From: a virus | Taxonomy: Duplodnaviria; Caudoviricetes | Virus record (IMG/VR): IMGVR_UViG_3300049210_000020 | Location: 2,834-66,833 of that record | Length of the DNA stretch: 64,000 nucleotides | Direction: 5' to 3' (one strand) | Part shown: one piece after another, positions 1 through 64,000 of the stretch | How the letters are laid out: every line of letters starts with the position of its first letter | Position numbering within the stretch: the stretch's first letter is position 1 | Translations under genes and position numbers: made by a program | The notes under the pieces: generated by a model | Seen by the model: the letters and a program-made list of their open reading frames with translations, nothing else | Database searches by the model: none | What the model was told of the DNA's origin: nothing

Positions 1-1
1 A

Positions 2-1114
2 CTCGATCACGGGCAAGCCCCACAGCATTTTAGTGCCCATCTGCATAGGGCCGCCAAAGTAGAACTGGCCTTGAGCGCCACGGGCAAGATCGATAGTCTC
101 CCAATCGTATGAGTTGAGCAGGAAGCCGGTTGAGCGCGCCCGGCCTCGGATCATCGCCGCCGTGCGAGCCTTGCGAGTTGTGGTTAGCAATCCGCCCGTG
201 GTGTCTTCCGCGTCTGGCACGAAATCCTGGGTGGTTAAATTCGGAGTGTTCTCTAGACCTGTAAAATGTCCCGTTCCGCCTGGACCTGAAACAATCTCAT
301 CCTCTAATGCCAGATCGATGTCCGTGCGCATAAAAGCGGTTATCATTGATTGGAGTTGCGGGGCATCCGCGAGGATCGTGCGCGTTGCCTGCATAATGAC
401 AGCGATTGTCTTAACGTGTTCCTGCACAACCTCCAGCGCCATTGCCGCTTTAGGCTTGCGTGCGGCCTCATCTGTATCCGATGTTGCCTCAGGAACAATC
501 TTCGCCGCTCGCGTCAACGAATTAACCCTGACATACTCGATAGCGTTCGATCCGGTTTGCAAGATCGTGATCACGTCGCGAATAGAAGGCTGGCGTAAGG
601 GAAGATCAACGGGCCACGGACCGTAATCTCGACGAACAAGCGCACCGCCAGCAGAGGTTGGCACGCTCATTACCAAGTCTTTGAATGATAAATCGCCTAA
701 CCCCACTTCCGCCGGTTTAATGTTGGGCGATCTGCCAAACTGATACGAAGCACTTAGTTCCTTACCTTCAGGGGCAATCTGAGCACGCCACGCTTTGAAG
801 TCCGGCGTATTGATCAGCAACTCGCCCATTGTTTTCAGTTCCGGCTCACGGTTGGCATCAGGATTCCCAAAATCGGGACGACCTACGGGCTGTTTAAGGA
901 AATCATCGATTGCTTTCAGACGCTTCTTGCGATCCGCGTACTTGTTCTCTTCGTCAACCTCGGCAACCAACTCCTCGATTCGTTTCCAGCGAGTGTCAAG
1001 CTCGGCTTTTTGCTCAGTAGTAGGATCTTCGTCTCCTTGCTTTGTCCAAAAAGCCTGCTCTGCATCTTTCAGTTCTTTGAGTTCCTGTGTGGCTGTCTTT
1101 TTCTCTCCTGCCAT
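2..1114 (-). CDS. Major capsid protein, HK97 fold (partial; 3' end runs off left edge)
   Basis: Not in ORF track (no stop in window). Hand translation from ATG at 1114 (AAGGAG RBS): MAGEKKTATQELKELKDAEQ (coiled-coil delta domain)...SAGGALVRRDYGP...IEYVRVN...KIVPEAT...VKTIAVIMQATRTILADAPQLQSMI...FLLNSYDWETIDLARGAQGQFYFGGP...MLWGLPVIE; directly follows prohead protease. Confidence 0.9.
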   Translation of the reverse strand, partial: MAGEKKTATQELKELKDAEQAFWTKQGDEDPTTEQKAELDTRWKRIEELVAEVDEENKYADRKKRLKAIDDFLKQPVGRPDFGNPDANREPELKTMGELLINTPDFKAWRAQIAPEGKELSASYQFGRSPNIKPAEVGLGDLSFKDLVMSVPTSAGGALVRRDYGPWPVDLPLRQPSIRDVITILQTGSNAIEYVRVNSLTRAAKIVPEATSDTDEAARKPKAAMALEVVQEHVKTIAVIMQATRTILADAPQLQSMITAFMRTDIDLALEDEIVSGPGGTGHFTGLENTPNLTTQDFVPDAEDTTGGLLTTTRKARTAAMIRGRARSTGFLLNSYDWETIDLARGAQGQFYFGGPMQMGTKMLWGLPVIE

Positions 1115-1138
1115 GTGTGCTCCTTGAATCCTTTAGGG

Positions 1139-2257
1139 CTACGCCAGCGCCCGCATAGCGAGGCTCTGCATGCGTAGCGATTGAGTCCTTAGCGTGTCCA
1201 CGGTGATCTCTTTTTCCTTAGGCTTCGGCTCGCTCATAGCCAGTAGCGCGTCGAGATCTCCCATGAGTGCCGTGAGAGAGTCTTTGCACTTCTGTACCGT
1301 GGCGCGATTTGAAGTGGAGAGAACACGGCCCTCTTTGACGCGGGCCTCGTGGTTACGCTGCATATTTTCGATAAACTTCTTCAATGCAGCGGGTGCCGCT
1401 TTATCGAAGGACTCAAAGGATTCGGATGCCGTAATCTCCTTGAGGTAAAACTCATCATCAGAACTGTTTAGAAACTCTTCAATCTGCGCGGTAACTAGCG
1501 GGATCATTGTGGGCGGATATTCGTTGAACGCTTCCGCGACTTTCGCCTTCCAGTCCATTACCACACCAGTTACGTTTGCGTCTTTAGCTGTCTTAGCAAT
1601 CTTGCGAACTACGCGGCGCAGGGCAGATTCAATCTCCCATGTCGAAGGAGTCGTTTGGGCCATCTCTTCAGCGAGCATGCCTTTGGATTCACCGTTGCTC
1701 GACTTCACCGCCGTCGCCATTGCTAACTTATTCATCGGCGCAGTGACGATTGAGTCTTCAATCACTTCGCCCTTTTTCAGGATGCGGATGCGGTCGAACT
1801 TCTGCGCCTTGAGAAGATTTGCCTGTAGCCGCTCGGGCTTGATGTAGAGAGGCAACTGCTCCTTGTAGTCCTTGGCCTCGACGTAAGACTTGTCTGAGAC
1901 TGAATAGCCAAACGAGAAGCCAACACGCTTCCCAGCTTTCTTGCGCTCAACCGCCTTAGTACGAACTGCCTGCGCATCAGAGGTAGAGTGGAACTCAGAG
2001 TCAACGAAAAAGCCGTGATCATCTTCCTTCGCTTCCATCGGATAACCAACCGCTTTATCGAAGTTCCAATCATGTGAGTGAGCCGTGAAGCCTGCCTCCA
2101 GGTATTCGGTTATGCAGTCTTTGAAAAAACCGGGAACGATGAGATCCCCGCCCTCGTCAATTTCATTAAAGACAGCTCGATAGCCGGAGATATGACCCGG
2201 ACCTTCATCTGTGACTGTCAGGTCTTTAAGGTCGATGAACTTGCGCTCAATTTGCAT
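1139..2257 (-). CDS. HK97-family prohead protease with long C-terminal extension
   Basis: IERKFIDLKDL...GHISGYRAVFNEIDEGGDLIVPGFF...HSHDW...GFSFGY...EDSIVTAPMN; likely start is ATG 2257 (track extends to 2326). Confidence 0.85.
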   Translation of the reverse strand: MQIERKFIDLKDLTVTDEGPGHISGYRAVFNEIDEGGDLIVPGFFKDCITEYLEAGFTAHSHDWNFDKAVGYPMEAKEDDHGFFVDSEFHSTSDAQAVRTKAVERKKAGKRVGFSFGYSVSDKSYVEAKDYKEQLPLYIKPERLQANLLKAQKFDRIRILKKGEVIEDSIVTAPMNKLAMATAVKSSNGESKGMLAEEMAQTTPSTWEIESALRRVVRKIAKTAKDANVTGVVMDWKAKVAEAFNEYPPTMIPLVTAQIEEFLNSSDDEFYLKEITASESFESFDKAAPAALKKFIENMQRNHEARVKEGRVLSTSNRATVQKCKDSLTALMGDLDALLAMSEPKPKEKEITVDTLRTQSLRMQSLAMRALA

Positions 2258-2271
2258 GGTTGAACCCAAAT

Positions 2272-2317
2272 AGAAAGCCCGCCAATGATCCTCTTTCGAA
2301 AACCACGGCGGGCAGGT
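2272..2317 (-). terminator. Terminator-like hairpin just upstream of protease/capsid genes
   Basis: Minus strand GCCCGCC-22 nt-TGGCGGGC followed by TTTCTATTT. Confidence 0.6.
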
Positions 2318-2552
2318 CGTCATCACAGGCTGACGCTTAACTCGCTAATTCATTTTCAAACTAAATTTCCCTTTAGGCCAGCTTTCGGCCTAGCTCTTTT
2401 ACGCGATCAAACAGATGGTACAACTGTCGCTCAATCTTCTGTAATTCCTGCTTGGTGCTTTGCGAAGACGTATCCGGTTTGACTAAGGGAATGCTCTGCG
2501 TGTTCAGCAAGGCTGATTCGGGTTTAGGGGACTCTCGGCTCATTCCGTGCGG

Positions 2553-2583
2553 AGTTTAGCACAGTTTGGTTGAACATTTGCAA
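2553..2583 (-). promoter_or_regulatory. Possible extended -10 promoter for protease/capsid leader
   Basis: Minus strand TTGCAA-19 nt-TAAACT with TGc immediately before the -10. Confidence 0.35.
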
Positions 2584-2591
2584 GGAGAATT

Positions 2592-2807
2592 CTATTGGAG
2601 GGGCTCAACTTCAATGGTTTCATACAGGATTGAGGTACGGCAGTATATCATCCGGAACTCGGCGGTGGCGGAATCTACGGCTCGGCAACAGTGAAGGCGG
2701 CTGACTGCTTCGGTGATCGGTTCAGCGGTAATAATCTCCCAGCCGCGTAGGTCGTCCAACGATTCCGCTGTCCAATATTCGTGACCATCAATGCGATCAA
2801 CTCTCAT
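2592..2807 (-). CDS. Hypothetical protein
   Basis: Coupled start/stop overlap with neighbours. Confidence 0.55.
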   Translation of the reverse strand: MRVDRIDGHEYWTAESLDDLRGWEIITAEPITEAVSRLHCCRAVDSATAEFRMIYCRTSILYETIEVEPLQ

Positions 2808-3082
2808 TCATGTAACCACTTCCGTGCCAGTTCCCGCATCTTTGCCGGACAATGCGCTCGCGGCATCAGGTTCCCGCAGTACTCGCAGAGCATGAGGTTG
2901 TAGCTGATATTGAATGCTCGTCCACTAAGAAAGCCTTTCCCGTCGTCAGGATGTTGTCCGCGCCCACTATCGGTCTGCCGCGTCATGTGACAAGCCAGTT
3001 GCGACTCAGGCAGGTTATTGGCCCGGACGAGTTCAAGGATCGCGGCGTGTTCGTGCTTTGGTAATGGCTCAAGGGCGTTCAC
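2804..3082 (-). CDS. Hypothetical protein (CxxC motif)
   Basis: ATGA-type coupling; LCEYCG. Confidence 0.55.
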   Translation of the reverse strand: MNALEPLPKHEHAAILELVRANNLPESQLACHMTRQTDSGRGQHPDDGKGFLSGRAFNISYNLMLCEYCGNLMPRAHCPAKMRELARKWLHE

Positions 3083-3513
3083 TGCTCACCTTCTAAAATT
3101 ACCGCAGCGGACAACACTTCATCCTCACCAAAGCCTGGGGTTCCCGGAGACTGATATGTATAACGAATAATCTCCGGCAGCCTATTCACAGATCCAAAGC
3201 AGATCTTTAGTGGGCCAACATGCAGCGTCCAGCCGAATACTTTCTGCTCCAGTCCCTCATAACCAACTGACCATCCGTGCCATGTGATGAACTTATGAGA
3301 AGTGTTGCGTTGCCACCGTAAAAAGACAGGCCAGTAGAGGTAACGTTTATATGCCCGCCACTTATGATCACAGAGGGAACAGTTGTAATTCCCCGAACCA
3401 TCAGAGCCGATGTACTTCGACATATCCATCAATCGACGGTTGTAATCCTCAAAGGTTAGTACGACTTCTTTAACTATAACATTCATTAAGACCTCCAATC
3501 GATCACCTTCCAA
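3079..3513 (-). CDS. Hypothetical protein
   Basis: In operon order; CSLCDH motif. Confidence 0.55.
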   Translation of the reverse strand: MEGDRLEVLMNVIVKEVVLTFEDYNRRLMDMSKYIGSDGSGNYNCSLCDHKWRAYKRYLYWPVFLRWQRNTSHKFITWHGWSVGYEGLEQKVFGWTLHVGPLKICFGSVNRLPEIIRYTYQSPGTPGFGEDEVLSAAVILEGEQ

Positions 3514-4250
3514 TCCGATCCATAAATATCATCCGCCGTAATCCGCGTGTGCGCTTTCCCAAACCACGGTCTCGGCGCCACCACTCGCTTGTCTGGTGCA
3601 TCACTCAGCACTGCGGCCATCGCGGAGTAGCTGGAGTTGGCGATGATGAAGTGGCGGCAGCGCTTCATCAACTTGAAATCTTCCAGATAATCCCGCCCTT
3701 CGGAGTACTCCACACTTGGCCCAAACATCTGCTTCGCCCCGACAATGTCATCACTGAAAACAAGAAACTTAGCGCCGGGAAACTCGGCCATTGCGGGACG
3801 ATAGTAGTCCATCGTCAGTCGCGGGTGGTATCCATCTCCGTCAGTGTAATCCCCCGCCCGCCAGTGGATGGCTACGTAATCGTTCTGTGGTGGTTCGTCT
3901 TTCATGCGCAAGTACCATCGGATTTCGTCCAGTGCATGCGAGAAATACTTTTCGGATTGAAAATGTCCCTTGAGACTTACACTCTCAGTTAGATCAACGT
4001 CGTGAAATCCCCAATCGACCCAGCGCTCGGGTAATGGTGGACCGGAATAAAGCGGCAACGGATTGGCAAAATGCTCGTAAACGTTGACGCCTTCGCTTGA
4101 GCCAAACCGATCCCGATGGTCGTGATTGATCCACGGCGGGAAGGCGAAGTCCGCATTGTTGCGACGGGCTACGCCAATCGTCCCGGCCACCTGGTAAGCG
4201 CCGTTGCAAAATCGGCCCATTAGCCCGAGGCTGGCAAATGTCACTATCAT
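3486..4250 (-). CDS. Alpha-1,2-fucosyltransferase, GT11 family
   Basis: GLMGRFCNGAYQ (cf. GRLGNQMFQ), AIHWRAGDY (cf. HxRRGDY), LVFSDD, DFKLMKRCRHFIIANSSYS, VVAPRPWF. Confidence 0.88.
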   Translation of the reverse strand: MIVTFASLGLMGRFCNGAYQVAGTIGVARRNNADFAFPPWINHDHRDRFGSSEGVNVYEHFANPLPLYSGPPLPERWVDWGFHDVDLTESVSLKGHFQSEKYFSHALDEIRWYLRMKDEPPQNDYVAIHWRAGDYTDGDGYHPRLTMDYYRPAMAEFPGAKFLVFSDDIVGAKQMFGPSVEYSEGRDYLEDFKLMKRCRHFIIANSSYSAMAAVLSDAPDKRVVAPRPWFGKAHTRITADDIYGSDWKVIDWRS

Positions 4251-5203
4251 AATTCGTGCTGCTTATCCCGCATCGCAGGCAACTCGCTTGACCTTGATCC
4301 AGACTCTCCCACTCGTGCGCGGTACCAGTCGAAGGTTGAACGAAGCCCGTCATGGAGAGAGATTTTAGCATGCCAGCCGAGGGAGTTGATGCGAGAACTA
4401 TCTACCAGCTTGCGAGGTGGACCGTCAGGCTTTGAGGTATCGAGCCTGATATCGCCTCGGTAGCCGACTACTTCAGCAACCATGTGGGCTAGGTCAAGGA
4501 TCGTTATCTCTTGCCCCGAGCCTACGTTAATCGGTTCCGCTTCATTGTACTCAGCCATCAGCATTATCAACGCATCAGCCAGATCGTCAACGTGCAAGAA
4601 TTCGCGCTTCGCCCTCCCCGATCCCCACACCGTAACCGACCTGTCGTCACTCAACGCGGCGCGGTAGAGCCTCGACATCAGCGACGGAATTACATGCGCG
4701 TCAACTGAATCGAAGTGATCGTTTGGGCCATAGAGGTTGGTAGGCATCGCGGCAATGGCGTTGAAGCCGTATTGCTTGCGATAGGCTTGACAGAGCTTTA
4801 GTCCGGCAATCTTCGCTATGGCGTAGTATTCGTTCGTCGGCTCCAGTGGGCCGGTGAGTAGCGCGTCTGCTCGCATGGGTTGTTGCGCGTCACGCGGGTA
4901 GATGCAGGAGGACCCCAGGAAGAGAAGCTTACGTGCACCACAGGTCCACGCGGCGTCGATTACATTCGCCTGGATTAGTAAGTTATCGCGGATGAAGTCG
5001 GCTGGATAGGTTGAGTTAGCATCGATGCCGCCAACCTTTGCTGCCGCAAGATAAACATATTCAGGCTCAAGCGAGGCAAAGACATGATCGACCATTACTT
5101 GATCTGTCAGATTACCGCGCATCGTCAGCGCATCAGGAATCCGCCGCAGTAACGCGCTGCCTACGAGTCCGGTGTGGCCGGCGATGTAAGTGGTGCTCAT
5201 CAA
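4247..5203 (-). CDS. fcl: GDP-L-fucose synthase (epimerase/reductase, extended SDR)
   Basis: IAGHTGLVGSAL (GxxGxxG), LAAAKVGGI, FLGSSCIYP, YAIAKIAG (YxxxK), MPTNLYGPNDHF, WGSGRAKREFLHVDDLA, KPDGPPRK. Confidence 0.95.
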   Translation of the reverse strand: MMSTTYIAGHTGLVGSALLRRIPDALTMRGNLTDQVMVDHVFASLEPEYVYLAAAKVGGIDANSTYPADFIRDNLLIQANVIDAAWTCGARKLLFLGSSCIYPRDAQQPMRADALLTGPLEPTNEYYAIAKIAGLKLCQAYRKQYGFNAIAAMPTNLYGPNDHFDSVDAHVIPSLMSRLYRAALSDDRSVTVWGSGRAKREFLHVDDLADALIMLMAEYNEAEPINVGSGQEITILDLAHMVAEVVGYRGDIRLDTSKPDGPPRKLVDSSRINSLGWHAKISLHDGLRSTFDWYRARVGESGSRSSELPAMRDKQHEL

Positions 5204-5664
5204 CTTTCCCTTGCCTCAACCTCACTATAATCATGCAAATGGATGACGGGTGGTCGATGCGGATGAGGACGCAAACCCGCTTGACACGCCTGCCACTCAA
5301 ACTCACTGTCGAGCCGAGACCAATGATGGCCGATACGAGACCATACGTCAGGTAAGCGCCGGATTAGCTCAGCAGAGAACTTAGTACAGCCAAATGAGTG
5401 ATAGATACCAATACCACGCTGATCGTAAGAATTTGCGCACCATAAGCCGGGACATTGCCATAACTCCTCCAGTGCCCCCGGCCACGGGAGAATGTCATGC
5501 TCAACCAGAATGAACGTCTCACCCTTTTGCCATAGATCGTTAAGCAGGTTCCAATAGGCATCAGACGAGGCACTAACATCGATATAGGTTGGGGCGTGAC
5601 CGTAACGTGAGAGTAGTTGCGGGAGCAGCGGATGCAGTTGAACGTAGGGGATAATGATGTTCAC
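5200..5664 (-). CDS. Small glycosyltransferase-like protein (GT-A-like)
   Basis: MNIIIPY start, FILVEHDILPWPG (DxD-like), FGCTKFS; sits within glycan cluster. Confidence 0.5.
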   Translation of the reverse strand: MNIIIPYVQLHPLLPQLLSRYGHAPTYIDVSASSDAYWNLLNDLWQKGETFILVEHDILPWPGALEELWQCPGLWCANSYDQRGIGIYHSFGCTKFSAELIRRLPDVWSRIGHHWSRLDSEFEWQACQAGLRPHPHRPPVIHLHDYSEVEARES

Positions 5665-5670
5665 TGGGGC

Positions 5671-5931
5671 CTAGCGATAACGCTCGCACTCCTTGCATTC
5701 AAAGCTCAGCCGGTAAAAGGCTAGGGCTAGATGGTAGATACAGATCTTGGTCCAGAATTCCGCTTCTGGCATGAGATAGAAGAACGCATGACGTTCCGCT
5801 ACTTTCGCAAACACGGCGGCGTAATACATGTGGTATTTGGAATCCGTCATGCGACTTTTGAACTCGCCCTCAAGAAGATTACCGCCGTGCTCTTTCATTA
5901 ACTCTTCACAAAGTAGAGCACGCGACACCAC
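5671..5931 (-). CDS. Hypothetical protein
   Basis: ORF in cluster; start uncertain. Confidence 0.45.
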   Translation of the reverse strand: MVSRALLCEELMKEHGGNLLEGEFKSRMTDSKYHMYYAAVFAKVAERHAFFYLMPEAEFWTKICIYHLALAFYRLSFECKECERYR

Positions 5932-5980
5932 GCATTGTGAAATATGATAATTAGTCGATTACCCTGACCTGAAATGTGTC

Positions 5981-6595
5981 TCACTGCAACCAACTCCGAT
6001 TGAAATACAACTCCCACTCCAGTAAGGGATGTGGCTCGCATTCAGGGAAGAGATGACCGTAGTCCTGCCTTACGAGCACGAGGTTTCCAGTATGACATAG
6101 CACGAAATAGCCACGCTCCAGCGCTGCTACTGTCATGGCCCAATACCCTACGCCGCCATCCGAGTTAACGCGTTCACTTGGGGGCTCAATGCTGGAATCG
6201 ATTTCCACGATGACGATCTTGGGGCGAGCTTTGAGACCACGGAAGATCTCGAAGTCGTGCCCGTCCGTGTCGATTGAGAGCAGGTCGCAGCGGTCGTCAA
6301 CAAAGGCGTTCACGTTGCGCCCGTCAACGCGCGAGCACTGGGCGCGCACTAGCGGGTTGTGCTTCCAGTTCTCTTTGCATTTGAGATAGAGGCCGTAGTC
6401 GGCTTCAACGAATAAACCGCTCCAGCCTTGCTCGATTAAATTAGCAGTGTTGCTCATCCAGCGCCCGTCGTTTCCGCCGATTTCAACTGCGTGATCATGT
6501 GTGGGATTGATTCGCATGAAGGCTTCCCACAAAATTCCATCCTCGCCGTTCTGACTGTGGATGTTCTTTGCGTATTTGTGTAAGAAGCTAAGCAT
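5981..6595 (-). CDS. FkbM-like SAM-dependent methyltransferase
   Basis: KNIHSQNGEDGIL, AVEIGGNDGRWMSNT, GWSGLFVEAD, DLLSIDTDGHD, PKIVIVE; likely start ATG 6595. Confidence 0.75.
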   Translation of the reverse strand: MLSFLHKYAKNIHSQNGEDGILWEAFMRINPTHDHAVEIGGNDGRWMSNTANLIEQGWSGLFVEADYGLYLKCKENWKHNPLVRAQCSRVDGRNVNAFVDDRCDLLSIDTDGHDFEIFRGLKARPKIVIVEIDSSIEPPSERVNSDGGVGYWAMTVAALERGYFVLCHTGNLVLVRQDYGHLFPECEPHPLLEWELYFNRSWLQ

Positions 6596-6787
6596 TTTGG
6601 TTGCTACCAGTGCCAGCCGTAACGCGTGCCGCGATAGTGGCACACAGGCGTGAATACCCGAAAGAGGAAAAGGTAAGTTAGCCTCCGTATCTCCCGATTT
6701 TGCAGCCCGAGGGCCTTGAGCTTTAGCCCGTGGCCCAATTTATCAAGCGCTACAACTAATCGCTCAATCATACCGCGTTAACCCCAT

Positions 6788-7570
6788 TCATGTCGCCCTC
6801 CATTCATGGTTACGTCTGCGATGGTGCGAAAAGAGCACGGGATAATTGTCTCCCGCATACTCTGGTAACTTTTCGTAAACAAACTCAGGCGAACCACCAC
6901 GATTATATACACTAGGCCACCAATGAAGACGTAAACCTTCCCTGTATGCCAACGTAGTTAAGATTGCCTGATCGTGTCGGTTCTCTCTGAACTCAGGATG
7001 ATTAGGTGCTCGGCTGGGTGAATCATCTATCAATCTCCCACCTTCAAACAGACACCACTTCAACCATTCAGCAACAAACTGTCTCGAGTAATCAGAGACA
7101 CGAAAGAAGATTACCGAGGCTTGGCACTGCTTGCCGAAGCGTTCCCACGTAACGGCCATGTCTGAGTGGTATTCCAAATTGGGTTCCCAGAACTTCGACG
7201 GCCAAATCTCTTGAACCACATCCCGTTTACACCACGCGTAATGCGGCCAGTTATTACCGAATAGAAAGATGTCCTGATCCATGCGATCGATGACGTAGTT
7301 GACGTTGTTGATGAACTCGACTCCGGCGTCTGAGTAGATGAGAATATCACCATCAACCAGCGGCTTTAGAAAATTACCCTCCGGTAGGTTCATGCGATTA
7401 AGAATCGTAGCGGGCTTCCACTTCCAAAAGCCATAACCGCGCTCGGTACTTGGTCCAGCGGGCACCACGATCGATGTGCCACTTACGCCGTGCATCTTTG
7501 CGCTTTCCACGCAGAGATTAGCCGAGCGTAGGTATTCGGGACTCGCGAATGTAACAAGATGAACTGTCAT
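6788..7570 (-). CDS. Putative glycosyltransferase
   Basis: HLVTFAS, GYGFWKWKPATI, DILIYSDAG (DxD-like), FRENRHDQAILT; RBS GGGGAG before ATG 7570. Confidence 0.55.
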   Translation of the reverse strand: MTVHLVTFASPEYLRSANLCVESAKMHGVSGTSIVVPAGPSTERGYGFWKWKPATILNRMNLPEGNFLKPLVDGDILIYSDAGVEFINNVNYVIDRMDQDIFLFGNNWPHYAWCKRDVVQEIWPSKFWEPNLEYHSDMAVTWERFGKQCQASVIFFRVSDYSRQFVAEWLKWCLFEGGRLIDDSPSRAPNHPEFRENRHDQAILTTLAYREGLRLHWWPSVYNRGGSPEFVYEKLPEYAGDNYPVLFSHHRRRNHEWRAT

Positions 7571-7781
7571 CTCCCCGATTACGCAGGACTGCATCCGCCT
7601 GCTCGCCCGTGCAGTCCAGCCGCATGGCCTGCGTGAAGTGATTTCTGTCCACTGAAACGCTCACAACAATACGTTGCGGTTGTGGCCGGACGGGTTCCGT
7701 TGCTTTGATACCTACGGCAACGGCGGCTAAGCCCGTAACGCTGTGAGTCAATAACTTCATTAAGTCTCTTCTGCTTATCAT
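7518..7781 (-). CDS. Small protein with twin-arginine (Tat)-like signal
   Basis: MISRRDLMKLLTHSVTGLAAVAVG; ATGA overlap with upstream ORF. Confidence 0.5.
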   Translation of the reverse strand: MISRRDLMKLLTHSVTGLAAVAVGIKATEPVRPQPQRIVVSVSVDRNHFTQAMRLDCTGEQADAVLRNRGDDSSSCYIRESRIPTLG

Positions 7782-8005
7782 TCGTGACCGCTCCACGCTC
7801 GTTCAGCAAACGCCTCTGCCACGTCGCCTTCCTGTCTCTCAGTAAAATGCTCGTCCTTCTCGCGTAAGGTGATTACGATAGGCTTACCGCGCTCGTTTGT
7901 TACCTCAAGTTCAAACATTTCGACAAGGTAATCCGCTCGTATCAGCAGCGGTTCGCCTTCGGTCTCGAAGTCTTGCATAGTAAAGGTCTGATATTCTTCC
8001 CTCAT
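7778..8005 (-). CDS. Hypothetical protein
   Basis: Coupled to both neighbours. Confidence 0.55.
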   Translation of the reverse strand: MREEYQTFTMQDFETEGEPLLIRADYLVEMFELEVTNERGKPIVITLREKDEHFTERQEGDVAEAFAERAWSGHE

Positions 8006-8616
8006 ATTAGCCTCGCATCCGACATCTGAAAGATTTCCGTATAATCATCTTCCCTCTGCCAAATAGAACTCCAGCGCGGTCTCTGCCACGCCACCATCGG
8101 CGCGACACAATACGCGTTCAACTCCGGCAGTCTCGTTGACAGCCACGTATCAAACATGATCTCAGAGAACGCAGGCTGCTTGGCTAAAAGCTCGTAAACG
8201 CACTTACGATTATACCCGATTGCATGCGTGGTCCAGGCTGCTTTCACTCTCCACAGATGCTCGCTATGACGCTCGGGCTCAGGCTCGCCATTGCCCCAGC
8301 AAACTAAATTCGCGCCTAGATAAACAATATCCCAGTCGTCAGGTAGTTCACCTAACGCTTGCTCCAAATGGCCTAGATCGCGAAACACGCAATCGTCTTC
8401 AAGGTGCAGCAACGTCCGTGCATCTGACAGGTAGAATTGACACAGGATCTCTCGCTCAGACTTATTGAACGACTGGTGCGGGCCAATGTCGGGGAGAGAT
8501 TGGAACTTCTCGACTTCGAGGCCGACGCGCTGGAATTCAGTCCACGCCTGCGCCCACTCGCTGTCGAGAGTTGTCAGGCAGATGCGACGCTGGAAGAATT
8601 GCCAATCGGTATTCAT
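8002..8616 (-). CDS. Glycosyltransferase family 25-like
   Basis: LLHLEDDCVF, LPDDWDIVYLG, AWTTHAIGYN; likely start ATG 8616 (ATGA overlap). Confidence 0.75.
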   Translation of the reverse strand: MNTDWQFFQRRICLTTLDSEWAQAWTEFQRVGLEVEKFQSLPDIGPHQSFNKSEREILCQFYLSDARTLLHLEDDCVFRDLGHLEQALGELPDDWDIVYLGANLVCWGNGEPEPERHSEHLWRVKAAWTTHAIGYNRKCVYELLAKQPAFSEIMFDTWLSTRLPELNAYCVAPMVAWQRPRWSSIWQREDDYTEIFQMSDARLI

Positions 8617-8768
8617 TGCAGCCAATTCACCGTTACAGCCATGAGCGCAATCATTCCCGTTAATAAGATTACCGCAGCAACTCCCATCGCCAGGAACAAT
8701 AGCCACATAGACAGACACCATCTAACTACAAAAACTGGCCTGCCGCATTCGCATAAGTCATCGCCCAT
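8613..8768 (-). CDS. Small membrane protein
   Basis: MGDDLCECG followed by hydrophobic helix; RBS GGGAG. Confidence 0.5.
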   Translation of the reverse strand: MGDDLCECGRPVFVVRWCLSMWLLFLAMGVAAVILLTGMIALMAVTVNWLQ

Positions 8769-8874
8769 TTCAATCTCCCTAGACCACCACCCCACAGTCT
8801 ATTTGCCCCCAGAAGCACAGATCGCCTGACCCGTGCCGACCGTCGAGGGCGGTGGTCTAAGCTCGCTTAATCGC

Positions 8875-9093
8875 TTACCTGGTCGGGAGGTTACAACCAG
8901 AATAGTTGCATAGCATAATACAGGCATTGTAGTCAGTGATGTTCTCTGCGTGTTGATAACAGTCAGACTCACAAGCGATGCAGTATCCCGTTTGCGGTAT
9001 CGGATCTGCTCCAGAGGTTGATGCTGGCTGCCATAAAAAACTGCCACATACAAGAACTGCGACTACAGAGAGTTGGATCAGTCTACGTTTCAT
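8875..9093 (-). CDS. Secreted six-cysteine peptide
   Basis: Signal-peptide-like N-terminus; CIACESDC-x12-CIMLC-x4-C. Confidence 0.6.
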   Translation of the reverse strand: MKRRLIQLSVVAVLVCGSFLWQPASTSGADPIPQTGYCIACESDCYQHAENITDYNACIMLCNYSGCNLPTR

Positions 9094-9114
9094 TCGTCAG
9101 ATCTCCTTTTCTGG

Positions 9115-9303
9115 TTAAGTAAAATGTTTTGAGACAACTTTGTTGCTGGTGCGTGAGCCCGCTAGCGCGTTCTCCAGGTCACGAACCTCGATGATAATAG
9201 CCATAACAAAGAAGAAGCCCGCCGCGCCAAGCATGGGCCAGACGCGAAAGCCAATGGCCGCCGCTGTAAGAATTCCGCCGCTGACTGCCGCTAATGCGCT
9301 CAT
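9115..9303 (-). CDS. Small two-helix membrane protein
   Basis: Two hydrophobic segments; ATGA coupling to XRE gene. Confidence 0.55.
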   Translation of the reverse strand: MSALAAVSGGILTAAAIGFRVWPMLGAAGFFFVMAIIIEVRDLENALAGSRTSNKVVSKHFT

Positions 9304-9506
9304 TTATTTCGCTCCTTACTGCTGCCGTTGACAATCGGCTTCTCAAACAGCCAGCGCATCAACTTTATCATCGTCACGGCATCCATGATCTCGCCGCGCT
9401 CAATGCGTGAGATCGTGCCATGCGAGACGCCTACTTCCTGCGCTAGTTCGCGAATACCTACATCGCGCTTTTGCCGCCAGCTTCGCAAGACTTCGCCAAT
9501 CTTCAT
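9300..9506 (-). CDS. XRE/Cro-family HTH regulator
   Basis: LRSWRQKRDVGIRELAQEVGVSHGTISRIERGE. Confidence 0.85.
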   Translation of the reverse strand: MKIGEVLRSWRQKRDVGIRELAQEVGVSHGTISRIERGEIMDAVTMIKLMRWLFEKPIVNGSSKERNK

Positions 9507-9512
9507 GCGGCT

Positions 9513-9541
9513 AACTTAGCATGCCCTGTCTAAGCCGTCAA
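9513..9541 (-). promoter_or_regulatory. Sigma70-type promoter giving a leaderless XRE mRNA
   Basis: TTGACG-17-TAAGTT with TGc extension; ATG 6 nt after the -10. Confidence 0.65.
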
Positions 9542-9591
9542 ACATTTTCTCTTTGCGCTGCCGCCAAGGGGGATTTGCTGGGATATGAGGC

Positions 9592-9765
9592 ATGAGCAAT
9601 GCCGACGCTAATGAACAGTATTTTACCGAGGAGCGCAAGCGGTTAGTTGAACGCATTTGCGAAACTGTAAAATCTATGCGCGGTCCTTCGCTGCGCAAAG
9701 TTGACGTTATCGGAATGATAGAACAGGCAGCGCGCCACTTTGAAAAGGGAGACTTACGACAATGA
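9592..9765 (+). CDS. Hypothetical 57-aa protein (not in track)
   Basis: MSNADANEQYFTEERKRLVERICETVKSMRGPSLRKVDVIGMIEQAARHFEKGDLRQ; ATGA overlap with next. Confidence 0.55.
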   Translation: MSNADANEQYFTEERKRLVERICETVKSMRGPSLRKVDVIGMIEQAARHFEKGDLRQ

Positions 9766-9836
9766 CGAACGCTGAGTTGTACTACCACCTACGCAAGAGC
9801 TGGGTGAGACGGTTGCTGGATTGGATTGTGGGATGA
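9762..9836 (+). CDS. 24-aa amphipathic peptide (not in track)
   Basis: MTNAELYYHLRKSWVRRLLDWIVG; GGGAG RBS; ATGA overlaps on both sides. Confidence 0.5.
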   Translation: MTNAELYYHLRKSWVRRLLDWIVG

Positions 9837-10045
9837 ACCAAGAAGAACAGCTCCGGGAGTTCATTGGCACTGACCCGCCGATACTGAATAACATCGCGGA
9901 TTTAAGTGAGGCGCTGTATTCAATTTCTGAACTGGGCATGTGGCCGGACGCCGTTGATTCCGTAAGCCCGGAACAGGCAATTCTTTGTTGGCGACTAATA
10001 GAGCGTCTTTCATCAGACAGGCTTCCCGATGAACTCCGCATGTAA
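9833..10045 (+). CDS. Hypothetical protein
   Basis: MNQEEQLREFIG...; third coupled gene of a plus-strand mini-operon. Confidence 0.55.
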   Translation: MNQEEQLREFIGTDPPILNNIADLSEALYSISELGMWPDAVDSVSPEQAILCWRLIERLSSDRLPDELRM

Positions 10046-10050
10046 CACTT

Positions 10051-10938
10051 TCACTGATTAATCCAGACGTGAAAACACCTACACCAGTCCCCGCCCGCGC
10101 AGTCAGGATTCGGCGCTGGTTGTAAGTCGTCTTCATTACCGGCACTCTGACCGTCTTCCGCTGCGCAGGGCTCGCAAACGTTCTGATCGAGTAAGGCTGA
10201 ATACTCCACTCGCTCCCACTCATCCGATCGCGCCTCGGCTTCATCACTACGCCCAATGTTGATAACTCGATTGGCTAATCCCCGTGAAGCACGGTCGATG
10301 TACGCTACCGAGCCGGTGCTGAGTTCGTTGGCGACGGTGGTAATGAGGTTGATTCCCGATTGACCTAGCAGCGCGTGTCTTGCGGCAGCATCGATAAGAC
10401 GAGACTGTACATCGTTGGTGACGCGGCTAGTCGTAAGGTCAACGAGATCGTCCAGTTCATCAAAATCACCATCATCAATAACCGCGGCCTTCGTATTCAA
10501 TTCAGCAGCAACCAGCATCCGGCCCTGATGATGAACACTAACAAGCTTGTCACTCAGATCGGTCCTTAACTCGCCCGGCGCTTGCAATACCAGCTCGTGA
10601 TAACTCGCGGGCTTTAACTTCTTGATGCGCCGCAATCCATCAGTGATGAGATCTGCGCGCAGTCGTAGCAACACAGTCCCGATAGATTCTTTGGCTGACT
10701 CCTGTGCGCCGTGAATTCCCTTGACTGCGATCTTCTCGTGCTCTTTAGGTTCGCGAGAGAGAGTCAATCCCTCCCATTCGAAGGATTTCTTCTCGAGATG
10801 ATTTAGACCGAGATGTGTATAGAACGCGGTTGCCTTTTCTTCGCCGTGTTCTGTGATGCACTTCTGCCAGAAAGAGGCGTGACGCGCCGCTACGAGCGCA
10901 TCTATTCTGAGTTTGAGGATCTTTTGTTGAAGGCTCAT
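10051..10938 (-). CDS. Minor head morphogenesis protein (Mu gpF / SPP1 gp7-like)
   Basis: C-terminal RVEYSALLDQNVCEPCAAEDG...PNPDC...CRC; lies after portal. Confidence 0.75.
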   Translation of the reverse strand: MSLQQKILKLRIDALVAARHASFWQKCITEHGEEKATAFYTHLGLNHLEKKSFEWEGLTLSREPKEHEKIAVKGIHGAQESAKESIGTVLLRLRADLITDGLRRIKKLKPASYHELVLQAPGELRTDLSDKLVSVHHQGRMLVAAELNTKAAVIDDGDFDELDDLVDLTTSRVTNDVQSRLIDAAARHALLGQSGINLITTVANELSTGSVAYIDRASRGLANRVINIGRSDEAEARSDEWERVEYSALLDQNVCEPCAAEDGQSAGNEDDLQPAPNPDCAGGDWCRCFHVWINQ

Positions 10939-10940
10939 AT

Positions 10941-11139
10941 TCAGTCCATTACAACGCCATCTAGGTTGGTTTCTCCGATTACTCCCGCCGCGATTGCGTC
11001 ACGGATAAACTGATCGGGACGATTACCCGTCACGGCAAAATGCTTCTTTTCCAGCGCATCAATCAGGACGGAAGCCGAAGCGCCCTTCAAACTCCGCGAG
11101 CGGCATTTTGATCACATCTTCCACCGTCGGATCGTCCAT
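10941..11139 (-). pseudogene. Small ORF with apparent +1 insertion
   Basis: MDDPTVEDVIK...GFRPD then DALEKKHFAVTGNRP...VVMD in +1 frame; length is 3n+1; extra T near 11061. Confidence 0.45.
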
Positions 11140-11143
11140 CTCC

Positions 11144-11347
11144 TTATGCTCTCTTTCTCATGGCATACTCACCGCCGAGGTTTTCTCTCAACGTAAGGAT
11201 TTTTGCCGTCCCTTTTGTCGCGTGCCGAATCTCGCCGTTCGGTAATATCCTGATAGTTTGATCATCGTCCCATGAATTCTCTTTATTCAAGAGCGTTTCG
11301 ATCTCAGCAATGGTTAGCCGTTTTTCCGTGGTTGCATCATCCGCCAT
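11144..11347 (-). CDS. Hypothetical protein
   Basis: Operon position, plausible composition. Confidence 0.55.
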   Translation of the reverse strand: MADDATTEKRLTIAEIETLLNKENSWDDDQTIRILPNGEIRHATKGTAKILTLRENLGGEYAMRKRA

Positions 11348-11588
11348 TAGCCGTTACCTCCATATTGATGCGTCCGCACGCCCGACACTGTTCGCCCTCT
11401 GTGATACAGCCACGACATAACATGCAGGCATCGTCGTTGCCGCAATGAAATTGTCCGCGATGTTTGCCGTTTATTGGCTTTTCTCCCACGCTGCACATTG
11501 AACATTTACCGTGCTTTAGATGCCAGCGCTCCCGCGCAACCGCGACTGCTTTACCGAGCGCCGTTTCCGGCAGAATGATCTCGTTCAC
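11337..11588 (-). CDS. Cys-rich zinc-binding protein
   Basis: CSMC, CMLCRGC, CRACG; coupled to portal stop. Confidence 0.55.
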   Translation of the reverse strand: MNEIILPETALGKAVAVARERWHLKHGKCSMCSVGEKPINGKHRGQFHCGNDDACMLCRGCITEGEQCRACGRINMEVTANGG

Positions 11589-13063
11589 TTCGGAAGCTCA
11601 AACCCTTTCATCTGTGCTTCCAGCCCTTCAAATAGCCTCTCAATGTCCAGTAGCTTAGCTAGTGCTTCTTGATCCACCGGCGTAGTCAGCGGCGTTTCCT
11701 CAGGCGGCTTGGTTGCCATCTCAATCAATCGCTCCGGTGACATTGGAGAGGCTATACCCGGCACCATGCGGATGTCTCCGAGGGGTGCGCCGAGAGTTTT
11801 TTTACCGATTGCGGTGTAAAACTGGTCAATCGTGCTTGCGCCGGAGCGAAAAACTTCCGATTCGCGCTTGACCAAGGCGTCTTTGTCTTCTTCCAACACG
11901 CGGACGTTCGTTGTATCAAACCAGAATTGATCATCTTCAGTTAAGTCCGAGAATTCCGGCTTAAGCTGCCAGTTGATCTCTTCTTCCCAAACGCTTTGAA
12001 TGGGGATAATTACTTCTTCATAGCCCTGTTGACGCGCCTGCTCAGAAGATGCATAAGAAGTGCCATTCTGCAAGCCTACGAGCAGTCCCAGTGTCGGGGC
12101 AGGAATTTGTAAGACGGCTGCTACCCGTGACTCGGGAATAAGCCTAAGCGCTGATAAATCCAACTCCTGCGGGCTAAACCCTATTTTCTCAAAATCAATC
12201 GGCTCGCTCAGCACGATCGGCTCCCCGGCCCGATCGCCTGTCGTCTTCCGCATCCAGCCCTCTTTCATCGCCGCGGCCTTCGTCGCGTCAACCCGCACTT
12301 CCTTATCCTTGGGCGAGATCACTGGTACCTGAATGCCCATGTTTTTCATGATCGCGGCAGTGAACTGTGCCATCTTGTCGTCGCCGTAGAGTTCCTTGAC
12401 GAGCGGGGCAAAGGGTTGGCGAGTGCGTCGATCCTCGCCTAAAGGACCGCGTTTAAGGTGAAGTATATCAGGCGCCGGCCATAGCACTGGAGCCTTACCA
12501 GGGACATCAAACTGATAGTGCGAGAGGAATGAATCTAGAGATGTTTCACGTGGAACCTCGGGTGAGCCTCCGTCCCCCGGCCATCGCGGGCGGATTAGGT
12601 AGTGGGGAATATGCCACAGTTCGATTAGCTGCCCGCCTACGTCGCGAACCTTCTTGAACCTGACCCCACCGTCGATCCACCAGTCGATTGAGGCTGCCTG
12701 CGAGTAGTTGGCCCAGATGTGGTGCTTGTTGGGGCGCCGGACGAGTTGCGCGAGAGGGTGGTTGGGGTCGATCTGCGTGTCGCCGTCTTCATTGGTACGT
12801 CGGATGACGGGTTTAGCCTCGGGCAGCCGCGTGCCGGTGTAGTTGAACACGCAGGCGACAAGGGAGTGACCGTCGAGATTGCCTACTTCGCGCTTATAAT
12901 CAACGGTTGCAGGTGGGTTCCAATGATTCCAACGGAAACGATAGTCGGGGAAGTTATCGTACGTGTTGGCCTGAGCGAAGTCCGGAGCTGGAGAGGCAGC
13001 TTTCTGCTCGGTTAAAGCACGATAAGCTTTGGAGATACGGTTGATGAGACTGAATTCAGCCAT
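11585..13063 (-). CDS. Portal protein (HK97-type)
   Basis: LVACVFNYTGTRLPEAKP, HPLAQLVRRPN, ELWHIP, DILHLK, IVLSEPIDFEKIGFSPQELDLSALRLIPESRVAAVLQIP; follows TerL. Confidence 0.9.
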   Translation of the reverse strand: MAEFSLINRISKAYRALTEQKAASPAPDFAQANTYDNFPDYRFRWNHWNPPATVDYKREVGNLDGHSLVACVFNYTGTRLPEAKPVIRRTNEDGDTQIDPNHPLAQLVRRPNKHHIWANYSQAASIDWWIDGGVRFKKVRDVGGQLIELWHIPHYLIRPRWPGDGGSPEVPRETSLDSFLSHYQFDVPGKAPVLWPAPDILHLKRGPLGEDRRTRQPFAPLVKELYGDDKMAQFTAAIMKNMGIQVPVISPKDKEVRVDATKAAAMKEGWMRKTTGDRAGEPIVLSEPIDFEKIGFSPQELDLSALRLIPESRVAAVLQIPAPTLGLLVGLQNGTSYASSEQARQQGYEEVIIPIQSVWEEEINWQLKPEFSDLTEDDQFWFDTTNVRVLEEDKDALVKRESEVFRSGASTIDQFYTAIGKKTLGAPLGDIRMVPGIASPMSPERLIEMATKPPEETPLTTPVDQEALAKLLDIERLFEGLEAQMKGFELPK

Positions 13064-14302
13064 TTAGAACATTTCTAGATCTCGAGAAGCCTGCGCTAGA
13101 CCTAACTCCGTCATTGCCCAAACCAACGCATCCATTCTGTTTGGGCTTGGATCTCCCGGCGTCCACAGACACATTTCATCCTCTAACTGTGGGAATGAAC
13201 CAACGTGATGTGCCCTGCCATGTTCGTAAACGCTGGCAATCGGCTCTGCTCGCGTCTGCTTTCCCCGCGAGGCGTGCACTAATTTAACACGGATGGTTGG
13301 ATCTACAGTGGAAATTGTTAGCGAGACCATCTCCCCGCCGTTATTGGCCTCGGCTACAATACAGTCAGCCTCATGGCGTCTATAAGCATTAACTGCTGCC
13401 GTAGCCCATGTTTTAGGCGAGCCCTGTACGGAGTTATCAGCCAACACGTAGCCAACATTTATCAACTTCCCGGCTGTAACAATACCCGCCTCATCTCCAG
13501 TTGATGACGCCGAAGGATCAACGGCTACCACGATTCTATCTAAGTCCGGTCCCATATCAACCCGTAACTGCTCCACTAAATCTCGTTTCCACAATGCTCC
13601 GGGTGATTCGTCAATGTCCTCCGCTTTGATTTCCATGCGGTAAGACAGCGCGGTCATGTCGGAGGTAATTTCACTTAGCGCCTCTTCGCTGATGTGCGGG
13701 TTGTCGTGCGAGGTGAAGTGAAACGTTGCCCATCTGTCACCCTGCTTAGATCTTACCTCGGCCTTCTTGTAGAGCTTAGCCGCGTGCTGCGGATCGTTTG
13801 CCTTGCTAACGCTGCGAGATCTTAAACTCGGTGGCGTGTAGATGAATACAGCATCTCCGTTGTTATCGAGCAGCATCGGAGCGCCCACAACTTCCCACGC
13901 TTCCTCGTTCATCAACTGCCACTCATCAAGATAGAGGTCGTCAGCGTAGTCACCGCGTAAGGTATCGGCATTCCACGCCGTTTTCGCCTTAATGCGCTGC
14001 TCCGTGCCAACCAACTCTATCGTATGCTCGCTCTCGTTCTTGCGAAACACTCCTGCCTCAATTGGCTCATGAAGCGCACGGCATACCGTCACCCAAAATC
14101 GTCCGATTTGCTCCGCTGTGGGGGCCGCGTAGAGTTGTCTCCTGCCTGCGAGGAATCGGTTTACCGCACGTACCGCAACACCGACAGTCTTTCCACCACG
14201 CCTGCCGGCGCGGACCACGATGCGTTTAGCGGTACTATCTACGAATTGGGCTTGTTTAGGATGAGGTAAAGGAAGTTTGACGGTAACAGAACGAGCAATC
14301 AT
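13064..14302 (-). CDS. terL: Terminase large subunit
   Basis: RAGRRGGKT (Walker A), LRGDYADDLYLDEWQ (Walker B), IVVAVDPS nuclease, VAEANNGG, SPNRMDALVWA. Confidence 0.92.
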   Translation of the reverse strand: MIARSVTVKLPLPHPKQAQFVDSTAKRIVVRAGRRGGKTVGVAVRAVNRFLAGRRQLYAAPTAEQIGRFWVTVCRALHEPIEAGVFRKNESEHTIELVGTEQRIKAKTAWNADTLRGDYADDLYLDEWQLMNEEAWEVVGAPMLLDNNGDAVFIYTPPSLRSRSVSKANDPQHAAKLYKKAEVRSKQGDRWATFHFTSHDNPHISEEALSEITSDMTALSYRMEIKAEDIDESPGALWKRDLVEQLRVDMGPDLDRIVVAVDPSASSTGDEAGIVTAGKLINVGYVLADNSVQGSPKTWATAAVNAYRRHEADCIVAEANNGGEMVSLTISTVDPTIRVKLVHASRGKQTRAEPIASVYEHGRAHHVGSFPQLEDEMCLWTPGDPSPNRMDALVWAMTELGLAQASRDLEMF

Positions 14303-14883
14303 TTCGGGGTTTCATATACCACGCTGACTTGAATTGGACCGCCGTTGACGCCACTAACCTCCTGACGATCATTCAAGAGCTTATGGTATTTCCCGAGATC
14401 TCTTAGCGCTTCGTGGGCACTGTATAGTTCAAACTCTACCTCCTCATAAACGAGGGAAGTTTCTAGCGTCTCACGATCTTTTCCGTCGCCTTCGGTTACT
14501 GTATCAATCTGTTTTGAGGTCCGCTTGCTTTTGATCTTCTTGAGCAGCCCTGCCCTTTGCAGCTTTCTTGCGGTCTTCAAATCAAACTTACCGTCTTCGT
14601 CAAGGAAGTCTGTTACTTCACCGCGAGCGATCTTAGACAGCCTTGCCAGCACTTCATTGGCTGACATTGCGGCTTCGTTTAACCGTTCCTGTACAATAGA
14701 TGCTATCTTAGGATTCCTTAGGTTTTCATGGCCTGTCACGCCCAATACGTTATCATTACCCTCATATCCCGCCTCACGAGCCGCTTCCGTGGCGTTGAAC
14801 CCGTTTGACAAGTAAGCGTTAATGAAAGCTTGTTGTTTTCCGGTGAGTCCTTCCATTGCGGAGTCAGGATACCATACACTCAC
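14299..14883 (-). CDS. terS: Terminase small subunit
   Basis: LTGKQQAFINAYLSNGFNATEAAREAGY...ENLRNPKI...EALRDLGKYH; alternative start ATG 14856. Confidence 0.9.
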   Translation of the reverse strand: MSVWYPDSAMEGLTGKQQAFINAYLSNGFNATEAAREAGYEGNDNVLGVTGHENLRNPKIASIVQERLNEAAMSANEVLARLSKIARGEVTDFLDEDGKFDLKTARKLQRAGLLKKIKSKRTSKQIDTVTEGDGKDRETLETSLVYEEVEFELYSAHEALRDLGKYHKLLNDRQEVSGVNGGPIQVSVVYETPK

Positions 14884-15120
14884 TCATCGTTCCTGCTCCT
14901 GTGGTTGGGCGAGCACCAGCCTCTGCGGAGTTCCACGTCCGTACAGCCACAACTCAGGCGGATGGCCGCAGTTATCTTCATCACAGTATGAGAAACAAGA
15001 CCAAACCCAATGCGCTACCGATCCGTCTGAGCACTGCCATTGCCGCGACTGACGATTATAGCGCCAGCTACCGCCAACGGCATTAGCAATCGCCTGAGTT
15101 GTGGACACTCTCTCACTCAT
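14884..15120 (-). CDS. Hypothetical protein
   Basis: Coupled ORF upstream of TerS. Confidence 0.5.
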   Translation of the reverse strand: MSERVSTTQAIANAVGGSWRYNRQSRQWQCSDGSVAHWVWSCFSYCDEDNCGHPPELWLYGRGTPQRLVLAQPQEQER

Positions 15121-15281
15121 CCTTCATTGCTCCGGTGGCTGGGATTCATTACCGCTGTAACCATGAACGGACGCGGCTTGTGCTCATTCTCCCGCGCTTT
15201 TGCCTTATTGCGCTGCCGGATCTCTTCATTGCGGACTAATCGCCGTTCGCGCTTACTGTCAACGTTGTGTTTCGTGCTCAT
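15117..15281 (-). CDS. Basic 54-aa protein (not in track)
   Basis: MSTKHNVDSKRERRLVRNEEIRQRNK...; ATGA overlap. Confidence 0.45.
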   Translation of the reverse strand: MSTKHNVDSKRERRLVRNEEIRQRNKAKARENEHKPRPFMVTAVMNPSHRSNEG

Positions 15282-15298
15282 TTCCTGCTCCGGTGTAA

Positions 15299-15484
15299 TT
15301 AACCAACTAATCGAATCTCTCGCTCCACTAACGCCGTTGTGCGCCGCTCGCCACTCTCCGTCACGGTGTAATACCAGTCCTGGCCACGCAGGTCTGTGGT
15401 GACACGGGTAACTGTCTCCGTATCGAGAATGTCTCCCGCGAGACGATAAACCTTCTGGCCGATTGCATATTTAGCTGTGCTCAT
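15299..15484 (-). CDS. Hypothetical protein (SH3/KOW-like)
   Basis: AKYAIGQKVY...; coupled to HTH gene. Confidence 0.55.
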   Translation of the reverse strand: MSTAKYAIGQKVYRLAGDILDTETVTRVTTDLRGQDWYYTVTESGERRTTALVEREIRLVG

Positions 15485-15687
15485 TTCGCCTCTCTCCGTG
15501 GTCTGCCCGCGTTCTTCACGCTGCGCTCGTTCGGCTGAAACTTATCCAGCTCACTGCGCTTGATACCAACTACCGCGACGTTAGTCGAAGTCGCCTTTAA
15601 CTTCCCGGTTTCAATGGCGATGTAAATCGCCTGTCGCGATACGCCTTTGATTTCCGCGGCTTCTGTCACTGTTAGTATCTCGCTCAT
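15481..15687 (-). CDS. Excisionase-type HTH DNA-binding protein
   Basis: ILTVTEAAEIKGVSRQAIYIAIETGKLKA. Confidence 0.8.
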   Translation of the reverse strand: MSEILTVTEAAEIKGVSRQAIYIAIETGKLKATSTNVAVVGIKRSELDKFQPNERSVKNAGRPRREAK

Positions 15688-15696
15688 TTCCCGGAT

Positions 15697-15770
15697 AAGT
15701 TACATGCTTAAAAATAATTTGTCAACAGGTAAAATAAGTCATTGACAGGTGTCAAATTGTCGAGTATAGT
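15697..15770. promoter_or_regulatory. Divergent promoter pair with palindromic operator
   Basis: Plus: TTGACA(15742)-17-TATAGT. Minus: TTGACA(15725)-17-TAACTT. Palindrome TTGACA-GG-TGTCAA at 15742-15755. Confidence 0.8.
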
Positions 15771-15816
15771 CCCTCTCACGATGACAACGAACGACACAAC
15801 GCGAGGAGATAAGACG

Positions 15817-16008
15817 ATGACGAAACCATTGAGTAACCCTACATACAACCGCGCGGTCAGATGGATCGCTTACAACGACAACGACGCCGAACTAGACCAA
15901 GCGGCGATTGAGGAATACGTAACCGTGGCGCTCGTAGCCGATCTATTTGGCAAGGAAACCACGCAAGTCGCTAAAGACGTATTCAACGTTCGGAAAACTG
16001 AGCTCTAG
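15817..16008 (+). CDS. Hypothetical early protein
   Basis: GAGGAG RBS, ATG 15817. Confidence 0.6.
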   Translation: MTKPLSNPTYNRAVRWIAYNDNDAELDQAAIEEYVTVALVADLFGKETTQVAKDVFNVRKTEL

Positions 16009-16036
16009 CCGCTCTCTCGTCTTAACGAAAGGGGAG

Positions 16037-16372
16037 TTGACGATAGTGGACAACGAAACAATTACACTTCAAACAGGCGATTTCATCGCGAAGGGAGTCT
16101 GGATCTGGCATGGAACCAAGACCGTTGCAATCGCAGATAGTCCAGTTATCGCTATGCAGATTGCGTCGGACTTGAACATCGTGCCGTTACTCGTAGCGGC
16201 GCTTAAGGAAGCCCTCTTTGAAGCCGAAATCTCAACTCTGCTCTGGCACCAATCGCGAGGATTTGTCGGCACCGTAGAGGACGCTTACGACAAGGGACTG
16301 ATGCCGCCTGCGTTTGTACGCGCTCGCGCCGCCCTTGCCGCCGTGGGCCGAGAGGGAGAGGAGCGCAAGTGA
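16037..16372 (+). CDS. Hypothetical protein
   Basis: GGGGAG RBS before TTG 16037/GTG 16046. Confidence 0.5.
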   Translation: MTIVDNETITLQTGDFIAKGVWIWHGTKTVAIADSPVIAMQIASDLNIVPLLVAALKEALFEAEISTLLWHQSRGFVGTVEDAYDKGLMPPAFVRARAALAAVGREGEERK

Positions 16373-16626
16373 ATTATCGTGAAATGTACCAAGCACTGCC
16401 ACCTAAAGCCCAACGGGCTATTAGACAGTTGATGCGGGCTATTCTGGAGTGCGATACGCGACATCCAGTAGTGCGAAATCAGACCTGTACTTCGAGCCTG
16501 GAAACTGGAATAGCGAAGATTTTGCAATGTACCGGGGAAATCAAAAAGTCAGACGAGGAGAGCCGCGCTCCTACTGGATACCTGCGTTCTGCTCCGTATG
16601 TCTACGAGGAGGACTTACGACAATGA
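16369..16626 (+). CDS. Hypothetical protein
   Basis: GTGA coupling. Confidence 0.5.
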   Translation: MNYREMYQALPPKAQRAIRQLMRAILECDTRHPVVRNQTCTSSLETGIAKILQCTGEIKKSDEESRAPTGYLRSAPYVYEEDLRQ

Positions 16627-16823
16627 TCCACCACTTCCCCAAACCACTCAGGCTGACCATCGACGATCAGATTGAGACTCGCATCTATCAGGCTAAGCAA
16701 TCAATGAGGTTTCCCTGCGATGAGGAGACGACAGCAAAGTTGAAGCGGATGATCACGCTGGACGCGAGTGCGAAGATCCCGTGGTGGAGACGGTTGCTGA
16801 GATGGCTGGAGAGAATCAAATGA
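16623..16823 (+). CDS. Hypothetical protein
   Basis: ATGA coupling; amphipathic C-terminus WWRRLLRWLE. Confidence 0.5.
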   Translation: MIHHFPKPLRLTIDDQIETRIYQAKQSMRFPCDEETTAKLKRMITLDASAKIPWWRRLLRWLERIK

Positions 16824-17122
16824 AGTGCCCTTACTGCAATCACGACGCAGAGCTTGTCACCGGAGCAGTAGTCTATCCGCGCTTGCCGTGGTTACATGAG
16901 AAGTTGTTCTATTCCTGTTTACCTTGCAACGCTTACGTCGGCTGTCACGATGGCACCGTACGCCCACTGGGCCGACTGGCAAATGCCGAGCTACGCGCTG
17001 TCAGGATGGCCGCACATGCTGCCCTTGATCCGATCTGGAAGTCACGCCAGTTAACTCGCACCGCTGCTTTACCGCTGGCTGGCAAGGGAGCTGCGAGTCG
17101 GGATAACGGATTGCCACGGTGA
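16820..17122 (+). CDS. Zinc-finger phage protein (DUF3268-like), C-terminus apparently frameshifted
   Basis: CPYC...CLPCNAYVGCH...PLGRLANAELR...AHAALDPIWK; family-like AYRWLARELR continues in +1 frame after TTT at 17068-17070. Confidence 0.65.
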   Translation: MKCPYCNHDAELVTGAVVYPRLPWLHEKLFYSCLPCNAYVGCHDGTVRPLGRLANAELRAVRMAAHAALDPIWKSRQLTRTAALPLAGKGAASRDNGLPR

Positions 17123-17352
17123 AATGCAAGCCCTGCAACGGGACTGGCCGCATTCCAGATCGACGCGCAATAGGGAAGAGATTCAACGCGATGCGTCGAG
17201 ACGCGAGGTTAACGTTGAGAGCGGTAGCGGTGAAAATGGGCATCAGCGTTAGCTACCTGAGTGATATGGAGCAGGGGCGCAAAAACTGGAGCCGAGAGAG
17301 AGTCCGACAGTTTGAGGACGTGGTTAGACCAAAGAATGGAGCGAAGAAATGA
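17119..17352 (+). CDS. XRE-family HTH protein with N-terminal CxxCxGxG
   Basis: CKPCNGTG; RRDARLTLRAVAVKMGISVSYLSDMEQG. Confidence 0.8.
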   Translation: MKCKPCNGTGRIPDRRAIGKRFNAMRRDARLTLRAVAVKMGISVSYLSDMEQGRKNWSRERVRQFEDVVRPKNGAKK

Positions 17353-17832
17353 GCGAACCGATTAAGCAGATGCACAGAGACATCGAGATCATACTGCTCG
17401 AAGATGAAAACGTCTGGCAGTTCACCGTCAACGGACGCCAGCGTAAAGCGCCAACATTACCAAAGGCGCGCGAGTATATTGACAACGCGCTGGATCGGAT
17501 TGAGACAAAGAAGGAAAAGCCGTGGGAGCCGATTGATGCTTACTTTCCTTGATTCGTATCCGAACTCGTTGGGTAATCTGCAAAAGGGGAAAATTACATC
17601 TGTCGCCGGGAGAGACTACCGAGGCCGCGATGAGGTGTGGTTTTCATCTGACAAGGCCGGACGCCGCAAGGTATCCATAGCCTCAATGGTAGCTGTGTCT
17701 GACAGTAACAATGTGATTCTTGCGCGATTGAAGGAAAACGAAAAAGAGCAAGACAGACTGGCCGAGGCTTTCAGGCGCGACGCTCGGCTACTATTGCGAG
17801 TGGAGTTACCAAAGAATGGCGACGGCGAGTAA
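17349..17832 (+). CDS. Hypothetical protein spanning a +1 frame change
   Basis: ORF 17349-17552 ends TAC TTT CCT TGA; protein-like sequence continues in +1 frame to 17832. Confidence 0.45.
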
Positions 17833-17882
17833 TCGCACTTCCCCCGCGTCAGGAACCGAGTTGAGGGAGGAGAGGTTGAGCG

Positions 17883-18164
17883 ATGGCAAGTGTATTTGCA
17901 ATAAAGTTGACCGAGGCCGGGCTAGGCGCAAAAGACGGTCTGATTCAAGACGTACTCGACGATCAGCTTATGGTTGTGCGTCAAGCGCTTAACGGGCTAG
18001 TTCGCTACTACCTATCGACCGGACCATGCTGGTGTCCTTCACGGATGAATACATACGATGAGTGGTACACGCCGGGAGAGCACGGCGAAGACTGCGACCG
18101 AGCGCGAACTCTGTACGAGCAGTTAAAAATTGAAGAGGCAGCATCAGTTGAAAAGGAGCTCTAG
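17883..18164 (+). CDS. Hypothetical protein
   Basis: GGAGAGG RBS. Confidence 0.55.
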   Translation: MASVFAIKLTEAGLGAKDGLIQDVLDDQLMVVRQALNGLVRYYLSTGPCWCPSRMNTYDEWYTPGEHGEDCDRARTLYEQLKIEEAASVEKEL

Positions 18165-18271
18165 AAATGAACTGGTCAGACGATGCGCAGGCAGGGGCGA
18201 ATAGTGGCCGCTGAGCTACGTCGCAGAGTTGATCGGCTGATGGCTACGACCACCACCAAGGAGCACGAAGG

Positions 18272-18529
18272 ATGAGCAGGAAGAAATCTATCACAGCTAA
18301 AAGCACGGCAGATGAGCTAGACAGCGGCGAATACCCGAAGCGATTTGAGATCGTCGTTGACCGTCATCCCGAAGATCCGACGAAGGTACTGGTTACACGC
18401 ACTTGTGACAATATGAGTGGATTTGAACTCTACGGATTATTGCAAGTGGTATTGCGGGCCGTGGAAATGCAGATCACGTTCCCTGAGATTCGACGCTCTG
18501 ATGGCTACAGACTAGAACGAGAGGAGTAG
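18272..18529 (+). CDS. Hypothetical protein
   Basis: Plausible composition, RBS. Confidence 0.55.
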   Translation: MSRKKSITAKSTADELDSGEYPKRFEIVVDRHPEDPTKVLVTRTCDNMSGFELYGLLQVVLRAVEMQITFPEIRRSDGYRLEREE

Positions 18530-18536
18530 ATGGCCC

Positions 18537-19019
18537 ATGACCACTGAAATACACGACAGTACCACCTGCAACTGCGAAATGTGCCGATTTGCCAATACCG
18601 TAGAGGTACCTCAGGAGTCGCGAGGGGTATCCGACGCCATCTCCGAGGCTGAAAGCGTCTCCAGCGGCGATTCCGAGGCCGTAGCAGGGCAATGCCACGA
18701 GTGCGGTGACGGCTCAAACGAACAGGAAACGGAGCAGTTGATTGCTCGTACCCACGCCGCGATGGCTGAGGACTGCGACTGCCCGCAGCATCGGACCGGA
18801 ACTGCCAAGATCGATCCCGCGGTCCTGGAACGTATCTCCGCGGCCATTACGCGAGACCAGACTTTCGCTTCCGAGGATCGTCTACGCAATCGTGGCTATG
18901 AAAAGCGGGCCTGCGGCAAGTGTAACGGGTACGGGCAGTTCGGGTCGGTCCAGTGCTGGCACTGCGATGGTTTAGGCTATCGGTGGATACAGCCAATAAC
19001 GAAAGGTCCATGCAGATGA
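18537..19019 (+). CDS. Cys-rich protein with DnaJ-type CxxCxGxG zinc repeats
   Basis: CGKCNGYG, CWHCDGLG. Confidence 0.55.
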   Translation: MTTEIHDSTTCNCEMCRFANTVEVPQESRGVSDAISEAESVSSGDSEAVAGQCHECGDGSNEQETEQLIARTHAAMAEDCDCPQHRTGTAKIDPAVLERISAAITRDQTFASEDRLRNRGYEKRACGKCNGYGQFGSVQCWHCDGLGYRWIQPITKGPCR

Positions 19020-19501
19020 CTGACAAGCAACAACCACCAATAGTACCGGAGCGCCCGCGAGTAAAAAAGGTTCCGATGACCTCGACATGGAGTTGCCCCG
19101 ATTGCAATTACCAGAATGTCTACAGGGAGGGGATTGTTAGCGATCCGCAGAACAGGTGTGGCGCTTGCGGAAAAGAAGTAACAGTCGGCGCGATAAGATC
19201 CACGGACGCTCGCGTCCAGCTAGTAGACGATGCGCGGCTGAATCAGATTCGTTGGCGAGCAGGGATTGACGGTTATCGCAAGCTGACGTCACAGGATGGC
19301 AATACGTCGCTGGCGCTGGTGCAAGCGCGTGCCGATGTCATGGAGCTGCTTTCCCTGCTCCCTCAACTCTCCAGTAGTGAGCCACATCGTGAGCAACGGA
19401 CTTACCGAGATCGTTGGTGCGACCAATGCAAAGTTACGCACCGCTATTTCACCGGATGGACGCGTGAAGGGAATCAAGATGATCAGATGCCTAACCTGTA
19501 A
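19016..19501 (+). CDS. Zinc-ribbon protein
   Basis: CPDC, CGACG, CDQC. Confidence 0.55.
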   Translation: MTDKQQPPIVPERPRVKKVPMTSTWSCPDCNYQNVYREGIVSDPQNRCGACGKEVTVGAIRSTDARVQLVDDARLNQIRWRAGIDGYRKLTSQDGNTSLALVQARADVMELLSLLPQLSSSEPHREQRTYRDRWCDQCKVTHRYFTGWTREGNQDDQMPNL

Positions 19502-19633
19502 CCCGAGCAGTATCGCCTGTCTGAAACACTGCCCGAGATGGATACTGAACCTGATGCCGCCGCGCAAGCGCCAAGCTCTTCTGAGGAGACGGGCGAGGTT
19601 GAAGAGAAAGCGAGTAACCAGGGAGGGGGTGCT

Positions 19634-19885
19634 ATGGCGATAGTTCCCGCAACCGTCTCCAGTAGTGAGCGCCGCTGTGGATTCTGTAACAAGTCGCAGT
19701 ACGAAGTCAGCGCCTTGATTCAGGCTGCCGTGGGTTATATATGCAACGAATGCATAAAGACTTGCAGCGAAATCATTCAACGCGCCTTGCCGTCCGCTAA
19801 TGCAACTCCTGAGCGCCGCTGTGGAGAGTGTGGGCATGATGGTAGGTTCTTCAAGAACGGGAGATGCCACGCAACCGCTGAGTGA
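19634..19885 (+). CDS. Stand-alone ClpX-type C4 zinc finger protein
   Basis: RCGFCNKSQYEVSALIQAAVGYICNECIKTCSEII; RBS GGAGGGGG before ATG 19634. Confidence 0.75.
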   Translation: MAIVPATVSSSERRCGFCNKSQYEVSALIQAAVGYICNECIKTCSEIIQRALPSANATPERRCGECGHDGRFFKNGRCHATAE

Positions 19886-20056
19886 GATCCGGCCCAATGT
19901 AAGGACAATCTGCGCTTGCAAGTGCGTGGTTCCAGCCGCTGGCGCAGGCGAGAACGCCACTCCAACGCCTGCTAAGGGTGAAGAAGCTGAGACTGTGAAC
20001 GGATCTGAAGACTCATGGATGACGTTGTAATCACTCGCTAAGGGAGAGGGGGGAGA

Positions 20057-20266
20057 ATGGCTGAACCGCAACTAAACGGCTGTGTTCAATTTCTAATCGT
20101 GGCTAACCCGCAGGAGATGCGGCACTGGCCCGCACGTCGAATAGCTCAGTTCTTCAACGGTGTGGCTCAGATAGTTCGAATGGCAGGGAAGAATGCGCAG
20201 TTCGAAATCATGGACACTACCCCACTCACCGCTCGGAAGGAGAAAGAGGGAGAGAGATTGCCATGA
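20057..20266 (+). CDS. Hypothetical protein
   Basis: Strong RBS; coupled to helicase. Confidence 0.55.
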   Translation: MAEPQLNGCVQFLIVANPQEMRHWPARRIAQFFNGVAQIVRMAGKNAQFEIMDTTPLTARKEKEGERLP

Positions 20267-21663
20267 AGGAAAACAACGACTATACAGATCTGCAACGGGC
20301 AGTGATCGAGTCCAATGAGGATATGGCCCGACTGGATCGAAATACATTACAGCCTGCGCCTGATGACGGTATCGACGAGATCGATCTGGACTTCGACTCG
20401 CTGCCACCACGTACTGCATTCTGGACTGGAGCCGCCGGAACCGGCAAGACCTACCAAGCACGCACGCTGATAGCTGAAAACCCGTCTGAGGGGCTGCTAT
20501 GCGCAACTACCGGGATTGCAGGGGTGAACCTTGGCACGGTGACGATTAACTCTCAGCTCCGGTACTTCGACACTGACTCGATGGTTAACGCTTTTGTGAG
20601 CGGCCGACTGGTCACTCGACTGGCAAAGATCGCGCAGAGTTACCGCAATTTGTATATCGATGAAGTCTCAATGATGCCAGCGGAGCAGTTGGATACGTTG
20701 TACCAAGCTGTGCGCGAGGCGAATCAACGGAAGTCGGTGACGAAAGGGAGGAATCCGGAAGGGCTGGGGATCGTCTTAATCGGGGACATATGTCAACTCC
20801 CGCCCATCAAAGCGCGGCGGATCTTCGAAGCTGATTGCTGGAGTGAGTTCGACGCAGGGACGCAGACGCTCACAAAGAACTGGCGGCAAGGCAATGGGGC
20901 CTTCCTCGACGCAATCAACGCTCTTAGGGCCGGAGAAGGCGAAAGAGGGGCATCCCTACTCGCCTCGACAGTGGCGGAATTCTCTTCCGCACTCGACCTC
21001 CACTTTCCCGGTACGACGGTGATGGCAAAGAATGACGAGGTTGACAGGTTCAACTGGCAGGCGTTGCAGCGGGTGAGAGGCGAGAAGTTCACCGTGAACT
21101 CAAAGCGCTGGCACGTGGCGAAACCTCCGAGCGAGTGGAACTACATCCCGCCACGGTTGGAATTGAAGATCGGGGCTTATGTGATGATTCTCGCGAATGA
21201 TACGCAGTCAGGTGAGTTTTCGTTCGCCAATGGTGATTGCGGACTAATCGTTGGCCGAGACGCGTCAGCGGTTCAAGTGCGGTTAGCTCGTAATGACTCA
21301 GTCGTTGACGTGGGCGCCATTACGAGAAAAGTTCACACTGTAGACCCTGACGAGTGTGGGAAAATTGCCACAGCGCCAACCTGGGGCCAACCGCACTTTG
21401 ACGAGAAAGCGGAGAAGTACGTGATCGGTGAGGTGCAATATCTCCCATTGCGCCTTGCGTGGGCGAGCACGGTACACAAAAGCCAAGGCTTAACACTGGA
21501 TCGAGTGCAACTGGATCTTCGAAACCACTTTTTCTCGTCTCCAGCGATGACCTACGTTGCGGTGAGCCGCTGCCGTACGCCGGAAGGGTTGCGCATCGTC
21601 GGTGATGAAGGATTACTGGCGCGGAGATGCAAGATCGATCCGCGCGTTCAACAGTGGATCTAG
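20263..21663 (+). CDS. Pif1/RecD-like SF1B DNA helicase
   Basis: GAAGTGKT, CATTGIAG, IDEVSMM, IGDICQLPPI, LTKNWRQ, ANGDCG, LPLRLAWASTVHKSQGLTLD, YVAVSRCR. Confidence 0.92.
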   Translation: MKENNDYTDLQRAVIESNEDMARLDRNTLQPAPDDGIDEIDLDFDSLPPRTAFWTGAAGTGKTYQARTLIAENPSEGLLCATTGIAGVNLGTVTINSQLRYFDTDSMVNAFVSGRLVTRLAKIAQSYRNLYIDEVSMMPAEQLDTLYQAVREANQRKSVTKGRNPEGLGIVLIGDICQLPPIKARRIFEADCWSEFDAGTQTLTKNWRQGNGAFLDAINALRAGEGERGASLLASTVAEFSSALDLHFPGTTVMAKNDEVDRFNWQALQRVRGEKFTVNSKRWHVAKPPSEWNYIPPRLELKIGAYVMILANDTQSGEFSFANGDCGLIVGRDASAVQVRLARNDSVVDVGAITRKVHTVDPDECGKIATAPTWGQPHFDEKAEKYVIGEVQYLPLRLAWASTVHKSQGLTLDRVQLDLRNHFFSSPAMTYVAVSRCRTPEGLRIVGDEGLLARRCKIDPRVQQWI

Positions 21664-21723
21664 AGCCTGTCAATCTGACCGATTCCTCACATCGGTGTTA
21701 AATCTCCGTAAAACAGTCGAATG

Positions 21724-21821
21724 TAGAGGACGTAGAGGCTAACTCTATTTAAGACAATACTTTAAGGGTCTGTGCGTAATGGATATATACTCTTAATAGA
21801 GTGAAGCGTCTACGCCCTCTA
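21724..21821. repeat. Nested inverted repeats around AT-rich core (ori candidate)
   Basis: TAGAGGACGTAGA (21724-36) vs TCTACGCCCTCTA (21809-21); ACTCTATT (21742-49) vs AATAGAGT (21795-802). Confidence 0.65.
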
Positions 21822-21829
21822 TGAAGTGC

Positions 21830-23113
21830 TTACATTTCCACTTGAAACTCATCTGTTGATTTGAAACGAATTCCGAGGTAGAAGACTCTTCCGTCGATGA
21901 CGGTCTTCTCGATTCCTAGACGCTTTACTTCAAGACCAAAAGCGGTACTGGACAAGGGTTTATGGCTGGTATTTTGGCACCATTGCTTGTAGTTTGAGTA
22001 TAAAATTGAGGCTTGAATTTTGTTATAGTGACCGTTTTCGTTGAAGGTGTCTACGTGCTCACAGATCTCCTCCAAGCACGTTTGCGGGATGTCGTTTTGA
22101 ATTCTGTATGTTTCTCGTTCAGTGATCAGCCCGGCAGGGATGTCGAATCTACCGCGTTTGTTTAGCCGTCGTAGTCCTTCATAGGCCCAGTTGAAGATCG
22201 CTTGGCCGGAGAGTTTTACGGCTTCCTTGACTAAAGGATCAGGCTTCTCAACTCTGCGCCACGGCACAGGCACCACGCGACGAAAGAGACCGACACCGGA
22301 TGAATCAATGCGCGGCAGTTCGTTCATCGCCCAGACGAGTTTAACCATTGGCCGAATCGTGACCGGATCGATGAACTTTCGCTCCCAGATGAGGGACTCA
22401 CCGGAGATAAGAGAGTTGAGTACATGGGAACATTTGACGAAGCGTGAGGGTTGCTCAGTGGAAATCGCAAGGGTCTTGCCAGGAATTTGCGCGAGGGCGA
22501 ATTGCGATCGCTCGATGTCGGCCAGTCCGAGCGTGCAACAGCGCGCGCCCAGCATTGCTTCTAGTCCGGTGATAAAGGTGGACTTCGCACTCCCTGGCTC
22601 ACCCCAGCACCAGAGAGCAAGTTCGTGCGCGGTGGAGGGAGTGAGGCAATATCCGGCAAACTCTTGTAGGAACGGGACGTACTCCGACTCTGTCATAGCA
22701 AGCGCCTGCGTCCACGCGTCGGACTTGGCCTCCGGGTAATAGTGGAAGGGAAGCCGGGAGGTTACGTAGTCCTCAGGTTTACACTGCCGCGTCTCTCCGG
22801 TGGATACACTCAACACGCAGTCGAGAAAAGTGATGAGATCGACCTGCGAGTCAAAGGTGTCATCGGGAAGGAACACATGCTGCTGGAGAAGTGCGTAGAC
22901 CGAACTAACGAGTGGTGCGGTTACGATCGCCGTGCCGTAACGAACCGCGATCTCCTGTACCTCCCGCCGCACCTGCATGTCCGGTACTCGTTGCCAGCGC
23001 CCGTCGAGGTAACGTTTCCACTCGCCAAGGCTAAAAGCTGTATTCGGGTGTCGTTTAAGATGGATAGACTTTAGACGGATGTGGCTCTGTGCTGTAGTGG
23101 GGGATTTTGCCAT
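21830..23113 (-). CDS. P4/D5-family SF3 helicase without primase domain
   Basis: D5_N-like DLITFLDCVLS...YVTSRLPFHY, FLQEFAGYCL, GEPGSAKST, LAISTE, LISGE, WAMNELP, GLFRRVVPVPW, C-terminal winged helix. Confidence 0.9.
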   Translation of the reverse strand: MAKSPTTAQSHIRLKSIHLKRHPNTAFSLGEWKRYLDGRWQRVPDMQVRREVQEIAVRYGTAIVTAPLVSSVYALLQQHVFLPDDTFDSQVDLITFLDCVLSVSTGETRQCKPEDYVTSRLPFHYYPEAKSDAWTQALAMTESEYVPFLQEFAGYCLTPSTAHELALWCWGEPGSAKSTFITGLEAMLGARCCTLGLADIERSQFALAQIPGKTLAISTEQPSRFVKCSHVLNSLISGESLIWERKFIDPVTIRPMVKLVWAMNELPRIDSSGVGLFRRVVPVPWRRVEKPDPLVKEAVKLSGQAIFNWAYEGLRRLNKRGRFDIPAGLITERETYRIQNDIPQTCLEEICEHVDTFNENGHYNKIQASILYSNYKQWCQNTSHKPLSSTAFGLEVKRLGIEKTVIDGRVFYLGIRFKSTDEFQVEM

Positions 23114-23128
23114 GTGCGAGAGGTGGAC

Positions 23129-23398
23129 TTATCTCAGCTTGCCTTTACCTGTTCGCGTTGCCACGGCAAGTATTGACGTCAGCGGGCCGTCTATCCTGAC
23201 GCCGTCTTCGATGAAGGTAAATCCCGTGCATGGAATTGACGTCTGATCACCCTTGAAAATGACGACGGGTTGATTGTAGTCGTCGTACCCGTCCATGAAC
23301 TCGTAGGCATCTAAATCGAAGGAACCTTGTTTAATATCGTGCCAGCCATCGGCCAGTAGAACACGGATCACACGTCCGGTATCGATTACCAGGCTCAT
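23129..23398 (-). CDS. Hypothetical protein
   Basis: Likely start ATG 23398 (MSLVIDTG). Confidence 0.55.
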   Translation of the reverse strand: MSLVIDTGRVIRVLLADGWHDIKQGSFDLDAYEFMDGYDDYNQPVVIFKGDQTSIPCTGFTFIEDGVRIDGPLTSILAVATRTGKGKLR

Positions 23399-23405
23399 AA
23401 GTAAA

Positions 23406-23618
23406 CTATCTCTGACCGTTGCCGTTGGATTTCTTTGCCGACTTGTGTTTCTTTCGACCTTTGGCGCGAAACTTTGCCACGTCACGAGCGGACACGATCA
23501 AGGTCTTGGAGCCTACCTTCTGCGCTACCAGCCGTCCCTGAAGGATGAACTGTCGCACGCGGCTAGCTGAGACTCCAAGGAGATCGCCTGCTTCTGCTGT
23601 GGTTAAATAACCTTCCAT
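23406..23618 (-). CDS. Excisionase-type HTH DNA-binding protein
   Basis: YLTTAEAGDLLGVSASRVRQFILQGRLVAQK; likely start ATG 23618. Confidence 0.8.
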   Translation of the reverse strand: MEGYLTTAEAGDLLGVSASRVRQFILQGRLVAQKVGSKTLIVSARDVAKFRAKGRKKHKSAKKSNGNGQR

Positions 23619-23628
23619 TTGCCGCTGC

Positions 23629-23712
23629 ACTATAGACTAACGATTAGAGAATAGTCAACGAGAAAGTAAATTCAAAATAGCTATTGACACGCTATAACGA
23701 TTGCGTTACATT
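23629..23712. promoter_or_regulatory. Divergent promoter pair with repeated operator-like motif
   Basis: Plus: TTGACA(23684)-17-TACATT. Minus: TTGACT(23658)-18-TATAGT. TAACGATT lies in both spacers (23638, 23694). Confidence 0.75.
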
Positions 23713-23722
23713 GCATCCCACA

Positions 23723-23851
23723 ATGACGCCGACCGTTACAGCAATGTTAATCGCGCTTGCGCTGGAGATTGGTTTTATCTTCGGATGGGCGATCCGGGAA
23801 TATCAATACGACGGCAAGCGGCTAAGACGACTGCGAGGGACTACTCGATGA
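23723..23851 (+). CDS. 42-aa single-helix membrane peptide (not in track)
   Basis: MTPTVTAMLIALALEIGFIFGWAIREYQYDGKRLRRLRGTTR; ATGA overlap with nuclease. Confidence 0.55.
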   Translation: MTPTVTAMLIALALEIGFIFGWAIREYQYDGKRLRRLRGTTR

Positions 23852-24795
23852 GCCGCTACTCGAATTCCTATTTGGAAAAGTATCGCGAGTGCCCACTGGC
23901 CTGTCTGTATCGATATGAGCTGAGACTGCGGAAGCGCGAAGAAGGGATCGAGTCGCATCACATGGCGTACTCACGAGCGTTTCACGAGGGACTGCGGCGA
24001 CTGTATCTCGACTCAACGCTACGGGAGGCACAAGACGCATTTCTCGAACACTACCCGAGGCAGTTGGACATAGGGGATCTCGCAAAGACGAGGCAAAATG
24101 GTATCACGACACTGGCTGAGTATGCGCGCCGCTGGAGCGAGGAGAACAAGCGTTATCGCGTACTGGAAGTTGAGCAGTTAGACCACGCGGAGGACGGGTT
24201 TGTGGTGAAACTCGACTTGGTCTGGCAACACAAGGAGACGGAGCAGATTTTCCCATGCGATCACAAAGTCACGGGTAAGTATCTTAACTACGATTACTGG
24301 CGACAGTTTGAGCCGAACTCACAGATCGTAGAGTATGTGCGCTACGTGAAAGAGAAGTTCGGGTTCTGCGATGGATTTGTGATTGACGCAATCTCCCTCC
24401 GCTATCTGCAACGTGCAAGCAAGAATGGCCCGGCTGGGTTCTGGTGCAACTTCGAGCGGCAAACGTTCAACGTCAACGATCGGCAAATGGAAGCGGATCT
24501 CGACTCACGGCGCTACTGGATTGACCGCGTTGAGCATTCGAAGGCGACTGGCGCATGGGGCATGAATACGAAGTCCTGTTACTTCTGCGAGTACCGAGAT
24601 TTGTGTAAGGCGGGATGGTTCTATCCCGAGGATCAGGAATTAATTGAGATTAGCTATCGGCAAGTATGTGGGCGATGGTTCAGTCCGAGTGAAGAGGAGC
24701 CGTTGGTGCCGTGCGCGCTGGACTTAGACCATAAGGGAGATCACCTGCCGACGATACCAGATGAGGCGCAAGTGGAGTTTGAGATTGAGGTTTAA
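23848..24795 (+). CDS. PD-(D/E)XK nuclease (RecB/Cas4-like phage exonuclease)
   Basis: SNSYLEKYRECP, YSRAFHEGL, VKLDLVW...CDHKVT, CYFCEYRDLC; start ATG 23848. Confidence 0.85.
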   Translation: MSRYSNSYLEKYRECPLACLYRYELRLRKREEGIESHHMAYSRAFHEGLRRLYLDSTLREAQDAFLEHYPRQLDIGDLAKTRQNGITTLAEYARRWSEENKRYRVLEVEQLDHAEDGFVVKLDLVWQHKETEQIFPCDHKVTGKYLNYDYWRQFEPNSQIVEYVRYVKEKFGFCDGFVIDAISLRYLQRASKNGPAGFWCNFERQTFNVNDRQMEADLDSRRYWIDRVEHSKATGAWGMNTKSCYFCEYRDLCKAGWFYPEDQELIEISYRQVCGRWFSPSEEEPLVPCALDLDHKGDHLPTIPDEAQVEFEIEV

Positions 24796-24966
24796 GGTTC
24801 CCGTTGGAGCGTTTGCCCTGCATCGTTGAAGTCGATGGCGGCGCTGAATCAATAAGGCGTCAAGGGAAGCACGGAGGCGCAAACGCTTCCACGGGGGTGA
24901 GTGGTAACTATTACCGTAACCTGCCGATAGCCACTGCGCTGCGGCCTTGATGAAGGGTAAAGATTA

Positions 24967-25185
24967 ATGACGATGAAAAAGAAGCGGGAGGCGACTACCG
25001 TCTCGACTGTCTGCCCCGACGGTCACGGGTACCTACCAATAGGTAACACGTACTATAAGAACAATGAGTCTGGCGAGGGTCGTGATAATAACGTTGTTTA
25101 CCAGATGGTCTACTGTCAAAAATGCGCGGGAACGTTGGAGATCGTAGTTTGTGACCGCCGTGCGCAAAGAAGGGAAGAGCGGTAG
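24967..25185 (+). CDS. Small zinc-binding protein
   Basis: CPDGH...CQKC. Confidence 0.5.
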   Translation: MTMKKKREATTVSTVCPDGHGYLPIGNTYYKNNESGEGRDNNVVYQMVYCQKCAGTLEIVVCDRRAQRREER

Positions 25186-25187
25186 TC

Positions 25188-26093
25188 ATGCCCACTAAAG
25201 ACGACTTCATTCAACGACGCCCTGCGCTCACTGCGAACATTTCGGGCTTCTTCGGCACCGGGAAGACGTTGCAATCCCTCTCCTTTCCAAAGTGCTACGT
25301 AATCTCCTGCGATCCTGCTGGACTGGAAACGATTCGTCAGCCCGACAATTCCAAATTCCTCGCAAACCTCGTCGAGTACGAGGAACTGCACAACCACGCA
25401 AAAGAGGAGTTGAGGGAAATGTTTCGCGAGAGCGCGACGGCTGCTGAGCGAGGATCGATCTACGGCTGCCTGGCACATGCGAAAGAGTTAGCGAGGGATG
25501 GCGCGATTGAAACGTTGATCATCGACGGCTTCACCTACTTCGTGGATATGAAATGGCGCGCTATTAATGAGTACGAGATCGCGAAATCCGCCTCCACTGG
25601 CAACGTCGATACGCAGTCCATGTACCGCAATCTCGGGCTGTACCTACACAGGTTTGTAGCCAGCGATCTGATGACCGTAGCCACGCGCAACTCGCTTAAC
25701 GTGATTCTCACTACGCATCTCAAGCGTGAGAGTGAAGAGCAGGTTCACGGTAATGCGAACGTAAAAAACCGCGCGAAAAAGGTAATGACGAATTCCGATC
25801 TCGCGGCGCAGATCGAGGGTGGTTTTCGCAATAAGCTGTCGGGGCTGGTTGGCGCTGACCTCTACCTGGAGAAGACGTTGAAAGACGGGAAGATCGTCTA
25901 CGATGCGCTGTGCGATATGACGCGCGGGTACGGGGGGATCGTTAACGCGAAGAATAGGTACGGCCTCCCCGCGCGGCTCAATTTGAACACGCAGACACTC
26001 TACGAAGCCATTGCGCAATCGTTGAAAATCAAGCAGGGTCAAGTGAGGCCCACAACCACGGGCGCACTCGAAGCAACGGCAACGACTAAATAA
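25188..26093 (+). CDS. AAA_24/Sak4-like P-loop ATPase (single-strand annealing)
   Basis: ISGFFGTGKT, TLIIDGFT, VILTTH, AKNRYGLP; between exonuclease and SSB-like gene. Confidence 0.8.
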   Translation: MPTKDDFIQRRPALTANISGFFGTGKTLQSLSFPKCYVISCDPAGLETIRQPDNSKFLANLVEYEELHNHAKEELREMFRESATAAERGSIYGCLAHAKELARDGAIETLIIDGFTYFVDMKWRAINEYEIAKSASTGNVDTQSMYRNLGLYLHRFVASDLMTVATRNSLNVILTTHLKRESEEQVHGNANVKNRAKKVMTNSDLAAQIEGGFRNKLSGLVGADLYLEKTLKDGKIVYDALCDMTRGYGGIVNAKNRYGLPARLNLNTQTLYEAIAQSLKIKQGQVRPTTTGALEATATTK

Positions 26094-26132
26094 AACTTAA
26101 ACAATCTATACAATCAAAGGAGAATTCAACTC

Positions 26133-26705
26133 ATGGAAGCAACAGCAGGAACAGGCGAGGCCCTCGACTACGGTGATGAAAGCAGTGGAGGATTTGAGAT
26201 TACAGACGAAGTAGATGTAGGGGATCTCTCTACGCAACAAGGGAATGACGTGATCGAGCCTGCGAAGCGGGTCCGATTCGAGATCCGCAAAGTAAGTGTG
26301 AGGCCATACCAGAAAGACGGAGAGTCGAGCTGGCGCAAGAAGTTTCTCGCGTTGGATCTCGTCATTGTTGATGGCGTGAACGAGGAAGGGAAATACAAAG
26401 GGAAGCACATGTTTCAAGACTTACTCCTCGTCGCTAATACGCAGGACTATCCCGAACTCGACACTGAGAACTACCGGACCAAGGCGCGGTTTGATACGAA
26501 GGTGTTTCTCAAGGCAATAGGATTCGATCCGGCTAAACCGCCGAAGATTAACGATGACTTTCTTATCGAGTTGACCGGGAGGGAAGTCATTGCTGATATT
26601 ACGCGCCGAGAGATTCAAAACCCGCCTGCGGAGCAGGGTGGTAAGTGGACTTCTAGTGGGGAATTTAAAAATGAAGTCAAAAACTTTAGGGCAGCCGAAG
26701 GTTAA
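26133..26705 (+). CDS. DUF669-like single-stranded DNA-binding protein
   Basis: LDLVIVDG...YKGKHMFQDL...LTGREVIADI...KNEVKNF; typical Sak4 partner position. Confidence 0.65.
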   Translation: MEATAGTGEALDYGDESSGGFEITDEVDVGDLSTQQGNDVIEPAKRVRFEIRKVSVRPYQKDGESSWRKKFLALDLVIVDGVNEEGKYKGKHMFQDLLLVANTQDYPELDTENYRTKARFDTKVFLKAIGFDPAKPPKINDDFLIELTGREVIADITRREIQNPPAEQGGKWTSSGEFKNEVKNFRAAEG

Positions 26706-26710
26706 TCACC

Positions 26711-27257
26711 GTGTTAGGTAGCTTTCATTGAACGCCGCCGTGAGTCAGGAACATGGCAACTATACTGGCAGTGTCAGTGCTCCTGCGGTGAAACTGTTAC
26801 AGTGCGTGACGCGAACCTGAAGAATCATACGACTCGCTCTTGTGGTTGCTTACAACGCGAAGCTGCTGCGCGAACCGACTGGAAAGTAACGCACGGTGAA
26901 GGATCGAACGGTAAGGAGTCGCCGGAGTATAACGGCTGGCGGGGAATGTTTCGACGTGTTGATAATGGTCGAGAGAAAGAGCAAAGAAGTTATGCGGATC
27001 GTGGTGTAAGAATTTGTCAAGGATTAAGAGATTCTTACGTCTTCTTTCTCAGCATCATAGGTCGCAAACCAACGTCGAAGCATACGCTAGATCGAGCTAA
27101 TAACAATGGTCACTACTCCTGCGGCCAGTGTGAAGAATGCGTGAAGCGTCAATGGAACACGAATATCCGATGGGCCACCATGAAAGAGCAGGCGAATAAC
27201 AGGCGTCACCGCAACCAGTACACTGGGCCAGCGCCGATAGAAAGGATCACGATTTGA
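26711..27257 (+). CDS. HNH homing endonuclease (N-terminus apparently frameshifted)
   Basis: WQCQCSCG...TRSCGC, SPEYNGWRGM, RGVRIC, HTLDRANNNGHY, NIRWATMKEQANNRR; track ORF starts 26802; upstream part joins if one G at 26717-18 is removed. Confidence 0.75.
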
Positions 27258-27664
27258 CGATGGGGGGGACCGAGAACAGCGGCAACGGCGGTCAAGTTCG
27301 TAGCTTTACAATCCCATCGTTGCCGCCCTCGGTAAATGCTCTTTACCAGATCATCTACTCGCAGAAGAGAGTAGAGTTACATCCCCAGGCTCGACACTGG
27401 AAATCATCGGCGAAGGAGCACATCGTCAGGTTTACGCCGCGCGAGGGGGCACTGGTTGCGGTTGATGCGACGTTCTACTACCGCTTCCACTATCAGAACG
27501 GAAAGCCGAGGGTGTTCGATGCGGCCAACTTACTCAAGCTGCTCATTGACTGCGTAGCGGAGAAGTGCGGGTTTAATGATTGTCTCGTGCGGCATGGCAG
27601 TTGGAGTTCAGTGGATTCGGTAGATGAGAAGGTCGAAGTAGTTCTCAGGGAGGTATTAAACTAA
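27254..27664 (+). CDS. rusA: RusA-like Holliday junction resolvase
   Basis: IPSLPPSVNALY, FDAANLLKLLIDCV, GFNDCLV, EKVEVVL. Confidence 0.8.
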   Translation: MTMGGTENSGNGGQVRSFTIPSLPPSVNALYQIIYSQKRVELHPQARHWKSSAKEHIVRFTPREGALVAVDATFYYRFHYQNGKPRVFDAANLLKLLIDCVAEKCGFNDCLVRHGSWSSVDSVDEKVEVVLREVLN

Positions 27665-27873
27665 TGGGCTTTCAACGTGATAACGTCCTCAGCCTTGACG
27701 AACGCAACGCCAGTGCTCGCAAGTGTCTTGCCCTGTTAGAAGATTGCACCGAGCGAATGAACGCGAAGGAGCTGAGTTTCGTCGAGGAGATGCCGGATAA
27801 GATTGAGCGCTGGGGCTGTACGGAGCCGCAGTTGTAGTGGTTGAGGGATCTGGTAAGTAGGCATGTGACGTAA
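27664..27873 (+). pseudogene. Small ORF interrupted by in-frame TAG
   Basis: MGFQRDNV...TEPQL*WLRDLVSRHVT*; TAG at 27835-27837. Confidence 0.45.
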
Positions 27874-27886
27874 AGGATAACTAGCA

Positions 27887-28162
27887 ATGGACACAAATCA
27901 ACTAAACGAACTCGCAACTAACGCGCTGCTGGACCACTGGCCGCCGCATCTAGGCGTACGGACGGAGGCGGAGAAGGTTGCGTATCTGGCCGAGCAATTG
28001 CGGGAAGCGGCTGATGCTGAGGAACGCGCCGACAGTCTGGCTGATGAACTGGAAACCGCGCAGGACCAGACTTATGAGTATGAGCGACAGTTAGAAGCCG
28101 CCAACGCTGAGATCTCTCGCTTGAATGCGGTGATTAAAGAGTTGAAAGCCAAGCAGCAATGA
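27887..28162 (+). CDS. Coiled-coil protein
   Basis: Heptad-rich C-terminus. Confidence 0.6.
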   Translation: MDTNQLNELATNALLDHWPPHLGVRTEAEKVAYLAEQLREAADAEERADSLADELETAQDQTYEYERQLEAANAEISRLNAVIKELKAKQQ

Positions 28163-29235
28163 TCACCCTTAATAGAAAGCAGCTGGCTGACAGCCTGACA
28201 CTGCTCTCCTCGGCGCTGGAAGTGAGAACTGCACAGCCGATTCTAGGCTACATGAAGCTTGAAGCCGCGCAGGGAACCGCAACGCTCACAACCACGCGGC
28301 TCGACGCTACCTTGAGCGTCAGCGTGCCCTGTGAAGGCGATGATCAGGTCTGTTTATTGTTCGCGCCGTTTCGAGACGCGGTAAAGTTGGCACCTGACGG
28401 TCAGGTCAGGCTGCAACGCTTTGAGAACCGCTTTGAAGTCACTGCGGGCCGCTCTCGCCACCGGCTTCCTATCTACGAAACCGACGCTTTTCCAGCAATG
28501 CCCGTCGAGACAGGCCAGACGCTATCAGTTGACGCCAAACGTCTCTTGGACGCTGTAGAACGGGTTAGCCCTTGTGCTGATAAGCGTGAGGGCAGATACG
28601 CGGCTCAAGGCGTGTGTTTAGAGGCGGCAGAAGGTGAACTGAACGTAGTTGCGTGTGACGGCACACAGGCGGGGATTGTGCGGCTAATGGACAGCGATCT
28701 AACGTTTCAGTCCACCGTGCCGAACGTCGCGGTCCCGGCGCTGCGAGCGGTATTAGCTGATCGGGACACGGCCATGCTGACGGTGAATGAAAACAGTCTC
28801 ACAGTGGAGTGCGAGGGCCGCAAGATGGTAACGCGACTCCTGCTCGGCACATTCCCGCCGTGGCGCATGATTGTGCCGACTGAGACGCCGCATAGCGTGA
28901 CGCTGACTACTGAGGTCAGGGATGCAATCCGGCGCTGCTGCGTAACTGCCAGCGAGGGGAATCTGGTACGGCACAGGCTAAAGCTGGAGTTTGAGCGCGA
29001 ACGGCTTACAGTGTGTTCTTATGAGGGTGACGGGGAGTCGATTGAAGAGGTTCCGGTGAATTGTCCGACACTGAACGGGGAATCGCTGATTGTAAAGGTG
29101 AACGCGGATCAATTGCTCGCGTTTCTAGGGCAGGTGGACACGCCGGAGTTGAGGCTGAAAGACGCGACTTCGATCCTGCTATTGACTGAGGGCGATCATC
29201 GTTATTTACATGCTACGTTGAGGCCGGACGCATGA
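28159..29235 (+). CDS. dnaN: DNA polymerase III beta sliding clamp homolog
   Basis: 358 aa; QPILGYMKLEA, TTTRLDATL, FPAMP, QGVCLE, VACDGTQ, VTRLLLGTFPPWRMIVP, VKVNADQLLAFL. Confidence 0.9.
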   Translation: MITLNRKQLADSLTLLSSALEVRTAQPILGYMKLEAAQGTATLTTTRLDATLSVSVPCEGDDQVCLLFAPFRDAVKLAPDGQVRLQRFENRFEVTAGRSRHRLPIYETDAFPAMPVETGQTLSVDAKRLLDAVERVSPCADKREGRYAAQGVCLEAAEGELNVVACDGTQAGIVRLMDSDLTFQSTVPNVAVPALRAVLADRDTAMLTVNENSLTVECEGRKMVTRLLLGTFPPWRMIVPTETPHSVTLTTEVRDAIRRCCVTASEGNLVRHRLKLEFERERLTVCSYEGDGESIEEVPVNCPTLNGESLIVKVNADQLLAFLGQVDTPELRLKDATSILLLTEGDHRYLHATLRPDA

Positions 29236-31142
29236 AGCCGTATTACGAAGATGAACATGTACAGATCTGGCATGGGGATTGTCGGGAAGTAATAAAGACG
29301 CTCGCTGACAGTTCAGTTGATTCAGTTGTTTGCGATCCCCCCTACGAGCTCGGATTCATGGGCAAGGGCTGGGATCGATCAGGAATCGCTTACGACATTG
29401 CGGTGTGGTCTGAGTGCTTGCGTGTTCTTAAACCCGGCGGTCACCTGCTTGCGTTCGGAGGCTCACGAACTTATCACCGCTTAGCTTGCGCGATCGAAGA
29501 TGCGGGCTTTGAAATTCGCGATCAGATTCAGTGGATTTACGGATGCCTGAGCGATGATACAGAAATCCTCATCAATGGGCAGTGGGAGCCTTACCATAAA
29601 GCCGTAAAAGGTAGTCCCGTATTATGCTACAATGTGGGCCATGACACCTTTGAGTGGCAGCCCGTCCAAGACCTGTACGTCTATCAATACAGCGATACCG
29701 CATACAGAATTCAATCGGCTTCTACGGATCAAATCGTCTCCCGAAATCATCGCTGCATCGTTGAACGAAGCGGAGCGTACACATTCGGAGTTGCTGAGGA
29801 AGTCGCACGGGAACGCGAAGCGCGTGTACCCGTTTTGGAAAACGTGTCGGCAGTGCTCGACGCCTTTTGCATGTTGGACCAAAGAGCAAGCTGTTCGGAA
29901 TGCGACGTGCTCTCCGTTATGCACAGCGAAGGCAATCTCGACCGCAAAGAAGGGAAAAACAAAACCTCTTTCGGAACGGAAGGGGCGGGTGATTATTTGT
30001 GCGGTGTGTCGCAAGAAGAAATGGAAGCCGGATGCCGCGCTTCGCAAGGTGGAAACGCCAACGTGCTCATATCAGTGCAACGGAAAATTGCGGAGCACGA
30101 CTCTAACCAAAAACAAGTTCGACAGAACCGGAATGAAGTTTCCGGGCACGGGGCTAAAGGGCGACAAGAATCCGGCGTGGAAGGGCGGTGTAACTTATTT
30201 TCGGAAACACGGCAACTACAAGCCCATCAAGTATGTGCGATGCCCGCCGGAATTTCAGGCAATGGCCCGCAAGGATGGCTACGTGATGGAGCATCGTCTT
30301 TTGGTGGCCCAAGCAATCGGACGGTGTTTGCTTCGGCTGGAGACAGTTCACCACGACGATCACGATCCTGCCAACAACGAATTGACGAACTTCCTTCTTT
30401 TTGCCACGAACCGCGATCACAAACTGTACGAGCATCACGGTTCACCCGCACCGATCTGGCGCGGATAACCCCCTTTCATTATGACGGCGTTGTCTGGTGC
30501 GTTCGCGTGCCTTCGGGCGCGTTTGTGGCGCGGCGCAACGGTAAGGTATTCGTTACAGGCAATTCAGGCTTTCCCAAATCATTGGACGTGTCGAAAGCAA
30601 TTGACGCGGCTGCGGGAGCGGAACGTGAGATTGTTGGGCGCAAGCCGATAGGTTGGGGCGGTCTTCACGCCAATGCGCGGTTGAACGATGATGGTTGGGC
30701 CAAGATTGGAAGTGATTATCCCGATGGACAACCGATCACCGCTGCAACATCAGACGGGGCCAAGCAGTGGAACGGCTGGGGCACAGCATTAAAGCCCGCA
30801 CATGAGCCGATTGTGTTAGCCCGCAAGCCTATCGTTGGCACCGTTGCCCAAAACATACTTGAGCACGGAACGGGCGGGCTAAATATCGATGGGTGCAGAA
30901 TTGAAGGTAGAAGTTGGGGAAGTCGTCCCGCGATTAAATTAACGAGCAAGGGTAAAAGCGGCGGGGGCTTCGGACAGACCTCGTGGGAACCAATAGCAGG
31001 GCAAGTCAACGAAGATCGCGGTCTCGGACGCTGGCCCGCAAATGTTATCACGAGCTACCCCGAAGATGAATACGCGCTCCGATCCAGCATAACACCAGAG
31101 CAAAAGAAAGAGCTATTCAAGTGGCTATATGAGAACGCCTAA
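29232..31142 (+). CDS. DNA amino-methyltransferase (N6/N4), N-terminal part, intein-containing
   Basis: IWHGDCREV, SVVCDPPYEL, LRVLKPGGHLLAFG, FEIRDQIQWIYG|intein|SGFPKS, GTALKPAHEPIVLARKP, GRWPANVI. Confidence 0.88.
   Translation: MKPYYEDEHVQIWHGDCREVIKTLADSSVDSVVCDPPYELGFMGKGWDRSGIAYDIAVWSECLRVLKPGGHLLAFGGSRTYHRLACAIEDAGFEIRDQIQWIYGCLSDDTEILINGQWEPYHKAVKGSPVLCYNVGHDTFEWQPVQDLYVYQYSDTAYRIQSASTDQIVSRNHRCIVERSGAYTFGVAEEVAREREARVPVLENVSAVLDAFCMLDQRASCSECDVLSVMHSEGNLDRKEGKNKTSFGTEGAGDYLCGVSQEEMEAGCRASQGGNANVLISVQRKIAEHDSNQKQVRQNRNEVSGHGAKGRQESGVEGRCNLFSETRQLQAHQVCAMPAGISGNGPQGWLRDGASSFGGPSNRTVFASAGDSSPRRSRSCQQRIDELPSFCHEPRSQTVRASRFTRTDLARITPFHYDGVVWCVRVPSGAFVARRNGKVFVTGNSGFPKSLDVSKAIDAAAGAEREIVGRKPIGWGGLHANARLNDDGWAKIGSDYPDGQPITAATSDGAKQWNGWGTALKPAHEPIVLARKPIVGTVAQNILEHGTGGLNIDGCRIEGRSWGSRPAIKLTSKGKSGGGFGQTSWEPIAGQVNEDRGLGRWPANVITSYPEDEYALRSSITPEQKKELFKWLYENA
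29544..30563 (+). mobile_element. Intein (340 aa) in the methyltransferase
   Basis: Block A CLSDDTEILING, block B DQIVSRNHRC, block F/G YDGVVWCVRVPSGAFVARRNGKVFVTGN followed by +1 Ser; removal restores WIYG-SGFPKS. Confidence 0.9.
29632..30468 (+). CDS. HNH endonuclease encoded in +1 frame inside the intein
   Basis: CRQC, CAVC...CSYQC, KGDKNPAWKGG, DGYVMEHRLLVAQAIGRCL...ETVHHDDHDPANNELTN; true start uncertain. Confidence 0.85.
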   Translation: MWAMTPLSGSPSKTCTSINTAIPHTEFNRLLRIKSSPEIIAASLNEAERTHSELLRKSHGNAKRVYPFWKTCRQCSTPFACWTKEQAVRNATCSPLCTAKAISTAKKGKTKPLSERKGRVIICAVCRKKKWKPDAALRKVETPTCSYQCNGKLRSTTLTKNKFDRTGMKFPGTGLKGDKNPAWKGGVTYFRKHGNYKPIKYVRCPPEFQAMARKDGYVMEHRLLVAQAIGRCLLRLETVHHDDHDPANNELTNFLLFATNRDHKLYEHHGSPAPIWRG

Positions 31143-31758
31143 CTGTAAATGCTTGGTTTGCGCGAAGCCACTCTATCGCCGTCCGTTTGAACTGGCGAAG
31201 GTGAGACATGTCGCATGTATGGCCCACCGTGCGGAGGCGCAGAAGCTCTCCGGTATCACGGAGAAACAACGCGCGGGCCTTGCTCTTGGAAGTGTTAAAG
31301 GGACGAATCACCGGGAGGGCCACGTCAAGAGCGAAACAACCAAGCTCAAGATAGCCGAGGCCAACAAGAAATATTGGGCTGACCATCCCGCCGAGCTTGC
31401 TGCCAGAGGCGAACAGATGCGCGGAGAAAACCACTATCAATGGAAAGGTGGCATAACGGAACTAAATAAGGCAATTCGGCAGATGAACGAAAACCGCAAA
31501 TGGATGGATGCTGTAAAGGAACGTGATAGTGAGAAGTGCACTCGTTGCGGCTCGGTAGAGGAAATCGAAAGCCACCACATTATTGAACTCGTGACGCTAA
31601 TTGAAATCTACGAAGTTAAGACGCGAGACGATGCGCGGGCCGTTCCTGCGTTTTGGGACTTGAGCAACGGCGAAACGCTTTGCCGACGATGTCATTACGC
31701 GGAACACGGAAGGACATATCGTGCAGATAGAAGAGACGACATACAAGAAGCTGCCTAA
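31129..31758 (+). mobile_element. Free-standing HNH endonuclease splitting the methyltransferase
   Basis: CLVC, NUMOD3-like HVKSETTKLKIAEANK, GENHYQWKGG, ERDSEKCTRCG...ESHHI...WDLSNGETLCRRCH. Confidence 0.85.
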
Positions 31759-32374
31759 CCATCTAAAGGCGTTGTTTTACAAGCTGCCGAATCCCGGATC
31801 AGATGAAGTGCTGGCAGCGTTTCCAGACGCACCGGGGCAACAGCGCAGCGCGAGCGACAGCCAGCGGACGCAAGGTCTTGTTTATAGCGCAATCAGTCTG
31901 AACGGGACTCGTATACATGAACCGCGTGAAGACTTTGGCTCTGCAGCGCGATTCTTCTACTGCGCGAAAGCAAGCCAAGAAGATCGAAACGAAGGCTTAG
32001 AAGATCTTCCAATGCAGAGCGCGGGCGCGGTCACTGATCGCAAGGACGGAAGCGCCGGCCTGAACTCACCACGAGCTGGAGCGGGCCGAAATAACGGATC
32101 GCGCAACCCTCATCCAACAGTTAAGCCAACCGACTTAATGCGGTATCTCTGCCGACTCATAACGCCTCCGGGCGGCACAGTGCTAGATCCGTTTTGTGGA
32201 TCAGGCAGCACGGGCAAAGCAGCGGTGCTCGAGGGGTTACGGTTCATTGGCGTTGAGTTAAGTGCTGAATATTGCGAACTGGCTCGACGTCGAATAAAGG
32301 TGCAGTACAACAGAATGACCTTGTACCACCTGATAGAAGCTAAAGAACGACAGGGAGCGCTGCTTGATGGCTGA
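31721..32374 (+). CDS. DNA methyltransferase, C-terminal part
   Basis: GSDEVLAAFP, SAARFFYCAKAS, NPHPTVKPTDLMRYLCRLITPPGGTVLDPFCGSGSTG (SAM motif), FIGVELSAEYC. Confidence 0.9.
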   Translation: MQIEETTYKKLPNHLKALFYKLPNPGSDEVLAAFPDAPGQQRSASDSQRTQGLVYSAISLNGTRIHEPREDFGSAARFFYCAKASQEDRNEGLEDLPMQSAGAVTDRKDGSAGLNSPRAGAGRNNGSRNPHPTVKPTDLMRYLCRLITPPGGTVLDPFCGSGSTGKAAVLEGLRFIGVELSAEYCELARRRIKVQYNRMTLYHLIEAKERQGALLDG

Positions 32375-32540
32375 CGACACGAAAATCGACGCTGACCGCG
32401 AGTGGACTCCTGATCGAATAGCGGCGCTGGAGTGCGTGGATCGCGGTGAAGGGTTGAAGCCGTGTCATGTTTATGTTGACGGGAGCGGGAGATGTCAATG
32501 CGGCGACGGGCCGGATTTGAATGAGCGGAGGGTGAAGTGA
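32367..32540 (+). CDS. Hypothetical 57-aa protein (not in track)
   Basis: MADDTKIDADREW...; GTGA coupling downstream. Confidence 0.45.
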   Translation: MADDTKIDADREWTPDRIAALECVDRGEGLKPCHVYVDGSGRCQCGDGPDLNERRVK

Positions 32541-32843
32541 GCGACTTAACTGAGAGAATATGCATGGCCCAAGTCGAAGCGGGCGAGAATGCTGTCGTTG
32601 ACGATCTGCGCCGGAAGGGGTTACTACCACCAACAAAAACCGCCATCGCAATTCGACTTGGATCAGCTACGCAGCCACATGCGAGAGTTCATCGACGAGC
32701 GCGCGCCGGATAGTTCATCGGTGACGGAGTACGAATGGCCCTTTGAAACGTTCCTTCAATGGCTCAGTAAGCGCCGCGTGGCAGACGACAACGTACTGAC
32801 ATTCAAAATTGAGAAGGGAGCGGGGAATGGGAATGTATCGTAA
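32537..32843 (+). pseudogene. ORF with apparent +1 insertion
   Basis: GTG start coupled to upstream stop; ...LLPPT then KPPSQFDL in +1 frame at A5 run 32635-39; length 3n+1. Confidence 0.4.
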
Positions 32844-33105
32844 GAAGCCTATTGTAATCGAAGCTGAACAGTTTCATGGCGCACGAATCGGACAGGATAC
32901 ATCCGAATGGATTGACTCGTTTCCGCGTGGCGTCTGCTTTAAGGGCTGCTCTGGTTCTCGGTTTCCACACCTGCATACAATTCATCAAGGGCAAGTCGTA
33001 GATCTGGTAGACGGCGATTGGGTTATACCTGAGTCTGACGGCGAGCACTTTTATCCGTGTAAGCCTGATGTGTTCGCGGCTACTTACGAGAAAGTTGAGG
33101 GCTGA
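32833..33105 (+). CDS. Conserved phage protein (YRKKPIVIEA family)
   Basis: MYRKKPIVIEAEQF...GDWVI...YPCKPDVFAATYE. Confidence 0.75.
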   Translation: MYRKKPIVIEAEQFHGARIGQDTSEWIDSFPRGVCFKGCSGSRFPHLHTIHQGQVVDLVDGDWVIPESDGEHFYPCKPDVFAATYEKVEG

Positions 33106-33108
33106 CTT

Positions 33109-33924
33109 ATGGGAAGACGAGCATCGAAGGATAAACAGATTCTCGAAGAAGCATGGCAGCGATTCGAAGCCTCGGCGGCGGAAGTTAGCAAGCTGGAGAC
33201 GCAACTGGCTATCGCTAAAGCCACCAGCGGCGCTCATCAGCAAGCATACAACGCACTGACGCAATCTCTCGCCCCGCAACCACGCCAGAGCGCGGGTACA
33301 AAGCCGGACGGGAAACGCTGCACTCATCAATTTGAAGACCTAAATGGTGTAATATGCGGCGGAACTAAAAGCAATATGCTTCACGATCCTGCTCAGAGTT
33401 CTGTGCGTTACCATGAGTTCACAACGAAGGGACCAAAGAAGAAATCTAACGCCTCGAAGGATAGTCCGAGCCGCGGTAAGGGCCAGTGCGCTCACGAGTA
33501 TCCCGACAATCGATTCTGCGGACAACCTGATACAGATCCGATCCATGCCGAAGACAATGACGACGTGTTTGCTCACGCGTTTATTGCGTCCGGTGCAAGG
33601 AAGAAGTCGAGCATAAAGAAACAGGCGAGGTTGCCAACTTCATCTAGCGAAGACCTAATGGATCGACGACCCGCGCCAGACGAAATATGCACTTATATCT
33701 CTGACGACGGGCGCGGCAACGGCGCAGAGTGCCGCTCTGTTCAAGCTGACCCGATTCACGATAAATCAATGGGCTATGGTGGCTATCACCCTTTTCAACC
33801 GTCGTCTGCTGCATCCAGTGCTCAGCCGCTATCATCAGCGAATGGCGTGGGGAGCAGTTCTATTCTGAATTCCGTGGACGAAACGGCGAGTGCTGGCGTT
33901 GCAGCGGGAGGTTCAAGTGACTGA
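33109..33924 (+). CDS. Coiled-coil protein with three Cys/His repeats
   Basis: N-terminal coiled coil; three C..C..H..H units. Confidence 0.65.
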   Translation: MGRRASKDKQILEEAWQRFEASAAEVSKLETQLAIAKATSGAHQQAYNALTQSLAPQPRQSAGTKPDGKRCTHQFEDLNGVICGGTKSNMLHDPAQSSVRYHEFTTKGPKKKSNASKDSPSRGKGQCAHEYPDNRFCGQPDTDPIHAEDNDDVFAHAFIASGARKKSSIKKQARLPTSSSEDLMDRRPAPDEICTYISDDGRGNGAECRSVQADPIHDKSMGYGGYHPFQPSSAASSAQPLSSANGVGSSSILNSVDETASAGVAAGGSSD

Positions 33925-33961
33925 TGTGCGATCATATGGCGCAGATGAAGGAAGAGAAGTA

Positions 33962-34237
33962 ATGGCCCACACTTGTCACGCCATCGGCTGCGAGCGTTAT
34001 GTACCGCCGCAGATGCTTATGTGTCGTCAGCACTGGTTCTCCGTGCCGCCTAAACTGCGCAACCGCGTCTGGTCCACTTACCGTGACGGTCAGTGCGACA
34101 CCCTCGATCCAACGTCGGCGTACTGTCAAGCGGCGAAAGCAGCGGTGCTTGCAGTTGCTGAGCGCGAAGGCCGAGAGATCGATCCGAGGCATCCAAAGTT
34201 GCTGCTGTATGATATGGTCCAAGTCTCAGACGAGTAG
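33962..34237 (+). CDS. Conserved phage zinc-binding protein
   Basis: HTCHAIGC...MLMCRQHWFSVP. Confidence 0.7.
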   Translation: MAHTCHAIGCERYVPPQMLMCRQHWFSVPPKLRNRVWSTYRDGQCDTLDPTSAYCQAAKAAVLAVAEREGREIDPRHPKLLLYDMVQVSDE

Positions 34238-34239
34238 CT

Positions 34240-34515
34240 ATGACCACTCCAGCCTTCGACAACCGTGGCTACGTCGGCCTCTCGTGCCCTAACTGCGGCC
34301 ACGCGCGAGCGCACGTCATCGACACGAATATGCGCGATGGCAGGGCAGCGCGGCGGCGTCGCAACCAGTGCAAGTCGTGTAAATTCCATTTCACAACTTA
34401 CGAAGTACTCGCGGAGGAGTACGAGAAGATGCTGACCATGCGGGTTGATGCGAAGCAATTTGAATCGGTAATCAGTCAGCTACGTGCAATCAAGGCTCAA
34501 TTCGGGAGGCTCTAA
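34240..34515 (+). CDS. NrdR-like zinc-ribbon protein lacking ATP cone
   Basis: CPNCG...VIDT...RRRRNQCKSCKFHFTTYE. Confidence 0.75.
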   Translation: MTTPAFDNRGYVGLSCPNCGHARAHVIDTNMRDGRAARRRRNQCKSCKFHFTTYEVLAEEYEKMLTMRVDAKQFESVISQLRAIKAQFGRL

Positions 34516-34527
34516 CGGAATAGAAAA

Positions 34528-34959
34528 ATGAAACAGACCAATGGATATCGATACTGGGTATCACCGCCTGAGTTACTTGATCCGCTACAAGCGGAGTTTA
34601 ACTTTGACTTCGATCCTTGTCCGCATCCCAGGCCAGATGATTTCGACGGCCTTGATGTTGAGTGGGGTCAACGCAATTGGGTTAATCCGCCGTTTACGGG
34701 GGGCGTGATGGCGTGGATCAAAAAGGCGCGGATTGAGCAAGCAAAAGGTAAGCTTGTGGTTCTTATCTTGCCGATCTATCAGGTGCGGGCAGTCGCTACT
34801 CTAGGAACCTATGGCGCAGAGATTCGTTACGCCGGAGCACCGATCTGGCTGGCGATTGAAAATGGTTCACCTAACCCCGTGCCGCCGTCGAGCAGGCAGC
34901 CATGTTTATTATTTATCCTACGACCTCCCGGAGGCCGCAATGGACATCAACAGCGCTAA
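34528..34959 (+). CDS. Phage Dam-like N6-adenine DNA methyltransferase
   Basis: [34 protein letters not shown]. Confidence 0.8.
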
Positions 34960-35143
34960 AACTGAATACGACTTCCTGCTCGGCTTCTACCTGCACCTTG
35001 CAGTATTCGATCCGTTCACCAGCACGTTCAAGTTTCTCACTCCGACTGAGCGACAGGAAGTGATGCTGACGATCTCGGTGTTGCAGCGGAAGTTGTGTGA
35101 GATTATGCCCAAGGTGCGGGATCGGGAGGCGGTGACGAGGTAG
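34940..35143 (+). CDS. Hypothetical protein
   Basis: GGAGG RBS before ATG 34940. Confidence 0.5.
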
Positions 35144-35144
35144 A

Positions 35145-35580
35145 GTGGCGGTGGTCGTGACTGCGGGAGAGCGGCGTCTCTTAATTGCGCAGGGCGCGGG
35201 AAGCAGGAGGAGGGCTAATCCGCACAGATCTTTGAAGGCTTGCGCGGGCGATAGCGGAAGGACGCATACGAACTGGACCGCCTTATCCGAATAAGTGGCC
35301 GAAGATCCAGCGTTAAAATCGAGTTCGATTCGGCGGACTCGGTTAACGGGTGTCGAGTCCCGTCCCGCGTAATTTTCGATAAGGTGAACAAGGCGGGAAG
35401 TAGTTAAAATCTAAACGAAAGGAAAGAGCGATCTGGTTGTAAGGTTGATTTAGAACTGAGAACAACTCTGCGTTGATTAGGACCCTGACGCGGAGTTAGA
35501 AGCAGGAGAGACGTTCACTTGATTGCTTGGGAGGGCGTCTCTTCTGGCGGTACTCGAATTTACATCAACAACATGGAGCA
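35145..35580 (+). ncRNA. Candidate structured ncRNA with tRNA-like domain
   Basis: ORF-free gap; several stems with G-U pairs on the plus strand (35464-97, 35504-45); acceptor/T-arm-like fold at 35242-35371. Confidence 0.4.
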
Positions 35581-35587
35581 TTAACAA

Positions 35588-35830
35588 ATGAAAGCTATCT
35601 CGCTCTGCTCAGTCGCAACTTTCATGCTCGTACTACTTCTCTACGCACTCGTTTTTAATCTTAATCCACTAAACCGGATTGGATACGCAGTATTCATCAG
35701 CGTACTACCTGCGATTCTCAGCCTGATTATCGTGCGACTCTATAGATTCACAGCACGAGGGGCGGTGGCGACTTATGCGATCCTGCTATTGATGACGGTT
35801 ACGATTCAGGGATGGATACGGGTGCCATGA
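35588..35830 (+). CDS. Small three-helix membrane protein
   Basis: Three hydrophobic segments; GGAG RBS. Confidence 0.65.
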   Translation: MKAISLCSVATFMLVLLLYALVFNLNPLNRIGYAVFISVLPAILSLIIVRLYRFTARGAVATYAILLLMTVTIQGWIRVP

Positions 35831-36015
35831 ACCACACTGGGAACACTCACGACACACGCTGGCTCTGCTGGTCATGCGGCGATCTCGATCGACTCAATGA
35901 CGACGGGCTGTGTCGCCGCTGCAAGCCTGAGGCGGTGGGGGAGTTTTATCAAATCTGCATGCGCGTGGTAGCGGGGGAGAAGAAAGAGACGAGACAGGTG
36001 TGGGTGATTGGATGA
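35827..36015 (+). CDS. Small zinc-binding protein
   Basis: CWSCG...CRRC. Confidence 0.5.
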   Translation: MNHTGNTHDTRWLCWSCGDLDRLNDDGLCRRCKPEAVGEFYQICMRVVAGEKKETRQVWVIG

Positions 36016-36027
36016 CAGAGGGGCGTG

Positions 36028-36486
36028 TCACCGACTGCCCTTCGGACTCTTTGGGCCATCGAGAATTTCATCCAGCATCTGCACTAATCTCCTCACCTCC
36101 GCATGTTCAGCCTCAGAGAATCGAATGTTATTGTAGGCGAGTAACGCTGTGGCTTTTTTCAAATCCAGTCGCAGCATATCCTCGCCTAACTTGTCCTGCT
36201 CCAGATCGAATATCTTCTTCTGTAACTCGTGAATCGTGTCGCCGCTATTAATCAGGGCCGTTAACAACTTCTCAGCACCCTCGCTCATCGCGGCAAAGTC
36301 GCGGAACTCAGCACTGCGGATATTCACCCTTGTCAGGTCAGTACGCGCTTGCGTTTCAGCGTCCTCAATGTCTGATCTCTTTCTATTGCGATAAGTCTGT
36401 ACGGCGTAAGGAATTAAGCCAATGAGGGTGCCAGCGAGAGCTTGCAGCAGGCCGGACCATGTGAGAGAAAAGGAAGGGTTTTGCAT
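36028..36486 (-). CDS. N-terminal membrane anchor plus coiled coil
   Basis: WSGLLQALAGTLIGLIPYAV then helical region. Confidence 0.65.
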   Translation of the reverse strand: MQNPSFSLTWSGLLQALAGTLIGLIPYAVQTYRNRKRSDIEDAETQARTDLTRVNIRSAEFRDFAAMSEGAEKLLTALINSGDTIHELQKKIFDLEQDKLGEDMLRLDLKKATALLAYNNIRFSEAEHAEVRRLVQMLDEILDGPKSPKGSR

Positions 36487-36496
36487 CTCATTGGAG

Positions 36497-37006
36497 TCAT
36501 GACGAATTCAGCGTTGTTTCACGAGCACTGCGAATAATTTCCAACAGCCGTTCCGCTTCCTGCTCCAACATGCGCAACTGCGTGGTGGACATTGCGATCG
36601 TGGAAGCGTTTAGGTTCTCATACATTTCAGCAGCGTCACTCTCAGGAAACCTCACTGCCCACTCGCCTTGAACTGCTTCTTCGGTAAGCACCGAATCAAT
36701 CGGCAACTTACAGCAAAACCAGTGCGGACCATGATCCTTGACGATTTGTTCAGCCAGCGCGCGTGACGTGCAAATGCCCATCATTTCAACGCAGTAATCG
36801 CTGGCCCAAAGAGTGTCTGCATATGCCGCGCGAATCTGTTGCTGCTTGTCCGGCGGCAGCTCAGTAATAGGCCGACGTTTCCCAACCGCGTACATCGTCC
36901 CAAGCGCGCGCACTTCACGTATCAGGACTTCACGAAGCAGGTCAGCCTCGTTGACAGCCCGGAGGGTATTACGACCTTCATATGTTGAGGCCGCAACTGC
37001 GCTCAC
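36497..37006 (-). CDS. Hypothetical protein
   Basis: 169 aa ORF in operon. Confidence 0.6.
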   Translation of the reverse strand: MSAVAASTYEGRNTLRAVNEADLLREVLIREVRALGTMYAVGKRRPITELPPDKQQQIRAAYADTLWASDYCVEMMGICTSRALAEQIVKDHGPHWFCCKLPIDSVLTEEAVQGEWAVRFPESDAAEMYENLNASTIAMSTTQLRMLEQEAERLLEIIRSARETTLNSS

Positions 37007-37167
37007 TAGCCACCTCCACCTTTGCCAGGCCCAATTGGCGTTCCCGGCGGTAACGGTTCATCCTGCGGCTGTGGTGTTGGAGCGGGCTTGCCGGGCTCGG
37101 GCTGCATTGGCTCAGGTACATCCGGCTTCGGATCAGGTCTATCCGGTTTATTTTCATTAGCTGTCAT
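37006..37167 (-). CDS. Pro-rich 53-aa peptide (not in track)
   Basis: MTANENKPDRPDPKPDVPEPMQPEPGKPAPTPQPQDEPLPPGTPIGPGKGGGG; RBS CCTCCC on plus. Confidence 0.5.
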   Translation of the reverse strand: MTANENKPDRPDPKPDVPEPMQPEPGKPAPTPQPQDEPLPPGTPIGPGKGGGG

Positions 37168-37197
37168 TTGGGAGGTCACTTCCTTTCAGTTTGATTG

Positions 37198-37383
37198 TTA
37201 CTTGCACTTCTTGTCAGCTAGGTCCTTAATCTCTCTAAAGATCTGTTGATGCTCGTTTGAGACCGCGCCATAGATGGCTCCGATGCGAGCGATGCCGATA
37301 ACGAGCGTTACGGCCAGCCCGGCGACTGAAACAGCCACAGAGAACAGGGCAGTAGTGCTGAGTTTCTGTTGGCGTTCAGTCAT
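37198..37383 (-). CDS. Small membrane protein (holin-like)
   Basis: One long hydrophobic segment, charged C-terminus. Confidence 0.55.
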   Translation of the reverse strand: MTERQQKLSTTALFSVAVSVAGLAVTLVIGIARIGAIYGAVSNEHQQIFREIKDLADKKCK

Positions 37384-37697
37384 CGGGTTTGGCGGGTTTT
37401 ATTATCGCGATTTACAGTTGATGGTTTCCAAAAAGTCGGCGAATCCAGTTAATGAGCGTTACAATCCAGTACCAGAACGTTGTCCATGCCTTAATTAGCC
37501 AGTCTCTCACGTTCGATTCCCCGCTCGACAGAGACTCAGCACGAGCACGAAGCCCACGAAGAGACAGAGCAGGAAGATGGAGTAAGCTAACATACGTTTA
37601 AGTATCGCAACGCTCGTCAGTGCCAATTTGCAAACTGCCCCCAATTTGCAAAGAAAGGTAAACAAGCTTCCTGCCAAGCGCTGCGAATTTGTTTCAG

Positions 37698-37970
37698 CTA
37701 CGCGCCACCCTCTGTCGTGCCGCCGCCTGTTTCGCCGGTGCCGGTGTCGGGCGGCGCGGGGGTGTTGCGTGCTACAGCCTCAGCGAGTTTGTCTTTCTGC
37801 GCCTTAAATTCAGCCGAGAACTTCGAGACGTTCGAGCTATCGCTGAGATTGTCAGCAGCGATGGCCGCGTCCAGCCGTTCGTCAAAACCGTCCATCAGCG
37901 CAGAAGCCGAATCAACTACGCTGGTCAGTTCCCCTACCTCGGTTGCAAGTGGATTAAAGTCGGTTGGCAT
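37698..37970 (-). CDS. Helical acidic protein of lysis-like cassette
   Basis: LATEVGELTSVVDSASALMDG...KLAEAVARNTP. Confidence 0.65.
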   Translation of the reverse strand: MPTDFNPLATEVGELTSVVDSASALMDGFDERLDAAIAADNLSDSSNVSKFSAEFKAQKDKLAEAVARNTPAPPDTGTGETGGGTTEGGA

Positions 37971-38233
37971 TATTCAGTCTCTCCTTTTTGGGAATCTACA
38001 GATGATTTGAGTTTATCCTTTGCGGCTTTAACATCGCCTGTCAGCTTATCGACGATGGTCTGATCCTCACCAGTGTCACCGCCAAGAACGCGAATTAAGT
38101 TATCGAACCCGTTGCTGATGGCGTCGGTCTGCGTTCCCTGCCACTTGGCAAGGTTGTCTGAAAGATTGTTAATGGCCGTTAGTAGAGCTTGTAACTGCTC
38201 GGGATCGAATTTGAAAGTCAACGCCATGCACAT
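37970..38233 (-). CDS. Helical coiled-coil protein
   Basis: Coupled; AGGAG RBS. Confidence 0.6.
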   Translation of the reverse strand: MCMALTFKFDPEQLQALLTAINNLSDNLAKWQGTQTDAISNGFDNLIRVLGGDTGEDQTIVDKLTGDVKAAKDKLKSSVDSQKGETE

Positions 38234-38236
38234 CTC

Positions 38237-38815
38237 CTATTGGCGCGTCGCCTGAAACACTTTTAGCATCTGCGCGGATTTAGTTGCATCTGAAACTGTT
38301 GATTCCAGCCCTACCGTAGCAGGCGCGGCTCGTGGCGTTTCCGATTCTACAAAGGCTTCTACCGTCAACAGCAGCACGTTAATCGAGGCGAGAATCCCGA
38401 TGATCGTGGTGCGACGTGGATTGTCAGGGAGGTTGAGCAATGCGGTGCCGACTGCGCTGAGCGCACTACGCACGGTTGCGAGAGTGGATTGTGATGCGGG
38501 AATGTCGGCACTGGCTAATGCGCTTTTCAGCTTATCCAATGCGGGGATTACCTTCGCGTCTACCGTAGCGGCAAGGTCGTGAGCGTTTAGCAAGTCGAGC
38601 AACGGCATGGCTTCTTTGGCGATCTCGATAACGAATCCCGCGACTCGCACGGCTTTCTCTTTTGAGACACCACATTTCAGCGCAGTGGTAGTGAACGTGA
38701 GCGCGGTCAGTCCGAGAGCACCGCGAGTGATGAACCAGCGCCGAGAATCGATATAGGCATGGCCCCCTGTCCACCACTTGCCGAGTTTTAGCCGTATCCA
38801 GTTACCAAGCTTCAT
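38237..38815 (-). CDS. Putative Tat-exported lipoprotein
   Basis: SRRWFITRGALGLTALTFTTTALKC (twin Arg plus lipobox-like Cys); helical body. Confidence 0.6.
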   Translation of the reverse strand: MKLGNWIRLKLGKWWTGGHAYIDSRRWFITRGALGLTALTFTTTALKCGVSKEKAVRVAGFVIEIAKEAMPLLDLLNAHDLAATVDAKVIPALDKLKSALASADIPASQSTLATVRSALSAVGTALLNLPDNPRRTTIIGILASINVLLLTVEAFVESETPRAAPATVGLESTVSDATKSAQMLKVFQATRQ

Positions 38816-39108
38816 TGATTCAATTCCTCTCGTGCGTTCTTAACATCGGAAGCCTTTGCCGCGTCTCTTACCTCGGGCTTACTTGCGCCGCCCTGGATAC
38901 GCTCACTAAACAGAGTGATGAATATTGAGATAATAGCAGCGCCCGCGAAATACTTGTTATATTCGGAAGGGAAGATGCTAACTAGACTTGCTTGCTGCGA
39001 CGCGGAAACGGCCGCCGATAGGATGCCAGCAAAACCAGCGATTGCGGAAATTAGTCGGCCTTTCGGGCCATAGGTGAGTTTACCGTCCATGGTTGAGCAG
39101 TGTATCAC
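38812..39108 (-). CDS. Holin-like two-helix membrane protein
   Basis: Two hydrophobic helices, charged C-terminus; first gene of cassette. Confidence 0.6.
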   Translation of the reverse strand: MIHCSTMDGKLTYGPKGRLISAIAGFAGILSAAVSASQQASLVSIFPSEYNKYFAGAAIISIFITLFSERIQGGASKPEVRDAAKASDVKNAREELNQ

Positions 39109-39188
39109 TTTCAGCCCTTATTTGTGGCGGAAAAGTTACGAGGCACGTGAGGGCGCACGAAATAGTATAGAGAAATAATCACGCGGGC

Positions 39189-39219
39189 TGTAGACAGGTC
39201 TACACAGTTATGCTATCTT
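39189..39219 (+). promoter_or_regulatory. Promoter with palindromic operator over the -35
   Basis: TAGACA-17-TATCTT with TGc extension; palindrome TGTAGAC-AG-GTCTACA at 39189-39204; ATG at 39229. Confidence 0.7.
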
Positions 39220-39228
39220 GTCTTCACC

Positions 39229-39462
39229 ATGACAAACAAAACGTCAGCCAAAGATAGACACTTCGCAGTAATCTGTTTTGCCGTTCAGTTGGAGAACTGC
39301 AAGGACGTTGATTTGGCCCTAGCTGAAATCTACTCGGAAGCCATTACTACCAAGTCTCGCCTTCTAGTCCATCATGTTCTAATAAACATTCCCGAGGGCC
39401 GCGGCTGGCGTCGGTTCTGCAATGAAGTCAAGCGTTACATCGCTGAAAGGGCGACTATATGA
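39229..39462 (+). CDS. Hypothetical early protein
   Basis: Immediately after promoter. Confidence 0.55.
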   Translation: MTNKTSAKDRHFAVICFAVQLENCKDVDLALAEIYSEAITTKSRLLVHHVLINIPEGRGWRRFCNEVKRYIAERATI

Positions 39463-39800
39463 GCCACCGAAACATTATCGCAAGCGCTGTAATCCTGAAC
39501 TTTCTGAACTCTCAACCCGGCGAATTTACTCCCACTGAAATCAGGCGCATGGCGCACGGTTTTCACTGCGACACGTCCGACAGCGATGTTGAGTATGTTT
39601 GTCAAACCCTTGCTAATAACAAACAGATCAGCCGCGTTGACAAACTGGATTATTTAGCCTTTGCTGCGCACTCCCTCACTCGTGAGTGCGTCAACGCGGG
39701 CACTGATTGGATGCCGCAAGGCTGGAAACCAACGCGACTGGAAATGCCGAATAGCCGTCCCGTGCCAAGATCTATTCTCCCGAGGTTTAGCGATGACTAA
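39459..39800 (+). CDS. Winged-helix-like protein
   Basis: FTPTEIR...VEYVCQTLANNKQI. Confidence 0.5.
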   Translation: MSHRNIIASAVILNFLNSQPGEFTPTEIRRMAHGFHCDTSDSDVEYVCQTLANNKQISRVDKLDYLAFAAHSLTRECVNAGTDWMPQGWKPTRLEMPNSRPVPRSILPRFSDD

Positions 39801-40236
39801 TGATGAAGTTACCAACGCGTTTTTTGCGCACGATGCCCTAAAGCGTGAGCATCAGGCCGCCCGGCGCAAGTTGGACGCCGACTGGCAGGAAAGAATTGAC
39901 AGTGTAAACAGTTTGCTTCTGAACCTAGTCGCCACCGAGGGGCAAAGACTGGCGACGTTTCAGCCTAACGACATCCTTGTCACGCCGAAAGATGATATAT
40001 GGGTAGTGCTCTACGTTAGCGGCAAGGTGGCTCAACTCCCAAACCTTCAGGTCAAAGTAGTGCCTGAGTATGAAATGCAACGCCTACAAAAGAGCGGCTA
40101 TCTAGGCAAGACTGTGGAGAAGTTTGCGGGCGCGGCTATCAAAGGGTGGCGCAAGCAGGGAACGATGTCCCGCGACAAGATTGAGGCATTCTGGGAAGTG
40201 AACAGACAAGGCCAGAGAAAACGGAGGGCGTCGTGA
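39793..40236 (+). CDS. Hypothetical protein
   Basis: Start ATG 39793; coupled. Confidence 0.55.
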   Translation: MTNDEVTNAFFAHDALKREHQAARRKLDADWQERIDSVNSLLLNLVATEGQRLATFQPNDILVTPKDDIWVVLYVSGKVAQLPNLQVKVVPEYEMQRLQKSGYLGKTVEKFAGAAIKGWRKQGTMSRDKIEAFWEVNRQGQRKRRAS

Positions 40237-40505
40237 AGTTCAGAAATAAACTGAGTAGACACGTAACGAAGAAAGTCGTGTTTACCGTAGACTGCTCCGT
40301 TAATCAGGTATGTGACGGAGAGCACGAATTTGATGGCCCAACGGTCGCCGCTGTTGTGCGCGAGATGAAGACTGATGGGTGGCTGGACAATTTCATAATC
40401 GAGGACACTGAAAACTTGGCTTGTCCGGCCTGCGTCGCGTATTGCAAGGAGAGCGCCACGGACTTCGATGAGTTGGATATTCGCGCCGGGGGAAACGCCA
40501 AGTGA
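40233..40505 (+). CDS. Zinc-binding protein
   Basis: CxxxxxC...CPAC; GTGA coupling. Confidence 0.55.
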   Translation: MKFRNKLSRHVTKKVVFTVDCSVNQVCDGEHEFDGPTVAAVVREMKTDGWLDNFIIEDTENLACPACVAYCKESATDFDELDIRAGGNAK

Positions 40506-40660
40506 CCGCGACACTCAAACAACTTCTCTGTCTCCGCTGTGGCTATCAATGGTGGCCCAAGTCAGAAAAGAAGCCAGAGCGATGCGCAAAATGTAACAGC
40601 CCTTATTGGGATAAGCCGCGTGGTGCAAAGCAGGGACGCCCAAAGAAGAAACTAAGCTAA
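40502..40660 (+). CDS. 52-aa zinc ribbon (not in track)
   Basis: CLRCGYQWWPKSEKKPERCAKCNSPYWDKPR. Confidence 0.7.
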   Translation: MTATLKQLLCLRCGYQWWPKSEKKPERCAKCNSPYWDKPRGAKQGRPKKKLS

Positions 40661-40707
40661 TCACAGCCTACGAAAAGGCTTTAAGGTAGGCCGGAAGGGG
40701 AAACAAA

Positions 40708-40908
40708 ATGAGCTACACCGTCAAGGTTGAACCCGTTCAAGACGATTACAACTATCGTAACCGTCTAATCATCACTGACGACTCGGGAGAACGCGACCAC
40801 TGGGACGGGGGCGAGCCGGAAGATAACAGTTACATTCGTGATTGGTCATGGGTTGCCGATGAGTTGCGGCTTGCCTATAAACAAGGGTTGAAGGATGGAC
40901 GAAAATGA
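40708..40908 (+). CDS. Hypothetical protein
   Basis: RBS; coupled. Confidence 0.6.
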   Translation: MSYTVKVEPVQDDYNYRNRLIITDDSGERDHWDGGEPEDNSYIRDWSWVADELRLAYKQGLKDGRK

Positions 40909-41117
40909 CTACTCAGGACATTAAAGAATTGCAACAGGGAATTGGCACCGCCGCATGGAAGCTGGACCTAAACAGGTTCGCGGAGGCGACGGGCTGGAAT
41001 CCCGAACATGGCTATACGCAGGACCGATTTCGTGCATTTGTGGCACTGAGCAAGTCGCTAAGCCGATTCGATCCTGAGACGCTGCTGAAACTAGTCGAGG
41101 TAGGACGTATAGCGTAA
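40905..41117 (+). CDS. Hypothetical protein
   Basis: ATGA coupling. Confidence 0.55.
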   Translation: MTTQDIKELQQGIGTAAWKLDLNRFAEATGWNPEHGYTQDRFRAFVALSKSLSRFDPETLLKLVEVGRIA

Positions 41118-41143
41118 AGCCAATCACGAAGCCAGAGGTAAAA

Positions 41144-41332
41144 ATGAAGACACAACGAATCTATTGCGGAGACAGAGAGCGAGGCTGCGGGGCTGAAGTT
41201 ACCTCAGCGGATCTAGAAATGGGCGCATGTACGCAATGTGGGCTTCGATTAGAGCCTGAGCCTCTTCCACTTCGTCATCAATTACTGCTTTCACTTCAAG
41301 AGATTCAGAGCCAAAGAGAGGCGGAACGATAA
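41144..41332 (+). CDS. Small zinc-binding protein
   Basis: C-x6-C...CTQC. Confidence 0.55.
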   Translation: MKTQRIYCGDRERGCGAEVTSADLEMGACTQCGLRLEPEPLPLRHQLLLSLQEIQSQREAER

Positions 41333-41646
41333 TGGCTAGTCAATTGTCCCAATCAATCGCTCACGACTTGTTTATGGATGCCGGGGTCAATCGCAAGGCC
41401 AAACGCCTTGTGTTGGAATCTGAGGGTGATAAGTATCTCGGCGCAGGATGGGGTGAGAAAGCGTTAGCAGATCGCGTGGACCTGTCGCTTAGGGAAGTAC
41501 GGGGAGTGCTCAGTCAGACCGCAGATCGGCGTTATCCTGAAACGCACGGCCATTGCTGGTGCCGTAAGGACTTGACTGATGACAAGGAGCCACATGGTGA
41601 GTTCTGCCAACGCGCTCGTGCGTTAATGGAGAAACTAAAATGTTAA
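41332..41646 (+). CDS. Hypothetical protein
   Basis: HCWCR...HGEFCQRAR tail resembles the tail of 17883-18164. Confidence 0.55.
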   Translation: MASQLSQSIAHDLFMDAGVNRKAKRLVLESEGDKYLGAGWGEKALADRVDLSLREVRGVLSQTADRRYPETHGHCWCRKDLTDDKEPHGEFCQRARALMEKLKC

Positions 41647-41903
41647 CCACTACACCTAACCAACGCAAAGAACTCGCACATGAACTAGCTTATGCCCACA
41701 TTAAATCAAGCGAATTGTGGGATGAGTTACAAAACGCAGAATGCGACAAAGAGGCAGAAGAGTTAGCCGCCGCAATTGAGCGCACTATTGATACATGGTT
41801 CTCACGTCGCTTAGCAGATAAGGCGGAGGGTGAGCGCATTGAAGAATTGATTACGTTGAGCCACTTCGCCCAACAAGGAAGGGTGAGCCACAGGAATGAG
41901 TGA
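41640..41903 (+). CDS. Hypothetical protein
   Basis: Coupled. Confidence 0.55.
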   Translation: MLTTTPNQRKELAHELAYAHIKSSELWDELQNAECDKEAEELAAAIERTIDTWFSRRLADKAEGERIEELITLSHFAQQGRVSHRNE

Positions 41904-42237
41904 GAAGGAACAAGTCTTGCCGCAAGCTGGTGATTACTGGGAATTCAAGTTGCCAGGGAAGCAAAGGCGCGTTAAGGAAGTGGGCTACGTGGACACGAAA
42001 GACTTCATTGTTGAGCGTGGCACCTATCCCGAATGGAAGGACAAGGTTGAGCGTTTGCCTTACGTGTTTTGGGCACGAGCGAATAAGGGTCGCTATACCG
42101 GAATCACGGTCAGAAGATTGCTGGAGTTTGGGCGACGTGTCTCAACTAAAGCGGAGCGTGACGCGCATCTTGAGTCGTTGATCGAAAAGGCCAAAGCTAA
42201 ACGGGCAGGTGAGCGAGCAGCGAAGGAGCAACCATGA
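41896..42237 (+). CDS. Hypothetical protein
   Basis: Coupled. Confidence 0.55.
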   Translation: MSEKEQVLPQAGDYWEFKLPGKQRRVKEVGYVDTKDFIVERGTYPEWKDKVERLPYVFWARANKGRYTGITVRRLLEFGRRVSTKAERDAHLESLIEKAKAKRAGERAAKEQP

Positions 42238-42458
42238 CTCTCACCCCTGAACAACTAACGCTCCGTCGTAAGATCGCTGCCGCGAAGTCGTATCTCAGCC
42301 GTTTAGACAATCAGCGTCGGGAGGTTCTTCGCGGTACCGAGAGAACTGGCGAAAGCGGCATTGACGAATTCCGCAGACTAACTAATAAGCGCGATGCGCA
42401 GTATTTCAAATTCCGCGAACTATGTAACCAACTGCCGGGGTGTGATGATGACTACTGA
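42234..42458 (+). CDS. Hypothetical coiled-coil protein
   Basis: Coupled. Confidence 0.55.
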   Translation: MTLTPEQLTLRRKIAAAKSYLSRLDNQRREVLRGTERTGESGIDEFRRLTNKRDAQYFKFRELCNQLPGCDDDY

Positions 42459-42876
42459 ACAACTGGCCGCGCTGAAGGAAGTAGCGGAACGTGCATCAAG
42501 TGGCAAATGGCGTTGGAACGTTAACCTCAAGACGAAGCACGTCTATCTCGAGTCTGAGGATGGCCCACGCCAAATCATTATTGACTTCACTCGCTGGGGA
42601 ATGAGTAGCGCCACGCCACGCTTTAACGTGAACGGGTTAATGCAAGACGCTCAGGATTGTGCGGCGGTCGTAGAAGGTCGCGAGCATCACGCTGCGTGGT
42701 ATCAGACCTTAGATCACCCTGACGCTAACCACATCGCCGCTTTCGATCCAACTACATGTTTAGAGTTACTGGAGGAAGTGGAGCGGCTGCGCGAGGTCGA
42801 AAGAGAGTGCTTAGCGTTGGATAAGTTAACAGATCGAGTTTTGAAGTTCGACATCCTGGAGGCACTAAAACCATGA
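42445..42876 (+). CDS. Ead/Ea22-like protein
   Basis: LKEVAERASSGKW...DANHIAAFDPTTCLELLEEVERLR. Confidence 0.75.
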   Translation: MMTTEQLAALKEVAERASSGKWRWNVNLKTKHVYLESEDGPRQIIIDFTRWGMSSATPRFNVNGLMQDAQDCAAVVEGREHHAAWYQTLDHPDANHIAAFDPTTCLELLEEVERLREVERECLALDKLTDRVLKFDILEALKP

Positions 42877-43061
42877 ACACTACTAATTCACCAGAGGCGC
42901 GACCGACTAAGTGGGTTTGCGATAGCTGTGGAAAAACGCTGCATCCGTCTGATCTGACACGGGTCGGCATTGGGGTCCACCACTACGATTACAATAAAGA
43001 CATAAGCAGAGACGGGCTACTGAACTGCGGCTTGGTGAAAGAGGTGGTAATCAATGACTGA
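42873..43061 (+). CDS. Small zinc-binding protein
   Basis: CDSCG...HH...C. Confidence 0.5.
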   Translation: MNTTNSPEARPTKWVCDSCGKTLHPSDLTRVGIGVHHYDYNKDISRDGLLNCGLVKEVVIND

Positions 43062-43632
43062 ACCTGAGGCGCAACCACAGGGAGTTGAACTATTGCCGTG
43101 TCCGTTCTGCCGCTCACGAGACGTGACACTAAGCAACGGGTACGACGAGGACGGAAACTGGGTAGTCCTGTGCGGGCAATGCAAGTCATCGGGTACGTTC
43201 TGCGTCGAAAAGGCCAAGGCAATTGAACGATGGAACACCCGCGCTGACCTTCCCCGCGCTACGGCAGCCGATGTTGAGCGAGATCGAATCATCGCTATGG
43301 CCGATGCGCTGGAATACGAGTTACCTAACTTCGAGCAAATGAAGGGCGTTGAAACGCTGCGTAAGAAGTTACAAGCCGAGACGCCCCGTGCTACCGGAGA
43401 AACAACAGTTGAGACGGCGCTGGTTGAACTGCGGGAGATGTTTCCGAAGACGTTTATCCGAGTTCGGTCAACAACTGAGATCGAGTACAACGAATACGCT
43501 GATAAAGCGTCGTATCGAGAGCGCCACGCGTACGTCTTAATAATGAAACACGGAGAGTTTTCAGCACAGACGCTCGCTGACTGCATGGCCCAAGTCCGCG
43601 CTGCCACCCGCACGGAAGGAGATCAGGGATGA
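43054..43632 (+). CDS. Lar-family restriction alleviation protein with C-terminal modules
   Basis: LLPCPFC...VLCGQCKSSG...KAIERWNTR. Confidence 0.8.
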   Translation: MTEPEAQPQGVELLPCPFCRSRDVTLSNGYDEDGNWVVLCGQCKSSGTFCVEKAKAIERWNTRADLPRATAADVERDRIIAMADALEYELPNFEQMKGVETLRKKLQAETPRATGETTVETALVELREMFPKTFIRVRSTTEIEYNEYADKASYRERHAYVLIMKHGEFSAQTLADCMAQVRAATRTEGDQG

Positions 43633-43805
43633 AAGACGGACAAATAGAAGGTGGTCTTGTTTGGTTTGGCTTCGATCTTCACGACTTGGAATGGCTTCAG
43701 GATCTAATACCAAGAGGCGACGAATTCAGGAGAGCGGTGACGGACGCGATCTCCCGACTTAAAGCGCACGAGCGCCGCACGGAAGGGGAAGGAGAGAAGG
43801 GATGA
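43629..43805 (+). CDS. Hypothetical 58-aa protein (not in track)
   Basis: MKDGQIEGGLVWFG...RTEGEGEKG; ATGA coupling on both sides. Confidence 0.5.
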   Translation: MKDGQIEGGLVWFGFDLHDLEWLQDLIPRGDEFRRAVTDAISRLKAHERRTEGEGEKG

Positions 43806-44209
43806 ACAACCAGCAGTTTGACGCGCGCCTAAAGTTCACCTGTCCGAGTTGTGGCGGTCGCTGGAAAGTAAAGGTAGACGCTATGCTGTGTCACGGCGTG
43901 GAGCCCTGCACGAAAGAGGCAGATTGCGCGGCGGCCTCTCACTTTGGGGACTGTAAGTCCATGCCCTCAAGCGAAGCGCACCGGACGACCCGACGAGAGT
44001 TAAACACAAAGTTGTTAAAGGACATTGACAACCTCTCAATAGACAATGGTTACAGTCCAGAATTCTTAAACGGATTCCATCGTGGCGTCCTGGCTGCGCG
44101 CACTGCGGTGAAAAAGGCTCTCCGCGAATCTGATACGCAGCGTGCTTACTGGCGACAGAAGCAGTCCGAGTCCCGTCAACGACGAGCGCGAAGTGAAAGG
44201 CAGAGATGA
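43802..44209 (+). CDS. Hypothetical protein
   Basis: CPSCG; C-terminal AYWRQKQSESRQR. Confidence 0.55.
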   Translation: MNNQQFDARLKFTCPSCGGRWKVKVDAMLCHGVEPCTKEADCAAASHFGDCKSMPSSEAHRTTRRELNTKLLKDIDNLSIDNGYSPEFLNGFHRGVLAARTAVKKALRESDTQRAYWRQKQSESRQRRARSERQR

Positions 44210-44349
44210 TTACTTTACGCGAGTACTTTATACACTTGATTGCCTTGCTGGTCCTGCTTGGGTTGTTGGTCTATCTGACGCCAAAGGTTGCTCAGACAAT
44301 CTCAGACACCGTGAAACCAAAGACCTCTACGTTTAAGCCGTCACTGTGA
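44206..44349 (+). CDS. 47-aa membrane peptide (not in track)
   Basis: MITLREYFIHLIALLVLLGLLVYLTPK. Confidence 0.45.
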   Translation: MITLREYFIHLIALLVLLGLLVYLTPKVAQTISDTVKPKTSTFKPSL

Positions 44350-44555
44350 TCGGGAGAGAAATGAACTCTTATCAAAGACGACAGCATAGACGCCGGATGA
44401 TGTTCGGCCTCAAAAGGTTCGCAGCGAAAGCAGGCAAGGCAGCGCAATCGTTTAGATTGACGGTCGATAGCATGAGGATTGTCGCAGGGAAAATCGCGCT
44501 GCTTAAGTCACATTCACCTTCACAACCGCCACGCCACAACCCGACTGAAACTTAA
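44346..44555 (+). CDS. Basic hypothetical protein
   Basis: MNSYQRRQHRRR; overlaps end of convergent gene. Confidence 0.45.
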   Translation: MIGREMNSYQRRQHRRRMMFGLKRFAAKAGKAAQSFRLTVDSMRIVAGKIALLKSHSPSQPPRHNPTET

Positions 44556-46386
44556 TCTCCCGCGACTGCTTTTTAACCCGGACATTGAATTGCTTTTTGC
44601 GGTCGTTCGGATTCGCATTCCACGATGTAGGCGAAACCGTCACTTGCCCATCAGGAACAATGACTCTGACCTCGGTTGCCGCGGTGAGATTCAGTAACTC
44701 AATCCCAATCACTCCAGTGCTATTACGCAGGATGTTCACTGACGCAGGCGCAGAGATTGAGCAGGGAATCGTCGGTGGTGGAGGAGGCAGCGGCGGTGGC
44801 TCCACGGGCGGCGCTGCGACATTTTTCACGGTGACTCTCATTCGCGCGGAGTCCACCGCCTTCCCCGCCTGCCACGCGCGTATCCAGAGCGAATGCGGCC
44901 CATCCTGCATCTGTGTCGTATCCAACTGGAACTCGTAGGGCGCAGTTACGTCCATTCCGACAACAGTTTCATCCGCGACGAGAAACACGTCTCCAATCCC
45001 TTCCGCGTTTGTAATAGCCGCAGTTACAGACGCCTTCCCCGAGAGAATTGCGCCGTCAGTGGGAAAGGTGATTGTGGCGATGGGTGGAGCGGTGGGAGTT
45101 GGCGTTGGTGTAGGCGCAGGCGTCGGAGCTGGCGGACTTGGCACTGTCCCTTCGCTCGGCGCAGGCTCGATCCGCGCCACGTAGACGTCAGTCCGCGCTG
45201 TTGCCGCGTCGCCATTGTTGTTGTGCGTCCACGCCAAGAACCGTCCGCCTCTACTGCCCGTAGCACGCGGAGTGGTCCAGTAGAAGGCTCCCGTCCAGTT
45301 TGAGCGCGCATGAACCAGACGCCGCACTTGCCCGAGGAATGGAGCTTTCACACCAACCTGAAAGATCTCCCGTACAAACGGCCCATCGGGAAAATTGATG
45401 ACCGCGTCCCTGGCGGGATCGTACCTGAGACTACCGCCATAGGTGGAGAGCGTGGCCCACGAGTCGTTGTCGCAGCGGTGCGAGATGTGGAAATTAATCC
45501 AGCCCATAGGCGAATAAAGCCACACCATTATCACGTCATGCGGAGTTGAGAGTTTGCGCGCAGTCAGCGCCCCGCGCCAGTGATCACCGCCAGTGATGAA
45601 GTCATAACCTGCGTCGGTATGGCCGATGCAATAGTCGGGCTTACCATTGGAGTCCGACAGCAGGATTTCAACCGCGCCTGTATCGACATCGTAAATGAAG
45701 TTCTTGTTCTTTCCTCCCGCTTCATCCGTTTGAACGAGGAGCACATAGCGCCCTTCCTTGCCCATTTGAATGCCGTTGATTTCGCCCATCGTGACTTTGA
45801 GCTTCACAGAGTTTGACGACTTCTCGTAAACCATGAAGCCATAATCACCGGAGCCGGATGAACCGGAGCGCACGATGGCCGCAAATCGATTGTCGTTCTG
45901 CGAGACATATAACTGATTGAACCTTGCCCCAGCGGGGAATTGCGAGCGTAGATCGGCTATAACACTGTGCTGCTTAGTAGAAGGCTTATAGCTCCAGATT
46001 TGACAATCGACCAACACAAAGATCTTGTCAGGATCGAGATAGGACCAGAACGCGGTCTCGTTATCCACAAACGCGCCTGCGTTATCGCCAATACGGGCGG
46101 GCACGACTTCTTCCAGTGGGCCAACTCGTTCCAATGTGACAGGGTTGAGATTGCCGACATAGTAAGAGCCGTTGACCTGGAATATCCAGATTCTGGTATT
46201 GTCGCAGTTGAACGTAGGCCACACAGAGTACGTGGTGCTGAGACTGTTGCCATTGCCATCGCGCTCATCCGTAAACCGCAGTACTTCCGCGCCCGCGAGA
46301 TCGTCAATATACTTCTCACCAGCCGCAGGCAGTTGCAGCACTTTCGGATTCTCAGGATAGGTACCACTGTCGGTTTTGATGGTCAT
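44503..46386 (-). CDS. Virion-associated protein: beta-propeller-like domain, PT linker, Ig-like domains
   Basis: Repeated beta blades; PPAPTPAPTPTPTPTAPP; ITFPTDGAILSG...YEFQLDTTQMQDGPHSLWIRAW (bacterial Ig-like); no signal peptide. Confidence 0.7.
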   Translation of the reverse strand: MTIKTDSGTYPENPKVLQLPAAGEKYIDDLAGAEVLRFTDERDGNGNSLSTTYSVWPTFNCDNTRIWIFQVNGSYYVGNLNPVTLERVGPLEEVVPARIGDNAGAFVDNETAFWSYLDPDKIFVLVDCQIWSYKPSTKQHSVIADLRSQFPAGARFNQLYVSQNDNRFAAIVRSGSSGSGDYGFMVYEKSSNSVKLKVTMGEINGIQMGKEGRYVLLVQTDEAGGKNKNFIYDVDTGAVEILLSDSNGKPDYCIGHTDAGYDFITGGDHWRGALTARKLSTPHDVIMVWLYSPMGWINFHISHRCDNDSWATLSTYGGSLRYDPARDAVINFPDGPFVREIFQVGVKAPFLGQVRRLVHARSNWTGAFYWTTPRATGSRGGRFLAWTHNNNGDAATARTDVYVARIEPAPSEGTVPSPPAPTPAPTPTPTPTAPPIATITFPTDGAILSGKASVTAAITNAEGIGDVFLVADETVVGMDVTAPYEFQLDTTQMQDGPHSLWIRAWQAGKAVDSARMRVTVKNVAAPPVEPPPLPPPPPTIPCSISAPASVNILRNSTGVIGIELLNLTAATEVRVIVPDGQVTVSPTSWNANPNDRKKQFNVRVKKQSREIKFQSGCGVAVVKVNVT

Positions 46387-46405
46387 TTAGGAGATTCCTT
46401 TCTTA

Positions 46406-47182
46406 CTAACTGACGGACAAACCGTAATAGTCATTGATGTAGTCTTTTATTGTATCGTATTGCGTCGATTCAACTCTCTGACTGAAACAAAAGAACTCCG
46501 CTACCATACCATCCCAGTGCGACGTACTGGCACCACTGCTCCAGACCGCTCGTCCCAGATGCGTGGTAGCGCCGAAGGAGAGGCTGGACATGTTTCGACT
46601 GTCGCCCACAGTGCCGTCAAGATAGTGTTTATAGTTATTTGAGACGCCCCCATCCTGTCCAGTCTTAGCCGTGACTCGGTATAAGCGCCATGACGTTAAG
46701 GATGCAGCGAAGTCGTTTTGTATACGTGCGTTGGGAGGGCCATCAGGATAAAACGCACCCTCCTTTATTAGACCATCCGTCGCAGGCCATTCGGTAAGAG
46801 ACAAGAAACTGGCATTGATATCTCCCAGTAACCACAATCCCACTTTACTTGTAGCGCTGTGCGGATCGCTCACGGATTTCAGGACAATAAATACATCCGC
46901 CTCAGTCAACCCTAACCCGCTAAGGTCCGGTCCATCGAGATACTGAGAATTAGCCGTATCAAATTGAACTGCTGCATGACCGTTGACTTCATTGGTCTGA
47001 AACGTTGGCCTACGCGCACTGGTGGCCTGCGCCCAATCGTTACCATTTACAGTCATATCTTCCCATGTCACGACCGGGTCGCCGTCACTGAGAGCTAATT
47101 CATCAGCCCGTACACGCCAGAGAAGATTTGCTTCACTGAAATCCGTATCTTCCGCAATTGCCTCTCCTGAAAGAATAATCAT
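46406..47182 (-). CDS. LamG/concanavalin-like tail protein
   Basis: DGDPVVTWEDMTVNGNDWAQATSARRPTF, AVQFD, WDGMVAEFFCF...IKDYINDYYG. Confidence 0.7.
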   Translation of the reverse strand: MIILSGEAIAEDTDFSEANLLWRVRADELALSDGDPVVTWEDMTVNGNDWAQATSARRPTFQTNEVNGHAAVQFDTANSQYLDGPDLSGLGLTEADVFIVLKSVSDPHSATSKVGLWLLGDINASFLSLTEWPATDGLIKEGAFYPDGPPNARIQNDFAASLTSWRLYRVTAKTGQDGGVSNNYKHYLDGTVGDSRNMSSLSFGATTHLGRAVWSSGASTSHWDGMVAEFFCFSQRVESTQYDTIKDYINDYYGLSVS

Positions 47183-47186
47183 CGTA

Positions 47187-47588
47187 CTAGCTCGCTGGCT
47201 GCGTGATTGAGAATGAACTGATTGTAACCAGTTGGCCGGACGTAATTGCCACGGAGGTCATCTCAATCTCGCCACCGCCCCCGGTGGTAGTTATCGCCCC
47301 GTCATACCAGCGCGTTCCCGCGGCTGATTCAACGCGGAACCAGCCTGCGTCTGTTGGCGCGCCGGCGACTGCCGTGCCTGACCATGTACCAGACTTTGCT
47401 GCGACTCCTCCCGATGCGGCTGCCATGGCGTCAGCAGGGAGTGTGATTGTCACGAGTAGCGTGCCCGTAGCAGCTGCCCCGGCTGCCGGTTGCGTGCCGC
47501 TGTAGATCTTCAAGGTGGCGTTGTTGAAATCATCGCCGATTGAATCTACCTGCCTGTTTCTGGCTGCGTCGTTTAATCGCTCACTCAT
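47187..47588 (-). CDS. Small tail structural protein
   Basis: TLKIYSGTQP...GTLLVTITL...AGWFRV...DGAI...ITSGQLVTISSFSITQP. Confidence 0.7.
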   Translation of the reverse strand: MSERLNDAARNRQVDSIGDDFNNATLKIYSGTQPAAGAAATGTLLVTITLPADAMAAASGGVAAKSGTWSGTAVAGAPTDAGWFRVESAAGTRWYDGAITTTGGGGEIEMTSVAITSGQLVTISSFSITQPAS

Positions 47589-47598
47589 AAATTACCTC

Positions 47599-50500
47599 TT
47601 AAGGAATCGTATAGGTTCCACTACCGCTTGGACCTACCCCTGCCGTGCCAGAGAACTGCACCATCGGCGTGATCCACTCGCCCTGCGCAGCACCGAGTCC
47701 AATCGCTATCGTTGCGCATGGACCAATCTCAGACTTCACCCCAAAGCCTGACACAGCTTGAAGGCAAACCTCATACACTCCCGGCGTGGCTGCGAGGATT
47801 TCAAAGGTGCCGTGCAGTGTGTCGTCAGGAATGACTTTAGCATTAGCAATCTCCTGTGAACCTTCGGGCTTAGTGACGTAGACAATGGCGTACTGGCCTG
47901 AGTAGTAAGTCCCGCTGAAGATGATCCCGCCCACAATCGTTGACACGCCGCCTATGCCGTCATTGCCTTGCTCTAACCCATCAGGCGGAAACGTAACAGT
48001 GTCAAACTCCAATGCGGGAGCTTCACCGAGATAGTTAATCAACCCACTCGGCAACGGCACCTGAGTCTGCAATACCGCATCATCAAACGCCGAAGTCGAA
48101 TACAGCCTACAGGTAAACGACGCTTCGAACTTCTGATTGTAACTAATCTCTTCAATCGTCACCGGAACATTGCGCCATTCGCCTGAGTCGTCCGAGAGAC
48201 AGACCAGATCTCCGATCTCAAGCAGTAATGGCTCGCCCGCCGCGCTCCAATTGAAGAAGAAGTCTAGATCCCGAAACTTAGCCAGATAGCCGTTGAGTAA
48301 TCGTGAGGCTTGGTTGTAGTTATCGACTGCTGACAGATCCAAATTAACGGGATTGATCTGTCCGGTATCTTCTTGGTGCCGTTCGTCATTGATGACTACA
48401 GGCTGCTCCGCAAAGTCTTGTATAGCTTCTCGATATGTACCCTTTGCCTGGTTGATCGTTGACTGTCTTCCACCTTCCGGCCATCCGAACGAGCCGTCGA
48501 GATGTGTGGCTCGCGTGGTATCCGCATAGGTTAGTGCCCGCTGCGCATCGGAGTACATGACGCGCAGGATCTCTTCCCCAGTCGTATTCAGCTTTGGTGC
48601 GTGTTCCGCTGTTACCACCGGAAGAGAGTTGATTGAAAATCCCGTCCCATTGTTGTTATGTACCAGCAGCATGAGATCGGAATTCGCCTCGACTGAGACA
48701 AACCAGTCAATCGAATCTGCCCCAGCAGGCAGCGCAACTCCAGTGACATCAATCTGCTTGTTTGCAAGGATCGTGATCGCGCCAATGTTAGAAACGTTTG
48801 TATTGCCATTTGCATTACGATACGCGTAAGCGACTAAATAAGCTCCCGCCGCGAGTGCTCCGGCAGAGGACGTGAGCGTAGGCGCAGTTACAGGATCATC
48901 TAATTCAGCAAAGTGATTCTCTTCTAACGGCGTGGTGAATTTGAGTACGCCGTACTTAGCGAAGATTACTACCTCGGTAGGATTAGAGCCAAACCGCTGC
49001 GCCTCAACATAATCTCTCAACCCCGGTTCCGCGTTGATAGCGTAAACAAGTTGAGATGCCATCGTGAGATTATCAATCGCTGCATCCACGTCTTCCTGTG
49101 TTGCTGTAATACTAACAGTGTAGGAGTCAATTGTGATTGAGATCACGTCTCCCACGGCACAGCTCCCACCAATCGTCACCGTGCCGGTAGCAGGAGTGGA
49201 AGTTGAGCCAGCGGAGAACGTACTACCCGATGCCGCTGCAGTCATCGTCCCACTGGTAGAGTTAGCCGAGAGGGTGATCGCGTTACCATCAGCAGAGTAT
49301 TCGACGTTATCGAGGACCGGGCGCACTTCAGAAGTGAGCTTATGCGCGCCTAGAAGAATCTTCCCTCTCAACGGAGGATAGAGGTTGATAATTACATCAA
49401 GCGGACGCCACGGAGTTACGTCCAGTACCTTAATCGAAGTCGCGCCTGCTGGGGCATTATCTCTCAGGTAGGTATGATCTACAGGCCGCTCACAGTCAAT
49501 TACCAATCTCCCGTGATGGTCCCAACGGGTAAAGCCTCTAAAAGTCGTATACAGCGTATCGTAAAGGAAGTCTATCGCTTTCTTCTTATCAGTGATGACG
49601 ATCCCAGCTGTGTAGCGCTTACGATAACGAGTGATGACATCCAGTGAAGTGGGCGGTGAGTCAGGATCGAAGAACTCATACACCGCTTCTCGCGCCCAAT
49701 AACCCCCCGGTCGTTGGTCCTGAAATAGAAAGTCCAGTCCTAGCCCAAAGAAGCTAAGCGCGCCAATCATTCCCGTCGAGTTGAACCGCTTGTAATCGAC
49801 TCCTGCCCGTGTAGTCTCAGTATTAGGCAGCAGGCACCTCTCCGCGTTGGAAACGTCCTTAATCCCTCCCGTTGTGTAAGCAGCGGTGATTGCAGTTGCT
49901 AATTCCCCGATATGATTGTCAGGCAGTCCAAGATAAGCAGGATCGTTGATGATAAATCGCGCTAGATCGACCGGATTGTCAGACCACGCGATCACTCCAT
50001 TACTATAGCCAGCAAAGGCATTGGATATCCTTCCCGTGCCATTACCATCGACTCCGAATGCCTTGCGCACAACCTGTCCGGCGATTAGCGAGGTAATATC
50101 CGGTGCGGGATCGGAAACAACAATGTCTGAGCCGATGCATCGTCCCGTGACGTAAGCGAGTTTTGAGTGGTACTCACCGCCAGGGAATACAAGATCCTGC
50201 GTCTGCGTGCCGACATTTCCGTATTCGCCCAGGTGCTTGACAACTTCCAGCGGTTGACTGAAGTTAGGCGATTCATTCTTGAGCGTCACAAAGTCTTTGA
50301 TCGGTCCTCGGCATCCGCCCTTCTTAAACCAAATTGTCTCCCCGGCATCCTTGTATTGAATCGTGAACAGTCTATGCAGCCAACGACCGAGCACTACCGG
50401 AACAGGCTGACCGTAAGGTGTGGTGTTGTAGGTCGAGTTATCAACTGTCGTCTTCTTCCGACTAATGCCGGGAAGAATGTTCAACACCTTTTTGAAGAAT

Positions 50501-51252
50501 GACTCATTATGCTTGTGTAGAAAACTCGACTCGATTTGAACTACCTGTGTGCCTTGAAAGTACTTCTCGTTTCCGTATTCAACGCACTGCGCCTCAGTCT
50601 TATTGCAGACCTTCGCGGCCTGATAAGTTGCGGTCTTCTGCGAGAGGGTTTGATCGCCTAAACAATCGCCTTTCTTGAACTTCAACGGACAGCTCGGTTG
50701 TAAGTCGCGCTCGGGAATCTGCGCCGCTATTGTGCCGAGGTCTTGCTTCGCGGTGATCGTTCCACTTGCTCTATCAAAGTCATTCGGTTTTTCACATCTG
50801 CCTACAAACCAGATAATCGAGTGAGTAAAAGGAGAGGCAGAAGCTTCAATGATGCTGAGACTGCTGGCGGAACGCGGGATAATGCGCACCACGAGACGCA
50901 TTCCCGGCAAGCGATTAGTGAGCACAAACCTCGCTAGGTATCGCTTGCCGTCATCATCCTGTTTGATGTTTGAACAAGTGAGGGAGACGGAATCAAATTG
51001 CTTGCTTTTGGACTTCTTGATGCTTGGTCCATCAGTAACAACACGGATGTAATCAATGGCTTCCTCGCCCCAGGTGAAGGACAGAGAGGACCCGGCCCAA
51101 CGTGCGAGAGCATGGCGTGGATCGTAACTGAGGTTTCCGTCCAGCGGCTCAGGGAATAACTCGTAATTCCATTCGTAAAGCTCGTAGACACACGACAAGT
51201 CTCGCGAGCGCGAACGCAGGATTGCCAGCAGGTCATCGCTAACGTCGTACAT
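47599..51252 (-). CDS. Tail tip/host-specificity protein (gpL-like N-terminus fused to gpJ-like)
   Basis: SCPLKFKKGDC...CNKTEAQC; PYGQPVPVVLG; WSDNPVDLARFI; C-terminal LLLEIGDLVCL; follows Dit-like gene and tape measure. Confidence 0.8.
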   Translation of the reverse strand: MYDVSDDLLAILRSRSRDLSCVYELYEWNYELFPEPLDGNLSYDPRHALARWAGSSLSFTWGEEAIDYIRVVTDGPSIKKSKSKQFDSVSLTCSNIKQDDDGKRYLARFVLTNRLPGMRLVVRIIPRSASSLSIIEASASPFTHSIIWFVGRCEKPNDFDRASGTITAKQDLGTIAAQIPERDLQPSCPLKFKKGDCLGDQTLSQKTATYQAAKVCNKTEAQCVEYGNEKYFQGTQVVQIESSFLHKHNESFFKKVLNILPGISRKKTTVDNSTYNTTPYGQPVPVVLGRWLHRLFTIQYKDAGETIWFKKGGCRGPIKDFVTLKNESPNFSQPLEVVKHLGEYGNVGTQTQDLVFPGGEYHSKLAYVTGRCIGSDIVVSDPAPDITSLIAGQVVRKAFGVDGNGTGRISNAFAGYSNGVIAWSDNPVDLARFIINDPAYLGLPDNHIGELATAITAAYTTGGIKDVSNAERCLLPNTETTRAGVDYKRFNSTGMIGALSFFGLGLDFLFQDQRPGGYWAREAVYEFFDPDSPPTSLDVITRYRKRYTAGIVITDKKKAIDFLYDTLYTTFRGFTRWDHHGRLVIDCERPVDHTYLRDNAPAGATSIKVLDVTPWRPLDVIINLYPPLRGKILLGAHKLTSEVRPVLDNVEYSADGNAITLSANSTSGTMTAAASGSTFSAGSTSTPATGTVTIGGSCAVGDVISITIDSYTVSITATQEDVDAAIDNLTMASQLVYAINAEPGLRDYVEAQRFGSNPTEVVIFAKYGVLKFTTPLEENHFAELDDPVTAPTLTSSAGALAAGAYLVAYAYRNANGNTNVSNIGAITILANKQIDVTGVALPAGADSIDWFVSVEANSDLMLLVHNNNGTGFSINSLPVVTAEHAPKLNTTGEEILRVMYSDAQRALTYADTTRATHLDGSFGWPEGGRQSTINQAKGTYREAIQDFAEQPVVINDERHQEDTGQINPVNLDLSAVDNYNQASRLLNGYLAKFRDLDFFFNWSAAGEPLLLEIGDLVCLSDDSGEWRNVPVTIEEISYNQKFEASFTCRLYSTSAFDDAVLQTQVPLPSGLINYLGEAPALEFDTVTFPPDGLEQGNDGIGGVSTIVGGIIFSGTYYSGQYAIVYVTKPEGSQEIANAKVIPDDTLHGTFEILAATPGVYEVCLQAVSGFGVKSEIGPCATIAIGLGAAQGEWITPMVQFSGTAGVGPSGSGTYTIP

Positions 51253-51255
51253 AGA

Positions 51256-51669
51256 TTACGAGGGATACTTCCCGATTCTCACGGTGCGTTTCTGAATGAA
51301 CTTAACTCCGTTTACGTCAGCATGGTCCTTCTCGTAACTAATGAAGCGACAACCCGTGACGGTATTCCCCTCTTGATATGTCCACGGGTGATCTCGGGGT
51401 TCGATAAAGGTGAAGAGCACATGAAGCCGATGCGCGTCCCAAAACTGATCAACGATATTTGCGTCCTCATCAGTCAGGCCGTCGTATACAAGCAGGTATT
51501 CTTGCAAAACATTATTAGCCGATTCGTTCGTATCAATGCCGCCATCTTCGTACTTGGAGATTTGCGTTATTTGTGCATAGTCCTTATGTAATTTGAGATA
51601 CTTCACGTAGATCGGCCCTGTATCATAGGAAGTCGAGTGTAGGGGAGTTGGAAATGTAGCTTCCGCCAT
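51256..51669 (-). CDS. Distal tail protein (gpM-like)
   Basis: Position after tape measure; FWDAH...FTFIEP. Confidence 0.6.
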   Translation of the reverse strand: MAEATFPTPLHSTSYDTGPIYVKYLKLHKDYAQITQISKYEDGGIDTNESANNVLQEYLLVYDGLTDEDANIVDQFWDAHRLHVLFTFIEPRDHPWTYQEGNTVTGCRFISYEKDHADVNGVKFIQKRTVRIGKYPS

Positions 51670-54600
51670 TACGCCAATACCTCATCATCTGCAAATGCCT
51701 GTCGAATTGGACCTCCGGACTTAACGTCATTGAGCACTACCGCGGTGAAGGCACGAGACACCTGATCGCCCGCCGCGCGGAACTCAACAATGATTCGCTG
51801 TGGCTCAGGTTGATTGCGATTGAAGGCGAGAGGATTTAGCTGACCACGATCACGATCTCGACTACTACTGCCCGTCCCGCCGCCTGTTCCTTTTTGCTTG
51901 AATAGATCTCCAGCCACTGCGCGTCCCGCAATTGCCGCCACACCGGCAATCGATCCCCACAGTGCGGCTGAGGTAAAGTGCGCCGCAGATTCAGCGGGAT
52001 CAAAGAAGAGAGTTGCAAAACCGAGAGCTAGTTCCTTGATCGCGTTGACAGCAGCTTCCGCCGCGAGTGACGCGAGCGCTTGCGCTAAAATCTTCCGCAT
52101 CACAGCAGGGCCAGTCTCTCCAAGCAACACCCAGTTAGCGACTACCTGACCTAAAGCGTCGGCAAATTGCTGAAATGTATTAGTGAGAATTTCACCGAGA
52201 GGCACAATCGTGCTCTCAAGGACACTTGCGAACTCCTTCAAATTATCAAGGTTTAATTGGACTCGGCCAATTGGATCAGTTTCCTTCGCTGCTAGTCGCG
52301 CTTCTCTTAAGATTCGCTCCTTCTCTTTTTCCGAGCGTGTCAGTTCTGCTTCTTCTTCGGCATGTAAGGACTGCTTCTTGACGTTTGCTTCCGCGAGGTC
52401 ATCTACGGCCTTCTGGTATTCTGCGCTGGTTTCTTTACCCGCTGCTCTTAACGTTGTTAAGCGACTAGTGAGAATTCGGATTTGGGCATCGTTGGCGCGT
52501 TGATCCTCTCTAATTAATTCCAGTGACGTTTGGTGGCGTGTCGCCGCGTCTGCTAAGTCAAGTTGTAACTGAGCGTTGATGATCGCCTTACGCGATGCGA
52601 AGTGGAGCCGCATGAGATCAATAACCTCTTGCGCCGTATCGCGCTGAATCCGTGCGATTCGATTTTCAATCTGTTCTAACTGTTCAGCGTAATCACGAGC
52701 ATTCTCAATATCCCGATCACGCCCCTCTTCGGTTGCGCGTTCACCTTCGTCTTCAATCAACCTTCGCTGCGCGCGCAGGATCTTAAGTTGGTTATTTAAC
52801 TCCGCTTCGGCTTTGGTCCGTTCTCCTATACCGATAATTGATGTTGTCGCTCTTAACTTCGCCTCCGTCGCTCCGATCTCCTGATCAATAAGGTCTAGCT
52901 TGATGCGCAGAATCTCTCGCGCCGCATCTTCCTCAGTTTTAACCCTTAACCTTACCTGAGACTCTATAGCGGCTATGGTCCGCTCACCAGATATACGTAG
53001 CAATTCGAGTGTGGTATCAATCTCGGCAGACTTAATATCACGGACGCGATTAACCGCATCCTGCTCCTTTCTGAACCGTCGCAGTAGTTGCTCGTCCTGT
53101 AATGTTTCCGCCTCTTTATCTAAAGCCTGAATCTGACGATCAAATTCCTTTCGGTTTTCAATCGTGAGAAACCCAATACGCTGTTGCGCCTCAAGGGATT
53201 GACGCCGGACTAAAAGCTTGGCCCGCTCAATTTCCTCAATTACGGTTAGCCCCTGACTCTCAGTTATCTCCTCGCGGTCAAGTTGTGTCTCAATAGCCTT
53301 GATGTGTCGATCAAAGTCGCGAAGTAGGTTGTCAAGATTACTGCGCTCCTCGTTCCGCTGAGAGTCGGCGCGCTCTTTGGCCGCTTTCGCTCGGATCTCG
53401 CGTGAGGTAGTTGTGAACAAGGACTCCGCGTCGAGTTGTTGTTGCTGGAGCTTTTGAACGTCCTCACCGGACTTGCGGACGATCTCCAGCTTCTCTGACT
53501 CGGAAATGTCGGTACGGCCTTGAGTGATCTTGATCTGCTGTTCCTGTGAATCCAATTGCGCCTGAATGCGTGCTTTATCCGCGTCTAGCACTTTCTTGTT
53601 TTGAGCAATAACCCTTTCTGCTTCTTGCTGGCGATTGATCCGTCCTTGCTCAAATAGTTCGTTCAGGATTTGTTTCTGCTCCGCTGCTGAGCGCTTCACG
53701 ATTGCGACTACCGCGTCCGCGGTCTGCGCCGCTTCTTGGGCTGTCCCTAAGGGTGTTGTGGTGGAAAGCGCTACCGGCTTTGGTCCCGGTGCGCCTTGCG
53801 ATGGAATCGCCTGTGGGTTGATGTCTTTAAATATCGTCGCCTGCTCGTTCGATTCCTTGATGGCGTCCGCAAGCGCTTTGTAGTCATTAGTGAGCGCGGC
53901 CACGATGAGGCCCAGCCCCTTCATGCTCTGGCCCACAGTGCGTACGACCGGACCTGCCAGATTGCTGAAAAGCCTGAGCAGTGGGCCAAGGTCGCGGACC
54001 AAGTCTCCAGTAACGCGGATGACATCAATGAAGGCCGGGATTAGCTCTTGCGCAGCTACGGCAGACGCGGCACGGAGTTGAAAGTCCAACAGCGCTAATT
54101 CGTCATTGAACTTGTCGGCAGCACGGGCGGCATCCGTCTCAATGAGTATGCCCATTTCACGGAAGCGTTTGATTGCCCCGTCGAGATCACCGTTAGTCTC
54201 CTTTAAAATGGCAAGGATCTGCTTGCCACCTCGCGCGCCAAATAGTTCCGCCGCCGCGTTGGTTTGCTGAAATCCTTCCGGCATCGCAGCAAGGGCAGTG
54301 AACGCAGAGCGTAACGCAGACTCTGTATCTGAAGTCTGTATATTAAACTTACTGAATAGCTCTCCGGTTTTGCTGAGTGGATCTTGCGCGTCGTCAAGCT
54401 TGCGCTGGAAGTTGACTATTGCCTGCGTGACACTGCCGCCCAGTTCTCCCCCTGTCTTCTTTGCCTGAATCTCCAGCGCGGAAAGAGTTTCGACTGCGAC
54501 TCCGGTTTGCTGAGACAAGTCGAATATCCGACCTTGAAACTCGGCGGCATTCTTCGATAACTGGAAGATCTCACGCGCCGCAAGTGCTGCCCCGGTTGCA

Positions 54601-55178
54601 AGGGCCGTAATCGCCACCACCGCAATTCCAATAGGAAGGGCCAGTCCTCCCGCTGCCACCGCTGCGCCTTCCGCTGACGTTGCCATTGCGGCTAATCCCG
54701 ATGCGGCCTGCTCGGCAGATGGGATAATCTTCGCGTTGTTTGCCAAGAGCTCGGCGCCGAAGAACTTCACCGCGGCAGCGTCACGGTTAGCCTGTCCCTC
54801 GATCTTCGCGAAGGTGGTTAGAAAGGTGGTTAGTTGCGGGACGGATTTACCTGTAGCGGATGAGAGTCCGGTGATCGAGTCGGCTACTTTCTTGAGCGAT
54901 GCTTCCTGCTTGGCGGTCTCCTTACCTAGCCCGCTGATATTCTCCGTAACGCGCAGGAAGGACCCGCCAACCAGGGGAAGACGCTGACTGACAAAGACGT
55001 TGAGATTATCGCCCAGCTCACTGAATACTTTGTTCGTGCCTGAAACGGTTTGCGTGAGTTCGGGACCGAAGGATTGACGAAGTTGCGCTACCGCCGCGCG
55101 AGTCTCAGCTACCGCAGCTTTACCGCCGGAGGAATCCCCGCGAATTCTCAGTAACAGCGATGTCTCGTTAGCTGACAT
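51669..55178 (-). CDS. Tape measure protein
   Basis: 1169 aa, Ala-rich helical; DLSQQTGVAVETLSALEIQAKKTGG; long coiled coil. Confidence 0.92.
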   Translation of the reverse strand: MSANETSLLLRIRGDSSGGKAAVAETRAAVAQLRQSFGPELTQTVSGTNKVFSELGDNLNVFVSQRLPLVGGSFLRVTENISGLGKETAKQEASLKKVADSITGLSSATGKSVPQLTTFLTTFAKIEGQANRDAAAVKFFGAELLANNAKIIPSAEQAASGLAAMATSAEGAAVAAGGLALPIGIAVVAITALATGAALAAREIFQLSKNAAEFQGRIFDLSQQTGVAVETLSALEIQAKKTGGELGGSVTQAIVNFQRKLDDAQDPLSKTGELFSKFNIQTSDTESALRSAFTALAAMPEGFQQTNAAAELFGARGGKQILAILKETNGDLDGAIKRFREMGILIETDAARAADKFNDELALLDFQLRAASAVAAQELIPAFIDVIRVTGDLVRDLGPLLRLFSNLAGPVVRTVGQSMKGLGLIVAALTNDYKALADAIKESNEQATIFKDINPQAIPSQGAPGPKPVALSTTTPLGTAQEAAQTADAVVAIVKRSAAEQKQILNELFEQGRINRQQEAERVIAQNKKVLDADKARIQAQLDSQEQQIKITQGRTDISESEKLEIVRKSGEDVQKLQQQQLDAESLFTTTSREIRAKAAKERADSQRNEERSNLDNLLRDFDRHIKAIETQLDREEITESQGLTVIEEIERAKLLVRRQSLEAQQRIGFLTIENRKEFDRQIQALDKEAETLQDEQLLRRFRKEQDAVNRVRDIKSAEIDTTLELLRISGERTIAAIESQVRLRVKTEEDAAREILRIKLDLIDQEIGATEAKLRATTSIIGIGERTKAEAELNNQLKILRAQRRLIEDEGERATEEGRDRDIENARDYAEQLEQIENRIARIQRDTAQEVIDLMRLHFASRKAIINAQLQLDLADAATRHQTSLELIREDQRANDAQIRILTSRLTTLRAAGKETSAEYQKAVDDLAEANVKKQSLHAEEEAELTRSEKEKERILREARLAAKETDPIGRVQLNLDNLKEFASVLESTIVPLGEILTNTFQQFADALGQVVANWVLLGETGPAVMRKILAQALASLAAEAAVNAIKELALGFATLFFDPAESAAHFTSAALWGSIAGVAAIAGRAVAGDLFKQKGTGGGTGSSSRDRDRGQLNPLAFNRNQPEPQRIIVEFRAAGDQVSRAFTAVVLNDVKSGGPIRQAFADDEVLA

Positions 55179-55214
55179 AAAGTAAAAGGCCCAACTCGGT
55201 TAGGAATCGGGCCT
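55179..55214 (-). terminator. Terminator-like hairpin upstream of tape measure
   Basis: Minus strand AGGCCCGA-loop-TTGGGCCT followed by TTTACTTT. Confidence 0.55.
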
Positions 55215-55228
55215 GCTGGAAGCCGCTA

Positions 55229-55450
55229 CTAAAATGTCCACCCCTCAGTCGGAGGACGGGATTGCCGATACATCTCAAATGCAATCACTCGCAGGTGATC
55301 GATAGTTAGCTCGTTCTTGTGAATCTGGCTACCATGCTTATTTTGAAACCTGACTTTGCCGTCTGAGATTTCAAGAAAGGGTTTCTGACAGCGGTTGCAA
55401 ATCAATACCGAGCCTGACTCACGGTGCTCAATGATTAACCGATGGGCCAT
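55229..55450 (-). CDS. Small zinc-binding protein
   Basis: CNRC...H; coupled. Confidence 0.55.
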   Translation of the reverse strand: MAHRLIIEHRESGSVLICNRCQKPFLEISDGKVRFQNKHGSQIHKNELTIDHLRVIAFEMYRQSRPPTEGWTF

Positions 55451-55711
55451 TAGAAACTTTGCTCATTAAACCTCTCGGTTTCGATCTTGATTCGCTTGGG
55501 CATTGAGCCTGTCGCTATCGCTGTCAGATGCGCGGCTAACCTTTCACTCTCACGCTCCTGCTCAAATCCGTCCCAGATGATTCCGCACTCAATGTTGAAC
55601 GCCTGTGCTATCGACTCATCCTCAATCCCCAGTTCCTCTGCCGGGCTTCTAAGACACAGCCGCGCTGTCGTTATCAACGTCAATACTTGATCCCGATCCT
55701 TCAGGAAAGTT
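55450..55711 (-). CDS. Tail assembly chaperone T segment (reached by frameshift)
   Basis: LKDRDQVLTLITTARLCLRSPAEELGIEDESIAQAFNIEC; in +1 frame relative to G. Confidence 0.65.
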
Positions 55712-56116
55712 ACTGACCGCTTCCACGGTCGTCTCCCCTTCCTTGAGCCTGACAGGTATAGTTGGCGAGCCTTGCGCAAACCACATGAAAATCTGCCAGA
55801 AGTCTCGCACCGGAAGATCGTCAGGGTGGTACTGGCCTTCCTTCGGGTTGAGCGAGACTACAGGGCTGACAATCACGTCTGAGATCACCACGCGGGCAAA
55901 CTCGGTCAACTCTTCTAGCTCAAGATCTGACAGTTTCTGAATTGCGTCAAGCTGTGCGTCCGCTGTCACCTTTTCTTTTGCGCCTACCTTGTTGAGCACG
56001 CGGACAAATCTCCCGGCCTTGAGCGAGAGACTAGGCCCCGGACGGCGCAGGACAACCTGATTGCCGGAATCGCAGGTGAAGGTTGTTACTTGTCGCTTAG
56101 ACCATTGATTGTTCAT
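55649..56116 (-). CDS. Tail assembly chaperone G
   Basis: Between tail tube and tape measure; ends VEAVSNFPEG... Confidence 0.8.
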   Translation of the reverse strand: MNNQWSKRQVTTFTCDSGNQVVLRRPGPSLSLKAGRFVRVLNKVGAKEKVTADAQLDAIQKLSDLELEELTEFARVVISDVIVSPVVSLNPKEGQYHPDDLPVRDFWQIFMWFAQGSPTIPVRLKEGETTVEAVSNFPEGSGSSIDVDNDSAAVS

Positions 56117-56742
56117 TACGACTGTGCTCCCGCGTTCTGAGTAAAGAAGCGCCCGACACGGTCAGCGGCCGCGCGAGTCGATACCGCCAACCCGCGAAAC
56201 GCTACCGGAGACTTGCTGATTTCCTTGCTCGTGATATTGCCTGCGAGTCCGGCGTCATTAAATGCCTTATAGAGATGCACTACGCCAAACCGCGTCGGGT
56301 CATCCTCAAACGGCCAGATGAGTGCCACGGAGGTATACTGCGGATCTGCGTTGCCGATCGTCACGCCTGTAGAGCCCATCACGTCGCTGCGGGTGAGCGT
56401 TGGATTCAGCACCTCCGCTAGATCCATATCCATCACTTGCAGCAACGAGCCGGAGATCACCGCTTCCTGCGCCGTCACACGCGAGATAATCGGATCAGGT
56501 GACTCGTCGGCAAAGAACTGAGTGAAGGTTGGCTTAACAAGGAATTGCCAGCCCGCGTCAGTCCAGCCAACGTGACGGGCGTTGGGATTCTGCGATGAAT
56601 CAGGTGAGCCATCCGCATCGAGGATTAATCTTACGTCCGCCGCGCCATCCCATGCGTCAGTGCCGCCACCAAGATCGATATAGAACTTCCCCGGCCCGAT
56701 CCCTACGTCAACTGTGCTGAAGTTGTCTGCCGTGCCCGCCAT
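56116..56742 (-). CDS. Major tail (tube) protein
   Basis: VGIGPGKFY...VGWTDAG...FADES...AVISGSLLQ; AAAGGAGA RBS; position. Confidence 0.8.
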   Translation of the reverse strand: MAGTADNFSTVDVGIGPGKFYIDLGGGTDAWDGAADVRLILDADGSPDSSQNPNARHVGWTDAGWQFLVKPTFTQFFADESPDPIISRVTAQEAVISGSLLQVMDMDLAEVLNPTLTRSDVMGSTGVTIGNADPQYTSVALIWPFEDDPTRFGVVHLYKAFNDAGLAGNITSKEISKSPVAFRGLAVSTRAAADRVGRFFTQNAGAQS

Positions 56743-56755
56743 TGGAGGATCTCCT

Positions 56756-56807
56756 TTGCAAAAAGAAAGCCCGCCACTTCCTCGGTTAAGAGAAAGGGCG
56801 GGCAGGT
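56756..56807 (-). terminator. Terminator-like hairpin upstream of tail tube gene
   Basis: GCCCGCC-CTTTCTC-TTAACC-GAGGAAG-T-GGCGGGC followed by TTTCTTTT. Confidence 0.65.
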
Positions 56808-56859
56808 AAACGTCGAAGCGTTTCTTAGACCGCTAGATAGTTGTCAAGTTCGTTAAGCC

Positions 56860-57108
56860 CTACCACTCAGGATCATTTTCACTGGCGTAAGACTCAGCCT
56901 CTACTTTGGAGCTAAATCTAGTAAGCCAAGGAAGAATGGTGCCAATTATAGGCTGAGTATCACTCTGATTCTCACGCCACTCCGATCCCGTCCAGTAGTG
57001 CGCGCCCGGAAAGAAACCCTCTTCCGCGTCCCATGCGTGCAGGGTTGCATACCATCCCGATTCTACGGGTAACTTATCATCAACATTAACGGGTATTTTC
57101 TCAGGCAT
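56860..57108 (-). CDS. Hypothetical protein
   Basis: MPEKIPVN...LPVESGWY; likely start 57108. Confidence 0.55.
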   Translation of the reverse strand: MPEKIPVNVDDKLPVESGWYATLHAWDAEEGFFPGAHYWTGSEWRENQSDTQPIIGTILPWLTRFSSKVEAESYASENDPEW

Positions 57109-57112
57109 TAGA

Positions 57113-57634
57113 CTACTGCTCATTGAATACAAGGGTAGCCTGCATCAATGCGTCTCGATAATAAACTGACTCGCGCTCGCGGATTGATCCGTAAACGTGT
57201 TCTAACTCCAAAACAATGCCAAAGATTATAGCACTCATGTTCCGTTTCCAATCGGCTTTTTTTGCACTGCGGAGCGTGGCGTCCAGCGCGGCCATGTAGC
57301 GCATCAGTTTTCGTGTCACGTTTGGGGCTGAATCCGCCGTCACGCCAATGTAGATATCGAATCTGACTGCTTGGTGGAGACGATCTGCGGCATCTGACGG
57401 TGTCGCCGCGTTGCGATTCGGCCCGATGGCGAGAGTGGGAAAGACAAGCTTCTGAATCTGGCCTAGCGCCCGCTCCTGAAAGTCTTCCATGTACTGCGGA
57501 TCGTCAGGAGAGAGTGCGGCTTCTATCGGGTTGAACTCATCCAGGATTGCTTTGAAATCACGCTCAATAATAAAAAGGGTGTTGTCGATTACGCCCTCTT
57601 CCTGAACTGCATAGTATTTGAGGTCCGCTACCAT
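57113..57634 (-). CDS. Tail terminator-like protein
   Basis: FPTLAIG...VRFDIYIGV; position before tail tube. Confidence 0.6.
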   Translation of the reverse strand: MVADLKYYAVQEEGVIDNTLFIIERDFKAILDEFNPIEAALSPDDPQYMEDFQERALGQIQKLVFPTLAIGPNRNAATPSDAADRLHQAVRFDIYIGVTADSAPNVTRKLMRYMAALDATLRSAKKADWKRNMSAIIFGIVLELEHVYGSIRERESVYYRDALMQATLVFNEQ

Positions 57635-58117
57635 CTATGCTGCTCTCTCGTCAACCTGAAATCCCGTACTGCGTGTGAACTCGACTAACCGTTGCTGAAT
57701 GCTTTTCATAAACCTACGCTTCTGCTCCTCGGTGAGCGAGATAATCGGTCGTGACTTTTGATGAAAGAGCGCGTAAGGTAAAGCCGAGCCGATCAACAAT
57801 TCCTCTTTCTCCGGCCTGAGAACCGAGTCCAGCGCATCTGGCCCGGTCATTGACTCGTACAACGCATCCTCTCGCCTGAGAATCGTCTTGCCAGGGAACT
57901 CGCGCTCCTTGAATAGCTTGTAAGCCGGACTCAGCGGTGTCCACTTGCCTGAAGCTCCGCTTGCGCCTTCCGTTAAAAATTGCTCCGTCTCAATTTCATA
58001 GAACGTTGTGATCACTCCCGGCCAGAAGTTGCGGAAGTCGGTGATCTCCTGCTCGACGCGGTTGAAGGCGCGGTCGATGACGACTTCGCCCTGGATCTGC
58101 GCGGTGAACCGTAGCAT
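57635..58117 (-). CDS. Virion morphogenesis protein (Mu gpG-like)
   Basis: QFLTEG...WTPLSPAY...ILRREDALYESM...IGSALPYALFHQ...RPII. Confidence 0.8.
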   Translation of the reverse strand: MLRFTAQIQGEVVIDRAFNRVEQEITDFRNFWPGVITTFYEIETEQFLTEGASGASGKWTPLSPAYKLFKEREFPGKTILRREDALYESMTGPDALDSVLRPEKEELLIGSALPYALFHQKSRPIISLTEEQKRRFMKSIQQRLVEFTRSTGFQVDERAA

Positions 58118-58989
58118 TAGACGAACGCTGGCCCCGCTACCTTACCCCGCCATTTGCGAGCAATGGCCTTTACACGGGGCGGAATCGACTCTCTTAAAGG
58201 TTGCCCTTCCAGTCCGACTAACTTGACCGCGGCGGGGTCAGTTTCTCGCCAAAGATTCAACACCCACTCAATCACTGCGGCTTTAACATCTTGCGGAGTT
58301 TCACGCCAGCCCCACACAGCGGATACCGTAACAGCCACTCCTGACCACCAGCCCGACCCAGAGAGGTTATAGAAGCGGTTAAATGATGGTAGCAGACCGC
58401 TTTCAGTAGTCAGCACGAGATAGCCGTTTTGTTCCACGTAGGTTGGGGTTGTGTAATCGGCTGGAACAGAGATTGACAATGTGCCGGGTAGGTACGGTGG
58501 CAACTGCAAGTAATTCCCGCCGTCTCCGTAGAACGTCTTAGCCGTAGCAACTGGAATCTCAACCGGATTGAAATAGCCTTCGGGCACACCGCATTCTAGA
58601 TCGAACATACGCGATGCCTGCTCAATTAGCGCATCCAGCTCAGCGGGGGTGAGCGAGTTAGTTGTAGCTGAGCCTCCCGCGCCTGCCCCTCCCTGCGCGC
58701 GACGTCTCACTTCGGTTGAGGAGCAGTACGCAACTGAGCGCTGAATACGGATATAGAAACTGCGCGTCTCAGTCTGCATTCCGGCGGTGATCGTATTGCT
58801 GAGTTCGTAAGTCTCACCCCAAGTACCACCCGAAAGGCGAATCAATGTCGTACTTGAGGTATTACTATCTGCGTCTTTAGTGATACCTAACGGCACACTC
58901 CACGCTGAGGTCGAGATAATCAGATCACCAAGCCAATCAGACCAATTAATTGAGTAGTCTAAAATCTCAGCTGGTTCTTTAGTGAACAT
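58117..58989 (-). CDS. Fibre-adaptor-like domain fused to head-tail connector
   Basis: N-terminal KEPAEILDYSINWSDWL...IRLSGG; C-terminal YCSSTEVR...LIEQASRMFD...WGWRETPQDVKAAV. Confidence 0.75.
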   Translation of the reverse strand: MFTKEPAEILDYSINWSDWLGDLIISTSAWSVPLGITKDADSNTSSTTLIRLSGGTWGETYELSNTITAGMQTETRSFYIRIQRSVAYCSSTEVRRRAQGGAGAGGSATTNSLTPAELDALIEQASRMFDLECGVPEGYFNPVEIPVATAKTFYGDGGNYLQLPPYLPGTLSISVPADYTTPTYVEQNGYLVLTTESGLLPSFNRFYNLSGSGWWSGVAVTVSAVWGWRETPQDVKAAVIEWVLNLWRETDPAAVKLVGLEGQPLRESIPPRVKAIARKWRGKVAGPAFV

Positions 58990-60603
58990 CTAGATTATTC
59001 CCGTTTGAGCCTCCGGCTCGGTAGTCTGCGTTCTGGCTTCCGTGCCTACACTTAACGATCTCGACGTGGAACCAATAACAACCGACTGACGCGGTGCAAA
59101 GTGAACGATATGAACTGAAATCCCTGAAACGAGTATAACACTTGAAACGTTAATTGAAACAGACCCTTCATGTTCAACCAGTCCAATTAGACCATCAGAC
59201 TGAATGCCAACCAGCCCCGTGATAAGTCCTGATGATTGGAGTACTGAGAAAAAGCTTCCTGAGACGGTGATATCACCAATCGTATCCAGTAGACCGCTTC
59301 TAAGGACCACGCGCTGTCCTGCCGACTGAATCTCACTACTGGCGCTAAAATCACTGACTGACTGAAATGCTGAAAGGGATTCAGCCGAAACTAAGACTAA
59401 ACCCGCTCCGTCAACTTCAGCCGCACGCTCAAGCACGGCGAGCCCGTTAACCTGCACTTCTCCGTTAGTAGTGAGGGACGCTGAGCGTTCATGTGCTCCG
59501 GTAGGTGCTTCAATCTCTCCGCTACTCTCAATAGCGGCATCGACGTTAACGGTTCCCGCTCCCTGAAATATCGAGAAGAAAGTTGCCGCTGTCTGAATCT
59601 CAACCCCAGCATCCAGCAACGCTGATCCCGCAAGGGCTGAAAAGAACTCGCCCGAGACCGTGACCGACGCGGTTGCGTCTACCACTGAACTTCCGAAAAC
59701 TACAGAGAGCAATTCCCCAGTCGCGCTAATGTCCGCGCTTGCGTTTACCAGTGTGGAGCCCGACAGAACGGAGAAGAAAACACTTGAAGAGTTAATGCTG
59801 GATGCTGCGTCGATCGCACTTGAACGTAGTAAGCTTCTCTGTCCCGCCGCGGCTATTACCGCCGCAACGTCAATAAGAGATATCCGGCTGAGCACAGAAA
59901 AGAAAGTTGCGGCTGATGCCACTGCGCCCACACCGTCAACTAATGCAGATCCGGTGAGGAGCGCGCTCCCGTCAATCTCTAAAGCATGCGAGCAAAAGAC
60001 CGTGCTCGAAGCTGCTCCAAAGGTTATTGTGGTTCCGGTAAATCCACTATTGCGGGTAGCGACTTCTAACGCAACTGTATCATTCGACTGGCTTGTATCC
60101 TGCCGTTCGGTCCAGCCGGTCGGCTCCGTGGTGGTCGTATCCGCGCTGCCATGCGCGACGATGGTAAGGTTTCCGGTCAATGCGTTTTGGTTGAGGACCG
60201 GCGCAGCGGTTCCCGCCGCCTGATTATTCTGCGATCCCTTGCTGCGAACCGCGTCCGCGCCCACGCGAGACATACCACTAATCGCAACCGACACAACGCA
60301 GCCGGACGTATTTGAGCCCGTTGCCACGGTAATCACGGTTGAGGTCGTATTCGCCATCAACGCCGTGCGGATGAAAACCGAGAGGCGGTAATTGATAGAC
60401 GCAATGGAGGCATTCATCACGTCAATGCGGTCGTAGGTTCCAGAACCGTTGCTATCTGAGCAGGTAGGCGTGTCGTTGGTATTAGCCGCAACAAAACAGT
60501 AAACGATTAGCAGATCCCCGACAGCCGGAGTAATTGTCGCAGTACGATTTCCCGTCCCGGAAGAAGCGCCGCCTGCTACTGATGTGCGATAGGTTGCCGC
60601 CAT
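58990..60603 (-). CDS. Ser/Ala-rich repeat fibre protein
   Basis: ~19-aa repeats (S..DA.A.I...G.FFS.L); C-terminal RSLSVGTEART. Confidence 0.7.
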   Translation of the reverse strand: MAATYRTSVAGGASSGTGNRTATITPAVGDLLIVYCFVAANTNDTPTCSDSNGSGTYDRIDVMNASIASINYRLSVFIRTALMANTTSTVITVATGSNTSGCVVSVAISGMSRVGADAVRSKGSQNNQAAGTAAPVLNQNALTGNLTIVAHGSADTTTTEPTGWTERQDTSQSNDTVALEVATRNSGFTGTTITFGAASSTVFCSHALEIDGSALLTGSALVDGVGAVASAATFFSVLSRISLIDVAAVIAAAGQRSLLRSSAIDAASSINSSSVFFSVLSGSTLVNASADISATGELLSVVFGSSVVDATASVTVSGEFFSALAGSALLDAGVEIQTAATFFSIFQGAGTVNVDAAIESSGEIEAPTGAHERSASLTTNGEVQVNGLAVLERAAEVDGAGLVLVSAESLSAFQSVSDFSASSEIQSAGQRVVLRSGLLDTIGDITVSGSFFSVLQSSGLITGLVGIQSDGLIGLVEHEGSVSINVSSVILVSGISVHIVHFAPRQSVVIGSTSRSLSVGTEARTQTTEPEAQTGII

Positions 60604-62753
60604 TAGAGAGTTCTATACTCCGTCCCGATTGATTGACTACGAACTTCTTTCGCCACCTTCGCCAACCGCGTAGGGTAAAACTCCACTGAGGGAATCACGC
60701 CTGAGATTGCGATTAATCCTAACGCCTCTAAACTTACTGATCGGAATAGAGAGCGTTGCCCTATGACTGCTATCCCACCTTGCGCTTCCCATAAGACAGC
60801 TCGCTCAATAATTGAATGAGCAATTCCGGCTGACTCGACGCTAGCCGCAACGGTCAGAGACGTGGAGCGCTCATGGCTTGCACTTCCCGAGTCCACCTCT
60901 CCAACGCTAACGATCTCTCCCAAGACATCCAGCAAGGCGGAAGACTGAAGCTCGGAAAAGAATAGCGCCGCTGTTTCTATCCCCACCGTAACTAACACTG
61001 TTACAGATGCGTTTAGTTCACTGAAAAACTGAGCAGAAGACTCCAGCGCCCCAAGTAGATCTATTGTTGTGCTGCGTTCAAAAACAGAGAAGAAGAGTGT
61101 CGTGCTGGAAATCTCCCCTGCCGCATCAAAAGATAACGAGGAACTGAGAATTGAAAAGAATTGACCGCTGGATTCGACAGTCGCGGTGGCGTCAATCGAG
61201 GCCGAGTTACTTAATACAGAAAACCCCGTTGCCGAAGATTCAACAACGGAGGTGCAGTCAACGGACGCGGAACGCTCGAAGGTTTCACTCGGGGATGACG
61301 CGATGCCGGAACTCGTAATGTCGCCAGTGGCTTCGATCACCGCACTTCGGAACACCTGTCGTACGCCGGAGACTGTTATTGAGGCACTACCGTCAGCCGT
61401 TCCAGAGCGGCTGAATACTGAAAAGAAGGTGCCAGAAACCGCGATTGCCGCGGCGACATCTACTGCGGTTGAGCGGGAGTGTTCAATGACGCTGGCAGCG
61501 CCGATAATCTCAACTAAGCCGACGGCAGTAGGGCTTCCAGCGGATAACGTGAACGATGCAGATACCGTAGATCCTGACGCATTAAAGACCTGATCTCCAG
61601 TCGAGATTCCTAGTCCATCGGTGCGCTCGTTCCACCCGCTCGGGGAGGTAAAAGTCGGGATGCCATCCGCAATACAGGTTGATTGGACTATGCATTTTGT
61701 CGCCGTGCGAGTAAGCGCATCCCATGTGCTCGTAGTTGATGAAGCATTTAGACGGACATTGACAGCACCTATTGGGCTGGTTTGTTTGCAGTTGTAGAAA
61801 GTACAGATTTGGGCAGAGATCTCCGCTGAGCCAGTCCTGTTCGCTTGTCGATTCAGCGTTCCTGAGGCATAAGCCCAAAACTTGCTGACGGTGGATCCGC
61901 CCCCGCTCGTAGTCGTCTCCCAGGTAGCGATCTCCGTCCATGCTCCATCGGTCATCGAAAGTGTGGTCGAGCCTGCCCCTTCAACCGTGGCTATCAAGAC
62001 GTCTTTGTTTCCTAAGACGTCGGTATCAGTCGTTCCTGATGGAAGCGCGGGAGTCACACTGGTCGCAGTCGCAGTCGCCTGGGCGGCGGAGCGGTAGAAG
62101 GGGTAATTGTCCGAAGGAATACAGAAGAGGCCCGCCACCCAACGCACTCCTGAAGTGGGCGAAGCGTCCTGACTGGCGAGGGCCGTGTTTTGATCGGCTA
62201 CCGTCTTGTTGGAGCCATTTCCGACCAACGTACCAGAGATCACAATCTCTTCGTCCTGGGTATAGCCTGATGGGTCAGGGGCATTTGTCGCCGCCTTCGA
62301 GAAGTAGATATGCAGCGCCAGCATTTCCGGGCTGCTGGTAGTGGTTGACGGTGGTCTGACGGGGTTTGCCGTGCCAGTGGTGAGACCGCGCGCCGCCCAT
62401 GCGAGCAGCGTCATTACACCTTCTTCGCTGGCCCCATCAAGCGCATAAGCAATTGCCATTCGGCTGACGGTGGCGCCAAGCGTAAAGGCTGGATTAGTTA
62501 ACGGGAGCGAGTCGCCTGAGAGGATGCGACGATAGAAGTAGGTGCCCAGTAGACCGTTGGCGGCGGTGCCGACCTGAATCTGCTGGATGCGATTCCAACC
62601 AGCGGGATTCCCGGTCCAGAGCGTATTTCCTGTATTCCCAACAGCAATGAGAATGATGTCGCCGGCAGCGTGAGTGGGCAGGGTAACGGTAATCGTCGAG
62701 CCCGTGCCGCCGGGGTTCGTTGCTGTGGAGTCGCGAATGGTTGCATTAGCCAC
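60603..62753 (-). CDS. Ser/Ala-rich repeat fibre protein (paralog)
   Basis: Two N-terminal beta modules (TLPTHAAGDIILI...; ALPSGTT..DVLI), same repeats, C-terminal RSQSIGTEYRT. Confidence 0.7.
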   Translation of the reverse strand: MANATIRDSTATNPGGTGSTITVTLPTHAAGDIILIAVGNTGNTLWTGNPAGWNRIQQIQVGTAANGLLGTYFYRRILSGDSLPLTNPAFTLGATVSRMAIAYALDGASEEGVMTLLAWAARGLTTGTANPVRPPSTTTSSPEMLALHIYFSKAATNAPDPSGYTQDEEIVISGTLVGNGSNKTVADQNTALASQDASPTSGVRWVAGLFCIPSDNYPFYRSAAQATATATSVTPALPSGTTDTDVLGNKDVLIATVEGAGSTTLSMTDGAWTEIATWETTTSGGGSTVSKFWAYASGTLNRQANRTGSAEISAQICTFYNCKQTSPIGAVNVRLNASSTTSTWDALTRTATKCIVQSTCIADGIPTFTSPSGWNERTDGLGISTGDQVFNASGSTVSASFTLSAGSPTAVGLVEIIGAASVIEHSRSTAVDVAAAIAVSGTFFSVFSRSGTADGSASITVSGVRQVFRSAVIEATGDITSSGIASSPSETFERSASVDCTSVVESSATGFSVLSNSASIDATATVESSGQFFSILSSSLSFDAAGEISSTTLFFSVFERSTTIDLLGALESSAQFFSELNASVTVLVTVGIETAALFFSELQSSALLDVLGEIVSVGEVDSGSASHERSTSLTVAASVESAGIAHSIIERAVLWEAQGGIAVIGQRSLFRSVSLEALGLIAISGVIPSVEFYPTRLAKVAKEVRSQSIGTEYRTL

Positions 62754-62759
62754 ATTCAG

Positions 62760-63146
62760 TTATTGGGTGTAGGGGCGGCCCACAATCGAGAAGTTCAGCC
62801 CTGAAACCCAGATAGCACTATCAACCAGAGCGGTGACTACGATGATGGGAGCAGCGCCGATAATGGACTGACCATTGCCGCCTACGGTCGTCTGCAACTG
62901 TGGGGTTATGCCTGGGCCGTCAGAAGTGTAAATCTTGTACTCCGCTCCATTGGGGCCACTAGGATTCTCCGATCCCTGACGAATCAGGATCTCATAGAAG
63001 TCCTCGGGACCGTTGAAGTTTACTGATCGCTCGTGAAGCACGTCTGCGGCGTAGTTTGGCCCAAGCGCGTAGATCACCTGCTCGTTAACGGCGTTAGCGC
63101 TGCCACCATAAGCCGTACTGCCATATGCGCCTGAGCCATAGGACAT
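62760..63146 (-). CDS. Hypothetical virion protein
   Basis: SYGSGAYGSTAYGG N-terminus. Confidence 0.6.
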   Translation of the reverse strand: MSYGSGAYGSTAYGGSANAVNEQVIYALGPNYAADVLHERSVNFNGPEDFYEILIRQGSENPSGPNGAEYKIYTSDGPGITPQLQTTVGGNGQSIIGAAPIIVVTALVDSAIWVSGLNFSIVGRPYTQ

Positions 63147-63155
63147 CGCATTCTC

Positions 63156-63815
63156 CTAAGTGATTGAACTGTAGATAGGAATGTACCCGATGATAGTTCC
63201 GCTGCCATCCTTGATGGCTAACTTCGCTGCCAACGTCCCAACTGCCACAGTTGCGCTGGTAGTTCTGTCGGTGGCAAAGTCCATCCCGAAAAGACTAAAG
63301 CGTTGATTCTGGTCAGAGATGCTCACAAAAGAACTGTTGCCGTTACCTATAACATCTCCAATATCAACCGCAATAGGATCTTCGATCGTGGTGTTCGCGC
63401 CTATTGAGATACCCCGAATCGCGGACTGACGAAGTTCAATTGTTTCATCAGAAGCACTTACTAGAATAGCCGTACCTGAGCCGAATACATCACCAAGCAT
63501 TTGCCGGATAGTCTCGGCAGTCAGTCCCGCAATGAGAGAGTACGTCTTGCCCGCAACGTTATGATCTTCCGCTGCCGTGCCTTCCTGTGCGCGGGTCATC
63601 GTGAGGGTATCAGTTGACTTGGCTGTGACGCGGATTATTTCCACGCCGGGATCGTCTGAGGGATCAGGGTAATCTGTCGCGTTCCACCAGACTGCGTTGA
63701 AAGGCGCAACTGGTAAACGATCACCGTGCCCTGCGATTACATCGATCTCGGTGGCTGATGCGTCGTAATTACCGTCTGAGACAACAGCCTTGGCAAAGTT
63801 TTTGATTGCGTCCAC
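63156..63815 (-). CDS. Structural fibre-like protein
   Basis: EIIRVTAKSTDTLTMTRAQEGTAA (common tail module); GGAG RBS before GTG. Confidence 0.7.
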   Translation of the reverse strand: MDAIKNFAKAVVSDGNYDASATEIDVIAGHGDRLPVAPFNAVWWNATDYPDPSDDPGVEIIRVTAKSTDTLTMTRAQEGTAAEDHNVAGKTYSLIAGLTAETIRQMLGDVFGSGTAILVSASDETIELRQSAIRGISIGANTTIEDPIAVDIGDVIGNGNSSFVSISDQNQRFSLFGMDFATDRTTSATVAVGTLAAKLAIKDGSGTIIGYIPIYSSIT

Positions 63816-63824
63816 GAGTGCTCC

Positions 63825-63998
63825 TTATGTGAAGGTAAGGTCCAAATCACCGATCGGAATCCGAAACGTATCGCCTGCCGTTACCGCGGCCGATGACGAA
63901 AGATCGTCTCGCCCGAGAAACGTCCCAGCACTTGAAGCGGTCCACAAGCTAATATGTGTATAGGTTTCCGTAGTGCTTACGTTGAGCCATTCAATAAC
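63825..63998 (-). CDS. Small tail-fibre-associated structural protein (partial; 5' end beyond right edge)
   Basis: Hand translation ...YTHISLWTASSAGTFLGRDDLSSSAAVTAGDTFRIPIGDLDLTFT*. Confidence 0.7.
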   Translation of the reverse strand, partial: VIEWLNVSTTETYTHISLWTASSAGTFLGRDDLSSSAAVTAGDTFRIPIGDLDLTFT

Positions 63999-64000
63999 GG

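Follow-up and report, generated by a model that had tools for sequence, protein, structure and literature searches.

A phage DNA methylase intein with an HNH endonuclease gene in its +1 reading frame

Free-standing homing endonuclease genes split phage genes or nest within them, as is the case of mobE in the nrdA gene of Aeromonas phage Aeh1. Inteins whose nuclease lies in a separate reading frame have been described by Gosselin, Arsenault and Gogarten (bioRxiv 10.1101/2025.01.02.630785), and an out-of-frame nuclease has been reported in a cyanobacterial dnaX intein by Phillips et al. (bioRxiv 10.64898/2026.09.14.751524). DNA methylases of mycobacteriophages are known to carry a canonical LAGLIDADG intein, present in Dorothy gp75 and others (Gosselin et al. 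2023, PMC9957025), as well as the ShiLan domain, a hidden out-of-frame HNH in the methylase gp65 (Arsenault, Gosselin, Gogarten 2025, PMC11855218). The latter confirms the precedent of alternate-frame HNH inserts in phage methylases to which a preliminary description of the locus studied here had pointed.

Here, we analyse a window of 64,000 nucleotides from a soil virus of the Caudoviricetes (IMG/VR record IMGVR_UViG_3300049210_000020, positions 2,834 to 66,833). In this window, a phage methylase very probably contains, at WIYG/SGFPKS, a splicing intein in which an independent HNH gene, read in the +1 frame, takes the endonuclease slot; this gene would have invaded a resident intein, and two proteins would be produced from one stretch of mRNA. 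The features of the locus are the following:

29232-31142, + strand: ORF of 636 aa with the intein inside, open through 29544-30563
29232-29543, + strand: N-extein, N-terminal part of an N6/N4 DNA methylase (DPPY motif), ending in WIYG
29544-30563, + strand: intein, Cys1 to Asn340 (340 codons), with Ser+1 of SGFPKS next (splicing predicted)
29544-29873, + strand: N-terminal splicing domain, blocks A and B, residues 1-110 (pLDDT >90)
29632-30468, + strand: HNH homing endonuclease ORF, +1 frame, 278 aa if begun at ATG 29632 (PHROG, AF2; cleavage predicted)
29682-29823, + strand: dual-coding stretch, block B (residues 47-93) and N-terminal extension of the HNH, both frames constrained
29889-30410, + strand: intein-frame linker, residues 116-289, read through and without fold in the model (pLDDT <50)
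30411-30563, + strand: C-terminal splicing domain, blocks F and G, residues 290-340 (pLDDT >87-98)
30564-31142, + strand: C-extein with the middle of the methylase (SGFPKS ... TALKPA ... RWPANV; phrog_3008, E 2e-14; ORF list)

The N-extein matches Pfam PF01555 (E 5e-9) and phrog_67 (E 2e-42) and can be aligned with intein-free methylases. The insertion site reads WIYG/C...TGN/SGFPKS, the Cys1 codon being 29544-29546. Cr-LKS3 and 20 loop-class loci have YG-SGFPKS without interruption, and the short match span in Monet and DLane implies that the insert is absent from them too. Cys1, H69 of block B (S66-R-N-H69, SRNH), T338-G339-N340 and the Ser that follows are invariant in 49 relatives, and the penultimate residue is Gly instead of the usual His. 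Even though neither Pfam nor NCBIfam gave a Hint or intein call in the intein frame, an intein profile is matched (6zgq, E 1e-7), the C-terminal splicing domain matches the intein-bearing family phrog_32482 (E 2e-4), and the AF2 model adopts a Hint fold in residues 1-110 and 290-340 for which the top 40+ Foldseek matches are all inteins, Hedgehog proteins or BIL. The intein of Dorothy gp75 is at the same site (BLASTP E 1e-15), and those of Dorothy, Lilac and Martik share with ours the identical insertion point (YG/C...TGN/SGFPKS), homologous splicing ends and a near-identical block F/G; however, their endonuclease is an in-frame LAGLIDADG domain, and here the slot is a disordered read-through over the HNH gene. 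The element at 29544-30563 is, by sequence and model, a real intein, with splicing itself predicted. The intact splicing blocks of the preliminary description are thus borne out. Its featureless middle of ~230 residues is indeed disordered in the model, but spans only ~175 residues (116-289), which are kept only free of stops. A permissive Rfam search of 28500-33000 returned no group I or II intron or other RNA family.

The second coding layer was already recognized in that description as an HNH endonuclease in the +1 frame that stops just before block F, and the searches agree with it. This frame is free of stops from 29608 to 30468, and its TAA (30466-30468) falls inside the Ile-Thr codons directly preceding block F. 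Its product matches PHROG HNH families (E 3e-12 to 1e-4) and, short of the family cut-off, Pfam HNH_3 (E 0.042). Residues E156-H157-R158, H176, N189, N196 and H199 are invariant in 41 HNH sequences, as are, across the HNH relatives, the two sets of four cysteines that would form two zinc fingers, and all the Zn2+-binding and catalytic residues are intact in the window. The AF2 model of the HNH (pLDDT 84) has its best structural match in I-HmuI (1u3e, Z 5.4 over 77 residues), followed by other HNH enzymes (Z 2.6-3.8). Foldseek found no significant match for the whole model, probably because of its three flexibly linked domains, and a sequence-profile search of the PDB with the HNH alignment gave only weak zinc-finger matches. 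Altogether, family matches and invariant residues identify a two-zinc-finger HNH endonuclease, with a probable I-HmuI-like fold and a predicted cleavage function. It has 111 relatives in IMG/VR.

The HNH core is related to that of ShiLan (29% over 104 aa, E 1e-9), and the loop-class relatives match ShiLan and Mantra with E 1e-12 to 1e-16. Both cases share the methylase family, an HNH in the other frame, a host frame without stops, and an HNH stop codon within a 3'-terminal TAAC of the insert. However, the ShiLan insert lacks a splicing domain and follows TALKP, whereas here the HNH lies ~100 codons upstream in a bona fide intein, so that the host protein could be restored by splicing. Despite the homologous HNH cores, the intact Hint domain predicted by the model sets the window element apart from the ShiLan type. 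With the inteins of the two preprints, it shares a nuclease ORF that lies out of frame on the same strand and fills the endonuclease slot, an intein frame that is open but disordered, and purifying selection on the nuclease frame. The differences reside in the nuclease, since theirs are endonuclease VII-like or LAGLIDADG when out of frame, with HNH only in frame; in the host, which is a terminase, polymerase, capsid, thymidylate synthase or dnaX gene in the preprints and a methylase here; and in the extent of the ORF, which here enters block B by ~50 codons, while theirs are said to be mostly outside the splicing domain. The principle of out-of-frame nucleases in inteins is therefore already published, and what this locus adds is breadth, statistics and detail, namely the overlap with block B and the context switching.

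The two open frames are neither a product of chance nor of assembly error. The third frame contains 11 stops over the same span, and shuffling the HNH-frame codons, either in order or synonymously, predicts 9-13 intein-frame stops, but the real sequence has none, an outcome reached in 0/20,000 shuffles. The 49 unique inteins together contain no intein-frame stops, versus 451 expected, and in the HNH frame a third-position T is never found before AA, AG or GA (0/2836, compared with 25.5% elsewhere). The host frame is free of stops in 78 of the 80 IMG/VR loci of HNH relatives, 58 of which have the same intein at the same site with the same offset, and in 17 of 18 loci from GTDB genomes; it stays open even in three relatives whose HNH frame is broken (L032, L051 and L066). 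Codon-position entropy shows where each frame is constrained: variation is highest at intein third positions in residues 1-50, and at intein position 1, equivalent to HNH position 3, in linker residues 116-289, and intein third-position entropy reaches 1.5-1.8 in block F/G. On the evidence of entropy and shuffles, which ignore phylogeny, it is thus the intein frame that is under selection in the two terminal parts, and the HNH frame between them. Among near-identical soil variants, 10 of the 13 listed differences in 29901-30353 are located at HNH third codon positions, an excess indicating that purifying selection on the HNH frame is current. The earlier proposal that selection holds both frames open is supported by all of these comparisons.

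Between the two modes of constraint there is a stretch, 29682-29823, in which they overlap. Intein synonymous sites are nearly fixed there (e.g., GAA in 43/43 and GGA in 43/45), and free in residues 1-46 and in block F/G, while HNH-frame stops drop to 3 against 70 expected, from 109 against 86 upstream. Some 50 codons over block B are hence constrained in both frames, which implies that the start of the HNH gene precedes the conserved core (from 29824). Across 53 loci, an ATG occupies one alignment column in 31, often with AGGAG 8-10 nt upstream, and another column, corresponding to 29641 in the window, in 19; one soil variant has lost ATG 29632 and has GTG at 29641. Neither ATG 29632 nor ATG 29641 is preceded by a Shine-Dalgarno motif in the window, such motifs being weak in this phage overall (19 of 60 crude ORFs versus a 13% background). 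The comparative data favour ATG 29632, or the alternative ATG 29641, as the putative start, in line with one of the options of the preliminary description, an upstream ATG, and disfavour the others, a TTG near 29761 and a frameshift. TTG 29761 is present in 45/53 loci, but only as a reflection of the Val-Glu codons that block B conserves, and it has no upstream signal, which makes it inseparable from the dual-coding constraint. GTG 29824 was discarded as a family-wide start, being GTG in only 15/53 loci and ATA, ACA or GCG elsewhere; a free-standing HNH relative (L053) does start at this position.

Alternatively, ribosomes could leave the intein frame through a programmed +1 frameshift, which would need no separate initiation and would produce a fusion of N-extein, N-terminal intein domain and HNH. 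No start codon, GTG 29824 included, is shared by the whole family, and the open HNH frame extends far upstream of the core, both of which speak for such a fusion. However, many loci have an HNH-frame stop directly before the ATG that follows AGGAG, the signature of a normal gene start; the T-run of the PFW codons at the start of the core, considered as a slippery site, is not conserved, with TTC and TAT variants; and a fusion lacking blocks F and G could not release itself. We consider a frameshift very unlikely. An even smaller probability, in our view an extremely low one, corresponds to the HNH ORF being an unexpressed relic, which would turn the element into a mini-intein with a long linker. 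This would agree with the lack of a visible ribosome binding site for the HNH ORF and with the three relatives whose HNH frame is broken, but not with the intact Zn2+ and catalytic residues or with the third-position bias of the soil variants. Among the public runs listed as containing the sequence, none is of RNA.

It is also highly improbable that the intein no longer splices, either because the insert persists as a loop that the methylase tolerates, which has been proposed for the ShiLan domain, or because the methylase gene is dead. The penultimate Gly, the further splitting of the methylase in the window, and the related HNH genes that occupy unspliced loops of the same methylase family would fit such a loss; nevertheless, the splicing residues C1, H69, N340 and Ser+1 are invariant, block F/G is under strong intein-frame purifying selection across 49 diverged loci, a dead gene would not have avoided 451 stops, and the insert interrupts a conserved core motif rather than a variable loop. 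Finally, an artefactual offset, in which sequencing or assembly indels would have displaced an HNH that is truly in frame, has a practically negligible probability. It would take two compensating indels, none of which appear in contigs covering the region from four independent soil or rhizosphere studies, and the offset recurs in the 58 IMG/VR contigs, in the uncultured jumbo phage LR756508.1 and in at least 11 GTDB contigs.

In the proposed mechanism of a splicing intein with an independent HNH gene, the methylase precursor would be read through the intein frame, with its middle as a disordered linker without stops, and the Hint domain built from both ends would splice itself out. The HNH nuclease would be initiated internally, at ATG 29632 or 29641, and presumably cuts intein-free methylase alleles, repair of which would copy in the intein together with the HNH gene. 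Selection on the methylase would bar intein-frame stops, at the price for the HNH gene of one synonymous choice only, that of no third-position T before AA, AG or GA. The most likely origin would be the invasion of a resident intein by a free-standing HNH gene, as also proposed for the preprint inteins.

In this manner, the same DNA could accommodate a selfish nuclease gene together with a self-splicing protein element and leave the host gene unharmed, the cost of the nuclease being a small constraint on synonymous codons, and the intein removing a meaningless read-through from the host protein. As to how inteins originated, this arrangement would support the view of "splicing first, nuclease later". 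It also means that automated annotation conceals a whole class of nuclease genes within "methylase" ORFs, as in the 58 IMG/VR contigs, and that one HNH lineage would connect the intein of these methylases with the hidden HNH of ShiLan, both of them oddities already in print.

In mobE-type insertions too, a conserved phage gene is the target of a free-standing HNH-type gene, but those insertions break the host frame and the intein-nested HNH does not. A second HNH gene in the window, at 31129-31758, does exactly as mobE-type genes do, splitting the methylase downstream of the intein; the stop codon of the C-extein is a product of this insertion. Given this split, the methylase copy of the window may not yield an active enzyme.

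Regarding distribution, none of the out-of-frame nucleases of the 58 IMG/VR contigs is in cultured-phage records, and a tblastn search of GenBank phages with the window HNH matched only one uncultured jumbo phage at full length. At least five context switches are needed in the HNH tree, and well-supported branches make 2-3 of these unavoidable. Tentatively, and with somewhat less than even confidence, the HNH ORF may be regarded as an autonomous, "frame-transparent" homing cassette that moves within one methylase family among no fewer than three safe havens, namely the endonuclease slot of the intein, the loop from GFPKS to GTALKP and, after TALKP, the ShiLan site; its N-terminal ~50 codons would be overprinted on block B in the intein lineage, locking nuclease and splicing domain together genetically. 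In two pairs of loci (L009/L016 and L063/L080), the HNH and splicing domains are ~90% identical and the exteins ~49% identical, the overall extein-HNH correlation being r 0.34, and intein-free alleles exist in the same soil runs (X4/X5; loose ends at 29544 and 29525). Both the discordant identities and the intein-free alleles are consistent with active homing.

The reading offered in the preliminary description, an intein with an out-of-frame HNH, holds. The element is an intein with a separately encoded, putative HNH homing endonuclease in the +1 frame, kept by selection. The source phage record (66.8 kb, about 99% complete according to IMG/VR) is found in public runs from soil and rhizosphere metagenomes. 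The features concerned are:

29232..31142, + strand: methylase ORF, 636 aa, N6/N4 DNA methylase at its start
29544-30563, + strand: intein, 340 codons, with Cys after WIYG at its start and TGN before SGFPKS at its end
29608-30468 (open), + strand: +1-frame HNH ORF; read from ATG 29632, 278 aa

Residues 1-115 of the methylase ORF match PF01555 and phrog_67, and the methylase signal returns past residue ~445 (phrog_3008).

The third frame of the same strand has 11 stops across 29608-30468. When the HNH-frame codons were permuted, by order or synonymously, 9-13 intein-frame stops were predicted and none of 20,000 shuffles was stop-free; the double open frame noticed in the window is therefore real and not due to chance. 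As for an indel artefact, which would have created the frame offset, no indel was found in the region in contigs of four independent studies, and the frame offset is common to dozens of independent assemblies.

Scanning IMG/VR with the HNH core resulted in 111 relatives, 80 of which were kept as loci (38-63% identity). In 78 of these, the host (methylase/intein) frame is stop-free across the HNH match, inside an open frame of 415-1190 aa, while the remaining frame has 2-23 stops. By host-frame sequence, 58 loci share the window's intein and its insertion site (the HNH frame is broken in one of them); 20 form a loop class, where there is no intein and the HNH lies out of frame in an open methylase loop that separates GFPKS from GTALKP (the HNH is broken in three); and two are free-standing HNH genes. 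Over the 10,168 HNH codons of 49 unique intein-nested loci, homologs lack any intein-frame stop where 451 would be expected; in the third frame there are 585. The mechanism of this avoidance is visible: ahead of AA, AG or GA, no HNH codon ends in T (0/2836), against 25.5% elsewhere. The host frame remains open at loci whose HNH frame is broken. L032, L051 and L066/L069, with an early HNH-frame stop and an open methylase frame, look like decaying nucleases en route to a mini-intein or a plain loop.

Eighteen loci from GTDB genomes, placed in MAGs of many phyla, repeat this pattern: the host frame is stop-free in 17, and in at least 11 the HNH is nested in an intein. The same layout recurs in LR756508.1, an uncultured jumbo phage and the sole full-length match among GenBank phages. 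The only matches in cultured organisms are a hidden HNH of the loop class, on a Cupriavidus sp. UYPR2.512 scaffold of 156 kb (L096), and a free-standing copy on the 567-kb Curtobacterium pusillum plasmid pCPAA3 (L102).

The splicing blocks, described as intact from the window alone, are borne out by their relatives. C1, H69 (SRNH), F327, R331, T338, G339 and N340 are invariant in 49 distinct inteins, and a profile of their alignment matches the AceL NrdHF intein (6zgq, E 1e-7). The AlphaFold2 model has pLDDT above 90 at residues 1-110 and 290-340 and below 50 at 116-289, and the best-ranked Foldseek matches are without exception Hint domains, of inteins, Hedgehog or BIL. At the penultimate position the intein has Gly, not His. 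C319 in block F is also invariant and, together with T338, brings class 3 inteins to mind, yet Cys1 is equally invariant. This very site also holds an intein in mycobacteriophages Dorothy, Lilac, Martik and ShiLan; the alignment between the window intein and the 327-aa intein of Dorothy spans both in full (BLASTP E 1e-15), and blocks F and G are near-identical. However, the centre of the Dorothy-type intein is an in-frame LAGLIDADG-type domain (PMC9957025), where the window intein has the out-of-frame HNH. The uninterrupted YG-SGFPKS is found in phage Cr-LKS3 and the 20 loop-class IMG/VR loci, and the short span of DNA matches implies that Monet and DLane would also have no insert.

The +1-frame protein, proposed to be a zinc-finger/HNH endonuclease ending just before block F, is supported as one: it has hits to six HNH families in PHROG (best E 3e-12), with Pfam HNH_3 under its threshold (E 0.042), and its stop, TAA at 30466-30468, lies within the Ile-Thr codons directly before block F. 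This end reads TAAC, as in the ShiLan insert (PMC11855218). Two four-Cys zinc fingers, NPAWKGG, E156-H157-R158, H176, N189, N196 and H199 are invariant in 41 relatives. In the AlphaFold2 model (mean pLDDT 84), the catalytic part best matches the homing endonuclease I-HmuI (Z 5.4), followed by other HNH enzymes.

Codon-position entropy over the 49 inteins separates the frames. At intein residues 1-50 and 297-340, intein position 3 is the most variable; at ~113-296 it is intein position 1, equivalent to HNH position 3. Near-identical variants from other soils show the same, with 8 of 8 listed differences at intein third positions in 29552-29576, and 10 of 13 at HNH third positions in 29901-30353. 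At residues ~47-100, block B included, all three positions are constrained and the choice among synonymous intein-frame codons is near-fixed (GAA 43/43, GGA 43/45, CGA 37/40, GTT 38/42), whereas equally conserved residues of blocks F and G leave position 3 free to vary. HNH-frame stops number 109 against 86 expected at residues 1-46 and 3 against 70 at 47-95, so that about 50 codons are truly dual-coding, and the HNH ORF starts well upstream of its conserved core.

Regarding this start, the preliminary description had considered an internal codon, upstream codons or a frameshift. Where the core starts, the window has GTG 29824, a codon that is GTG in no more than 15 of the 53 loci; the free-standing relative L053 begins at this point. 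An ATG at one alignment column, present in 31 of 53 loci, derives from an intein-frame Tyr codon (TAT) and the initial G of the Glu or Asp codon that follows; frequently no other start lies between it and the preceding HNH-frame stop, and frequently AGGAG stands 8-10 nt before it. The window lacks it; its subgroup of 19 loci has an ATG at another column, 29641 here, and the window has an extra one at 29632. In one soil variant, G>T at 29634 abolishes ATG 29632, and 29641 is retained as GTG. This pattern favours an internal start at 29641 or 29632. Neither ATG has a Shine-Dalgarno motif before it, and use of the motif is weak across this phage. Production of the HNH by a +1 frameshift from the intein frame is very improbable, with no conserved slippery site.

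The element is probably still mobile. In L009/L016 and L063/L080, the HNH and splicing domains are 87-92% identical with exteins only 48-49% identical, and the correlation of extein identity with HNH identity is weak (r 0.34). Contigs from two soil runs (X5 at 29544, X4 at 29525) follow the N-extein as far as the insertion point and then pass straight into the SGFPKS codons; they are intein-free alleles in samples also containing this phage, so that both kinds of allele coexist. In the HNH tree, context (intein, loop or free) switches at least five times, and well-supported branches force 2-3 switches, such as L047 (intein) with L060 (loop).

The hidden HNHs of ShiLan, Mantra and Starcevich are matched by loop-class relatives (E 1e-12 to 1e-16), and the ShiLan core matches the window HNH at E 1e-9; the ShiLan site lies after TALKP, whereas the IMG/VR loop site precedes GTALKP. 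Gene g59 ("DNA methylase") of the cultured Cylindrospermopsis phage Cr-LKS3 (L004, OM373202.1, about 1690-2450) has no intein and a ~230-codon insert after TALKP, with the methylase frame open; read in the +2 frame, the insert gives an HNH (251 aa from stop to stop), and part of the target motif occurs twice (LKPALE.. / VKPNLD..). It is a ShiLan-type hidden HNH outside actinophages. Most loop-class loci (L048, L050, L059, L064, L065, L070-L073, L081 and L082 from IMG/VR; L096, L101 and L104 from GTDB) have two host-frame Cys pairs closely flanking the hidden HNH, a CxC on its upstream side and a CxxC on its downstream side, adjoining GTALKP. These pairs, absent from the insert-free methylases examined, may be halves of a zinc ribbon clasping the ends of a disordered read-through loop.

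The layout belongs to a kind already published in 2025-26. The precedent of alternate-frame HNHs in actinobacteriophage methylases exists: an out-of-frame HNH was described in the ShiLan domain of the same methylase family (Arsenault, Gosselin, Gogarten 2025, PMC11855218), but without a splicing domain, whereas the window HNH sits within an intein. Gosselin et al. (bioRxiv 10.1101/2025.01.02.630785) reported actinophage inteins with the nuclease in another frame or on the opposite strand; their out-of-frame nuclease is endonuclease VII-like, HNH occurs in frame only, and none is in a methylase. A cyanobacterial dnaX intein has an out-of-frame LAGLIDADG with frame-dependent selection (Phillips et al., bioRxiv 10.64898/2026.09.14.751524). 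No paper was found on an out-of-frame HNH inside a methylase intein. It may be new that the HNH ORF overlaps block B, that a single HNH lineage has shifted between intein sites and loop sites, and that the family is so widespread among uncultured phages.

A second HNH gene (PF01844, 31129-31758), unrelated to the hidden one, divides the window methylase: the upstream ORF, with DPPY, terminates at 31142, and a separate ORF (31721-32374) bears the SAM-binding end with its DPFCGSGS motif. No intron was found at this locus (Rfam, permissive threshold, 28500-33000). At each of the two cut ends, the upstream one in 31040-31142 and the downstream one in the 31721-32374 ORF, there is a short additional tail that looks helical, and a resembling "TPEQ" tail also terminates Martik gp66 and ShiLan gp65.

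Follow-up and report, generated by a model that had tools for sequence, protein, structure and literature searches.

The methyltransferase locus between 29232 and 32374 of the window (the whole stretch of DNA analysed, 64,000 nucleotides) raises the question of how an enzyme gene that is cut in two by a nuclease gene, with a new peptide on either cut end, might still be of use to the phage. The usual view is that homing endonucleases persist within genes by concealing themselves in introns or inteins, and the only proven alternative known to us, reassembly tails, comes from the single case of phage Aeh1. We consider it reasonably probable that a homing cassette has here split the methyltransferase into a two-polypeptide enzyme, whose junction would be formed or stabilised by the two tags; the anatomy of the locus, the recurrence and mobility of the cassette, the peptide-level conservation of the tags and the lack of splicing signals are shown, whereas homing cleavage, co-translation, assembly and activity are inferred.

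Layout of the interrupted gene

Part 1 of the methyltransferase is a 636 aa ORF (29232-31142) with the C terminus ...GRWPANVITSYPEDEYALRSSITPEQKKELFKWLYENA*, while part 2 is a 217 aa ORF (31721-32374) that starts GTG-QIEETTYKKLPNHLKALFYKLPNP-GSDEV. Between them lies an intact, free-standing HNH gene encoding 209 aa (31129..31758); all three are on the + strand and each is in a different frame according to the ORF list. The HNH ATG is situated 11 nt upstream of the part-1 stop (ATGAGAACGCCTAA), and the 3' end of the HNH gene overlaps part 2 by 38 nt. A Shine-Dalgarno sequence for the C-half, GGAAGGA (31708..31714, + strand), is contained within the HNH codons for HGRT at 6 nt from the GTG, and this overlap of HGRT with the C-half start is also present in relatives.

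Homology to uninterrupted methyltransferases ends at GRWPANVI (31049) and restarts at GSDEV (31796). The alignment with the uninterrupted enzymes of phages 9NA, RHph_X2_25 and Cr-LKS3 places the break between ANVI and GSDEV, the usual HD being absent, and the best tblastn matches of part 2 in phages begin at residue 26. The native part of the N-half, on the DPPY catalytic side, was delimited from the ORF list, Pfam and this alignment (29232..31049, + strand), and the native part of the C-half, on the SAM-binding side (GSDEV... HPTVKP ... DPFCGSGSTG), from Pfam N6_N4_Mtase and PDB relatives (31796..32374 with its stop, + strand). The inserted cassette comprises tail, HNH gene, translation signals and head and measures 746 nt (31050..31795, + strand), as given by the homology limits, the right border of a near-identical allele pair (L104/L057, see below) and its recurrence. 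It adds a tail peptide of 30 residues, TSYPEDEYALRSSITPEQKKELFKWLYENA, and a TAA stop (31140-31142) to the N-half (31050..31142, + strand), and a head peptide of 25 residues, (GTG)M-QIEETTYKKLPNHLKALFYKLPNP, to the C-half (31721..31795, + strand). An earlier sequence-only reading of this DNA had proposed that an HNH gene splits the methyltransferase gene in two, with start and stop codons overlapping at the joint, which the ORFs, Pfam matches and homology limits confirm. The uninterrupted form that it put forward, GRWPANVI-(HD)GSDEV, agrees with the three phage enzymes, although a few nuclease-free alleles differ and read ANLILSYPEDEY-DxxGxL-LPNPGKDEV, a short fused form.

The Pfam profile N6_N4_Mtase (PF01555; cut-off 26.7) matches part 1 over profile positions 1-111 on the DPPY side (36.8 bits) and part 2 over positions 159-220 on the FxGxG side (74 bits); the DPPY motif (VCDPPYEL) and the SAM-binding motif (DPFCGSGSTG) are therefore on separate polypeptides, as had been claimed. 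The order of DPPY, target-recognition region and FxGxG is that of beta-class N6/N4 DNA methyltransferases, to which we assign the gene by profile and motif order. PDB relatives of the C-half are M.BceJIV, CcrM and M1.HpyAVI over the last ~70 residues, with M.RsrI also matching at the SAM-binding end, and a Foldseek search with the C-half model recovered the SAM-binding end only. Within part 1 there is additionally an intein (about 29541-30555) and inside it, in the +1 frame, an HNH ORF (29632-30468; PHROG HNH matches); the sequence-only reading does not bring it up in this connection.

The middle ORF matches Pfam HNH with 24.4 bits (cut-off 21.4) as well as PHROG HNH families, and belongs to a family with 24 representatives at E<=1e-30. 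Its product has a Cys-rich N-terminal region (MRTPNCKC...) and a C-terminal HNH region with CxxC pairs; H150, H189, C137/C140 and C185 are invariant alignment columns of the family, and N180 is nearly so. These features point to a free-standing HNH homing endonuclease, which would cleave the cassette-free allele.

Splicing was considered in several forms. No group I or group II intron was matched in Rfam at E<=10 between 28800 and 32800 of the window, nor any intron at E<=1 at seven related loci, and Pfam gave no intein domain at the cut ends. An intron was rejected on the Rfam results and on flanks that evolve as codons; an intein or split intein on the three frames with a stop, the 55 residues in total and the junction residues; and an in-frame hidden-HNH insertion of the ShiLan type because the TAA closes the host frame. 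The absence of intein and intron motifs at the cut ends, as first noticed in the sequence, is thus borne out. It is very improbable that splicing of an unrecognised sort rejoins the gene, whether through an intron core overlapping the HNH ORF or through trans-splicing by very short intein-like ends. The insert of 746 nt is 2 mod 3 and its exact removal would therefore restore the frame (ANVI-GSDEV), Asn24 of the head is invariant, and many nuclease genes do reside in introns or inteins, one intein being found 500 bp upstream; however, besides the empty Rfam and Pfam searches, the HNH ORF leaves only 79 + 37 nt of the insert uncovered, which evolve as coding sequence, a Hint fold needs far more than 55 residues, and the tail begins with Thr/Leu-Ser while the head ends with NP before Gly, so that no Cys/Ser/Thr follows the Asn.

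Recurrence and mobility of the cassette

The tag pair was found around HNH genes elsewhere, with the tags conserved alongside the nuclease gene: at least about 65 distinct metagenomic or viral loci carry the same tail, MRTPN-type HNH gene and head at the same site, in methyltransferases that are only 50-60% identical to one another. Searching with the tail pattern returned at least about 75 viral, genome and metagenome loci and searching with the head pattern 11 viral contigs, all in the order tail / MRTPN-HNH / head; since PEDEY and head motifs partly served as patterns to find loci, the conservation of these motifs is inflated by ascertainment. A scan of IMG/VR with the nuclease profile gave 34 loci, including methyltransferases with different flanks, and all but one weak partial match were at the site with tail and head, while the best 80 IMG/VR loci by C-half profile were all unsplit. 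Among the best 120 matches of a metagenome protein search, about 60 were stand-alone C-halves of ~200 residues; 30 stand-alone C-halves (51-94% identical) were fetched, and the head was confirmed in 28, which begin M[QRK]IxExT[YF]KxLPxHLxALFxKLPNP. The cassette was absent from 50,697 GenBank phage records and no description of it was found in the literature searched. This layout is that of a recurrent mobile cassette rather than a one-off break.

The comparison of two near-identical alleles, one split (L104) and one unsplit (L057), with flanking DNA 97% identical, revealed a presence/absence polymorphism at a single site. L057 is the cassette-free allele, with the site sequence around PANLIHDGSEDV, and identity restarts exactly at the first base of GS (the GGA of GS(E)DV), which makes the right border base-exact. 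About 650 bp upstream have diverged between the two alleles and the pair does not fix the left border; no near-identical split/unsplit pair was found for that side, and L087 versus L103 was rejected as a mosaic with hypervariable patches and no clean border. On the C-half tree the split state requires 13 changes, at least six of which are forced by well-supported branches. No direct repeats that could drive excision were found at the cassette borders in the window. In one locus (L237) the nuclease gene is internally deleted and both tags are retained, and three others (L153, L154 and L181) display an unrelated HNH gene with analogous tags at the same site.

Such a successful selfish element could also be carrying mere remnants of a dead methyltransferase, with the tags being element sequence, a reading that we regard as improbable. 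Enzyme function is a prediction from sequence, two insertions are tolerated in one gene of the phage, and a methyltransferase is dispensable on some hosts, all of which would suit it. Yet the motifs are kept in both halves at nearly all loci (47 of 48 complete N-halves have DPP[YFAW]), both halves show dN/dS values well under 1 (~0.1-0.5 for N-half, nuclease and C-half), the stop, Shine-Dalgarno sequence and start are conserved, the frame of the part-1 intein is open over 1 kb, and the halves survive decay of the nuclease in L237.

The tail and head peptides

Uninterrupted homologs lack the extensions that the two cut ends carry. Tails follow the family consensus [ST]YPEDEYxLxxDxTPxQxxxLxxWxxENA*. 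Identity at codon positions 1/2/3 is 0.65/0.75/0.43 for the tail and 0.61/0.71/0.43 for the head, and the conserved Leu, Pro and Thr of the tags are encoded by four to six synonymous codons, which supports constraint at the peptide level with third codon positions drifting. That the insert brings its own short tags, as the sequence-only reading had suggested, holds insofar as they are conserved with the nuclease and missing from uninterrupted homologs; it needs qualifying for their SYPEDEY and LPNP parts, which also exist in nuclease-free SYPEDEY...LPNP alleles. The linkage of these parts to the nuclease is therefore not strict, and the outer portions of the tags can occur in its absence. The fused single-chain forms seen are of the short SYPEDEY-DxxGxL-LPNP kind only, and no single chain with full tail and head fused was found among proteins of >380 aa with a head region, which is weak evidence.

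The tags were also proposed to be helical, and structure prediction is in keeping with this. Head residues 1-20 are modelled as two short helices with pLDDT 83-89 in an AF2 monomer model, and in the L104 homolog the tail is predicted to form a helix with pLDDT ~75-80 beside loops at 40-50. Over 50 pairs, tails average a net charge of -1.6 (about -5.6 with PEDEY), against +2.0 in heads. A test of covariation between tail and head has no statistical power, because tail Lys/Arg at position 19 versus head His at position 14 shows only two independent changes on the nuclease tree. The idea that tail and head are duplicates of one helix was rejected, as 34% of 2,000 column shuffles scored at least as high as the profile-profile comparison.

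From these observations we infer the following course of events. The 746-bp homing-endonuclease cassette entered PANVI-HD-GSDEV, between the catalytic (DPPY) and the SAM-binding (FxGxG) parts, and is self-contained, closing the upstream half with its 30-residue tail and stop. The HNH gene begins inside the tail, so that the codons of ...YENA* and of MRTPN use the same DNA, and the downstream half restarts from a Shine-Dalgarno sequence and a start codon within the last HNH codons, thereby gaining the 25-residue head. Co-transcription of the three ORFs is probable, as is their translational coupling. Homing would presumably proceed through cleavage of uninterrupted alleles by the nuclease and repair that copies the cassette in. 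The two methyltransferase polypeptides would assemble non-covalently into one active Rossmann-type enzyme, and the junction is most likely formed, or made more stable, by the acidic tail together with the basic head, by which the insertion would cost the phage little. Re-association of the halves through the tags, without splicing, is what sequence, models and the analogy with Aeh1 together make probable.

An enzyme that works in two pieces might also do so with tags that are no clasp, the large Rossmann-fold interface alone assembling the halves; each tag would then cap or stabilise its own fragment, or its constraint would stem mainly from the ribosome-binding signals and from the overlapping ends of the nuclease gene. 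The confident modelling of the head in a monomer could indeed reflect packing against its own half and not against the tail, the codons that end the tail and those that begin the head are shared with the HNH ORF and its Shine-Dalgarno sequence, the Aeh1 tails are dispensable for fragment-fragment binding, and tail and head profiles bear no significant likeness. We nevertheless hold this to be unlikely, since about 20 conserved residues per side lie outside the overlap with the nuclease ORF, opposite net charges recur in the 50 pairs, and the tags are kept where the nuclease gene is deleted or is a different one.

Relation to known split genes

Two-subunit DNA methyltransferases, natural or engineered, such as M.AquI alpha/beta, derive their activity from two polypeptides that each give part of the fold; those known to us are C5 enzymes with neither a nuclease cassette nor element-borne tags. 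The closest known case to the split gene described here is nrdA-a / mobE / nrdA-b of Aeh1, the 'genes in pieces' (Friedrich et al. 2007; Crona et al. 2010). In both, a free-standing HNH-family gene divides an enzyme gene into two ORFs that are translated separately, with a stop or a start of their own, each fragment bears a short insertion-borne extension that uninterrupted homologs lack, the extensions are oppositely charged, and neither RNA nor protein splicing is involved. The host enzyme is a ribonucleotide reductase in Aeh1 and a methyltransferase here, the charge polarity is reversed (acidic tail and basic head here), and Aeh1 is a single phage whereas the present cassette, found in at least about 65 distinct loci, is mobile among diverged alleles. 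The sequence-only reading had named Aeh1 as a precedent, and it is a stronger one than was said: the mobE-derived tails are essential for NrdA activity (Crona et al. 2010, PMC3045599). They are needed for the higher-order dimer and not for fragment-fragment binding (PMC3045599), so that the analogy leaves the exact role of the tags unfixed; tag function is proven for Aeh1 and putative here.

An HNH endonuclease cassette, mobA, also splits the topoisomerase genes 39/60 of phage T4, with tail-like extensions on both products (Crona et al., PMC3045599); T4 gene 60 requires a 50-nt translational bypass, and nothing similar was seen in our cassette. Hidden HNH insertions of the ShiLan type and out-of-frame HNH inteins were described in actinobacteriophage methylases (Arsenault, Gosselin, Gogarten 2025, PMC11855218; bioRxiv 10.1101/2025.01.02.630785) and share with our locus the PF01555 phage methylase hosts and homing HNH nucleases. 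ShiLan-type insertions stay in frame and leave one polypeptide, whereas our cassette ends and restarts the frame and leaves two; split forms are not mentioned in PMC11855218. The intein at 29541-30555 is an out-of-frame HNH intein of the kind in that paper, and relatives of our gene have ShiLan-like inserts in the C-half. Fractured genes with split inteins (Dassa et al. 2009, PMC2677866) are likewise metagenomic, with adjacent halves and a homing endonuclease gene between them; their halves end in split-intein parts and the protein is spliced, whereas the 30- and 25-residue ends found here have no intein blocks or junction nucleophile.

We would give an even chance to a broader view, in which nuclease, acidic/basic peptide pair and stop, ribosome-binding and start signals make up a portable 'split-and-clip' cassette that turns any invaded allele into a working two-subunit methyltransferase. 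Alongside introns and inteins, this would give homing endonucleases a third general means of residing in a coding gene at little cost, one that uncultured phages would widely possess and cultured phages would lack. If true, the single case of Aeh1 would become a family with dozens of natural variants, among them matched tail/head pairs, cassette-free alleles, decayed-nuclease alleles and one nuclease replacement, which makes the idea testable by comparison and simple co-expression. The tail/head pair could find further use as a small natural protein-splitting tool. Finally, annotation is concerned as well, many stand-alone methyltransferase C-halves of ~200 residues with the head being present among metagenome proteins.

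Organisation of the split methyltransferase gene

The N6/N4 DNA methyltransferase gene of the window is split, and its region holds three overlapping ORFs on the + strand, no two of them in the same frame: part 1 (29232–31142, 636 aa), an HNH gene (31129–31758, 209 aa) and part 2 (31721–32374, 217 aa). In Pfam, the N6_N4_Mtase profile is divided between the two parts, its N-terminal half matching part 1 and its C-terminal end part 2, and the middle ORF matches HNH. In an alignment with unsplit methyltransferases from phages 9NA, RHph_X2_25 and Cr-LKS3, part 1 loses homology after GRWPANVI (last base of the ATC codon at 31049) and part 2 regains it at GSDEV (GGA at 31796), while the HD normally found between PANVI and GSDEV is absent. 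The insert on the + strand thus corresponds to 31050–31795 (746 nt), and tblastn matches to part 2 in GenBank phages start at its residue 26. The sequence-only reading, which described a methyltransferase split by an HNH gene with overlapping start and stop codons, is correct in every detail with regard to ORFs, Pfam and alignment.

Part 1 continues for 30 codons inside the insert, up to a TAA stop at 31140–31142, and the ATG of the HNH gene (31129) lies within its last codons, so that ATGAGAACGCCTAA encodes both the YENA terminus with its stop and the MRTPN start. Six bases ahead of the GTG of part 2 (31721), a GGAAGGA (31708–31714) also serves as HGRT codons near the nuclease end. The three ORFs contain neither a promoter-like site nor a terminator-like site on the + strand, and together with the upstream clamp gene they probably form a single transcript. 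We also observed an 11-nt direct repeat, AAGCTGCC(T/G)AA (31748–31758 and 31781–31791), which encodes KLPN twice in the peptide heading part 2 and was seen in this lineage only.

The insert is very probably not an intron, and it is not an intein; the same reading saw no motifs of either kind at these ends. Against an intron, Rfam gives no match in the window region (E≤10) or in seven relatives (E≤1), and the nuclease ORF leaves just 79 + 37 nt uncovered, which behave as codons. An intein is ruled out by the three frames and the stop, by the lack of a Hint match and by there being only 55 residues available, and the junction residues (Thr/Leu-Ser, and NP followed by G) are unsuitable. An insert of the ShiLan type is likewise ruled out because the host frame is closed.

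Recurrence and mobility of the cassette

With part 2 as query we recovered numerous proteins that stand alone and are about 200 residues long. The motif M[QRK]IxExT[YF]KxLPxHLxALFxKLPNP precedes GSDEV in 28 of the 30 fetched; beyond this head, these proteins are only 51–94% identical to the one in the window. The DNA pattern for LPNPGSDEV was found in 11 viral contigs; PAN-x5-PEDEY was found in 22 viral and 2 genuine MAG contigs and, among the metagenome matches listed, in more than 120. Altogether about 65 distinct split loci were gathered among the matches listed, and the tag pair recurs around the HNH gene in them. Every split locus has one gene order: an N-half with a tail (...RWPAN[LV]I[LT][ST]YPEDEYxLxxDxTPxQxxxLxxWxxENA, then the stop), a nuclease whose start (MRTPNxxCxxCxKPLYRRP) spans the N-half stop and whose end (...CHYxxHGR..) spans the next start, and a C-half with a head. 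The nuclease as query yielded 34 IMG/VR loci, all at the split site with tail and head except one weak N-terminal match, and including methyltransferases with different flanks (L269 without LPNP; L275 continuing KHDPGCPCYMLDEQSG). Among 1.84 billion representative proteins it has 24 relatives at E≤1e-30, beyond which scores fall to generic HNH domains, and in GenBank phages (50,697 records) one weak match only; the cassette is thus known from uncultured material only.

A tree of the native part of the C-half mixes 38 split alleles with 5 short-fused and 71 ordinary (HD) ones, and the split state requires 13 changes, at least six of these being forced by well-supported branches. Split L104 and unsplit L057 are nearly identical on this tree; their flanks are 97% identical in DNA, and identity resumes precisely with the GGA of GS(E)DV, preceded by ...AAGTTACCAAATCCG in L104 versus ...AATCTTATTCACGAT in L057, so that LPNP lies inside the right border and GS outside it. 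The pair fixes this border only, the ~650 bp upstream having diverged, as would be expected after co-conversion from another donor. Separately, L087 and L103 carry split methyltransferase genes that are near-identical except for sharply bounded hypervariable patches on either side of the cassette, suggestive of a mosaic exchange of target-recognition sequence.

Constraint on the tags

Comparison of 51 distinct pairs gives identities of 0.65/0.75/0.43 in tails and 0.61/0.71/0.43 in heads for codon positions 1/2/3, and four to six synonymous codons are in use for conserved Leu, Pro and Thr. This variation argues that the tags are translated, constrained peptides, against a role as RNA structure. 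The conservation of PEDEY and of parts of the head is overstated since these served to recognise loci, but conserved positions also lie outside the search patterns (tail Leu+2, Thr, Gln, Leu and Trp; head Ile3, Glu5 and Lys21). Among split loci, dN/dS is ~0.1–0.5 for N-half, nuclease and C-half alike. DPP[YFAW] is kept in 47 of 48 complete N-halves. Of 47 complete C-halves, 42 match P[FIV]xG[ST]G[ST], and the other five include at least one near variant (L237, DCFAGTGST).

The proposal that the element brings its own tags needs one correction. Strictly tied to the split are ~22 residues of tail (xLxxDxTPxQxxxLxxWxxENA) and ~21 of head (MxIxExxYKxxPxxLxxLFxK), but the outer portions can occur without the nuclease: seven loci, five of them distinct (L098/L125, L165, L189, L200, L217, L227), carry unsplit, nuclease-free alleles reading ANLILSYPEDEY-DxxGxL-LPNPGK[DE]EV. 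Such short fused alleles (ANLILSYPEDEY...LPNP) occupy two places on the C-half tree and are either scars of inner-cassette loss or the allele type in which the cassette arose.

The tags also outlast the nuclease, as two cases indicate. L237 (oriented 1379–2284) retains both tags around an internally deleted nuclease gene, whose N-terminal part reads in frame into head and C-half. L153 (585–1121), L154 and L181 have an unrelated HNH gene (..DGYHIHHLDNDKTNND..) at the same split site, with an analogous tail (VIKSNISDKDILRIRNYFNGKKS, then the stop) and head (MYRITEKQFNEMPSELQELYEKLPNP), which suggests either a swap of the nuclease while the split itself persisted or two independent origins of the design.

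In AlphaFold2 models, the window C-half (mean pLDDT 70) has a head whose residues 1–20 reach 83–89 and are predicted to form two short helices (5–10 and 13–16), beside a loop at 36–52. The L104 N-half (mean 72) has a predicted tail helix at 278–290, whose blocks stand at 80 and 75 and which follows loops at 44–50. In 50 pairs, the net charge is acidic in tails (mean −1.6 for the part after PEDEY, which adds four acidic residues) and basic in heads (mean +2.0); the window tags carry −2 and +2.

Proposed mechanism and relation to known insertions

Beta-class enzymes build one Rossmann-type domain from an N-terminal (motifs IV–VIII) and a C-terminal part (motifs X, I–III), with the target-recognition region between them; PDB matches here cover the SAM-binding end only. 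A break in this middle region would yield two fragments that share an extensive natural interface. They are presumably translated from a common message, the overlap of stop and start coupling their translation, and presumably co-fold, with acidic tail and basic head probably forming or steadying the junction. The nuclease presumably cleaves alleles that lack the cassette, within the conserved stretch coding for PANxIHDGSDEV.

The closest known case is nrdA-a/mobE/nrdA-b of Aeromonas phage Aeh1, in which activity depends on the tails that the mobE insertion created (Crona et al., PMC3045599) and opposite charge is likewise a notable feature. The same authors predicted that similar tails may go unnoticed elsewhere (PMC3045599). 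Papers on ShiLan and on inteins with out-of-frame HNH genes (PMC11855218; bioRxiv 10.1101/2025.01.02.630785) concern the same gene family, but in-frame insertions only, and full-text literature searches returned no description of a split methyltransferase cassette. The cassette is most likely a new form, and a widespread one, of a mechanism for which there is a single proven case; the original finding is real, and the reading given with it is supported.

Part 1 further carries an intein at approximately 29541–30555 (CLSDDTEIL ... VFVTGN, followed by S), with an HNH ORF (29632–30468) in the +1 frame, one base off, and a host frame open for 1.9 kb. A third insertion follows AARFF.. in the C-half of many split relatives (L096:3239–3667; L084, L092, L100/L105, L149, L157, L188, L231, L275), lying in the host frame and hiding an out-of-frame HNH ORF as in ShiLan. 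Counting the split cassette, nucleases have thus settled at three or more distinct sites in this methyltransferase family. Finally, the Anaerolineaceae MAG contig L109 shows, 2 kb downstream of its cassette, a tmRNA-like match (4143–4230, − strand; 35.6 bits, E 1e-10, below gathering score).
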